Below are positions 1 to 64,000 of a stretch of DNA of 64,000 bases, one piece after another (positions within the stretch are counted from its first letter, which is position 1; each line of letters starts with the position of its first letter). The notes beneath the pieces were generated by a model, which worked only from the letters and a program-made list of their open reading frames with translations, did no database searches and was not told the origin of the DNA. The position numbers were made by a program, and so were the translations under genes. The stretch comes from Octopus vulgaris (Eukaryota), in assembly GCA_951406725.2 (NCBI GenBank), contig OX597824.1, forward strand, positions 58,776,001 through 58,840,000, written 5' to 3'.

Positions 1-290
1 ACAGAGAATAAGTGCATAACTGCTATTTATTTCATCGATATCGAAAGGATGAAACTTAGAACGTAATCAATTTTCCCCGTGTGCTACAGATTCTGCCATC
101 GGCAAACAGAAACATATTCAACAAAGTCGCTCACTAGTATAAAGAGAAAGTAGTGAGGTGTGTTTTACTGGCCAGTTAGTGTCTTCTCCCTATCCTCAAA
201 CCCGAAAAGAGTTAGAGAAAGAAAGGTATTCTGGTTCAATCCCCCATGTTACTTTACCTGTTTGTCTCTTTGTATGTATGTATGAACGTA

Positions 291-342
<52 letters not shown>

Positions 343-344
<2 letters not shown>

Positions 345-816
345 TAAAAGGCTTCCAAATAAAGAAGCGACTGCTAGATATACAAAAAAGGGGATAAATT
401 TATGAAGTGGAATGAAATTCAAAAACGTTTACCAACTCAGCTAATCTTGTACCGCGGTTTCATCTTTTTTTTAGCAAATGAATATAATTTATCTACCAAG
501 GCCAGAACCATCAGCAAGAAGCCTTTGTAATCCGAGATGTACATATCATTAGAAGCACGTGCAAATCTAACGATCTGTATACCCTAACTTTTCAGACCAG
601 TGCACAGACGCAAATCATACCCGGCGACAGAGAGGATGCCGGTAAAAAATCTACGAGCAAATCTATCGAGCAATATTTAAACATAGTAAATAGGGTAATA
701 AAAATAAATTATTATTACCAGTGACCTAGCACAAAAGACAAATTAGTCATTAGACTATATGTTATTCATATATAAGTACATTAAAAGGCTTCCAAATAAA
801 GATGCCTTTTAATGTA
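343..816 (-). mobile_element. Non-coding HHR-bearing element (PLE pLTR- or retrozyme-like)
   Basis: 23-nt direct repeat ATTAAAAGGCTTCCAAATAAAGA at 343-365 and 780-802; HHR-like motif at 446-518 on the minus strand; abuts (TA)n. Confidence 0.5.
446..518 (-). ncRNA. Hammerhead ribozyme-like motif (variant core CTGATGG)
   Basis: Minus strand reads cttg-CTGATGG...GAAA-ccgcgg-TA-caag: stem I cttg/caag, palindromic stem III. Confidence 0.55.
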
Positions 817-889
817 AACTCATAAACTCATTTTAACAGATATATTTACCAAATTTACATTAAAATATCTTGAAATAAAGAGTAAATTT

Positions 890-1500
890 ATTCAATAAAA
901 TTGTCATTGGTTTCCATCATGTCCTCCGGACGACTTCGGAATCTTCTACAGCTCTTCTGGATGCTGCCATACTCCTCGCCTTCAGTTCATCTTTGGTATT
1001 ACAAGGAGTTTTGTTGGTCTATTGCTCAACTGCGCCCCACGCATAATAATCAAGGAAGTTGCAGTGTGGGGAGTCAGGTACCAGATGTTAGGAGTGATGT
1101 GGTCGCAGAAACTGACTGACAGCCATGACTGGGTTCTCCTGCTTGTGTGACATGATACAGAGTTCTGTTGTTAGACATAAGGTCTTTCAGCATCCACCCT
1201 CATCACGCAGGCAGCACTACGTCCTCCAGTTACTTGATGTAGGCCTCCGTATTAAACGTGAGGCCATTTGGTAAGATGAATGGAGGCATAACGTCGCCAT
1301 CACTAGTGATCACCATGATGTTGACTGGATGTTGGATTTTTATCACTCTCAATACATGTTTTGGGGACACGGCAAGCCAACTGCTGTTCTGTGTCCACCA
1401 TTTGTTCATGCTGGAGATTCCGGTGCGAATACAAAGCAGTATCTCATGTCGTTTCCAAATTTCTTGCAGTGTGAATTGCTCCTAGATGCTGTTTTCTCAC
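890..1500 (-). mobile_element. Tc1/mariner-superfamily (maT/DD37D-like) transposase 3' half, degenerate
   Basis: Broken minus-strand translation resembles RPYV.QQ.S..CHTSRRTQSWLS..FCDHITPNIW...SP.CN.LDYY.WGAVE..TNKTPCNTKDELKAR. Confidence 0.8.
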
Positions 1501-1509
1501 AGCAGTACT

Positions 1510-2050
1510 TAACTGACCCTACTAATATATTTAGTTGGTTTGTTAGTGCATTTTGTTTCCTCTGCTTCTACTACTTTATTATCATCATTTCTATTGGCTT
1601 TTAATTATGCCTTTTTTTCTACCTTTGCCTGCAGTGTCATGGATTCTCTATATATATGTATCCTTTTTATATTTACAGTTCTTCTGGGTTCTGGTATTCT
1701 GCGGTTATTTATATGATTATCTCCACTATTAATAATGCTCTCTGGGTATTGTGCCTTCTGTGTCTTGATCTATATATATATATATATACTATTTTACCCT
1801 TATATCCCGCTCTAGCTAGTGCTGAGATGTAATATTCGGTGTGCATATCGAATATCTGCAGATAGTTTGGATGTTCTATTATACATGCTTCTTGGGTTGC
1901 ATCGCAGTATATGTTCCGGAAGTTTGGATCCTCTGCTGACATATTTTAAGTTTACATTTGGCTTATGGAACGGTTCAAACTTTCCATCGATGAGGCTAAG
2001 CTTTACGTCTAGGAATTTCCAATTTTAAAAGTTTTTCCGGAATTTTTCTA
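1510..2050 (-). mobile_element. Penelope-like element, RT C-terminal/thumb fragment
   Basis: Minus strand KFLDVKLSLIDGKFEPFHKPNVNLKYVSRGS.LP, then QIFDMHTEYYISALARAGYKGKIVY; typical of PLE FLDV.L.L....PY.KPN...Y....SNHP. Confidence 0.65.
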
Positions 2051-2477
2051 TTTCTATGTTACTACACTTCTGTATTGTGAACAATGCGTGGTCTCTATGT
2101 AACTCCTTCCACCAATGTTCGAAAGCCAAGATTTTGCTTGCGATAATAGGTATATTCCTACTATATCGGTCACTTGCGCAGAGTTACTAGATCCCATTGT
2201 AATCATCACTGGACTACACCGTAATCATCGCTGGAATACGGACTGTGATCTTAAGAGACGTCGGTTTTATGGAAACACGCGTCGAGATGAATTAAATATT
2301 TATAAATTCCGTCCAAGGGTTATTGTTGATATTACTATATTTACCTTATGTTATATCTGTACAGCTGGATACAACCCCCCAAAACTGGTCTACCAGTCAA
2401 CATCATTAGACTGTGACAGGCAGTATGGAATAGGAGCTTTATTTGCATATCCAAAACGTTTCCCATGAACAGATTTA

Positions 2478-2640
2478 AGGTAGTTGCTGTGTGGTAAGTA
2501 GCTTGCTTCTCAACCACATGGTTCTGTTTCTCATCCCACTGCGTGGCAACTTAGACACGTGTCTTCTACTATAGCCTCCGGTCGACTAAAGCCTTATGAG
2601 TGGATTTGGTAGACGGGAACATAAACAAGCCTGTCGTAGA
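2478..2640 (+). mobile_element. tRNA-derived SINE family A (CORE-like), 5' half
   Basis: gctgtgtggtaagtagcttgc...gtcttctactatagcc...gtggatttggtagacgg matches the full copies at 19780, 26707 and 61833. Confidence 0.85.
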
Positions 2641-2642
2641 TA

Positions 2643-2708
<66 letters not shown>

Positions 2709-2709
<1 letters not shown>

Positions 2710-3051
2710 GTAAATGTAATATGCGACAATTATTCGGTAGCCATGATAAAACTCCGAGTTTCGGATGCCAGGGTGGAAATCCACGCCGCCATCTCTTCAG
2801 TTATCCGGCCATCGGAAAAGTGCTATTTTTCCGATGGCCGGATAACTGAAGAGAAAGCGGCGTGGATTTCCACATCGGCATCCGAAGCTCGGAGTTTTAT
2901 CATGGCTACCACACAAAAATTTCTGCACATGAACCCGGAGTTTCTACCCTTGGACAGGTCACTTCAACCGTGTTTCTGACGTGAATTTGCTACCCAAGTT
3001 TCGGTTAAACGAATTTTCCATACTGACGATAAGCATAGGATAATTCATTCA

Positions 3052-3052
<1 letters not shown>
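2709..3052. mobile_element. Fold-back element with two outward-facing HHR motifs (inverted PLE pLTR-like)
   Basis: Imperfect palindrome 2736-2910; gataa-CTGAAGA...GAAA/GAAG-ctcggag-TT-ttatc in each arm; (TA)n on both sides. Confidence 0.75.
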
Positions 3053-3103
<51 letters not shown>

Positions 3104-3123
3104 AAGCATATAGAAAATTCAAC

Positions 3124-3167
3124 AAAATCTGTTACTAGTTTCTCGTTGCCGTTCATCAGACAGTTTT
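3124..3167 (-). ncRNA. Minimal type I hammerhead ribozyme
   Basis: Minus strand aaaactgt-CTGATGA-acg-GCAA-cga-GAAA-ctag-TA-acagatttt; all core bases present, palindromic stem III. Confidence 0.75.
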
Positions 3168-3295
3168 GCTAGAATTTATATATTTACTCGGTATATATAT
3201 ATACATGTGCATATGTACATAGAGCGTATGTATGTATGTATATATGTATGTATGTATGCTTATATGTACGGATGTATGTGTATATATATATATAT

Positions 3296-3332
<37 letters not shown>

Positions 3333-3520
3333 TATATATATATATGTATACACACACACACACATATATATATATATACATATACCCATATAGCTATCTA
3401 TCTATATACATGCAGATACATAACAGCACAGACTTGCGTGAATGCATATATAGTGTCGCTTCGACTGTATTTGTAATTATAATTATTTATATTTTCATGT
3501 GTGAGCATGTGTATGTGTTA

Positions 3521-3568
<48 letters not shown>

Positions 3569-3885
3569 ATGTATGTGTGTGCGCGCACATTAGTGTACGT
3601 GTGTTTCAAGACGAAATCCAAGACAATTTTATCTTGTCCGACAATTTAACCAGAGATAAATGCGGAAACGGGAGACAACGACTAAGTGAAGAAATAACAG
3701 TTAATGGAGATATGGGTTATGATGGGACGGGGGGACGATGGAGAGAGAGAAAGAGAGGGAGAGACAGACAGGCAGACAGACAGATAAGGGAGAGGATGTG
3801 TGAAAGCAGACTGTTGAAAGGATGGATAGGTAAGTAGGTGTGTAATATATACGTTTATATATATAGTGTGTATGTACATATAAGC

Positions 3886-3948
<63 letters not shown>

Positions 3949-3993
3949 TGCCTATATCCATCTATCTATCATTATATATATACATATATATAA

Positions 3994-4047
<54 letters not shown>

Positions 4048-4069
4048 ATATGTATGTATGTGTATGTAA

Positions 4070-4341
4070 TTAGAGAAGGATTTTTAAAGTTACTAACTAT
4101 TAAAAAGAATTATTTTATTTAACAGAATGCCACTAATCTTTTTGGTAGAACTACGTACATAGGGTGTATTTTACAATATTTACATTATTTACAATTGACG
4201 GATATTTGTACTCATCTTGTTTGTTGTTAATACAACGTCTCGGCTGATATACCCCTCAGCCTTCATCAGTTGTCTTGGGGAAATTTCGAACCTGGATTCT
4301 CATTCCTAAGGTATTTTTCGATGTCATTGTTGTTGTTGTTG

Positions 4342-4437
<96 letters not shown>

Positions 4438-6600
4438 TCACTGCCTGGAATCGAACTTGGAATTTTGGTGTTAGTAGCCCAAGCTTTTAATCACTACGCT
4501 ATATGCCCGTGGGCATATGGCGTAGTGTGTATTTTGTGTTTGAGCACGTTCCTTTTTAACTTTTGTAACACACGTATCCCGAACTAATAATTAAAATGGC
4601 CATTTTGTTTGGAAAAAAGGATATTTCAAATTTTCCCTTTGCACAAATGTTTAGATGCTTACCAACCTTGAAATTCCTAAGTGATTGAATCTTTAGTTTG
4701 TTGCTTATGCACGTTTACACGACTGGTTAGTTTTGTCCCTGTTTCTCCAATGTAGTTCTCATTGCACTGTGTAGATAAGATTTTTTGTTGCAATTCATGC
4801 TTAGATTCCCATTCTTGAAATTTGTGTTTGTTCCTTGCTCACTTATTTCATATGTCCCACAACGAAGGTCACCACAGTTTATTACTTGTAGTGCTTCTTT
4901 CTCCGATGTGAATCTCGCCTTTGTTAGAAGTCTCTTGAGATTTGGTGTTTGTCTTCAGGTGTTTGTAATTTTTGATTTGTGATTTTTTAATTATTTGTCG
5001 GAGATTTGATGACTGATGTAGATTTGAGAGGTATCGTTTGGCTGAATGTAGGATGTTGTGACTCCTAGGATTATGGGTGACTACAAATAAAGTATTTATA
5101 ATTGCATTTCCTCTTAGCTGAGTATTTCTCCGTGGGGTACAAATCGGTATTTCATTTGCTTTTTTTATGGCATGATCTATTAACTTCTGTGGGGTATTTC
5201 TGTTTTCGAAGGAACATACTTCGTTCTATTAGTCGTTTCTGTCATTTATTGCTATCAGTAACTATTGTGCACATACGTCTTGCCATATGGAATAGTATGA
5301 TCCTTTTTGCATAGGAAGGGTGGCAAGATCCAAAACCTAAATAGTGATGTGTGTCTGTCCTTATCGGTCATAACTGTCTCATTTTCTTTAATTATCAGAA
5401 TGTCCAGGAAAGAAGTTACGTTTCATTCATTTTCATTGTGAACTGATCGATTTATGAATGCTCTCCATATTTTTGTTCCGAAATATGAAGCAGTGATCCA
5501 AGAATCTTTCCTAGTTTCCTATTAAATAGGACTGGAAATATTGATCAAATATGATTCCATGTAGCGTATTTTTTCCAGGAATCCCATTACCAGTATCGTA
5601 TACCCATTGCCATGCCTTCTATTTATAGATAATATCGATTATCAAAGAAGTACTTTTTTTCTAGAGACAATTGTAATCCTTTAAGTATAGCCTGTTTTGA
5701 GGATCTCTCCTGAACCCTTAATTCTAATTTCTGGGGGATATTTGTATAGAAACTGGTTATACTGAAACCAACCAGGTTCGTCTTTTTATTTACTTCTTCT
5801 AGGACTTGGTTTAGGAATTACGTTTCATCCTTGATGAAACTATTTGCATATTCGTTTCAATATTATGTCAAGAAAATTGCTTACTCACTGGGTGCTAGAT
5901 GTTGGCCCTGCAACAATACAACATAATTTACGTTCAAATAGTTTAGGAATTTTTAAATAATGCATGGAGGTCTTTTAAACCGTTATTGATTGTTTATGGG
6001 GTTTTTTAGTAACCCATAAAAGTTATTTGTTTATTTCTTATCTAAAATTAGTGAGGTAATCCCAACCTCTTTTTCGTTCAGTCATTTTTCAATTTGTTCT
6101 TTAATTTACCAATTTTATTCATGGTTTATTTATCGGCATTGATTTCTAATTTTTGTAGTAATATTGGTCATTTAGTTGTTTTAAAACCATTTATTTTTCA
6201 TGGGTCTTGTCCTCCTTTGTCAGCTTCTTTAATGACTATAGAGTAAAATTCCTGTAGACATTTTAATACATTTTGTTCTTCATTTTGTAATGTTTTCTTT
6301 TGTACGGGTTTTGGAATGTTCGAGCTTACTTATATTTTCGGAGGTATTATGTATTCTTCTAAGTACTTATTGCTGTTCATTGAAAGTTTTTAACTAGTTC
6401 TGCTTTTCATAAATGATGGATCTGCGTTGTTTGCTTTTAGAAGAATGCATGAAGATGAAATCTCCTGCAAAATTCCTAAAACTAATAAGAAGCGTGAAAG
6501 TGCACAAACAGTAAATTAAAGACTCTTTTTAGATTTCTAAATGTTCCATACAGTGAACATCTAAACATTTGTTTAAGTTAGAAATGAGGGTATTAGTTCT
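4070..6600 (-). mobile_element. Penelope-like retroelement, degenerate RT + GIY-YIG with 3' HHR region
   Basis: Minus-strand remnants IVAGPTSSTQ..SNFLDIIL, LVGFSITSFYTNIP, TDTHHYLGFGSCHP, MARRMCTIV, CNENYIGETGTKL; decayed HHR at 4228-4274; 5' boundary approximate. Confidence 0.85.
4434..4508 (-). promoter_or_regulatory. tRNA(Arg)-like segment with Pol III A/B boxes
   Basis: Minus strand gggcataTAGCGTAGTGAttaa...ctactaa...aaaattccAAGTTCGATTCCaggcagtgacctg. Confidence 0.65.
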
Positions 6601-6874
6601 CATTTCTAACAAGTAGACGCATGCGTACGTCCTTATGATTGATATAATTTTAATCCTATGGCTGTATAATGCTATTATAGGCCTGCAACCACCTATATTA
6701 ATGTTGCTGTTATTATGAACTATTTATATTGCTTTCGATAATAATAGCAATATGAATATCTATATAAATATTCAATTCTGAATATTTACTCCTGGTATAT
6801 ATACGAGTGAGTAGAGAAACGAAAGAAGAGGACTCAACAAATATATTGGGTGTTACATTTATGGATCAAAAGAT

Positions 6875-6948
6875 TTTGATTCAAATTCGTTGGAACTCTT
6901 GAGTTTCAAGCATGATGCTAGTCATCAGTCATTTGACTTTGAATCAAA
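6875..6948 (-). ncRNA. Hammerhead-like motif in a short TA-flanked fragment
   Basis: CTGATGA-ctagcatcatgctt-GAAA-ctcaagag-TT; flanks tttgattcaaa/tttgaatcaaa can pair. Confidence 0.55.
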
Positions 6949-6962
6949 CTCAAAATGGCTGA

Positions 6963-7015
<53 letters not shown>

Positions 7016-7029
7016 ATATATATATATAT

Positions 7030-7900
7030 ACAATTAGAGGTTAAAAAAATCCTCATTAAGGGATAGTAATATCCAAGGGACTACTGGTTCATTGCCTAGT
7101 ATCTTTTGTGAAGAATAATATTCCTAAAATAATAGGTCTAAATATAAATCTTGGTTTATAAATATTCAAAGGAAAATTAAGAAAATGGAGATATTGCATT
7201 AATATGATTTATTATCTGTAAAAATCCAACATATTCACTTAGAACTGTTTCAATTAATCCTAAAAAAATTAAATAGTAATAATTAAATCATTATATTAGA
7301 CAAAATATCTTCAGAGGGGTTGAAAAGATATACCGTTAGATTATCAGGTGTTGCGTTTGCGAATCATCTCAGCAGACATGTCTAGTATTAGTATAAACCT
7401 GGACCAGGGGGTCATAAGTTGTTTTAGTGGGCAATGGATAATGTGAATAGAATCAGGTTAATAATTGGTAAATAAGTAATGGTTAGATGATACTATTATT
7501 TGCTGTAACTCTAGAGAAAATGAGAAAGGTATAGCTTAATGAAACGACGACACAGAGGGCAGGAGTAAAGGAATAAAGAGATGAAGAAAGAGAAGAAAAA
7601 AGAAGCATAAAAGATCACAGTTCAACTTTCCGATCATGTAGAAATCCGCACGTCCTTAGGTGCAATCCTGTGTAAATACATGTAGGTTAAAGTACTAATA
7701 GTGTAAATATCCAGAAATAGATGCGAACGTATCAATGTTCAATAACAGAATGGTAGCGGCTGTGGCTATTAAATGGTAAAAAGAAAGAAAAATAAATAAT
7801 TAGAAAGTGAGGTAGAGAGAGTTGGGGAGATAATTAAGGATTAACGTTAAGGATAAAATAGGTATATAATGTATAAGATATAGTGTACAAAAATAACCAA
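7030..7900 (-). mobile_element. Non-coding PLE-like 3' region with decayed HHR (7238-7318)
   Basis: CTGAAGA...GAAAcagttcTAag on the minus strand; terminus abuts (TA)n; right boundary uncertain. Confidence 0.4.
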
Positions 7901-7954
7901 GAAGATAAATAAATAAATATATAAGGATATATATATATATGTGTGTGTGTGTGT

Positions 7955-8007
<53 letters not shown>

Positions 8008-8439
8008 TATAAGGATATAAATAAGGAGTGAAGAGGAGGATGAGGAAGAGGTAAAGGAAGATAACGTTAAAAAACAAAATAAAGTAAAATGAAAGGAATT
8101 CAAAGAGAATAGTAGGTGCAAATGGTATTCTTATAGTCTGTAGGGGCTAGAGAGGAAATCTAGTAGTAAGTGCTTGTGGCCACTTTATGGTTAAGGTCAG
8201 TGGCTGTAGAAATGTTTTAGCAATGGGGGTACGGGTGTGTAGTTATATGTGAATGGAGAATCAGTTGAATGCTAAATTATTAAGGATAAGTTAGAATTAA
8301 ATATTAGGACATTTTCTAGGTTAAGATTTAAGAATAAATTAAAGAATTAACATTTATCTTATAAAGGTATGAGGTAAGGTTGATAGAAAAGATACACAGG
8401 GGTATGTGTTCAGTGCACACACACACATATACACACACA

Positions 8440-8940
8440 CAAGGTGTTCAAAAAGTCTCTCAGCACTGAATATTATATTGCAAAATAAATATTTATAAGA
8501 TGGTATAAGACAACAAAAGAACATATATTTTACAAGACTTTAAAAAACTTTATAAGAGGTGTTGAAAGTGCCTTCCTTCATTTTCAATACATAAAATTTA
8601 ATTTCTTTCTAACTGCCGTATGAACTCTTCCAAGGCTAATTTCCGTTTCCTGTGACAATTTGGGTAAGGACTTTGACGGGGCTTGCTAACAGTTTATCAG
8701 AAATATTGGAGAATTTTTCGTCTGAAAGAACAGTAGGCCTACCGCTTCCTGCTGCGTCTTCCACTGAGCCTGTGTTTCTAAATTTTCTTATCAAATCCTG
8801 CAGTGCCACGATGTGGAACAACAGTATTTGAAAAAGTTTCACTGAATTTCTGTTCATAAGTATCTGTGTATTTGTTTCGAGCTCAAAACACCCATTTAAC
8901 TAAAAACGTACGCTCTTCAATGGTTAGCATGTCGACACGC
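8440..8940 (-). mobile_element. Internally deleted Tc1/mariner (Tc3-like) DNA transposon
   Basis: N-terminal MLTIEER...DLIRKFRNTGSVEDAAGSGRPTVL (HTH + GRP) joined to C-terminal EGRHFQHLL*; TIR-like CAAGGTGTTCAAAAAGTC at 8440. Confidence 0.75.
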
Positions 8941-9216
8941 TATATATATATATATAATCAAAGCCGGATGGATTCGTTATTTTTTCACTTTACCTGCGTG
9001 AGTTGAGAGTATTACTGTCTGGGAGATATCTTATGATAGTGGAATAGCATTTTACTCCTATTTCTAAATTTCGCTATATGGTGAAGCAATTTTTGCTGAA
9101 CCCTAATTATAATTCTGCTTATAATTATAGAATTTATATATATACACATACATACATACATATATATATATATATGTATATGGCCACAGCTCATAAGTTG
9201 AAACTAGAATCAATCA

Positions 9217-9301
<85 letters not shown>

Positions 9302-9314
9302 ATACATACATACA

Positions 9315-9348
<34 letters not shown>

Positions 9349-9390
9349 CATACATACACACACACATAGATACATACATATATATATATA

Positions 9391-9811
9391 AGGGCGGTGA
9401 GCTGGCAGAAACGTTAGCGCGCCGGACGAAATGCTTAGCGGTATTTCGTCTGCCGCTACGTTCTGATTTCAAATTCCGCCGAGGTCGACTTCGCCTTTCA
9501 TCATTTCGGGGTCGATAAATTAAGTACCAGTTACGCACTGGGGCCGATGTAATCGACTTAATACCTATGTCTGTCCTTGTTTGTCCCCTCTATGTTTAGC
9601 CTGTTTAGCCCCTTGTGGGTAATAAAGAAATAGGTATTTCGTCTGCTTCTACGTTCTGAGTTCAAATTCCGCCGAGGTCGACTTTGCCTTTCATCCTTTC
9701 GGGGTCGATAAATAAAGTACCAGTTATGCACTGGGGTCGATGTAATCAACTTAATCTCTTTGTCTGTCCTTGTTTGTCCCCTCTATGTTTAGCCTCTTGT
9801 GGGTAGTAAAG

Positions 9812-9816
<5 letters not shown>
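9391..9816 (+). mobile_element. tRNA-derived SINE family B (Meta-domain-like), internally duplicated
   Basis: ggcggtgagctggcagaa head, B-box gagttcaaattcc, gtcgactttgcctttcatcctttcggggtcgataaa core; ~193-bp body repeated. Confidence 0.9.
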
Positions 9817-9864
<48 letters not shown>

Positions 9865-9867
<3 letters not shown>

Positions 9868-11107
9868 GTGAAAAGGAACACACGAGTTGATATATATGAA
9901 AAAACAAGTAAAAAATAGAAAATGCTAAAATAATTTTATAGTGAACATTTCAGTACCGGTTTCGGTCATTTTGAGACCTTTTCAACTGTAACGATTAAAT
10001 AATTAAATTTAGAAAAATTAGAAGAAAAGTTTTTTTAAAAGAATATTTCTGTAGTAGTGTTCAGATTTAAGTGGCATTCTGCCTTTCTCTGACTCCCTTG
10101 TTTGCACTTGTGTGTTCGAGGTAGTTGTGAGTTCTTGGTAGGGTAGTAGAGGGAAGGCTGGTGAGGAAAGGGGGTGGGAGAATCTGGGAGTGCCCTGATG
10201 GTCGTATTTTGAATGGTCAGTGGCGGCTGGCAGTCTCAGTTCAATTCAGGATTGTTTATAGAATTAGCGTAGGTGTTATACTAAAAAACATTAGTGACAA
10301 ACTTAAGGGGTAGGGGGTGGAGAAGAAGAAGAAGAAGAAGAAGAAGAAGAAGGAGAAGGAGAAGATGATGGTGATGGTGGTGATGATTATGACGACGATG
10401 ATGATGATAACGATGATGATGAAGAAGAAGAAGAAGAAGAAGAAGAAGAAGAAGAAGAAGAAGGAGAAGGAGAAGATGGTGGTGATGATGGTGGTGATGA
10501 TGATGACGCCGATGATGATGATAACGATGATGATGAAGAAGAAGAAGAAGAAAAAAACAGAGAAGGGAGAATATGAATGGGTGTAAATATAGCTATGAAG
10601 GGGCTGATTAGTAATGGATTCTATGGAGTGTAGTATTTGTGTGTGTATATATATTTTTTTCTTTTATTCTAAAGTTGAGGTATATTAATTGTTTGTCGTA
10701 GACCCGTTAAGAAGTGGCTTGTATTTTGTAATAAAGAGATTTTCTTTACTTATTCTTTGTCTCGAGGTTGTATCGTCCCTAAATTGGTAGAGGGGGAAAA
10801 TTCTGAAGTTTGGTGTTTTTTTGTTGGCGCAAGTATCTATGTGTTGGCTAAAAGCTATTTTTCTGTTTTGGGGAATTTTTATCTGGGATCTGTGCAGGTG
10901 CAAACAAGGGAGTCAGAGAAAGGCAGAATGCCACTTAAATCTGAACACTACTACAGAAATATTCTTTTAAAAAAACTTTTCTTCTAATTTTTCTAAATTT
11001 AATTATTTAATCGTTACAGTTGAAAAGGTCTCAAAATGACCGAAACCGGTACTGAAATGTTCACTATAAAATTATTTTAGCATTTTCTATTTTTTACTTG
11101 TTTTTTC

Positions 11108-11115
<8 letters not shown>
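9865..11115 (-). mobile_element. 5'-truncated PLE with inverted terminal duplication
   Basis: ORF 10685-10903 resembles a PLE endonuclease C-terminus (HRSQIKIP...FRIFPLY...KENLFITKYKPLLN); ~218-bp inverted repeat 9890-10107 / 10898-11115; (TA)n flanks. Confidence 0.85.
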
Positions 11116-11145
<30 letters not shown>

Positions 11146-11344
11146 GTATGTACGTATATATACCTGCTGCAATACCTGACGACATTACTAAATTTATCAC
11201 CAGTTGGATATGCGACTGGAATTATACACATGCAGTCTCATTTTCCATTCGTAAGATGTTTTCCTACATTATCCATACATTTTACAGACATTCCGTATAC
11301 GTATCCACAGATGAGACGTGAAACTTTACTGTGGATTCCGTGGA

Positions 11345-11416
<72 letters not shown>

Positions 11417-11846
11417 TGTGTATGCTTGTGTGCGCGTTAGTGTGTATGTGTTCGTGTGTGTGCGTGTATGCTCATGAATTTGTATGTGTGTATAGTTTAC
11501 AAGATAGCTATATTGCACTGCATAAGCAGACAGATATATGGATCTATAGTTCATATACGTACATATATATATATATATATAATATTCATATATATAATAT
11601 ATATATATATTTATACAATGGATGTGTCTGTATTTGAACCATTTTTTATTTTTGATTCCAGTATTTATGTCTTGTACTAGCATTGTGTATATTAATTAAT
11701 ATTAAGGTTTTTAGTTTTAATTGCTTAATGGGTATTAGACTTTATTTGGATGTTTATTAAATAAATATCTTAATGAATAATTTAATTTAATGTACATAGT
11801 TTAAATTGTTGTATTTAGTTTTCATTTATGGTATATTTTGTATCTC

Positions 11847-11900
<54 letters not shown>

Positions 11901-11997
11901 ATAGGTAGATAGATATTTTAAAGAACATATTTATTTTTTAAAAGATTATTTACGTTTATTTATTAATTAATTATTTTATTATTATTGTATATATCTT

Positions 11998-12104
11998 TAA
12001 CCTGATGAGTGGCTATATTTATATTGAAGTGATTTTACTACAACTACGACTAATATGTTTACTATAATCATTTCTTAAATATAGCCTCGAAACTCGTGTC
12101 GTTA
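11998..12104 (+). ncRNA. Type I hammerhead ribozyme with extended stem II
   Basis: taac-CTGATGA-gtggctatattta...taaatatagcctc-GAAA-ctcgtg-TC-gtta; 11-bp perfect pairing within stem II. Confidence 0.75.
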
Positions 12105-12351
12105 TTCTACCAAATATATACGTTTTATTTATTATTTAGCACATTACTTAATCATCGTTATATTTTTTATCTTATATTTAATCTTTCTATTATATGTAAT
12201 TTTCTAGATGGTGTAATTTAATTTTTTATTTTGAATTGATAAAAGGTGTTTTTTTTCTAATTTATATAAATATAATATATATTGTGAAATTTGATTTAGT
12301 ATTTCTAAATTGAATTTTTCCCTGTAAGTTTGGAATAATATTCCCTCATAT

Positions 12352-12444
<93 letters not shown>

Positions 12445-12468
12445 ATACCCGCACAGACGTAGAGATAA

Positions 12469-12559
<91 letters not shown>

Positions 12560-13298
12560 TTTGTGTTATTTCCTGTGAAATATTTTGAAAGCCAACCTTG
12601 ATTTTTGCATATATTTTTCTCTGCAAACATATTTGCTTCCAACAATTTTTTCTCCTTTACATTTCTTTTTGTATGTTCTTTTATCTTTTTTTTTTTGTGT
12701 GTAGTATTTTTGAATAATTGCTTTCTTTGCTGTACTGAAAAAAGAAATGCCGTTTGTGTTTTTACGGCAATTTTTAGGATCTTATGTCACGCGTAATATA
12801 AAATTCATATATATATATATATACATATGTAGGTATGAATAAATATATATATACATTTGTATGTATGAATATATATATATTTATATATATGTATGTATAA
12901 ATATATATATATATATATATATACATATATATAAATATATATATACATATACATAAATATAAATATACATATATATATATATGTGTGTGTGTAAGCATGT
13001 ATGTATACACACACGTGTGTGTGCATGAATAGTGTAATCTTTTGGTCCCCAAGCAAAAGCAAGACCACACCGACGTGTTTGTGGTTTCAAGTGTTACTAG
13101 CATCGTGAAGAAATGATGGATGATTGCGAACAATTATTTTGTAGAGAACAGAAATCTGTTGTGTACAATATGATTCCCACAACTTCAGCTAGTGATTATT
13201 ATATTTAGAATAACAGGAAAATACAAATTTCATGTTATTTGAGACGTGCTCTCTTGATTCTTCATATTTTTGTTGCAGTATTGTTGTTAGTAGTTAGT

Positions 13299-13395
13299 AG
13301 AAGAAGAAGAAGAAGAAGAAGAAGAAGAAGAAGAAGAAGAAGAAGAAGAAGAAGAAGAAGAAGAAGAAGAAGAAGAAGAAGAAGAAGAAGAAGAA
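13299..13395 (+). repeat. (GAA)n microsatellite
   Basis: Direct observation. Confidence 0.95.
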
Positions 13396-13399
13396 AATC

Positions 13400-13995
13400 T
13401 ACGCTCTAGTGAGAACAGCAAGGAGCTTTTCAGAATGCATAATTTTCACCTCCATAACATTAATGTTGACAGGTTCTATTTACTAAACGTGAAAGGTGGC
13501 TCAGGTTTGTTAAATGTAGAGGATGCTATCGGTGCTGTGTTTGCGCTTGAAAAACTACATTATGCATATTGAAGTTATATTATCTATATACTATCTGTTT
13601 CAAAGAGAAAAACACATTAAAATTCAGAGATTTTAACAATAGAAAGAAGATCAGCAGGATAAGTAGTCGAAAGAACATTTCTGGTCAGCTATAAAATAAT
13701 TAATGATCAATTAATCAATGTAACACTCGAAGAATGCTGGAATTGGAGAACAGTGGTTGTGAGAGACAAGTTACTAGGACGAAGTTTATAAAGACAAAGA
13801 TTAATAAAATTGTCAGAAAGCGGGGGTGGGAAATAATGTGTGAAAAAGAGAATGAACGTATTAATTATCTTCTGAGTGAATGCAGTAAGCCAGCACAGTG
13901 ACAGTATAAATGCAAACGTAACTGTTTTGGTAAATGAGTCCATTAGGAGTTTAGTGAAGTTTGAATTTAAGGGACGGAGAAGTGGCATGAACATA
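13400..13995 (+). mobile_element. Old R4/Dong-like LINE C-terminal fragment
   Basis: MHNFHLHNINVDRFYLLNVKGGSGLLNVED (cf. HPKADVDRLYLPR..GGRGL) and LLSECSK.AQ..YK. Confidence 0.65.
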
Positions 13996-14574
13996 GGATG
14001 TTGACTGAAGCATTTCTAGACAATTCTATCGTACGGTGGCTGTCACTCGCAACCAATTAGGACTTGTGCCACGCATGTACATTCTTTTGTTATGTAGTTG
14101 CGAGCAGGTATTGAAACCCTCTCCCACTTAACACACCTGAGCAGTTAAGATGTGAAAGTCAGTAGTAGGAGAAAAGAACTAAGTTAGTACACATTTAACA
14201 CTTAAGTAAACTGGGGCCGCATGAAATAAATTGTTTTGCACAAGGGCACGATACAATGCACAGGTGTCGAACATACGACCTTATGATTATGAGACCAGCA
14301 TCTTCATCATGGGGCTACGTGTCTTTTTTAGTACAGTATAGCATTTAAAAACAGCCCTACCAAGACATCAGTTATGATTTAACGTCTCTATATTACTATA
14401 TTCACTATCATATTCCTACATTTCCTCACTGTTCTTTCCATTCTGAGTTGAAGTGTTTTTCCATTTGACGTTTCGTGAAGTTAGTGGATCATTACTAAAC
14501 TCTTCCAGCTGTTATTTTCATCGTTGACGTCGTTTGTAATACTGTTCTCAAATTTTTGGTACATGGCCAGCAAT

Positions 14575-14800
14575 GAAAGGCAAAGTCGACCTTGGCGGAA
14601 TTTGAACTCAGAATGTAAGGAATGCCGAAATTCCGNNNNNNNNNNNNNNNNNNNNNNNNNNNNNNNNNNNNNNNNNNNNNNNNNNNNNNNNNNNNNNNNN
14701 NNNNNNNNNNNNNNNNNNNNNNNNNNNNNNNNNNNGGAATGCCGAAATTCCGCTTAGCATTTTGTCCGGGGTGTTAGCGATTCTGCCAGCTCGCCATCTT
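14575..14800 (-). mobile_element. SINE family B copy spanning an assembly gap
   Basis: atgaaaggcaaagtcgaccttggcggaatttgaactcag...ttctgccagctcgcc. Confidence 0.8.
14636..14735. other. Assembly gap (100 N)
   Basis: Run of N; GGAATGCCGAAATTCCG duplicated on both sides. Confidence 0.99.
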
Positions 14801-16104
14801 TTAGGTTGCTTGTATTATTAAAACACTTTGATTACAAACACGTTTTCCAGAATAACTTTCTAAAATATCTGTGGAACAGACGTACTTTCTAATCTTAATG
14901 GGGAAGTATTATAAGCGATCTGTCAAACTGACCGAGATATATTACTGGTAATTATTTAACGACTACAGAGAGATAAACTTTTATACGGTAGACATCATCA
15001 AACGGTGTTTCATAAGTTTTGCAAGGATACAGCCTTCATCAAAGGCAAGCGAATATTTTATGGCGCTTTCCAGCAACGAGATTGTAAATTTTATAGTGCA
15101 AGAGACTCTCAATTATTGTACGTTTTGTACTTATTTAAATTGAAAATAAGTATAGAAGTTATCCTTAGTGAAAAGATATTTTTGTTTTCGACCATTTGGC
15201 ATACATTTATACAACTCTTTCCCGCAATTTAAGGTATAAAGACAAAATTAGTCTCGACTCGACAGTTTTTCCTATCAGAACAAAGGAAACGAAAGATTAA
15301 GTATTTTAAAGAAAAGTATTTTAGTGATTTTGCTATTTCTGTGAAGACACTGACTCTGGGTTACTTTAGCATTTGAAACACTGTTTCTTCTCTCTTTTGT
15401 CTCCTCCATAATGTTTTGAAATACAGAAACAAAATTTCTGTCAACGCAAAAATGGTCGACTTTGGATTCTTTAGTGATATATTTAGTATTAGTGAATGAA
15501 AAACAATTTTGCAATTTAAAATATTTTCGTTATGGTTGTAGTGATATTATTACTAATTGTTTATCACAACTAAGAATTATTCAACTTCACACAGTAATCT
15601 TGCATCCCGGTACTGCACCAAGTATTGGAAGCGATATGGACGAATGCAACAGTTTGATAACGAAGGGGAAATAGTTTATCATGACTTCTTGCTTGTCTGG
15701 AATTTTGTAAAAAAGTAATCAGACGTCGCTGAAGTTCTACATGTTCTCCGTTAATCGACGCTTAGATCCTGTTTCAGTCATAGAAGCGGATAAGAAATGA
15801 ATATTTAGATTAAACCCTAGTTTATTGCAATAACATTCCCAGATGATGGCCGGTTACATGATACCACATATTCTATTGAAACACGTACAATGGGAGTGCA
15901 TGAATGAAACGCTTGCCACAGGTTTGAACTCAACCTACAGAAATGATGTACAAGAAATTCACCCGTATACAGTCTTTCATATGGTAATGCACCTTAATTA
16001 ATATTGTAACATATCTTGGAGTGCCTTATTTTAATTACATTGTCAACAATATAGTCATAAATCGAAATTTCATGGTAATTTGTTCCAAATCTCAGTTTAG
16101 TATT

Positions 16105-16545
16105 TATTTCAAATTTTGGCACAAGGCCAGCAATTTCGGGGGCAGAGATAAGTCCATTAAATCGATCCCAGTGTTCAACTGCTACCTATTTTATCGACCT
16201 CCGACAGGATGAAAGGCAAAGTCGACCACGCCGAATTTTGAACTCAGAATGTAAAGATGGACGAAAAGCCGCTAAGTATTTTGTCCAGTGTGCTAACGAT
16301 TCTACCAGCTCGCCGCCTTAAAATTTAGCTCAATGTTCGTTTCAAATTTTAGCACAAGGCCAGCAATTTCGGTGGCGGGGTTAAGTTGATTACATCGACC
16401 CCAGTGCTCAACTGATACTTATTTTATCGACCCTGAAAGTATGGAATGCAAAGTCGACCTTGGCAGAATTTGAACACAGAACGTAATGACGGACGAAATG
16501 CCGCTTAACATCTTTGCCCAGAGTGCTAAAGATTCTGCCAGCTTG
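16105..16545 (-). mobile_element. Two tandem SINE family B copies
   Basis: Two consecutive ~215-bp units tttcaaatttt.gcacaaggccagcaatttcgg...gattct.ccagct. Confidence 0.85.
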
Positions 16546-17199
16546 ATCCCTTGTACCTTAATTCAATATTGACAGTTATTTTAAGAAATTCTTCATTATT
16601 CTCAAAATTAATTGAAGCAAAAGTAATGTATTTAACAGAAATTGTTAAGATATGGCGGTGCCCCAGCATGGCCACAGCTCATAAGCTGAAACTAGAATCA
16701 ATCAATCAATCAATCAATCATATGGTGTTATTGTTGCTGTTGTTATAGTTGTAGTTGTTTTAAAGTCAGCTTTTAACGAGAAGATTTGTAATCAAAGGCG
16801 TACCAGCCGTAGCCATCCTTTCTTTTTTTAGTTATAGTATAAACAGAACTATATTATCCAATGGGTCCAGCCTTTTTTTTATGAGAGTTTGTTAGTTATC
16901 TTCTTAAATGTTGCAATATTTCACTTTTGACTGGAATTAAATTCACGGATCTTGAATTGTACAAATCATGTTTTATATCCCAAAACCTTGAGTGGTAAAG
17001 ACCACCATAGTAGAGGTAGAAAATGTATTGTGAAGAAGCACTAGAACGCAGAGTTTGCTGTGTTTTGGTGAATGGCACTGTGTCAACCAGATGGGTAACG
17101 AATTTTGGATGTACATACAAACATAAAAGAGAACTAGTCACTATTAAATGTTTATGAGTTAATTATATTTCAAATCAAACTACATTCTCAGACGTGAAT

Positions 17200-17740
17200 G
17201 ACATACTGAATAATGTGTTCCTGGTGGTTTTAATCCTAGAAGATTGAACAGTCACAGGTGACTGACCTGCGGTTAAACTACAATAACAACATACCTTTTA
17301 ATCTGGCAAGAAGAATCTGCACAATTTCATGGAATCCCGAAACCAGGGGAAACGATTCCAAGAACTTTAAAATATATTACTCGAAAGACAATACGCAGTC
17401 ACTTAAATCATTAATGATGTGAAACGTGCAATAAGTGTAGACATTCAAGAATTACAAGAAGCACGAAACACCCTGGTACACTCAATACATTACCTTGTGT
17501 ATTGACGCACAATCCAAGCAGCTCGGAAACACCATCTGTCATCCATCAGAATATACCTCCTTTTGATGAATGACCTACAAAAGAAAAGGGCACCCAAAAC
17601 AAAAGAATTAAAATTAAAGGCAGCCTAGTCTCTAGAAAGGTTACTGCCAAATGATACACTAAAAATACAATACCACCAGTTCAAACACGTAACCGTTCTA
17701 ATTATACAATCTGTATGAACCTCATGGAAAATTCGACATT
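17200..17740 (+). mobile_element. PLE thumb/linker fragment, degenerate
   Basis: FNLARRICTISWNPETRGKRFQEL.NILLERQY; later NRSNYTICMNLMENSTF (decayed Cys linker). Confidence 0.65.
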
Positions 17741-17742
17741 TG

Positions 17743-17891
17743 GGATGTGTGGTAAAAAGCTTGCTTCCCAACAATATGGTTCCGGGTTCAGTCTCAATGC
17801 ATAGCATCTTGGGCAGGTTTCACTACTATAGCTTCGGGTTGACCAAATCCTTGTGAGTGGATTTGGCAAATGGAAACTGAAAGAAGCCCGT

Positions 17892-17895
<4 letters not shown>
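17743..17895 (+). mobile_element. SINE family A, 5' half
   Basis: gtgtggtaaaaagcttgcttcccaac...gaaactgaaagaagcccg. Confidence 0.85.
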
Positions 17896-17934
<39 letters not shown>

Positions 17935-19202
17935 AACGATGTTTCTAAAAATAATAAACGTTAGTGGCCGCGAGCGTAAATCTGTACAGGCAAATTAATA
18001 ACTATATATAATATATATAAATATAGTGAAGGAGCATCTACATACTCACTTGAATTGTAAGAAACAGAAATCTTTCTGAAATCGCTATCTATTGTCTAAG
18101 AAAAATGAAAGGTACATTATTTATGATATATTGTGTTTGGATAACAAATACAAGTCTGTCACAGCTGGTACACCTTTTATCATAGATCTCTTGGATCAAG
18201 GCTGATGTAGGTATAAACAACAACAGCAACAATAACAATAACGACTTGATTAAACAACTACAAGAACCTGATAACATATTAATTTATCAATTTTTCTTAG
18301 CATCTTTCAAAATCACAAATATCTGTTTCAGAAACAGACTTGATAAATATTGAATTAATGATATTCTATACGCTAGTATAGCGCCTGCTGGTGTAAGTAT
18401 TATGTTTCAGAGAGGGCGTTGTTGATGTTGTTTAACGCCAGGTTAAACCTGATCGTGTAAACCTATAATCAAGGACAGTTCACCCGTAACAGTCAGTATT
18501 TTAAAGGATATCCAGAACTACTTCGCCGTTGTTTAGGCAGTATGTCATGAATTGAGTTTGATTTCGTTGCCATATCTAGCAGTTTGAGCAACAACTCAGT
18601 GGCTCCCTTGTTGATTAATGAAGGATCATTGAAGTTAATCACAAAATTGTTTTCAGTTTAGAGTGACATCGATTTCTCTCCTGAATTCAAAAAATTAAAG
18701 ACCTCTATCATATTCATCATATAACTATTTAATGCTAACTTTGGTCATTCACGTCTGCATATGAGAATGAACTGAAATGAAATTGAATTCAAACGTAGGA
18801 CATACAAGACAATGCAGTCCTTAGACTGGGTGGTCATATCTAGAATTCTTTTAAACATAAACCTTATCAGCAAAACCCAATAACAAGAAGTAGACTTTGA
18901 ATAATGACATCATACAATGGCAAATGGTGGAAGGGAGAGAGGGGGTAGGAGAGAAGCAGATAGACAGACGGGTGTGTTGGAAATGAGTGATTGCTAAAGC
19001 AGTCCAAGGCATATATCCGCTTCGATAGTGTATATTGAACAGCTTTATAAATATTTAAAATGCATTATTTATATCAAATTATCATATAAGTCCTGTTATA
19101 AACTTATAGCATTGTGTTGATGTAAGAAATTAAAGCTTCCCCCTTCGACCGCACACTCTTTCCTCCTTCCTTCCTCACTACTACTACTACTATCACCACC
19201 AT

Positions 19203-19257
<55 letters not shown>

Positions 19258-19439
19258 GCTACTACATTGCAGGATTGGAAGAACATTTAATATGTCTTGC
19301 CGTAATTACTTAGACATTGAACCAATTTTGATTTCATCCTTCCGGTCCCCATACGAGAGTACCAGTGAAGTATATTGGTCTGATACATCTTACATACGTC
19401 CATGTTAGTGTTCATTTGGTCTTATATAAGGATTGTAAT

Positions 19440-19744
19440 TAACTGCGGTCAAATTTAAGGTCATATTTAATGCAACTGAAAGACAGAGAATATTGCATAA
19501 TCTACTCTAATTTTAGAGAATTATATTGGCGAAACGAACAACTCCTTTTGCCAACGTGCATGAATCCATAGACAACGCATCATACAAAAAGGATTACATG
19601 TGATTTCGCTGAGCAAGCACTTAGATGTATGTGGCAACAGCAGATTCAAGATATTTCCTTTCCACAAATGTCTAATAGATGATAATAAATACAGGAAGGC
19701 AATGAAACAACATTTTATAAAATACATTTTTACCCAAAATAAAA

Positions 19745-19745
<1 letters not shown>
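19440..19745 (+). mobile_element. PLE GIY-YIG endonuclease fragment
   Basis: ENYIGETNNS...IHRQ...LSKHLDVCGNSRFKIFPFHKC. Confidence 0.7.
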
Positions 19746-19779
<34 letters not shown>

Positions 19780-19780
<1 letters not shown>

Positions 19781-20168
19781 TCTTTTACTCTTTTACTTGT
19801 TTCAGTCATTTGACTGCGGCCATGCTGGAGCACCGCTTTTAGTCGAGCAAATCGACCCCGGGACTTATTCTTTGTAAGCCCAGTACTTATTCTATCGGCC
19901 TCTTTTGCCGAACCGCTAAGTGACAGGAGACGTAAACACACCAGCATCGGTTGTCAAGCAATGCTAAGGGGACAAACACATACACACACACTTATATGTA
20001 TATATACATATATACGACAGGCTTCTTTCAGTTTCCGTCTACCAAGTCCACTCACAAGGCATTGGTCGGCCCGGGGCTATAGCAGAAGACACTTGCCCAA
20101 GATGCCACGCAGTGGGACGGAACCCGGAACCATGTGGTTGGTTAGCAAGCTACTTAGCACACAGCCTT
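19780..20168 (-). mobile_element. SINE family A, near full length
   Basis: Head, internal (CA/TA) microsatellite and 3' ggtgctccagcatggccgcagtc tail. Confidence 0.9.
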
Positions 20169-20189
20169 GTGGTAATTTGTTTTGTGGTA

Positions 20190-20264
<75 letters not shown>

Positions 20265-20355
20265 TGTATGTATGTATGTATGTATGTATGAGTGCGTATG
20301 TTTGTGTGTTTGTGTGTGTGTACATGAGAAATCCTTATTAAAAAAATTTAGTTGC

Positions 20356-20620
20356 CCAGATGAACCAAGCCTGAGTACCACTGGATATTACTATTAATAA
20401 TGTTTTCATTAATGCTACTGAAATAACTGGAAAAATTCCCTTGAACTATATTGTATAAGAAAAATTTCTACCATTTTAAACGTGTAAAAAATATATGTAT
20501 AAAAATTGAGGAATACTTTTAAAAAAACTAATTTTCCAGACGAAACCAAACCAAATTACCACAGGATATTATTATTAATAATGTTATCTTTTACTGTTAC
20601 TAAAATAACTTGAAAACTTT
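20356..20620 (+). repeat. Diverged ~85-bp direct repeat, period ~180
   Basis: ccagatgaacc...ggatattactattaataatg...aaataactggaaaa vs ccagacgaaacc...ggatattattattaataatg...aaataacttgaaaa. Confidence 0.6.
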
Positions 20621-21289
20621 AAGTAACCAACACACAACACACACATGCCCCCCCCCTCTCTCTCTCTCTCTCTCATGTTTAAAAACCTTTCCAAATAATT
20701 CTAACGATTCTACGTTCTACAACTGGGCAACATAACAACAGATCAAACAAAAACAAAAACAAATTACCACACAATATCTAAAAGAAACTTATTGCAATTC
20801 ATAAAAGCTATTCAACCTCTTTGGCTCTCATCAATTACAACCGTCCCAGAAAAAGCACCCCTTTCTTTCCTTCTTTCTCTCTTTCTGAACTACAAAGGGC
20901 TTATCCCACACAGAGCGTTTCTGGTTATTTTGGTTGGGGCATTCTTCCATTTCAGTGACCTTAGTGCTCAACAGGTACTCATTTTACCAACCGCGAAGTG
21001 ATGAAAGGAATATATACGACCTCTTCGTTTAGATTCTATTTGAAAAATAGAAATCATTACGAATCCCCTTTCTTTTCACGATCATTTCTTTTTTTCACTT
21101 TATCTTATTAGAATTATTTAGAATCATAAATACTATTTAGAATTATAAATTTTATTTTTCGTTTTCCTGCACATCTTCGTTATCTGCTCCTCCTCTCTTT
21201 TTATGCCTACCTCTTCCTCTCTCTTCTCTCCTTTCCTCACATATAATCCTCCCTTTCCTGCTTCTTATCCCCAGCAAGAGGCTATCCAC

Positions 21290-24200
21290 TTCACAGAAGA
21301 CAGTATCGGAAATATGACTAGAAAGATAAGCACTTGAAAAGCAGCATGACCTGATGGTGCTCAGGGATTTTGGATAAAAAAGTTCCTTAGTTGCCATGAA
21401 TTGATCGCAGAACATTTTAAAACCCCAAATTTCGCAACTCTAACCAAAACCTGAAACTAATTGGTAAAATCCGCCTTGCACTTAAGGATATAATTTCAGC
21501 TAATGATGTTGATATTACATATATCAACCACCTGTGCTATGCATCCGCGAAAATGTCAACGATTCTATGTGGTGAAAAGATTGCATAACGACAACATTCC
21601 CAAACAAAGCCAACTTGGCAAGAGCGTATTCAACACCAAATTCAGCTACTTAGGTCTGACATAGAATGTTTAAAAGAAACCTTAATTTTGACAAGACTAT
21701 CAAACCAACAAAATTCTGAAAATTAAAAAAAAAATATATGAAAACCATACTGGACATCGATACCACCATAGAAACTATCAAGCAAAAAGTATGTGCTAAA
21801 GCTGTCCGCATAGCAAGGTATGAAAGCGGGTTAGATTCTTCAAGGACAACAACACGTTCAAAAATAACCCCAAAATTTTTTATAGGAATGTAGGGAAAAT
21901 ACCAGTTACAGTAAAGTCTGTCCCATCAAAAGAAGTGCAGGAATTTTAGAATAAAATTTGGGCGGAAGAAAAAAGACACAATGAAAATGCCCCTTGGATT
22001 GAATATCTACAGACGAGAAAAAATGGGAGGGTATCAAGGTAGAGGATGCAAGATCTGTTTTCGGGAAGTCAAGTAAATGGAAGTCACCAGGAAAGGATAA
22101 AATTTCTAACTTCTGGCTGGATGCCTTCCCAGAGAGTCATGAACTGCTAACACTTTACAACAATGTTTTGCAACAACCTAATATGATTCCCACTTGGATA
22201 GTTAATGGTATTACATTCCTACTTCCAAGAAATGAAGAAGCAAATGAACCAAAAAATTACAGACCATAATCTGCTTAACATCAATGTATAAAATACTAAC
22301 ATCTGTCTTGACTGCACGACCTATAGTTTTTTAATAAAAAGTGATGCATTCTTTAATGAGCAAAAGAATGTAAACGTGGGCCCCATCAGCTACACATCAA
22401 TAAGATGATCTTGGAAGGTTGTCACAAACGACACAAAAACTTGTAAAATAGCACCTACTCTGTGAAACTTCTTGTCTGAAAATATGAGATCATGGAGAAT
22501 CACACTGACTTTGAACAGTGACAATGAATCTCTTAATGCTGGAGGTGTAATAATTTCATGTGGTATTTTCCAGGGTAACTCTCTATCACCACACTTCTTA
22601 TGTCTAACATTAATACCGCTCTCGAAATTGCTCGATGATGTACAATATGGCTATAAAATGTTTGATGAAAATATAAATCATCTCTTTTAGATGGATGATG
22701 TAACGCATTTTGCAACAAAATGTCCAACAACTACAGGGCTTACTAGCAATCGTTAAACAATTCAGTGGTGAAATCAGGATGCAATTTGGCCTCGATAAAT
22801 GTGCAAAAGCTACTTTTATCAAAGGAAAAAATGACAGAAACATCAAACGTTAATCTTGAATGTCATAAAGGAGTTAGAACCAGCGGAGAGCTACAATTAC
22901 CTAGGGGTATTTGAAGGTGATGAAATCAAAATTCAATGATGAGGGAAAGGATTAGAAGAGAATGTTATCGCAGGTAGGGGCAATACTCAAGACAGAGCTG
23001 AATGCAAGAAGCAGGATCGAAGCGATCAATACTTTGACCATTCCAATCGTGACTTACAGTTTCAATATCATTAATTGGTCAATTACTGAAATATGTAATC
23101 TTGACAGAAAAATACTAAAATTGTTGACAATGCATAAAATGCACTACCCGAAGGCAGATATAGAGCGAATTCACCTGCCAAGAAAAGATGGTGGCCGTGG
23201 ACTTTTACAAATGGAACTAACAATGAAGATTGCTACAATTGGCCTCAACACCTACCTGAAAAACTCTGATGACTGGACGTTAAAATTTGTTTTAAAGCAT
23301 GAAAACAAGAAATCATCATACTCAGTAACAAAACGCAAAAGAATATCTAAGTGAATTCCAAATACAACAAATCCCAGAATGAGACGTACTGGAAACAAAC
23401 ACAGAAAAAGCTAAACGTATGAAAACCCATGCTAGAACTGCTGCTTTAGATATTCTTACTAATAAATGGCAAGAAAAACCTCTCAGTGGCAAATACCCAA
23501 AGAGAGCTAATAAGGCCGATGTTGACAAAGCCCTTACCCATCAATGGTTAGTGTATTCTGGCTTAAAATCAGAAACAGAATGGTTTATCATAGCAGCCCA
23601 TATCAATGCCTCCCTATAAGGAGCTATCAGGCCAACATATCAAAGAACGGCAGTAGCCCAACATATCATGTATGTAAACAACAAAATAAAACCATCGATC
23701 ATGTTGTCTCGAAGTGCAGTCTTCTAGCGCCTACAGAGTATCTCAACAGGCATTATAGAGCAGCACAGTATATTCACTGGGTAATTTGCAAAAAACATAG
23801 ACCAAACTTATCATAAAAATTGGTGAGAATATAAAGCATCTCCAGTGCTTGAAAAGGATCACATCTCATTCCTCTGGAACTTCACCGTTCAAACTGACGG
23901 AAAGACTTCAGACAAAAATCATGCCTGCTCATTGATATGACTGTCTCAATCCACATAAATGCATCAGTCAAGACCTACCATAAACTGAGAAAGTATAAAG
24001 ATCTTGAATTAGAAATTGGAAAAAAGTGGAACCTGAAGACTAAAAAATACCTGTGGACATAGGTGCCCTAGGAATGATAGAAAAAGGGGCTGATCCCTAC
24101 CTGGCTCAGATACCTAGAAACCCCAAAATGGCAGAAATTCAAAAGATAGTGCTCACGGGAACTACCCAAATCCTACATAAAATACTGTCTATGTAATCTC

Positions 24201-24362
24201 AAATTTTAAAACATACTTATAATTTCTTATGTTTTCTTAAACATTCTTTAGAACAATACTATGACACCCTAGGCATAATACCAAATTGAACTTCTAACTT
24301 GTTTCTCTTGAGGTCTCTGATTGAGACTTGGAATCAACTTGTACAAAGTAAAAGTCAAGCAT
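21290..24362 (+). mobile_element. R4/Dong-clade non-LTR retrotransposon (RT, zinc knuckle, RLE), degenerate, ~3 kb
   Basis: KWKSPGKDKISNFW, PKNYRP, GIFQGNSLSP, HLF*MDD, FGLDKCAK, YNYLGV, HYPKADIERIHLPRKDGGRGL, CLLIDMTV; 3' end AAAAGTCAAGCAT followed by (AAT)n; 5' boundary approximate. Confidence 0.92.
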
Positions 24363-24368
24363 ATAATG

Positions 24369-24451
<83 letters not shown>

Positions 24452-24628
24452 AATAATAATAATAAAACTGTAATGATCAAATATCAATATGAAGGTTCTT
24501 TGATATAATTCGTTCCTGCTGCTAGAAGAAATGATAAATCCGATAATGGCGTGTGTTGCCTGTCTCGATTTCTCTGATAAGTAGAGAAGATCAAATACAG
24601 AAATCTTGAAATTTCTAATTAAACATAG

Positions 24629-24722
<94 letters not shown>

Positions 24723-24779
24723 CACACACACAAACACAAAACACACAACACACACATCGCACGCATGTATGTATGTATG

Positions 24780-24811
<32 letters not shown>

Positions 24812-25943
24812 TGTATGTATGTATGTATGTGTGTGTATGCACCAATAGATGTGTATCTGTCTCCGAGATCGAGTTTGTGTCTACACACACATTGATATCT
24901 AAGTAGACTATATACAACAATTATGCTAAATAAAATCGGTTAGAATAAATATTTCTTTTTCAAATTACAAACAGAAAAATATCTTGATTCCCGTGAGAAA
25001 TAACAAAACATCGGATAGTGGCTTCATCAAGTGTCGAGTAATTCTGCAGTGTTATTTCCATACTGTGCATTTAAACATAGGGATGTAGCAGCTACGCACC
25101 GACACATGCAAAACGTGTGTAATACGTATATATGTTAATTTACATGTTTTTATGAATGGAAAGTTATATATACATACATCATGCACAAACATGCACCTAC
25201 ATACACACCCACACAGTCGTATATACGTTAAGGCACACATACATACATACACACATACATACATACATACATACATACATACATACATACATACATACAT
25301 ACATACATACATACATGCATACATGCTTATCAGGTTACTCGACGCATCCATCACGGCTACGTCTTTGAGGCTGCGTTGCCAACAACCTTTAATGGTGATT
25401 GTCATATCCTTATGTTATGGTATGTATACTGAGATACATGTTTATATTTCAACATCGTTTACATGCGATGTAACGGAGCGACTCCTTTGCAGTGTAAATA
25501 TTTGACCCGAGACACAACAAGTCAGTACATTCCGATATCACTTTTAAATTTTCTATGGGAAATTATAATATTTCTGTAATTAATTTTAAAATTTCTTTGT
25601 TAGATTTTTCACTCAGTCACATATTGCCTGGGGTAGGATTAGGTAATTAACAGCTCAAACTGAACCCAAGACTTATCCTTATTTGATCTTGCATGTCAGA
25701 ATGGAGTTGTCAACTATGATTTGGCGAAATTTCATGTTTAAATGTTTTAGTTTTACTTTATTTTATCAATATTTTGCTTTCTTTTCTGAAATTTATGAAT
25801 TCCCTCCAGTTTGTTATTACGAGTGCATCATCAGCTTCTAATTTGGTATGGACTTTACTGCCGAAATTTGAGAGCCGATATATGAATCTAACGATTATAC
25901 ATCGGCAGTCAGGCATGTATTATTCCTCCTTCACCACCACCAC

Positions 25944-25945
<2 letters not shown>

Positions 25946-25975
<30 letters not shown>

Positions 25976-26117
25976 CTTCTTCTTCTTCTTCTTCTTCTTC
26001 TTCTTCTTCTTCTTCTTCTTCTTCTTCTTCTTCTTCTTCTTCTTCTTCTTCTTCTTCTTCTTCTTCTTCTTCTTCTTCTTCTTCTTCTTCTTCTTCTTCT
26101 TCTTCTTCTTCTTCTTC
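25946..26117 (+). repeat. (CTT)n microsatellite
   Basis: Direct observation. Confidence 0.95.
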
Positions 26118-26706
26118 CCATTTCTCAGTTCCTTTATTTTTCTTGTTATTGTTATGTAGTTATGGACCTCCTTGATCTGCTAAACTGACGTTGCTGTTTG
26201 TGGCTTAGCCTCAGGTAAGCTCTAGTCAAGTAGATCTATAGTATTTACATACGTCATAGAAAGTTAGATTGGGTGAAAAAAGAGGTGAGGACATAGACTA
26301 ACGAGCGTTCATTTATCCAGGTTAATGTTTGACAGTAAGAGAACTCTTTATTATTAACTCTATCGCAAAAATATTTTGCCGACATCGACTGAATTGATTA
26401 AAATATTCTGGGATTTTTTTAACCGATTTCTTCTATTAGTAGACACAGACACACAAACACACACTCACAGACACACACGCACACACACACACACACGCAT
26501 ACACAGACATACATACGCGTATATCGCATATGTGAATCACCCACACGTACACACACAAAACTACGTCAAATACACACACGCACACATATTCACAGACAGA
26601 GAAGCACGCACAGGAGTACGGATACACTTAAAGTTTATTCAACTTGTTTTGTTGATAAGTTGTACAAAAGTGTCAAGAATCTGATATTTTGTAAGTATAG
26701 TCTTAT

Positions 26707-26915
26707 GTACTTTTATTCTTTTATTCATATAATTGGTTCAGTCATTAGACTGCGACCATATTGCAGCACCACCTTGAAGCGGTTTTAGTCGAACAAATCG
26801 ATCCCAGTACTTATTTCTTAAGCCTACTACTTTATCTATAGGGGTCTTTTGCCGAATCGGTAGGTTACGGGGACGTAAGCACACAAACATTGGTTATCAA
26901 GAGGTGATGGAGTGA

Positions 26916-26987
<72 letters not shown>

Positions 26988-27150
26988 CGACGGGCTTCTT
27001 TCAGTTTCCGTTTACCAAATCCACTCAGAATACTTTGGTCGGCCCGAGGCTATATTAGAAGACACTTGCCCAAGGTTCCACGAAGTGGGACTGAACCTGG
27101 AACCATGTGGTTGGGAGGCAAGCTTCTTACAACAGATCCACGCTTGCGCT
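26707..27150 (-). mobile_element. SINE family A, full length
   Basis: Matches the 19780 and 61833 copies, including the internal microsatellite. Confidence 0.9.
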
Positions 27151-27779
27151 TATGTATATAGTCTTTTAGTTGTTTCATATATTAATAAGATATACTAATC
27201 GAAGCGAACAGTACTAAGTATCCATTGCGGCCGATCTTGCCGATCGGTTTTACGCTAGAGGTTGAAGAGGTTCAACAGAGTGTTAGGTAACAGACAGATT
27301 ATATAACCCCGAGCTCTACAGTGATGACAGTTATGGAATGAAATATGGCGACTGCTCTCTATTAGTGGAAGTGACACATCCGGTTTGTGGTTGTTGTGAA
27401 AGAGATGATCAAACGAAACGAGAAAGAGTTCAGTTGAGAGTTATGTACCTTGGTACCTTGTTGCCAGGTGACAAAAGTTTTCTGTAAAAGAGTGTATGGG
27501 AAATGTGTGTATTATTAAGGTTAGTTTTCTTGTAGAAATGGATGGTGCATAGTGGTATGATATGTGCAGCGTTTTCGTGGGGAGGGGTACCAAAGGCCGC
27601 ATACGCATTTGCGTGTTCGTTAGTGTGTTTTCTTTCTTTTATGTTTTGGTTAAATTTTTGGAGCATTTATGTATGCATAGAGTGTGTGTAGGGGTACAAT
27701 ATGTGTGAAGTAATATATTGGGGTGGTTGAAAAGGGACTATTGGGTAGATGTCCACCGTGCTAGGTTATGTGTGTTTGT

Positions 27780-27970
27780 GACCTAGCTCCCTTGGATTTT
27801 AACTTGTTCGCTCAGGGCATTTCATAAACCAAGCGGATATGGAAACTTCAGGGAAGGAGTTCTTCGCCTCGAAGGCAAAGAATTGTTATCTACGTGGAAT
27901 TAAAGAACTGACAGAAAGGTGATTTCAGACAGTGCTGCTTGCCGGCTTTTGTTGTTTCTTGATGAATAAA
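27780..27970 (+). mobile_element. Mariner transposase 3' remnant
   Basis: EFFASKAKNCYLRGIKELTER*, resembling the mariner C-terminus FF.SK...FY..GI..L..RW. Confidence 0.6.
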
Positions 27971-28128
27971 GGCAACTAAGTTACCAAAATATTGGTAAGT
28001 TTACGTCTCTACAGACGGGAGTTTCGACACCTAGAAGGATTTATACAACAAAACCTGTAAACAGTTCTGGACATCAATGGTATGATTATTTCAACAAACT
28101 TACACTCTTATATTATACACACATACAC

Positions 28129-28180
<52 letters not shown>

Positions 28181-29142
28181 GTATGTATATATGTTATAAA
28201 TCTATATGCCTGTGTCTGTCTGTGTATCTGACTAATAGGTCTGTCTTTCTCTCTCTCTCTATATATATATATGGGTGTACTGCGTTTTCGTAATTAAATG
28301 AAAGATAAATGAAAATTTAATAATTTTGAAAACATGAAATTTGGGGTAAGAAACCGTAAAAGGCGATATTATTGACGCTGTTGCAGTGGTGGTTGTGGTG
28401 GTGGTGGTGGTGGTGGTGGTGGTTCTCGTCGTTGTTGTTGTTGTTGTTGTTGTCGTCGTTGTTGTTGTTGTTGGTGGTGGTGTTGGTGGTTGTGGTGGTG
28501 GTGGTGGTGGTATGGCGGCGGTGGTAGTGATGGATGTAATGCCGTTTTTGTTAAAGTCGACGTCATTGTCGTTGTTATTATAGATGTAATATGATTTTTT
28601 TTTCTGTTCATGCCAATTTATTATTAATGCATAAAGTTGGACAACATGTATAGACACACCCTGAAATAGCAGAAACTAGTTAGGCTGCAAAACATACAAA
28701 AAAGAACATAAATTAAAACGTGAAAGAACCCACAAACAAGACAGTAATAGAAACAAAAAGAAAAAAAAAAACCAAGGGCAGCAGCAGTTTAAAATTGCAA
28801 AGGAACATTACACATACACACACAAAAACACGCACGCGTATATATATTTATATAGATGTATATGCATACACTAATATACACACACATACATATTTGAAGT
28901 AATGGTTATGTTAAATGAAGTTAAAAATAAAAATAAAAATAAAACAAACTGGTACTATCTGTAATAACGTTATGTATCATAACAGAAGAAGACATCAAAA
29001 GTGCACAGGACGTCTATCTGTTACAGGATAATGTTAAGAAAAATCTTAGCCATGGCGCCGACTCCAACGACATCACCAATAACACAGACCTTCAAGTGAA
29101 ATATCTCTGATGAGGAAGTAGAAATCGGTTAAAGGACCCCCA

Positions 29143-29178
<36 letters not shown>

Positions 29179-29331
29179 GTGAGTGAGAGAAAGCGAGAGA
29201 CAGAGAGAGGGGGCACACACTCGCAAACATATATGCATATAGGAAAGCTAAGTTTTCATCAAATTCTGTAATATTCTAAAATTTCTTACTTTTCTCCCGT
29301 GTATTTTGTACACATATACATTCACATGCAT

Positions 29332-29374
<43 letters not shown>

Positions 29375-30114
29375 GGTCTTATGTGTGTGTCAGCGTCTGT
29401 GTGTGTGTTAGTATTACATACGTACATGCATACAAAACAGTTGTGTACGTATGTAATATTTGTTTGTATTTGCATACGTGAACATATATATATTTGTGTG
29501 TGTGTATGTATGTATGCATATGCATATATATGTATATATGCATATATATATATATACATACACACACACATATATATATATTTATATATATATATATATG
29601 TATCTAGGTATATATATGTATATATGTCTGCTTGTATATATGTATCTATGTACACACACATACATACATTCACATGCGTATATAATAAGTTTGTAAGTGT
29701 GGAGCCGATTTGATTGCGAGTTTGTAGGTTAATAATGTATAGATGTTTAACTATGTTTATACATACATGCAAGTGTGTACATTATAGTGTTGATGTTTTC
29801 GTGTGGGAAATAAATTTGTAATAAATACCGAAAAAGTATATGTATTTGTGCCTGCATGTGTTTGTATGCATACGTGTGTGTATAGCTGAGTGCGCGCGTG
29901 TGTAGATATTTATGCATGTATTTGTTTTGTTGGTGTAGGGAGAATCAGACTTCATTGTAGGTATTTTATATTCACATGCGTTTTCTGTATATTTGCATTG
30001 ATCTAGAATGAGTTAAGAAAATAAGAGGACATATAAAGTAGAGGAAATCAGTAAAGCGTTGACTTTTAAGTAGATAAGTGGCTAGCGTGTATTAAGCGTG
30101 GAATAAATTGAACG

Positions 30115-30181
<67 letters not shown>

Positions 30182-30207
30182 CATATATACATACATACAT
30201 ACATACA

Positions 30208-31880
<1,673 letters not shown>

Positions 31881-31889
31881 TTAAGAGTG

Positions 31890-32137
31890 TGTGTATGTGT
31901 GAGCGCGTGTGTGTGCGTGTGTCTTTGTGTCTGTGTTCGTCCCCCATCATCGCCTAACAACCGGTGTTAGTGTATTTATGACCCCCTAACTTAGCGGTTC
32001 GGCAAAAGAGAACTGATAGAATTAGTACTAGGCTTGAAAAATAAGTCCTGGGGTTGATTTGTTCGATCAAAATCCTTCAATGTGGTGCTTCAGCATGGCC
32101 GCAGTCGAATGACTGAACAAGTAAAAGAATAAAAGAA
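31890..32137 (+). mobile_element. SINE family A, 3' half
   Basis: cttagcggttcggcaaaagag...cagcatggccgcagtc...gtaaaagaataaaaga. Confidence 0.85.
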
Positions 32138-32999
32138 TATATATATATATTTATATATGTATATATATTTATGCACATTCACACACACATATGCACACTC
32201 ACACGCGTGCGCGTACACACGCATACACACGCAATAAGACAACTGTAGCTCAAGGTTGTTCTACACACTAAAGTAAAGTAGTGTATCACGTATGCATCAC
32301 AGTAAGTTTAAAACTTCCAGCTTGTAGAATTAACCTACAGATTTGAAGATAAAATGTCCGCTTGAGTGTGATTGAATGCAATTTAATAAACCGTTGTTTG
32401 TGTCTATTCCAAATAATCATTTTGTATAGTAGGTTCTGACATTGGTTTCGATGTATGTAGGCCTAGTAGCCAATACTGTAGCAGTCAAGCAATCAACACA
32501 GACATATGATTTGTTTTCAGTGGTGAAGGCTTCTGTAGAACCAGCCACACATTTTAGAAATGCTGAAGGCAGAAACTTGATGCAAACGTTTGCCACATAC
32601 ACAAAGTACAACATACCTCTGACTTTTCTATAAGACTTCTCTATCGTCTGAGTTAGTTGCTTTTGCTAGTGTTTAAAGACTAAACACTATCTGGAATGAT
32701 AAATGCGTAACAAACCGGAAATGTCTAAGTTTTCGCACACATATATCACGTACTTGGTGGGCCATTGGCATTTCTGAATTCGTCCTCCATTTCCAGGATC
32801 TTGTTTTTCATCTTACAGGATGTCTAAAAGCCACCTTTCTCATCAAGCAAATTTGACAATGTAACCAGTTTAGTTCTCGATGTCCAGACAATATAACATG
32901 TTGTACTGAGTTACATGTTACCAATAGCATTCGAGAGTAACATAACAAGAAATCATTATAGATATTATTTATTATAGTGCATATATATCATTGCAACCA

Positions 33000-33480
33000 C
33001 AGTCGAACATTCTTGTCAAAGTCTATTCACAATTCACGAATTTCCATTGCTCGTGGCAACTACTCCTCAGTGAGGTTTAATCGTCTAAGAGTTGATCAAT
33101 TTATGTTCAAGCAAGCTGTCCTCTGCTGTGTATCCCGTGAGTTGGTTCACACTATAGTAGCTTGTGTATAACTTCCTGTTTACTTCTCCAGCAATGTCCG
33201 GCAAACCCTAACCGCCTTTGAGCAATTGTACATAATATCTTGGGCAAGGTTTCGTAGAAAGTTTCACTTTTTATACGTTTACGGCAGCTCAGGTTTTGTG
33301 AAACTCTCAGCATCTTAGTGTATGTAGCATCTAGTTTTTTTCTCGAGGGCTTACGTTAGGGTTCATGTATTTGATCCATACAACAGTGATTCAAACGGTG
33401 TTTTGAATGATATTTTGATTTTTCTGGGTAGATCTGCTGGTCATGTCTTTTCCGCTTTGTTCATTGAAGCCTAGGCTTCA
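33000..33480 (-). mobile_element. RTE-clade LINE 3' fragment
   Basis: FESLLYGSNT*TLT, LDATYTKMLR, RLGFAGHCWRSKQEVIHKL. Confidence 0.75.
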
Positions 33481-33594
33481 GTAAAAAGAAAAACAGAGAC
33501 GCTCGAATGTGTATCTATATATGTAAGTATGTATGTATGTATGTATGCATATATACATATATATATACACACACACACATATATCTATCTATCT

Positions 33595-33670
<76 letters not shown>

Positions 33671-34369
33671 ATATGTGTTGGGTATGTTCATAGTACTAAG
33701 CCGACACTGTCTATGGCCACCTGACGTCACTGGATCTACCTCAGAAATTCCTCAGTGTAAGTGTACGTTGAATATATAACAGAAGAGAGAGACGGAATAT
33801 AAAATATATGAGAGACATTATTCCTCACAACGATCATTCAGGCCCATTCTGCATAGCTCTCTCGCGTGTAGGATACTGTACAACTGGTTGTATTGCATCC
33901 CTTGGTGCAGATGCGTCTCTTCAGGTCATGTTATAAGGGATGTCTCCGTAAATAAACTGTTTCACTTTGTTTTAATACACCTTGCTGTTTAGTGACCGTA
34001 GGTTCAAGACGTTGGGCATACCTACCCAATGGCTTAAACCTGTATTTATCAAACCAGAGCGAAACAGAGTTTATTTAACGAGATACCCCTTATATCATCA
34101 CCTGAAGAGACTCCGCTGCACCGAGAGATGCACCACAATCAGTTGTATGTATGTATGTGTGTGTGTATGTATGTATGTATGTAATTGAGCTGTGGCCATG
34201 CTAGGACACTGCCTTGAATGGTTTAGTCGAGCAAACCGACCATAATGCTAATTTTTAAAAATCAACCACTTATTCTATCTGTCTGTCGTGGGTAGCAAAC
34301 ACAAACACTCAGATACATGCCTATATAAATCAATCTATCTGTCTGTTTATATGCATGCATGTATGTATT

Positions 34370-34850
34370 ATGTCTCCTGAAGCTAAAAACAACAGTAACA
34401 CCGTCCTCTATAGGACCACCACATTTAGTTGGCAAATATATTTTACGATTACGTACTGCTTATCTCTCGCTCAGAGATTTAATATATCTTATCTCTCTTT
34501 TTACGAGATCAGCGACAATGTGTCGCTAGAAAAAGGATATAGTATTTTGCGACTGGAATGAGTTCTTTATCAGTAGCCAATGATTAACACACACTGAAGA
34601 CGTGTAACCACTCAGAAACCTGGGTCTGTGTGTATCACGCAAGGCTAGAGATGGGATCAATGACCTCTCTCGCAAATACTAGTCGGACACAGACTGTGTC
34701 GTTGGCCAGCTGGAGGAGATGTCTTACTGGGGCTAAAAACAACAGTAACACTGTCCTCTATAGGACCACACATTTAGTTGGCAAATATATTTTACGATTT
34801 CGTACTGTTACTGTTTATTTCTCGCACAGGGATTTAATATAACTTCTCTC
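34370..34850 (+). mobile_element. Retrozyme-like non-coding unit: 350-nt period, ~125-nt terminal redundancy, one HHR
   Basis: Direct repeats 34370-34497 and 34719-34850; HHR at 34587-34633; several internal stems. Confidence 0.65.
34587..34633 (+). ncRNA. Type I hammerhead ribozyme
   Basis: acacaca-CTGAAGA-cgtgtaaccactca-GAAA-cctggg-TC-tgtgtgt; 7-bp stem I, GUC cleavage triplet; stem II imperfect. Confidence 0.75.
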
Positions 34851-34858
34851 TCTCTCTC

Positions 34859-34903
<45 letters not shown>

Positions 34904-35178
34904 CGTTCTTTTTGTATTTGGTTTGCAAGAATCTTTACGTGAATTCGTGTTATTGAAGTATATTTTATTGTGTCTGGGGAGAGTCATCCTGTTTTAATTG
35001 GTCATTAGTTAACACACTCACCGGTTCGATTTCCACTCATTTCCTTATTTAGTCTTTCTAAATTTTTCGTTGCTTCTTACAACCTCTTCGATAGTCGTTG
35101 ACTCTGTCCGTTATCGAAATTGCGTTCTTTTTGTTTGATTGTGCGCGTATGTGTGCATCAGTGTGCTTGTGTATACAC

Positions 35179-35209
<31 letters not shown>

Positions 35210-35489
35210 TGTATGTATGTATGTATGTATGTATGTATGTATGTGTATGTGTTTGTATGTATGCGTGTGTGTATGCATATATATATATATATATGTATGC
35301 GTGTGAGTACATTTGTATGTATGTCTTCTGCATATTCCTGTGTTTGTGTTTTCATGTTTCTGCGTTTGTGTGTGTGTCTTTGTGTGTGTGCTTATCTGTC
35401 CTTATTAGCTATGTACCTATCTATCTGCATATCTATCTGTTTCTTTACATATCCATTTACCTACACACACACACATGCACACGCACACA

Positions 35490-35603
<114 letters not shown>

Positions 35604-35604
35604 A

Positions 35605-36900
35605 ATGGAGTTTAACACAGGTATAATTCAAATACTTTTACTTCCGACACATTATTCTAAAAGTAAGTGTAAGACTCAAAAATAATTACACTAAAAATAA
35701 GATAAATAGTAGTAAAAATATTTGGTTCATTTTTCCATACGAGAAACAAATTACATCTAATCTCCCATTGCAATTTCGTCAAGCTATTGTTAGGAATTTT
35801 CCAAAGAATTCTTGGTATTACTCTATTATCAATTCACATACGGTTAGGATTGGTTTTTCCAACACAAAAAAATCTCTTACAAATTATTTCTTCACATAAT
35901 AACAACCTGTTAAATATGAATACATTTACTAATACTAACATTAATTTAGCTAATACGATCCATCCCTTTAGAAATATTAATAACAAGGTTATTGTATCTG
36001 AAGTCAATTCCAACAGAATTAAGTTTTTGTCAAGTAACTCTAAAATCAAAAATTCTTTATACCAGTGTATAATCAGTACTCGTAATAAAGTACGATTTTA
36101 CATTGGAAGCACGTCGTTAGAGTTATCTAAAAGAATTTCTATCCATTACTCAACATTTAGGGATAGGAATAAATGTAACAGTACTGGGCTCAGTAAATTA
36201 ATTTGGGACCTAAAAGACCACGATGAACAATTTAATTTAGAATGGTTGATTCTCTAAATCTCGTTACCTTATGACAAAGACAAGGAATTCTGTCTTCTCT
36301 GTAATTCTGAACTATTTTTCATTATTTTTTCTAAACCCCCCTAGTAAACACTGTTATAGAGCGTGCATACCGATGTAAACATTGGCAAAAACACACCTTT
36401 AGTTCATATAAGTAATTTCTGTCATTATATATAATTTAAACATTAATTTTCTTTTTATATTTAACATTCACTAAAAACATATCCCTCCTCTTTCTATAAG
36501 CTACTTCTGACGTTATATCATATAACGTTTTTTCAAACAATATTAATAGCGTTCAGTAAATCACCATACATATCCATCATTTTCTGTTAAAATGTCTTAT
36601 TGACGAGTTTCATTTCTTCACCTCCCTGAAGAGAAGATTACATTGCTTCACACCATTTATTCTTTTGAATAATATCAGTGAAATCTTCGAAACATGTGTC
36701 GGAAGAAAAAGTATTTGAATTACACCTGCGTTAAACTCCATTTATTTATTTATATATTATACAAAAAATTCCACGTAAACCCGAAGTTTCTACCTTTAAA
36801 AACAAGGAGTTACAACCTCTTTACTTGTGTGATTTTTTGCTACCCTGGTAACTCTTTATCTATTTTTCCGTGTTAATTGTTAACGAGGGAAAATACACTC
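35605..36900 (+). mobile_element. 5'-truncated Penelope-like element (GIY-YIG + HHR) inserted in (TA)n
   Basis: IWFIFPY...; ORF 35787-36257 SLYQC...FYIGST...KRISIH...NSTGLSKLIWDLK; then FCLLCNSE; HHR at 36623-36703. Confidence 0.88.
36623..36703 (+). ncRNA. Type I hammerhead ribozyme with long stem II
   Basis: tcc-CTGAAGA-gaagatt...aatcttc-GAAA-catgtg-TC-gga. Confidence 0.8.
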
Positions 36901-37394
36901 ATATATATATATATATGTGTGTATATGTATGTCTGTATATATATGTGAGTGTGTATATGTATATTTATATATACATAAATTAGCCCTCTGAACTTTTTAG
37001 ACCATATTCTAAACTCTCTGATTAAGCCTAGAGGCACACCCAAGTACCCTAATTTTATCTACCAATCATTACAGTACACTGAAAAGATGGAAATAAAATG
37101 TGGGGTACTGTGACCTCTTGGCAAAATCAGCTGTAAGAAATTGATCTTTCTCTCTTCTAGAAATTACTGGGACTTTATATATGTAAAACACAATCTTTAC
37201 ACATGTACATATATTCTCATAATTGTTTAAAATAAATAAATGGACATAATATAATGTCTAACAGTTGATGCATACCACCTATGGATCCCCTCTCCCCTCC
37301 ATTTCCTTCTTGCCGTGTGTATATATATATACATACATCACGCATGTACACACACATACACACATACATATATACATACACACACATGTATAAA

Positions 37395-37438
<44 letters not shown>

Positions 37439-38227
37439 CGTGCGTGTGTGTATGTGTGAGTATGTGTGTGTGTAACTGTCTGCAGCTGTTGATTCAGGTC
37501 TTAGATACTCTGAGTTTGTTGCTCACATATGTATACTCATTCTACTCAGTAGAACTTTCATGCCACACATTGCGTACAAATTCTCTTATCAAAATCCATT
37601 CCGGTTCTAACCATCCTGCCTGATTTGTTTTTCACAACTTTGATACCATTAACCAACGTATCCTTCCCTGTTTTAAGGACTGTATGTTGCGATTTGTGAA
37701 AGATTTGGAAGCTATATTTGGCAACAAATTCTTTATGGAGTGATTTTATAGGTACTGGCAATTCGACTAATGGTGATATTAGGTCAGCTGAGAGGCAAAT
37801 ATAGCGTAATAACCTAATTAGGGATATGGGTGAGATGTAAAGTGGAATACATTAAGATCGGAAATACATTGAAGAGAATATTTTATTATTATTATTACTG
37901 CCTTCCTCCGCCCAGACTAGAATTAGTTTAGTCGCCCACACAAGGAGAACTTGTGCAAAAGCGTCCTGTAAGGATTTGCGATATGACATGCCACACACAC
38001 ACACACACAAATATACACACTCACAGAAATACACATACATAAACTATGTACATATCAATAAGTTAATAATGAGAAAATATAGAGAAAACGAATGTATGGC
38101 GATTATATTTAAAAAGTATAACTTGTTTTGCAAAATATCAATAGCAGTATGCCTACACGCATACATATACACACATATGTATGTATATGTATTTACACAC
38201 ATGTTTACATAAATACATATACTTACA

Positions 38228-38278
<51 letters not shown>

Positions 38279-38707
38279 CCATGTATGTATACATATATAC
38301 ACGGTGTATTAATTAATAGTGCATTACAACAGAATGACTCTCCCCAAACACAACGATATATATACACACAATTATGTGAGTAAATATGTGTGTGCGTGTA
38401 TATATCTATCTATATATGTATATCTATATCTATATCTCTCCTTCTCTCCCTCTCTCCCTCTCTCTCTCTCTCTCTGCAAGTGTGCGTGTATGTGCGTGCA
38501 TAGGTGCGTTTGTGTGTGTGTTATGTGTGCGTGTGTGTGGGCATGCGTGTGTATGTATGTATGTATGTGTGCATGCATGTATGTATGTATGTATGTATGT
38601 ATGTATGTATGTTTGTATACATGTGTGTATGTATGTGTGCGTGTGTATGTATGTATGTATGTATGTATGTATGTATGTATGTATGTATGTATGTATGTGC
38701 GTGTGTA

Positions 38708-38745
<38 letters not shown>

Positions 38746-39088
38746 TGTGTCTAATGACGTGTTGGGCGCGCTAGCTTCAACTGTGACATCTGGTGAGTAG
38801 TAACAACGCACGTGAGGCGGATGTCACAAAATAGATGAAGTTCGCATCGCTGAATGCCACGGCGATCCCGATTACGCCGAAAACATAGGAAGTAAACAAA
38901 ATTATACATACGCACATACACGGACATACAGACAAACACACATGCACACACTTGTACACTTATACAGTTGTGTAATTGATCTGTATTGGTGTGTATGTAT
39001 ATTATGTATATGTGTGTGTGTGCGTACGTATGTGTGCGTGTACGCTCATGTGTGTGTATATATATATATATATAAATATATATATATA

Positions 39089-39143
<55 letters not shown>

Positions 39144-39162
39144 ATATATACATATCATTTGT

Positions 39163-39206
<44 letters not shown>

Positions 39207-39330
39207 GTTTATATCATTTGTACGTGTATATATATATATATATATATATGTACATATATATATATATATATAATGTGAAATAGAAAGATGAATAATCTTG
39301 TAGTAGATTAATCAAAAGTTTAAATATACA

Positions 39331-39392
<62 letters not shown>

Positions 39393-39974
39393 CCAATCAT
39401 ATGTACTTATATATATGTGTGTGTGTTTGTGCAAGTATGTGTATAAAAATATCGGTGTTTTTGTGTAATTGTATATACGCTGCGTCCCATAAGTCACACT
39501 TCCGAATGTGAGATTGGCTTAAATGTTACCTAACTTATATACACACATGCACACATACACATATATACACATGCACATACACAAACACAAGCATACACAC
39601 ACAAACATATGATATATGTATATGTATATATATATAAACGTATACATATGTTAAAACACACACACAACAGCTCACACACACACACACACGTGCGCACCCA
39701 CGCGCGCGTGCATATATACAATATATCATTCGCTGGATAACGATCCGAGTAAGGTGCACTCAATACAAGTTAAGAATTCAGTGTTATACTAAAGCTTGTC
39801 ATGTGGGCTGTTACTCTGCAGTTTCTACACTGTGCAGTTATTTTTTACACTCACTTTCCACTGGGCCCAGTGTAATTTTGACTGCAGAGGTGATTGTTCA
39901 TCGTGGAAACTCTATAGAGAAACGCTACAGGACCGGCTTAAATCAAGAATATATGTGCCTGTGTGTGTGTGAGT

Positions 39975-41298
<1,324 letters not shown>

Positions 41299-41387
41299 TG
41301 TATATATATATATATATATATCTTGTCTATAAAAAGCATAAATCCGAAAGAAGAAGCACACTCTTAAGATGTAGAGCAGTATATATT

Positions 41388-41700
41388 AAAAATGGGGAAG
41401 GCCAGTTTATGGGATTACCTTAGGTTTCCCGTCCATAAAGGGTTTAGCTTAATGGCTTATCAGCAGAAACCTGTTGGACTAAGACCTCTTAAAAATATAG
41501 AGGAGGAAATGCCCTACTAGACAAAGGTAACAATTGGGGATTATCTCCCTTTATTATTGGCTATCGTCTTCCGGCTGTGCCGCCATATTTTAAAGAGATT
41601 TGAGCCAACAGGTCTTGGGATGTGACAATATGCCATAAAGCTAAACTTTTTATGGATGGGAAACCTAATGTAATCCCATAAAACGGCCTTACCCATCTTA
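41388..41700. mobile_element. Fold-back element with ~110-bp diverged inverted arms containing decayed HHRs
   Basis: atgggga aggcc..ttatgggattac.ttaggtttccc.tccataaa mirrored at the right end; right arm gggat-GTGACAA...GAAA-cctaatg-TA-atccc. Confidence 0.7.
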
Positions 41701-41799
41701 TATATATATATATATATATATATACGCACACACATATATATACATATACATACACACGCACGCACATATGTATATGCCACACATAGAGATGTATGTACG

Positions 41800-41830
<31 letters not shown>

Positions 41831-42804
41831 GTATATGTGCGGGTGAGTACTTGTGTATAAATACATATATTTTACATATATTTATATTCGTCAGTCTCTC
41901 GCTATATATGTATATATCTGTGTGTGCGCGTTGTGTGAGTGCGCGCGTGTAGAAATGTGGGTCTGTTATAATACACACAGACATATACATGTGCGTAAAC
42001 GCGCATAAACACATTTATGTGTGTGTGTGCGTGTGAGTGTTTTCTGTATGCATTTTCTGACTTCCTTATATGCGTATTTCTATGACAAAGCTATCAAATT
42101 TTTATTATTATCGAAGTGCTGGTATATGTAGAATTTGTTGCTTAATAAGAATAATAACAATATTAATGGTAATAACAACAAAAATAGTAATATTAATGAT
42201 GATGAATATGATGATGATAATGATAATAATGATAATAATAATTGCTTGAATGTTAAACCAGTCATTTATCGTATGACAGGCGTGTGCCGCTGTGGAGGCG
42301 AAATGTCAATTTAAACAAGTTGTTGAAATGACAACTGCCCTCCGTTCGTTTGGGCGTCTCCTCATACAGGCATCATAGCCGTCGTCATTGTCGTCACCAC
42401 CACAACGACGACCTCCACCACCCTCACACCACCCTCACTCCCACCCTCATTTTCGCCGTCGTTTTCAACCTTTTTGTGTTCGGCATCATCAGCATTGTTA
42501 TCAGTAGCATTAGCTTCATCACCCTACGCCGTCATCAGCATCATCACCCCCTATCACCATTATCATAATCAATATCGCCATCATCGCCATCAGCATTAAC
42601 GTCGTCGTCATCATTATTATCTCATATTCATCGTCGTTGTCATCATCATGATCACCACCACCATCTACACTACTATCATCATCATCACCCGTCTTCGTCA
42701 ATACCACCACCCACCTACCCACCTTCACCATTATCCTCACACGTCGTCGTCATCCTCATCGTCGTCATCGTTGACGTCCATATCATTAACGTTTATGTTA
42801 AGAA

Positions 42805-43260
42805 CATTGGTTTCAAATATTGGAACAAGGCCAGTAAGCTCGAAGTGAGGCTAAGTCGATTTCATTACCGAGCAAAATTGTTAGAGGCATTTCGTCCGTC
42901 TTCACGTTCTGAGTTTAAATTTTATGGAGATCGACTTTAGGTTAGATAAAATAAGCACCAGTTAGATAAATTAACGTACCAGTTGAGCACTGGGGTCGAT
43001 ATAATCGACTTACGGCCTTTTCTGAAATTGCTGACCTTGTACCAAAATTCGAAAGTAATATTGATTTCAAATTTTGGACTAATGCTTAAATTTTGGAGGA
43101 TAGAGAAAGTCGTTTACATCATTCCCAGTGTTCAACTGGTACTTATTTTATCGACCCGAAATGATGAAAAAAACAAAGTCGATCTCGGAGGAATTTGAAC
43201 TCAGAAGGTAAAGTCGGACAAAATGCCGCTAAGCATTTTGTCCTGCGTGCAAACGAAATT
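42805..43260. mobile_element. Cluster of SINE family B fragments in alternating orientation
   Basis: Plus copy ~42880-43055 tail-to-tail with minus copy ~43063-43255. Confidence 0.75.
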
Positions 43261-44958
43261 TGAAACTAATATTACTGATTGGTTTGAGTTGGCAGAAATA
43301 TTGTTTTCAAAAACGACAACGACAAAGAAGAGTGAAAACCTGGAGAAATGAGAAAGGAAATATTTGAAATCTGAATATGAACACAGCGAATCTTTTGTAA
43401 TTTGTTGTCGGAAGATTCAGTGTTCCGGTTCTGTTCGTGATGGTTGGATTGTGGCCTTAACTGGGACAGTTGTTTTCCAAGTTTAAATCCCATCGGCATT
43501 TGATCCAAACTGAGGGAAGACATGATTTTGTTCACACTGGTGTTGTATGCTTTCAATAGGGCTCTGTAAAACTCTTCAAACCTGCCAATATTCTCGCTAT
43601 TTAGTAATATTGATTTACACCATTTGGCACCTAAGTGATACATACATGTAATAGCTAATTTATACATACCGCGGTAGCTAATGGCTTTTTGTTTTAGATG
43701 ACTTGGTCAAAAAAGGAGAGCTGACTCCTGATTGTTTTAAGAATTTCCAAGACTGGTGAGTAGAGGAAGAAAGGAATTTTTCCTCCGACCCAGGGGCTAC
43801 CTGGTGGTGTTAAATCTGGCAGCAGAACTGTAAGTATACCTACCACCAGCTCTCTATACCGTTTCAGTCAAAATTTCTCTCTGAAGCCATATAGTAGAAA
43901 ACACACCCAATTTTAGTGCACATTGGTATTGAATGCAAAACCAAGTATCTTATAAGCGATTTCGTTAACCACGCAGTCATATCTGTTCATATGTGATACA
44001 TAATTACTTGTTGGTGGACTATGTAGTTGTCTTGGCCATTAAACATCACCAAAGTGGGAAAAAAACAAGATACGAACGACAGACTGTTCTGTTGAATGAC
44101 AAATACCGTATACCCCCAGCCGTCTGCAGTTCTCCAAGGTATAAGCCAATTACATTACCGGGATGTAGTATGATGGGTTTATTCAACAAAGCAAGATAAT
44201 ATATTAAAGCCCTCAATTATTAAGTTATTCAATACCACGTCTTCTAAATAAACGGCTGTAACCTTCGACTCACACACCATCATATATCAATGCAAATGTC
44301 TCGAAGAATTAACTCATAGGTTAGTGGGTTAGAAATTAACGCACCCACACATAATAGACTAAGTTGTAGAAATGACATTTCCGAAACAGCTAACAAAAAT
44401 TTCTGATATTTACGGGAACCGATGGATACAGTGCAAAAGTGACAATGTCGTTGAGAAATCTAATTTGCTGCAACGTTGTTTCGGATTCCATCCACCTTTT
44501 CACGTTGACCGACGTTTTGTGAGCGAAATTGTGTAAATGGAAAGTATGCAAAAGTCTGTCAGAAGGATCGACTCTGGTTATGAGTAGTGGACTTAATCTG
44601 TCGCCCGTTGAAACAGCATCGCCTGGTACATGATTGATTATAGCAGGTTTTAACGTGTTGCAAGGATCCTGACTAAGTTTCTCATATAAGAATAATTTTC
44701 CCCCACTACTCTCAGAGTCCCTAAAAAGTGTCAGGGACGCGACACTTAGCTTCATTAAAAGGTTTTATGGGTTCTTCTGCCGCCTATTGAAAAAAGTGAA
44801 AAATATCACCAACAAGCCAGAGAGCTAAAGAAGCTGCGGAATACCAAGGCAAGTAGTAACTGGTACACTTGGCACAAGAACAAAAACGCTAACTAAAGTA
44901 CTGAAACAAATTCGAATGAAAACTCGCATTGTTCACTAAATTAGCATGCATTTACATA

Positions 44959-45037
<79 letters not shown>

Positions 45038-45042
45038 TAATA

Positions 45043-45137
45043 ATATGGTTGTAATGCATGTGCCTGGTGTAGTACCCTTATGGGGTTGGTATATTTGGAT
45101 CCCAGTGTCACTTTGATGGCATGCACTGCTCTCACTC
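45043..45137 (+). mobile_element. 3' end of the (AAT)n-flanked non-coding element (same family as 56224-56716)
   Basis: ccagtgtcactttgatggcatgcactgctctcactc matches the reverse complement of 56224-56262; (AAT)n on both sides. Confidence 0.8.
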
Positions 45138-45187
<50 letters not shown>

Positions 45188-45547
45188 CTGTCGTTTCATA
45201 ATTTAACACAAGGCCAATGTATTAAAAAGCCTCAACTAAGTGAAAGTATACGTGATGTAGCGTTCATGCTTTAATTGAGGACATTAGAAGCGAAAATGAC
45301 TGCAGTTGTAATTGTGTCACAGTTATGACATTCTAGTTACTAACCACTTGCTCTATGGTGGTCACCACAAACTTACTGCTATACAAACAAACATTCATTG
45401 TGTCACTACTGACATTTAACGGAAGAGAATAAACAAAACAAACGAGAGAACATTTGGTGACCAAATTAATTGCATCTAATACAGGCTATTTTTAGCAGAG
45501 TATTTTTGCGCCATCAACATTTTGTAGATTATTATTATTATTATTAT

Positions 45548-45772
45548 GGACGGTGAGCCGGCAGAATCGCTAGCACACCGGCCAAAATGCTTTGCGGCAT
45601 TTCATCCGTCTTCACGTTCTGAGTTCAAATTCCGCCGCGGTTGACTTTGCCTTTCATCTTCTCGAGGTCGATAAATTGAGATGCAAACGACTTACACCCC
45701 TCCTCGATATTGCTGGCCTTGTGGCAAAATTTGAAATCATTATCACCATCATCATCATCATCATCATCATCC

Positions 45773-45803
<31 letters not shown>

Positions 45804-46040
45804 CATTGTTGTTGTTGTTGTTATTGTTGTTGTTGTTGTTGTTGTTATTGTTGTTATTGCTACAACGGTGGTGAGCTAGCAGAATCGTTAGCACTCCGGA
45901 GAACTTAGCAGCATTTCGTCCGACTTTACGTTCTGAGTTCAAATGCCTTCGAATTCAATTTTGCCTTTCATCCTTTCAGAGTCGATGAAATGAGTATCAA
46001 TCTAGTATTAGGGCCGATTTACCTGTTCCCCCAAAATTTC
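45548..46040 (+). mobile_element. Two SINE family B copies separated by a compound triplet microsatellite
   Basis: ggtgagc.ggcagaatcg.tagcac...ctgagttcaaat...gcctttcatc occurs twice. Confidence 0.85.
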
Positions 46041-46159
46041 GAGATTCGTGCATAGGGAGCATTATTACTGAGTAATATATATTTTATGGCATATCTACTG
46101 CACAACCTCTTAAGTTATGTGTGCTTTGTGTACGTGTAGTGTATTGCTTTGATTTTCGT

Positions 46160-46470
46160 GAAGGCCCATGGCTTAGTGTATAGTGTATTTAGCTCATGAT
46201 TGTAAGGTTGTGAGTTCGATTACCGACGGTGTCCTTGAGAAAAAACAATTTATTTCCCGTTGCTCCAGTCCACTCAACAGGCAAAAATGAGTTATTACCG
46301 TAATTCAAAAGAGCCAACATTGTCACATTCTGTATCAAGCTAGATCTCCCTGAAAACTACGTAAAGGAACTCGTGTCTGTGGAATATTCAGTCCCCTGTG
46401 CGTTCATTTCACGTGCCGTTTGTTCCATTAATCGGATCAACTAGAACCTTTATCATCGTAACCGACGGCC
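46160..46470 (+). mobile_element. tRNA-derived SINE family C
   Basis: A-box tggcttagtg, B-box gagttcgattacc, then gtccttgag...gctccagtccactca; a related decayed minus copy probably lies at ~14000-14320. Confidence 0.7.
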
Positions 46471-46659
46471 TGATAGTTTGCTTTTCGTATTTTCTATGCA
46501 TTAAGAGACCTCGGCATAACATGTGTGCAGTACCATTTCCTATATGTTGTATATAACTGCATGTCCTGGGGTCTGAGTTATGTATTTATCTATATATTTT
46601 TATAAATCCTTCTAAAGTTGCCTCTTATTATAGTAATTGCATCTGTTTTCAGTCCCTAC

Positions 46660-47000
46660 ATTCAGGATTTCTCCATTACTGGATTGTTCCTATTTGGATA
46701 CTTTCTCCATTTCTTTGAGTGATACTTTGCCATTTGTTGGAATACTTCTATTAGGAGGCACTTAATTTCCTGGTGGTCCTTAACAACAATATCCACACAA
46801 TTATTTTCACACCCTTGTTCGGCTGTACAGGTTATATCTCCAAACATTATCACTTTGTCATATTCTCAAACATATTCTAGTCTGTGTCTGTGGCGTTCCC
46901 TTTCAGGTGATTTTGCATAATTCTAACACAACTTGCAGTAAATGTAAGTTCTGCCACACTTATTGATGTATTCTTTCTTGTCTAAAACGAAAATATCTAG
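46660..47000 (-). mobile_element. Very old R4/Dong-like RLE domain remnant
   Basis: DKVIMFGDI...NCVDIVVKDHQEIKCLLIEV resembles WD..I.TD....NRPDIVVKD....CLLID. Confidence 0.55.
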
Positions 47001-48207
47001 TAACCACTCCCCCATTCTTTGCTGTTACTGTATTTTGCTTTATTTCCACGTATTCTGCTATTAGTTAATTGTGCACTGCCTTATAGTGCTATTATACACT
47101 AATTGTGCACTGTCTTGCAGCATTTATATTGAAAATATGAAGGTAATCACTTTGATATGTGCACTCCTCATCCTGGAGTGTACTCTCCATAATTGGAATG
47201 TTAAAAAAGCTGCCTACAATTGCTTACCATACGAGAAACGTAGCCGTTGAAGATTCAACCATTGCATTCGGTATGGTGCTATTGATAGGCAGGAGTGGCG
47301 ATGTTCTCCAGAGAATCTCAGAACCGACTAGGGTTAACCGAATAGCTTATTCTAATGGGGCTTTAGATTAAGATCAATGTAGGTTTTCTAGAAACGTCTA
47401 ATCAGACAAAACTACTGAGCTATATTTCCTATTGTAAATACAATATGCAAATATGGCAACACCGTTAACCGATATAGATGCAGGACAACGAAACAGTTCT
47501 TTAAGGGCAACCAGTTTTCCCTTGTCTGATGGATAAGATTGAAAAGGACAGAAGATTAATACCTTCCGCTTTGGTCAAACTCTCATCTCCTTATACAAGT
47601 TCTACTTAGAGAGAACGATGGTGCTTTTCAAGAAATTTTACGAAAAAAATAAATAAATGAAAAGAACATAAAGACTCGGCCCACTGCCAACTTGTACCTG
47701 TAGGCTGGAGATAATAATTTGGACAGAGCATCTGCTCTAATAGTCAGGGTAAGCATAGAGCTGTAGAATCTCTTGATTGGTCTCTAGGCCCACTGTCGCG
47801 TTTAGAAGATTTCATTTTGTTCCCTATGTCTCTTATATTTCATAACTGATTCAGCTTTAACTTCAACACCTTTAATTTAGTTAAATAATGTACCTTTATT
47901 TATCGCCCTTGAAATAAATAGAGAAATGTTATAAAATTCTTGTTATTCCTTCTTGTCTATACAATCGTATGCAGGGCTATTATCTATAGCTTGGGCGAGA
48001 GAAGGTAAGCGAGTGAGAAGAATGTTACACTTACTTGTACAGAGTCAGGCTTGCTATAAAATCACATTCGTTACAGGAATAAATGTGTAATTTTTACATA
48101 TGTCATAGTGTTTCATATACATGTATCTTAGAATTGAATAGATGAAGTGTTTGTATGTGCGTGTACGAAGCGTAGAAGTATATTATTATTATTATTGTTA
48201 TCATTCT

Positions 48208-48748
48208 ATGTTTGACTCTTGCTATACATTTGCACAAGCTGGCTCCAAGTCTCACCCATAGACCTCAAGACACAACAAGTTGGAAGTTCATGTTGGTGTT
48301 ATGCCTAGGGTGCCATATATTTGGTTTTGTACTTAGTGTTGTACTAGTGAATGCCTAAAAAAACCATACGAAAATTATGTTTGTTTTAAAACTTGAGATT
48401 ACATAGAAAGTATTTTGCGTAGGATATGAGCAGTTCCCATGAGCACTATCTTTTGAAATTCTGCCAGTTTTGGCTTTCCTGGTATCTGAGTTAGGTAGCA
48501 ATCAGCCCCTTTTGCTGTCATTCCTAGGGCACCTATGACAACAGGTATTGTTTTAGTCTTCAGGTTCCACATTTTACTGATTTCTATTTCCAGATCTTTA
48601 TATTTGCTCAGTTTCTGGTAGGTCTTGACAGATACGTTTATATCGATTGGGACAGTCATATCAATGAGGAGGCATGTTTTTTCTCTGAAGTATTTTACTA
48701 TGATGTCTGGCCTATTCGCGTCTATCTTTCTGTCAGTTTGAATGGTGA
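48208..48748 (-). mobile_element. R4/Dong-like element, 5'-truncated (RLE + 3' UTR)
   Basis: TIQTDRKIDANRPDIIVK...CLLIDMTVP...KYKDLEIE...HILRKILSM*; (AAT)n on its sense strand at both ends. Confidence 0.93.
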
Positions 48749-48864
<116 letters not shown>

Positions 48865-48891
48865 TTAATAATAATAATAATAATAATAATA

Positions 48892-49932
48892 AACAATGAA
48901 GATTGCTACAATTGGCCTAGACACCTACCTGAAAAACTCCGAGGACTGGATGTTAAAACTTGTCTCAAAACATGAAAACAAGAAAGCATCATACTCAGTC
49001 ACAAAACAGGCAAAGGAATATCTAAGTGAATTCCGAATACAACCAATTTCGGAATTAGAGATAGACATACAAGAAACAAGCACAGAAAAAGCTAAGCGCA
49101 TGAAAACCCGTGCCAAAACTGCGGCCTTAGATATTCTGAATAATAAATGGCAAGAAAAACCTCTCTATGGCAAATACCCAAAGAGAGCGAATAATGCAGA
49201 TATTGACAAAGCCCTGACCCATCAATGGCTAATGGCCTCTGGCTTAAAATCTGAAACAGAGGGGTTTATCATAGCATCTCAAGATCAATGCCTACAAACA
49301 AGAAACTACCAGGCCAACATATTAAAGAACGGCAGTAGCCCAACATGTCGTGTATGCCGACAACAAAATGAAACCATTGATCATGTTGTCTCCAAATGCA
49401 GTCTTCTAGCGCCTACAGAGTACCTCAACAGGCATGATAGAGCTGCACAATATATTCACTGGGTAATTTGCAAAAACCTGGATTTGCCCCATGAAAAAAA
49501 CTGGTGGGAACACAATCCACCTCCAATGCTTGAAAATGACCACATCTCACTCCTCTGGAACTTCACCATTCAAACTGACAGGAAGATAGATGCAAATAGG
49601 TCAGACATTATATTGAAAGACTTCAGACAAAGAACATGCCTCCTCATTGATATGACTGTCCCAATCGATATAAACGTATCTGTCAAGACCTACCAAAAAC
49701 TGAGCAAATATAAAGATCTTGAAATAGAAATCAGCAAAATGTGGAAGCTGAAGACTAAAACAATACCTGTTGTCATAGGTGCCCTGGGAATGATAGCGAA
49801 AGGGACTAATTACTACCTAACTCAGATACCAGGAAACCTCAAAATGGCAGAAATTCAAAAGATAGTGCTCATGGGAACTGCTCATATCCTTCGCAAAATA
49901 CTCTCTATGTAATCCCAAGGTTTAAAACAAAC

Positions 49933-49964
<32 letters not shown>

Positions 49965-50131
49965 ATTTTTTAAAATTTTATTTTTATGTATTAGACATTC
50001 ACTAGTACAACACCAAAAAAACCCCAAAAAAAAACATATATATGGCACAGAACTTCCAACCTGTTGTCTCTTGAGGTTTCTGGGTGAGACTTGGAGCCAA
50101 CTTATACAGACATAAAGCAAAAGTCAACCAT
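48892..50131 (+). mobile_element. R4/Dong-like element, 5'-truncated, young
   Basis: Same family as 21290-24362; ends AAAAGTCAACCAT followed by (AAT)n. Confidence 0.95.
48896..49912 (+). CDS. Uninterrupted 338-aa C-terminal part of the retrotransposon ORF (CCHC knuckle + restriction-like endonuclease, no RT core)
   Basis: CRVCRQQNETIDHVVSKC, RHD, NRSDII...LIDMTVP...KYKDL; expression not shown. Confidence 0.7.
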   Translation: MKIATIGLDTYLKNSEDWMLKLVSKHENKKASYSVTKQAKEYLSEFRIQPISELEIDIQETSTEKAKRMKTRAKTAALDILNNKWQEKPLYGKYPKRANNADIDKALTHQWLMASGLKSETEGFIIASQDQCLQTRNYQANILKNGSSPTCRVCRQQNETIDHVVSKCSLLAPTEYLNRHDRAAQYIHWVICKNLDLPHEKNWWEHNPPPMLENDHISLLWNFTIQTDRKIDANRSDIILKDFRQRTCLLIDMTVPIDINVSVKTYQKLSKYKDLEIEISKMWKLKTKTIPVVIGALGMIAKGTNYYLTQIPGNLKMAEIQKIVLMGTAHILRKILSM

Positions 50132-50152
50132 AAAATAATAATAATAATAATG

Positions 50153-50186
<34 letters not shown>

Positions 50187-50216
50187 TAATAATAATTATA
50201 ATAATAATAATAATAA

Positions 50217-50316
50217 CCATCAGAGCATCACAACAAATCACAGCACATACCCAAGGCACACAGAGCTGCGCTCGGTAGTGAAGTGAAAGCACGCTATAAA
50301 AATAAAACTGCTGAAT
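50217..50316 (+). mobile_element. 100-bp insert in (AAT)n, probably the 3' UTR stub of another Dong-like family
   Basis: Unique sequence bounded by (AAT)n, containing aataaa and ending ctgaat; family assignment inferred. Confidence 0.5.
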
Positions 50317-50317
50317 G

Positions 50318-50348
<31 letters not shown>

Positions 50349-51188
50349 GAGAGCGAAGGTTTCATCCTGGCTGCTCAAGATCAAAGCCTATTAACCCGGA
50401 ACTACCAGGCCAATGTGATGAAAAATGGATCAGACCCAAAATGCCGATTCTGCAACGACATGATTGAAACAGTGGACCACCTAATCTCTGGATGTAAAGT
50501 CTTAGCACCAGTGGAGTATAAATTAAGACATGACAGAGTTGGCCAATATCTACACTGGCTAATAAGTCGGCATTACAATATCAAAACTGCCGACAAGTGG
50601 TATAATCACCACCCTGAGGCTGTAACTGAAGGAGAAAATGTAACCATTCTGTGGGACTTTCCAGTACATACAGACCGAACCATCAAGGCCAATAAACCAG
50701 ATATTGTTGTGAAAGATCAAAACAATAAAGTTTGCTTATTGATCGACATGAGCATCCCCTGTGATCATAATATCTCAGCGAAAGAGTTTGACAAGCTCAG
50801 AAAATATAATGACCTACTCATTGAAATTGAGAAAATGTGGCATCTCAAGGCGGTTACAATACCAGTGATCGTAGGAGCACTAGGAATGATCAAGAAGGGA
50901 ACCGAAAATTATATGAGAATGATCCCTGGCTTACCATCCCTGCAAGAAGTGCAAAAGATTGTCTTAACTGGTACATCACACGTATTGAGAAGAGCATTGT
51001 CGATGTGAAAACTGTTGCTGCACATGTATTTTAATTTAAGTTAAAAAAAAAAAAAAATTTTTTTAAATGAACGAATTATTGAGTTTGGTTTAATGGCCTA
51101 CCAATATATACTATGAGTTTCTTTGCCCTAGAAGTCGGGAAGACACTCGGCAAGAAATGTAAGCAAATTTGAAAGAAGAAAAAAAAAA
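50349..51188 (+). mobile_element. Second R4/Dong-like family, 5'-truncated, open frame to 51008
   Basis: ESEGFILAAQDQSL...CRFCNDMIETVDHLISGC...RHD...NKPDIVVKD...LIDMSIP; (AAT)n on both sides. Confidence 0.93.
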
Positions 51189-51205
51189 TAATGATAATAA
51201 TAATG

Positions 51206-51292
<87 letters not shown>

Positions 51293-52601
51293 TTAATAAT
51301 AATAACAATAATAATAATAATAATATTCGAGGTTTTATCGCTAAATCAGTGTTTATCCATTTCCAAAGGAGACTATGTGTTATATTAAAGGCAGAAACTT
51401 CTGGTTCTGCAGATTTCGACAGATACAAACAAAATAAATTAAAAGTAAAGCATACAAATATATCAAACATATATATATGTATCCGTGTGTGCATATATAA
51501 ATGTGTGTGTATGTGTGTCTATGTATGTGAGTATCTGTATGAAAACATATGATTGAACTATTATGCCATGTCTAAAGATAGCGGTGTAAGTGAAGCTCGG
51601 TTTAACATCACTTATCACAGTGGTAAACTAAACGACTTTTATCGCTAGTGTTACACAATCTTGTTATAAGAAACCGCTGTAATATGTTATGTTATGATTG
51701 TATGAACAATTCATCAACCAATCTTTCTAGTACAACACCAATTTAACTGCCCCACACTTAAATATGTAGATGCTATTAGAATTCTTTTCATATCCATACC
51801 TGCCAAATCTCTTATCAATGTTTTCTCAAGAGAGTTTTCGAATTATCTATTTACAATGTTACCTTAACATCAGGTGTAACAAATATGATATCATTAGTTT
51901 ATCTTCCACTTCTGGAAACTAAATTTTACTATTTCTGTGAATTGTATAGAAGCAGTTTCGCTTCTAAAAGTAGACAATATTTTCTCAATACTACTACGAA
52001 TGGGTTTGTAAATTGAGCTGTTGTGAGATCGCATGACGAAAAAATATTTCTTGTAGTTTTTACTTATGTTGTTTTCCCTTTAGGTTTCGAGTTCGAAATT
52101 CAAAGGGACGACTTTGCTTTATGGGAATTTCATTAAAATACTCTTGCTAGTCAAGTACTATTGACAATTTAAGCAGCCTGATATCTCGAAAGAAACTTTT
52201 TTGCGAATGTTTGCATTTTGAGGTCTTTACCATATGGTCCACAATATTCACGTGAGGAGTAGTGATCTCAACTACATTCATTAGGATGACCAAACATGAA
52301 AGTTTCTGTAAAAGACATCGGTGACATTCGTATTGTACAGCTATAAAGGTATATAGCGTGGGCAATATGTAACTCGGCAGGAGCATAAAACTATCCCAAT
52401 ATCGTGCTCTGTAGCCGTTGCTGCACAAACAAACAGTCCAGCTGCTATACATGTTGTAGTGACAATAACATTTTGGCTTTATAATTTGATAAGATAGAAA
52501 AATGTTAAAGCAGGAAATCAGTAATACCAACAGCGGTCTATGAACTATCAGGTGCAGTTATGGAAACATCGCCTTAGCATGTTTTCGATTCCAAGAGGCC
52601 A

Positions 52602-52773
52602 AGAAGAAGACGAAGAAGAAGACGAAGAAGAAGAAGAAGAAGAAGAAGAAGAAGAAGAAGAAGAAGAAGAAGAAGAAGAAGAAGAAGAAGAAGAAGAAGA
52701 AGAAGAAGAAGAAGAAGAAGAAGAAGAAGAAGAAGAAGAAGAAGAAGAAGAAGAAGAAGAAGAAGAAGAAGAA
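52602..52773 (+). repeat. (GAA)n microsatellite
   Basis: Direct observation. Confidence 0.95.
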
Positions 52774-53133
52774 AATCAGAGCTGTAGCCTACACTGACCT
52801 GACACAGATGGAAATTTTCTTATTCGTAAGTAGGTGACAAACTTTGTTTCCACACTGTAAGATTTATCTTCTTTTAATGACATTTATATCATGTATTGTG
52901 TTTCTAATTTACCCTAACTTTTAATATATTCATTGTATATTCATTCTTATAGAGCTTTTTCTATTCCATCTCATGTGTTTTGGCATCCTCCTTATGTTAG
53001 TGCTTTATTTGTACGTATGAGACCTTGTTGCTAATAACACGCTGCTTCCATTCCTTCGAGATTCATAAATAAGTACCAGTCAAACCCTAGGGTCGGTGTA
53101 ACCGACTTGCCCCAACCCTAAAAATGACTAGCC

Positions 53134-53207
<74 letters not shown>

Positions 53208-53874
53208 GCTGCTGCTCCTATCGAAGTGATATCGTTTCAAATATATGCCATACTTCACTCTTACTTTATTTTTCTATAAGAAAAGTGCATGTTTTCATTC
53301 GTTTTTTAATCTTTAAAATCCCTGTAAGCAAACCAAGAATGTATTGGAGACAACTAAACAGAAGTTGGTTACGTCAGCAAGGTAAATGATCCTCCCCCAG
53401 CATTCTTGGCGATGATCCCTCTAATTATTTTTGAAGGAAGGGCGAGCGGCCTATGAGTCAGAAAACATGTGGCTTATGAAAGAATTAAATGGGGAACTTA
53501 ATAATCACACACACATATGCACATGTATAAATATGTATATGTAAATTATGTATGTATGCATGTATTATATATGTATGTATGTATGTAGGTAGGGAGGTAG
53601 AGAGGGAGGGAGGCAGGCAGGTAAGTAGATATATAGTTATGTGTCTGTATTTACATATATATATACATACACATACACGAAACTGAAAGATATGTGAAAA
53701 CCAAAGCAGTTACACCCATTAAAATAAACGTAGGTATTATATATATCCTTTCCTTTAACACATGGATCCATGTCTTTAACAGAAATGTATGCATGAATGT
53801 ATGTGCGTGCGTGTGTGTGTGTGTGTGTGCCTGTGTGTATGATGTGTTTGTCTGTGTCTGTCTGTATCTGTGTG

Positions 53875-53932
<58 letters not shown>

Positions 53933-54077
53933 TGTATGTATGTATGTATGTATGGCTTATTAGCAATTTAACAACCTAATGGCAAATTTATAGACGTCAC
54001 TAAAGTGACAGGAGGTACTAAGTAGTACCAGTATTGCTAGAGATAAGAGTCAAAACAATTGAGTATTATATATATAT

Positions 54078-54476
54078 ATTGTTGGCATCCTTTTGTCTCG
54101 GTTGACAATGGAGTTGTGTATAAAATAATCCAATCTGGTTTTTTGGGTAGGTCTGGGCTAGATGTAAGAAAATCCTGGGTAGCCCAATCGTCAGGATTCT
54201 TCTCTCGACCTTGCTGCCGTAGTCCAAAATAGTGCAGAGCATTACGCTTGACACCAGCTTGACACCAGCTGCCAGAAGAATGTCGAGTCTTCCAGTAGCT
54301 CTTGCATTAAACCGCCTACGGGACTCCACTCCGGATTTCTTTGAAGGTTGTCTCCTTTCCGTAACCCTGGATAGGGGCTCATACCGAGTACTGTCAGCCG
54401 GAGCCAGCTGAACCAGGGACTCGTGTCAGACAGGGCCATCACTCCCTGAAGCAGTGAAGAAAATCGCTACCCACTA

Positions 54477-54478
<2 letters not shown>
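54078..54478 (-). mobile_element. Short non-autonomous RTE-derived element (5' UTR-like + 3' tail-like)
   Basis: GC-rich 400 bp between (TA)n; gagcccctatccaggg...aaatccggagtggagtccc and terminal ccattgtcaaccgagac..aaggatgccaacaa resemble RTE UTRs (from recall). Confidence 0.55.
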
Positions 54479-54516
<38 letters not shown>

Positions 54517-54688
54517 TGTATAAAGGTTGAATGTCGATTCGTCTTTTAATTGGAGATTTCCCAAAAAAGATTTCTAATGTTGATTCTTTATGCTTTGCTG
54601 GGAGTTTACGGGCATATATTTGCGAAGATATGAAAGAGGTACTAGTATATAATGTATGATGCATTCATCCGCATATGGGCTTGTGTGA

Positions 54689-54734
<46 letters not shown>

Positions 54735-56223
54735 CATAGAATAGTATGCAGATGTTGATATGAGCATGTGTTCATATATAAGTATATGTCGTGTAATTAT
54801 GTGACCTATATAAGTATGAGAGACATGAGGTCCAGAAGCTCCATGTTGCAGTCAGATCCGACGAAGACTAGAAAGAGCCAAGCACAGCAACATCTACATG
54901 ATCCAACACAAAACAATCAAGAAGTGCCTCCTCATAGCAGCACTACGTCATCCAGTTATGAGGATGGTGACTAAATGAATGTTAGTTGCGATAAGCAGAC
55001 ATCATCAAAAGAGAAGAACGAAAAATTTCCAAAGGAAAATAAAAATCTATGAAAACTCTGAGTCAGAGAACCTTTCACTGCAAGAACTCTCCACTAAAAA
55101 CTGATCTCTTATGAGGAAGAACTAATGTCACCCGAGGTGAGATGAGTTCCTATCCTATCGAAATGAAATTCACAGCAATTCGTAAGAAAAGCAGCAGACA
55201 ACATTCAAATAAAACATTTATATTAGCGACAGAAGGAATAGTTATCTCCACTTAAAAATGGATGTTCTGTTTGGACAAGCTATACAGCTGTAGATACCAT
55301 AGTGGCTTTTGGTTCAAAATGCATTCTTGATCATGGCTCATGTAGGGAGAGAAATCCCAGCCACCTCCAGCGCCGAGACCACCAGGTCACGTGATTTCGA
55401 ACCTCCTTCGACTCGTAAATAATAGACGCTAGAGATAGCAACGACTCATCTCCCCCGCCAGTGATATATAGAAAAAACAGTGTCAGAACAGGCGCTGGTA
55501 TCGCGATTAGCCAAAGAGCTTGTTAAAAATATATATTAGCGACAGAGGCAGTATGAACACCGAAAGATTGTAATCCCTCTGGAGTTGTCGCGGATTTGGT
55601 TTCCCGCTAGCGATATAGACAAGAGTGCATTTTGCACCAAAATCCATGATGAGAGTTTCTCTCGTGGTACCTACAGCAGTATAGTCTGTTTTTACCGAAC
55701 ATCCCCGTTTAAGTGGGGATAACTATTCGCAATAAACTCAAGGAATATCAAAACGAATTATTCATTGAGAATGAAATAGTATCACATTTTAAACAGCATT
55801 ATATATGAAGCATTATATTTCTGCAATCCAAAAGGTGTGCCCCCCCCCTCACTAGCTCGCTATGAAAAGACAATACCTTACGAAAGAGTTTACTGGTACC
55901 TCCTATAGAAGTCAATACACGAATGGAAGCATAATCACTCTGATCCATGTGAGTAGATTTAAATTATTTTACATAATCATCTTGTTTTAATTACTGCGTG
56001 TGTTTATCATACATTATAATATTTATGATATGTCGTTTCTGTGCTGAAGAAAACTTAAATTCGTTCAATGTATATATTGTATAAAGTCTTTTCATTTTAC
56101 CTTTTTGTAATGTCTTTGTTCCCCCACATATTCTTCTAAGTGCTCTGTTTCACTTGTATTTCTATTTCTTCTATCTTATTGAGCTCTTGTGCCTGAGAAA
56201 GAAAATATCATTATTGTTGTTGA

Positions 56224-56714
56224 TTGAGAGAGCTGCGCATGACATCAAAGTGACACTGGGGCACAAATATACGAAGCCTAATATACTTAACATGAATACT
56301 CGTCTATTAAGGGTACACCAGACACATGCATCACAACCATATGTGATCTCACATCAAAATAAACAGCACATGACCTTGCGAGTCGAATAGCCCAGCCCAC
56401 TCAAATGCCCCCTGAATAAGGTTTGTTTAAGGATGAAGAACGAAACACTCATGTGTCAAAAGTTGAATTATTCAAACCCCAAAGAATTTCTCTCAACACA
56501 TAGCTATGATGCTCCCCCACTACTCCTGCTCGTGATCAGAGATGTACATATCGTCAGTGACTAAGGGACGTACTCAACTGGTTAAGATGAAGTAAATCTG
56601 TAGTATTGAGCAGAATACTTGCGGTGGCCCATCCTTTATACCAAGACAAAACGTATATGATAACACTTCCAATCAGTTAAGATCAGAAGCCATGAGAGCC
56701 ACAGCTTAGTACTG

Positions 56715-56716
<2 letters not shown>
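56224..56716 (-). mobile_element. ~490-bp non-coding element flanked by (AAT)n on its sense strand
   Basis: Second partial copy at 45043-45137; no ORF; triplet repeats at both ends. Confidence 0.7.
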
Positions 56717-56796
<80 letters not shown>

Positions 56797-56807
56797 GCTA
56801 TTATAAT

Positions 56808-57400
56808 GTGGCATTTCGTTCTGAGTTCAAATTCCGCCCAGGTCGACTTTGCCATTGATCTTTTCGGGGTCGATAAATCAAGTACCAGTGAAACACTGGG
56901 TTCGGTATAATAGACTTGTCTTCTCCCCCAAAATTTCAGGCCTTGTATCTATAGTTGAGATAAATAGGGTGGTGAGCAGGCAGAATCGTTAGCATGCTGG
57001 AGGAAATGTTTAGCGATATATTGCTTGTTGCTACGTTCTGAGTTCAAATTCCGACTGTGCCTTTCATCCATTCGCGGTCGGTAAAGTAAGTGCCAGTTGA
57101 ACGTTGGGGTCGTTGTAATCGACTTATCCCCTCTCCCAAAATTGCTGCCCTTGTGGTAAAATTTGAAACCATTATTATTTTCTCTTTTCCGCTTTCTAAT
57201 TTAGGCACAAAATTCAATTTTGATAGGGGATAATAGTCAACACCATTCACTAGAACTTGACAAGTACTTTTTTTATCGGCCCCGATGAGATGAAAGGCAA
57301 AGGTTCCCTCAATCGGTTTTGAACTCAGTACGTAAAGCGTCAGAAGAAATGCTCCTAAGAATTTTGCCTGACGCACCTGAATGTTTTCTGCCCAGTAAAG
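56808..57400. mobile_element. SINE family B cluster (two plus copies, one minus copy)
   Basis: ctgagttcaaattccg...cctttcatcc cores; tail-to-tail junction at ~57170-57200. Confidence 0.8.
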
Positions 57401-58575
57401 ATGCGAGATGAATAAATCAGTACTAAATTGATAGATCTTTTTATCGATCCCGGGGTGAGGATGAAGGACAAAAATTCGATAAGATATAATCACTTATAGG
57501 GCCGTACGTATAGACTACTCCAATTGTCTCAAAATTATTGGCATTGTTTCTAAACTAGAAAAAAATCATTGTTATAAGAGTTAATATTGTTGCTTTTAAT
57601 GATGTTGTTGTAAGAATTTCTGCTGTTAGGCACCAAACAAGTTTGTGACATTTGTGTGGGCTTTCGAAAGCAGCTTCAATGGCAGATCTTGTTCTCGTGT
57701 TATCCATATTTAATGTTTTAAAATCATTATAGAAACCAACCGCAGTTTTCTTAGTAGTATTTACAAAACATGAATCCGGTCTAGAATTTCTGACTTGCTA
57801 CAGCTCGTCTTGATGATGATGATGATGAGGAGGAGGAGGAGCGTCTTTCTGTTGGGTGTATGTATTGACACTGTTTCACAAGTGTGTTTATGTACTACAG
57901 TGTAGAAAAACATCTCAGAATGACTTTTGTTGTCAGAATACTGTAGTGTTTGCTGCTAATGCTGTTTTGCTGCTGCTGCTGCTGGTGTTGCTGTTGTTGT
58001 TGATTTTGCTATTGTTACTGCTGTTGTTTTTGATGCTGTCTTTATTCTTATTACTGATGTTGCTGCTCTTGTTGTTCTTGTTATTGTTGCAGATGTAAAT
58101 TTTGTCGCTGCGTTATTCTTGCTGTTCTTGCTCTTACTACTATTATTGTTAATGCTGTTGCAGTTGTAGTCTTTGCTCTTGTAATTGTTGCTGCTGCTGT
58201 TGCTATTATTGCTTTTCTTCATATGCAACAAAAGCAGTATTAGAATAAATTTGCAATCTGTGTACCATACTAAATGCCAAAATAAATCATGGATATCCAA
58301 ATTAACTGCAATGTTCGGGTCGAAATATTTCTTATGGCCGTACTGTGTTAAACAATGGTGAGGTCTGTATCTACTGAGAAATCCCAAAGAATCGCCATAT
58401 TTTCTCCCTCATTTACAGCTTCAGAGCGGTGCTTGTACCATCTGTCAGAAGTTTTGATTTTATAATGCCGACAATTTATCCAGTGTAGATATTGGCTAAC
58501 TCGGCCGGTGCTAAAAAATTACACCTAGAGATTAGCTAGTCTACTGCTTCAATCTCAGAGATTAGATACCCCACT

Positions 58576-58633
<58 letters not shown>

Positions 58634-58748
58634 CATCATCATCATCACCATCATCATCATCATTATTATTATTATTATCATCATCATCATCATCATTATT
58701 ATTATCATCATCATCATCATCATCATCATTATTATTATTATTATTATG

Positions 58749-58843
<95 letters not shown>

Positions 58844-58867
58844 CATTATTATCATCATCATTATCAT

Positions 58868-60148
58868 AGACGTCGCAGAGTATAAAATATCGTGAGATTG
58901 TTGATCGAAGATATTGTGTCTACCAGGGGCTTCCACTGTCTGTCAAGTCACAAAGACCTTCGACATACAGTACTTTACGCAATATGTGTGCAGTTCCAAG
59001 TAATGCCAACGTTTGCAATACATCTAGATTGTAGGGTAATTTTTATGTTTTTAGGTGGATTTTTTTTTCAGATTGGGTGGTATTGAACCCAATATTATGA
59101 TGACAATAGGGTTAACTTTTATGTTCGAATCTCGTAGCTGCCACATCTTAACGATCTCAATTTATCAACTTTTTATCTTTCTTTCATGATAATATGTTGA
59201 TATCCTGGCACTGCTATGTCGATTATTGGTCATTCTTGTTTGTCTCTCCTAAAAGTTACTATATCCGGCCTTCGGTGCTCTGACACTTTGTCTATCTGGA
59301 AATTAAAGTCCCACAGGACTTTTACCTTCGCCTTTTCCGGTGTATGTTGGGACCAAGCACCTGTAACCTCATATCCATACTTACGGAATAGTAGCCAGTG
59401 GAGGTTTTGGGCTACTTTGTCGTGTCTACGCTTGTATTCTTTCTGCGCAAGACTTTCACAAACACTAACAATATTAGTTACAATTTCGACCCTCTTACTC
59501 ACATTCTGCAGAGATCCGATGCACTTGTTTGTTATATATTCTTTTTCACTGATTTAGTATTCAGCGCCTGGGCCACAATGATTAGGCTTTCAGCATTCTT
59601 TTTTAGGTTACCCTTGTTGAGCCACTTCCATGATGCTTGCTGGTCTTTTAATTTGTTGGTTTCACGGTGGAACTGTCTAATTAACACCATACGGAGTAGG
59701 GTTTCTTCTCTCTTGTTGGCTGTTATTTTTCGGAATTTATGAACACTCAAGTCCATCTTTGTTAACTCATTCTGCACTAGTAGCATACTGTATCAGGTCT
59801 TCTTTGCTGTTTACCAAATATTCTGCTATGCTTCTTCTTTCATTGCTGATGCACTCCCGTACGCTAATCAGCCCACGTCCACCCTTACCTCTCTTCATGG
59901 AGGGCACCATGCATTGTCATTGTCTTTCGGGTAGTGCGATCGAGTTAGTCAATCTCCGCTTGTGTCCATTTCAACCGCCCATATGCTGATGGCAATCACA
60001 AGGTTCCTTGAGTTCATCTTTGATTTCAAGAGAAATTTGAGGCACTTGAAATAAGCAGTGATGACATCGTCTTTCATTTCTTTGTGAAAGATATTGTCCA
60101 GCTCCAGGATACCAAGGTACTTGTACCCACCATCATCCGGGTCTTCCA
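58868..60148 (-). mobile_element. Third R4/Dong-like family, 5'-truncated, degenerate
   Basis: GYKYLGILE, GGRGLISV, ESLIIVAQ, AQKEYKRRHDKVA..LHW, VLWDFNFQIDK...RRPDIV; 3' end runs into (GAT/AAT)n. Confidence 0.9.
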
Positions 60149-60156
60149 TAATAATA

Positions 60157-60243
<87 letters not shown>

Positions 60244-60244
60244 T

Positions 60245-60320
<76 letters not shown>

Positions 60321-61832
60321 CAACCTCATTATTATTATCATTATTATTATGGCTATTACCAGTAGTAATAGTAGTAATGGTAGTATCAGCAGTTGTAGTA
60401 GTGCTTCTAGTCAGTATTTTTTGATAATGTGTTTTTGTCTTTGTTGATGTCACAGTTGTTTTATTTGTTGTAAAATGTAATTTTATGCTCCCTTCTAACA
60501 TATTGGATGACAGGAGACATTTAATGAATGCAACATCCTTACATACACCCACAGATACTTCGTATAAATCCATATGGCACCATAACATATTATACACGCA
60601 ATCACACACATGTGTTCACTTACACATACACATACGCGAACACAAATGTAATGATACGTTCACAGGATCCATGCACATAGTGACACCTCCACATGCACGC
60701 ACAATTATAAGCATACATATATACACACGTTGCATAAAACGCATAAATAGAGAATCATGCCCATGCAAGCATGAGCATCATGTCCACAAACGTACACATA
60801 TACTCACTGACAAATGCACGCAAACTCACACACGTACGCATACACATACGCACGCGCGGTCACACACATACTCACTAACATATTTCTGAATTGATTGAAT
60901 GACGTCATTAGCGAACTCCTAACCACTTGATCGGTCAGTAAGACATACGATAGGCAAAGTCTGTAATGTGATAGCATGGTATGGTTGAGCTTGATAGCTA
61001 TCAAATGATTGCAGATGAAACCTTTCCAGCGAGAATTCCGAAATGTTATATTTTAGGTAGGATGCCACCTTAAAGAAATTTGAGAAGCATTTAAGTGAAA
61101 TGCTAATTATGGCCACTCTGTGTCCTTTGCGTTGTAAAACACAAACTACAAGATAACAGATAAAAGATCACAGTCAGTTTCACTTTGAATTAATTCTTGT
61201 ATGGTATTTGCTGTCCAATTAAATAATAATATCTCATGTGTTTACGCCGTTGCAATAATAATAACGACAACAACAATAATAACAACATCAACAACAACAA
61301 TTAGATGGACGAAAAAAGCAACAGTGACGACAACAGCAATACGAGCCGAACAGAATCCTGTTTGTGGTCAGTTGATATACCAGAAGTCTGAGTCACCCTC
61401 AAGTTAGAGTCTACAACCGTGAAAGAGCAGGTGTTACATTGGAAAATGTGGTTTGGATCCACATTGACTTTCTAGGATATTAGATTTAACCCATTAGGCT
61501 GGTTATTTGTTTCCTTTAACAGAGTCTAATCTGTTGCAAGCATTCAGACCTGGCCTCTGGTTTGAGGAGGACATCTCCCTCCTCATTTCTTACTACCAGT
61601 CACGGAGGCCCTTCGAAGTGTTATATGCACACCAACTTTCTTCCTAAAAATATCCTATTTTTATTTGTGTGGTTTCCATAAATTTCTTATTATTATTATT
61701 GTTGGTGTTGTAGTGTCGCTGATGCTGTTAGTGCTGTTAGTGTTGTTGTTTACCTCGAGTCTGCTTTGGTATGATGATTTCCATTGGAACATTCCACTCG
61801 TGAGCATCATATATTTTATTGATATAGATAGG

Positions 61833-61995
61833 AGCAGGCGTGGGTTTGTGGTGCTAAGAAGCTTGCTCCACCACCACATGGTTCCAGGTTCAGTCTCACT
61901 GTGGAGCACCTTGGGCAAGTGTCTTTTACTATGACCTTGTGCCAACCAAAGCCTTGTAAGTGGATTTGCTAGAGGAAAACTGAAAGAAGCCCGTC

Positions 61996-62062
<67 letters not shown>

Positions 62063-62268
62063 TATGTGTCTTTGTGTCTGTATTTGTCTCCACCACCGCT
62101 TAACAATCGATGTTGGTGTGTTTACGCCTCTGAAATTTAGTGGTTCGGCAAAAGTGATCAATAGAATAAGTACTAAGCTTAAAAAGAGTCTTGGGGTCGA
62201 TTTGATCGACTAAAATCCTTCAAGACGGTGCTTTAGCATGGCTGCAGTCAAATAACTAAAAAGTAAAA
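61833..62268 (+). mobile_element. SINE family A, full length
   Basis: aggcgtgg...ggttcagtc...gcaccttgggcaagtgtc...(TA)n...cagcatggctgcagtc-like tail. Confidence 0.9.
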
Positions 62269-64000
62269 ACTTATATATATATATGCATTATCTTGGGTTG
62301 AATGTACATAGGTTTAATGCCAGTAGGATGAGATTTGAGGTGAGGTTCATCTGCTGCTTGTAGCAGGTTGAGTAGTTATGTTAAGTCTCCATCGTTTACT
62401 CAAAAAAATTCTATCAGTCAAATATTGTTGATCCCATTGCAGTAAATCTCATTGCTGAGTGTTAAATATGCTATGTACCAGATATGAAGTTAGCTTGTAG
62501 AAAGGAACCATTAACATCGTTGCTCGCTCAATATTTCTTCTTAATTCGGTCATCAGCAGCGACTTCACATCAGGCTATAAATATGCACGTTTTTGAAGTT
62601 TTAAATTGGGAGATTTTCTCCTTCCCTTGTATGATATCAGTTTACAGATAGAAGTAACTATCATTCTTTTTTTTTTTTTACTAAAAATGAAGAAAAAATA
62701 TGATGAAAATTTAAATTGAAATTTCTTCATTAAAATGTATTTCCTTTGGGAAAAAAAGTTTGTGTGTTAAATTAACTCCACAGAAGTTCATTGCTCTTTT
62801 TATATTCCATAGGCCCCTCCTTCATATATTTATGGGTAAAACGTTGTGTCATATCTATTAATCATTTGAAACCTGATAAAAGTTTTAAACGGCGATGGAG
62901 AAATCTTAAACATCAAATGACCTCTTGTGTGTGTGTGCAATGTATGTGCTCTGTTATTAATATAAGTATTATGGTTTTCATATGATGTGTGTCGAACGCG
63001 AATATTCGAGTTCAGAAATTGTAACTGCTCAGGTTCTCAAAGTTTCGTTGCCCTTTATCTGGTCACAACAAAGAGCATTGTTTGAGGTCATGTAATTTAC
63101 CTCAGTCCAACTAAATATGAATAGATACCATAACGACAAAATGATGCTCTTCGATGACGAGCAATACTTTTGTAATAAAAACTAGCGTACTAACAAGTAT
63201 GGTACGAGATATAATGAGTTCAATTCCATGTCTCGGAAAGTCATTGGGACAATCATTATATTATATTCCCTTCAATTGCTGATACCTTTTGAAATGTTTC
63301 ACAAAGAATACAAGAAACATTAAACGAACCACAACAAGAGAAACAATTGCTTAACAGCCAATTCGTAGATTGTCTGCACTGATAAAGTGTGTAATGAGTG
63401 GTAGATGTTGTTAGATCTAAAGTACGGAAATAGTCAGCCCATCTGAAAGACAGGGGTCACTAATTTGTGGTTCCAGATAAAAATATTACACTTACGTTTG
63501 TATGTCAAACATACATCACCAAACCGGTCTTCAAGTTGTGACAGTGTCTTTATTGGTATATTGTAATCATGGATACGTTATCTTCTATCTTTAATATATT
63601 GCTGCTCTAGACATCAGTAAAACCTTCGACCGCACCCCCCGTGCAATTCCGCTATCACCTCCATCTACATCTCACCTCTTGCATCGGTAGCTTATCTGGT
63701 CACAAAATAGCAGCATGTGTTGACGGAGCTCTAGCGTTCTCGGGGGTTCGGTTTTGGCCTTCATTCTCTTTCTTCTATACATTACGGAACCACTTACCGT
63801 CACATGCAAGAGAATGTTTTTATGTAGAAGACATGAGTCGTCATTCTTTCCCAAACATGCACCCTCCATGCGCAGCCTAGACGCCACATAGAAAATCCGC
63901 GCTGATTCAATGAACAGAGATTTTGAGACAAATGCTGGGTTTCCCTATCACAGAAAGTACATCTGTAACACAGATCCGAACGTATCCCAGAGACTGACTG

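Follow-up and report, generated by a model that had tools for sequence, protein, structure and literature searches.

We consider it likely that an insert of about 480 nt, at positions 34370–34853 of a 64,000-nt stretch of Octopus vulgaris DNA (hereafter the window), represents a solo copy, old and decayed, from a many-copy non-coding family that is likely a non-LTR retrozyme and was likely moved by enzymes of Penelope-like elements (PLEs). Given that the locus itself carries neither a tandem of units nor an intact ribozyme, membership of the retrozymes rests on the family and is incomplete.

Anatomy of the insert

The insert and its 3' flank comprise the following parts.
34370–34498, forward strand: first, partial copy of the unit at the 5' end of the insert, lacking 6 nt that are found in the second copy
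34382–34731, forward strand: one 350-nt unit, non-coding, 42% GC and highly self-paired
34719–34853, forward strand: second copy of the repeat at the 3' end of the insert, holding a hairpin at 34753–34766 and a helix between 34741–34750 and 34806–34815
34859–34901, no strand assigned: (TA)n microsatellite flank, the putative insertion target

The direct repeat at a 350-nt period that had been described in an initial annotation of the sequence was present, with GCTAAAAAC at both 34382 and 34732. The whole terminal repeat (34370–34498 and 34719–34853, approximately 130 nt) has a period of 349–355 nt, and its two copies are separated by 10 mismatches in 128 aligned bases and by 8 gap columns. As such repeats would have been nearly identical at the time of insertion, this difference suggests that the copy is old. 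The length of the insert corresponds to about 1.37 units of 350 nt, with one hammerhead motif. The locus thus holds fewer than two hammerhead-bearing units in tandem and would be a solo derivative at most, and no further copy of the unit was found inside the 64-kb window.

The unit had also been described as free of open reading frames, and the two stop-to-stop frames that it contains (84 and 100 amino acids) had no Pfam match at an E value of 0.1. In length, coding content, base composition and self-pairing, the unit falls within the range of a retrozyme unit (150–450 nt, non-coding, below 45% GC and highly self-paired). Microsatellites were found on both sides of the insert, at 34144–34183 and 34859–34901, in agreement with the same annotation, and no reverse transcriptase or GIY-YIG frame is attached to it. 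A short ATGC/ATGT run was read from the sequence at 34350–34369, and no target-site duplication was readable at the flank at 34859–34901. Farther upstream lies a foldback (33879–34147) with 80-nt arms that are 83% complementary and each contain CTGAAGAG. This structure resembles an inverted PLE end, and a complete hammerhead was not found in it.

Hammerhead motif and folding of the unit

One ribozyme motif is present in the unit.
34587–34633, forward strand: type I hammerhead motif, with a 7-bp stem I, CTGAAGA at 34594–34600, stem II at 34601–34614 and GAAA at 34615–34618

The initial annotation regarded this hammerhead core as complete. The motif was confirmed, whereas its completeness was not: stem II of this copy forms three of five pairs, with mismatches C34601.A34614 and T34603.T34612, and the isolated stem II hairpin has a predicted energy of +1.5 kcal/mol, so that the hammerhead is not intact. 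The active fold is predicted to lie 10 kcal/mol above the minimum. Stem III consists of 2 bp and a 4-nt loop and is palindromic with the letter that predominates among relatives at 34621, and the predicted cut follows C34626. Nothing in the window reached the gathering score of Rfam, and there was no hammerhead among the 21 Rfam matches at E ≤ 10. With stem II broken and only one ribozyme, the suggestion that the insert is an intact retrozyme unit was not supported. Excision of a monomer is impossible from a copy with a single ribozyme, and this copy is predicted to release neither monomers nor RNA circles.

The description of the unit as highly structured was upheld when the monomer was folded as a circle (z score of −3.3, with 1 of 100 shuffled sequences as good). 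Linear folding gave z scores of −2.6 for the forward strand and −3.8 for the reverse strand, and folding of the reverse strand equal to that of the forward strand counts against the retrozyme reading. The stems named earlier were all found in place, and the stem features outside the ribozyme core are as follows.
34511–34527, forward strand: 7-bp hairpin, for which the listed differences within the family lie in the loop (34518 and 34520) or add a C-G pair (34528)
34540–34681, forward strand: long interrupted helix that encloses the hammerhead (34540–34552 with 34670–34681, 34566–34571 with 34650–34655, 34574–34578 with 34643–34647 and 34581–34584 with 34634–34637)
34686–34700, forward strand: 6-bp hairpin, with kindred letters and a G-U variant in the loose ends of a sister group

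A many-copy family in sequencing runs

Contigs of four (X1, X10, X15 and X23) of 24 listed sequencing runs were aligned to the insert region at a likeness of at least 80%. Twenty of the 24 runs, which came from 12 studies and bore five organism labels, contained some of this region, in no case half of it or more, and no RNA run was listed among them. The numbers of matched contigs in the DNA runs, which include some contigs that lie on the microsatellite flank, were 1,927 for X1 and 1,594 for X10, and these contigs were mostly no more than 95% alike. The hammerhead itself is covered: its majority letter at 34603 was present in 56–67 contigs of each DNA run. The two runs that were taken to be RNA gave 19 and 204 contigs, and X15 had zero cover at 34370–34609; as DNA may be present in both, these counts speak neither for nor against expression. 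The contigs in the hammerhead itself, together with their divergence, therefore show that the family has many copies, is diverged and occurs in no fewer than two organisms. That the unit is multicopy, as the initial annotation supposed, was supported by many diverged relatives in two DNA runs under two organism labels, and many dispersed copies are what a non-LTR retrozyme would be expected to have.

Among the matched contigs, the longest piece of which was 276 nt and thus too short to show two hammerheads, no locus with two hammerheads was found. Scans with family motif patterns returned no loci in collections of viral contigs and of metagenome contigs. Joints at which a contig appeared to go back by 321–350 nt were considered as tandem multimers and rejected: the reference repeats itself, and contigs crossing 34450–34560 or 34700–34800 can be split between its repeats, so that such joints are no evidence of multimers. 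The junction region 34731/34382 was crossed by X1 records covering 34563–34763, 34599–34786 and 34670–34843. Given that independent diverged contigs as well as the joints just described cross this region, the unit-to-unit junction is a trait of the family.

Restoration of stems by majority letters

In the DNA runs, the majority letter is G at 34603 (90–91% of depth), C at 34612 (52% and 77%) and C at 34621 (62–63%). The first two convert the U.U mismatch of stem II into a pair, and the third renders stem III with its loop a perfect palindrome. With these letters, the predicted energy is −5.0 instead of +1.5 kcal/mol for the stem II hairpin and −14.9 instead of −9.8 kcal/mol for the self-duplex of stem III. 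The majority letters thus give the family a canonical type I hammerhead, although helix II apparently retains the C.A mismatch at its base. No majority change at 34601 or 34614 was present among the 40 of 178 rows listed, and the family may therefore keep this mismatch. With the three majority letters in place, the predicted probability of stem II is still at most 0.02 because of a competing helix.

Majority letters read by hand also close mismatches at 34528, 34553, 34573, 34580, 34726 and 34752/34767. Those at 34553, 34573 and 34580 lie beside stems of the helix at 34540–34681, in which the majority letter at 34568 also converts a wobble to a C-G pair, and the letter at 34726, a 99% majority, closes a mismatch in a hairpin at 34712–34727. 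In the hairpin at 34753–34766, the changes are two-sided, with GTCCT/AGGAC in this copy and GTCCC/GGGAC or GACCC/GGGTC in the loose-end letters of relatives, which is beyond what simple decay would give. Majority letters and loose ends together indicate that the stem structure has been kept across the family, as had been anticipated, and lost in this copy.

The effect of majority letters on the circular fold was assessed with the rows listed by the search tool, which itself chose the 40 majority changes (of 178), 33 of them in 34500–34849. Sets of 25, 19 and 16 rows, with majorities above 50, 60 and 70% in both DNA runs, changed the energy of the circular fold by means of −0.46, −0.67 and −0.84 kcal/mol, compared with +0.14 to +0.20 kcal/mol for type-matched random changes drawn from 996 of the 1,050 possible (P = 0.018, 0.014 and 0.005, respectively). 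Four of the 25 majority letters destabilised the circular fold by at least 1 kcal/mol. Such a gain in stability is likewise expected from decay of any paired ancestor or of inverted-repeat DNA.

These results bear on one alternative, a local duplication inside an unrelated repeat that happens to contain a hammerhead-like motif. The absence of an Rfam match and the 10 differences in 128 bases between the two repeats would be compatible with such an origin. A motif combining a 7-bp stem I, CTGAAGA, GAAA and a GUC site was found in none of 200 shuffled windows, however, and relatives repair exactly those pairs that are broken here, with independent diverged contigs crossing the junction region. 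We consider this explanation very improbable, and it has already been largely refuted by the run contigs.

Conserved core and apparent 3' ends

The region between the hammerhead and the 3' end includes a further element.
34705–34747, forward strand: most conserved core, common to far more abundant relatives and holding the hairpin at 34712–34727

Summed contig depth at 34710–34729 was 59,829 in X1 and 252,992 in X10, compared with 1,839 and 748, respectively, at 34590–34609, values by which, according to the caveat of the tool, parts of the unit cannot be ranked. The core reaches 30–300 times the depth of the hammerhead bin in the DNA runs and dominates X15. The loose letters on either side of the core share recognisable homology with the unit, and a far larger sister group is thereby suggested. 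An HDV-like ribozyme at 34705–34747 was also considered and was dropped on inspection by eye, P1/P2 pairing not being seen.

The copy in the window stops at about 34853, and several other copies appear to end at 34838–34845. A joint from 34842 into microsatellite sequence is present in X1 (depth of 198.5) and X23 (22.9), and X15 records match the unit as far as 34838 and 34840 and then continue for 374 and 249 letters that are unlike it. The initial annotation had envisaged freely permuted ends; the few ends seen instead cluster near 34838–34853, which we regard as a hint only.

Another reading is a SINE-like element whose template was linear RNA, either multimeric or read-through, with no circle involved; the hammerhead would only trim the 5' end or be vestigial. 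The summed depth between the hammerhead and the 3' end, 4.2, 4.2 and 7.8 times that over 34510–34609, is what would be expected if copies had a fixed end and were truncated at the 5' side, although divergence of sister groups at this point (loose ends at 34564, 34581 and 34613) could equally produce such steps and the tool warns against ranking parts by depth. The weak base of stem II and the competing helix count in favour of this reading, as does the finding that an anole PLE inserts without hammerhead cleavage (PMC11167929). Helices have been kept around the whole unit, however, including upstream of the cut site, and the tRNA-like head expected of a tRNA-derived SINE was lacking, with ARAGORN identifying 0 tRNA genes in 33600–37000, a search that a decayed head could escape. 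A SINE-like origin therefore appears quite unlikely.

A depth step near 34613–34640 was examined as a possible series of 5' ends at the cut site and rejected, depth having already tripled at 34621. Twenty contigs have hammerhead-like loose letters before 34613, and a sister group with a different stem II explains the step equally well.

It is possible, and we suggest it only tentatively, that these copies belong to a cephalopod retrozyme that is very abundant and so far undescribed, with a 3' end fixed at approximately 215 nt from the cut site. The hyper-conserved 45-nt core (34705–34747) would then be the handle by which the RNA circle is bound by a Penelope-type enzyme and its internal copying begins. 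If so, the core would be the conserved motif that animal retrozymes are said to lack, as they are described in PMC7761336, and the helper enzyme would be directly testable.

Penelope-like elements in the window

Several PLE-like and hammerhead-like features lie elsewhere in the window.
35706–36720, forward strand: 5'-truncated Penelope-like remnant, with a weak GIY-YIG frame and a hammerhead-like motif at 36626
4400–5800, reverse strand: decayed PLE-like reverse transcriptase, Cys-linker and GIY-YIG motifs, read by eye across frameshifts
30409, reverse strand: hammerhead-like motif in which stem I has 6 bp, the stem II region is long and stem III is palindromic; a (TA)n run follows about 20 nt after its end
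3159, reverse strand: minimal hammerhead-like motif with a palindromic stem III
2800, reverse strand: hammerhead-like motif inside a foldback at about 2700–2830

Plausible hammerhead motifs in the 64 kb thus number five (3159, 2800, 30409, 34594 and 36626). The remnant starts 850 nt downstream of the insert, and its hammerhead lies 1.8 kb from it. Its GIY-YIG-like frame at 35706–36416 (Pfam E values of 0.011–0.016, below the cut-off) is followed by a PLE-type hammerhead, and PLEs are thus present in the same genome, as is the case for retrozymes. In the motif at 36626, stem I is 3 bp long, stem II is 7 bp long with an unusually long loop II of 41 nt, and stem III is palindromic. No full-length relative of this neighbouring GIY-YIG piece was found among 15 candidates, and a Pfam search in three frames of 4400–5800 returned nothing. 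The window also contains fragments of one type of non-LTR retrotransposon (22003–23813, 48402–49909, 50349–51005 and 59233–59792), which show weak Pfam matches to zf-RVT and have relatives, up to 82% identical, among records that are unnamed or come from marine invertebrates. A search with one such fragment gave shrimp, hydrozoan and octopus names alike.

A further alternative is that the unit does not belong to an independent retrozyme lineage and is instead a pseudo-LTR, derived from an autonomous PLE of which a partial tandem, truncated at its 5' end, was left behind. PLEs carry type I hammerheads in their pseudo-LTRs, form partial tandems and favour microsatellites (PMC4209133, 10.1101/2021.04.23.441226), and retrozymes of frogs have been described as homologous to pseudo-LTRs, with 24 of 57 families matching known elements, nearly all of them PLEs (10.64898/2026.07.22.740005). 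The clustering of ends near 34840 is in line with such an element, of which a fixed 3' end or a tail of 30–40 nt and an AT-rich or microsatellite target would be expected. In a truncated PLE, however, the repeat should be preceded by the last part of the reading frame, whereas here a full unit runs into itself. The helix sizes of the hammerhead are canonical and not of the PLE type seen at 36626, and comparison of the unit with the window's PLE remnants revealed no similarity (best E value of 0.085). Moreover, unlike sequence follows the match in only 6% and 1% of the aligned DNA contigs, and the 24 loose ends that were listed, of 680, looked by eye like the unit, microsatellite or unique flank. 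We therefore consider a pseudo-LTR origin unlikely.

Proposed origin of the insert

With a decayed solo retrozyme copy as the preferred explanation, we infer source arrays, cleavage, circles, a helper enzyme and a start site as follows. Source loci with at least two units would be transcribed, and the hammerhead would cut after C34626, probably aided by pairing of two palindromic stems III, to yield 350-nt monomers. As in coral, mussel and axolotl, by analogy, these would be circularised by host ligases. A Penelope-type endonuclease would then nick AT-rich microsatellite DNA, and reverse transcriptase would start inside the RNA near 34840–34853, approximately 215 nt past the cut site. Copying would have run for about 480 nt in the present case, through the ribozyme and beyond one full unit, and the copy would have decayed after insertion.

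A run beyond one full unit suggests that the template was either a circle or an uncut multimer. The initial annotation took a 1.3-mer as the mark of a circular template, which is allowed and not forced by the data, an uncut multimer fitting equally. Given that PLEs leave partial tandems and that the anole PLE copies uncut RNA (PMC11167929), a 1.37-mer does not single out a circle.

Comparison with known systems

Retrozymes are already known from corals, mussels, insects and vertebrates, and the importance of a further one is modest. A cephalopod host would add a lineage, and the probable fixed end and conserved core bear on which enzyme mobilises animal retrozymes and on whether circles are the template. 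Penelope elements are described as an abundant family across cephalopods (PMC8967140), and 235 Hammerhead_1 matches were reported for the giant squid genome (PMC6962438). No paper on an octopus or other cephalopod retrozyme was found in the literature searched.

Retrozymes are described as being transcribed from arrays, cleaving themselves and forming circles, with PLE enzymes proposed to copy these into cDNA of more than unit length (PMC7229834, PMC7761336). The unit resembles the metazoan non-LTR retrozymes of PMC7229834 in being a self-paired non-coding sequence of approximately 350 nt and below 45% GC with one canonical type I hammerhead, in a genome with PLEs; mussel units, for example, are 350–390 bp long and below 45% GC. 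The retrozymes described there occur as dimers to long arrays, cleave and circularise, whereas the present locus, known from its sequence, holds 1.37 units and a damaged ribozyme. In the axolotl hammerhead HHR_Amex2, helix III likewise consists of 2 bp and a tetraloop, and helix II starts with a mismatch at its base, which is U.U in axolotl and C.A here; this hammerhead was reported to cleave weakly alone and well as a dimer (PMC7229834).

The solo derivatives of vertebrate retrozymes (10.64898/2026.07.22.740005) are similar to the insert in being dispersed full-length units without a second hammerhead. Such copies are described as common and are counted as offspring that may not transpose. 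In that account, one of nine predicted frog retrozyme dimers cleaved in vitro. The present copy differs from these derivatives in its invertebrate host, and a PLE with a homologous pseudo-LTR was not found.

With the pseudo-LTRs of PLEs (PMC4209133, PMC11167929), the unit shares a type I hammerhead, a palindromic helix III and a partial tandem arrangement; its probable target is likewise AT-rich, and its 3' end, downstream of the hammerhead, may be fixed as well. It differs from the pseudo-LTRs described in PMC4209133 in the absence of an attached reverse transcriptase/GIY-YIG frame and in its longer helix I and shorter helix II. According to the same source, canonical metazoan hammerheads have a helix I of 6 bp, a helix II of 4 bp and a helix III of 1–2 bp with a palindromic loop, whereas minimal PLE hammerheads have a helix II of 7–8 bp and a helix I of 4–5 bp; the geometry of the present motif (helix I of 7 bp and helix II of 4 bp) is canonical and does not match the minimal PLE architecture. 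The anole PLE protein was reported to nick AT-rich DNA and to start copying inside the RNA downstream of the hammerhead, mainly with uncut RNA, hammerhead cleavage being unneeded for insertion (PMC11167929). Its apparent end lies about 85–92 nt past the cut site, compared with approximately 215 nt in the octopus unit.
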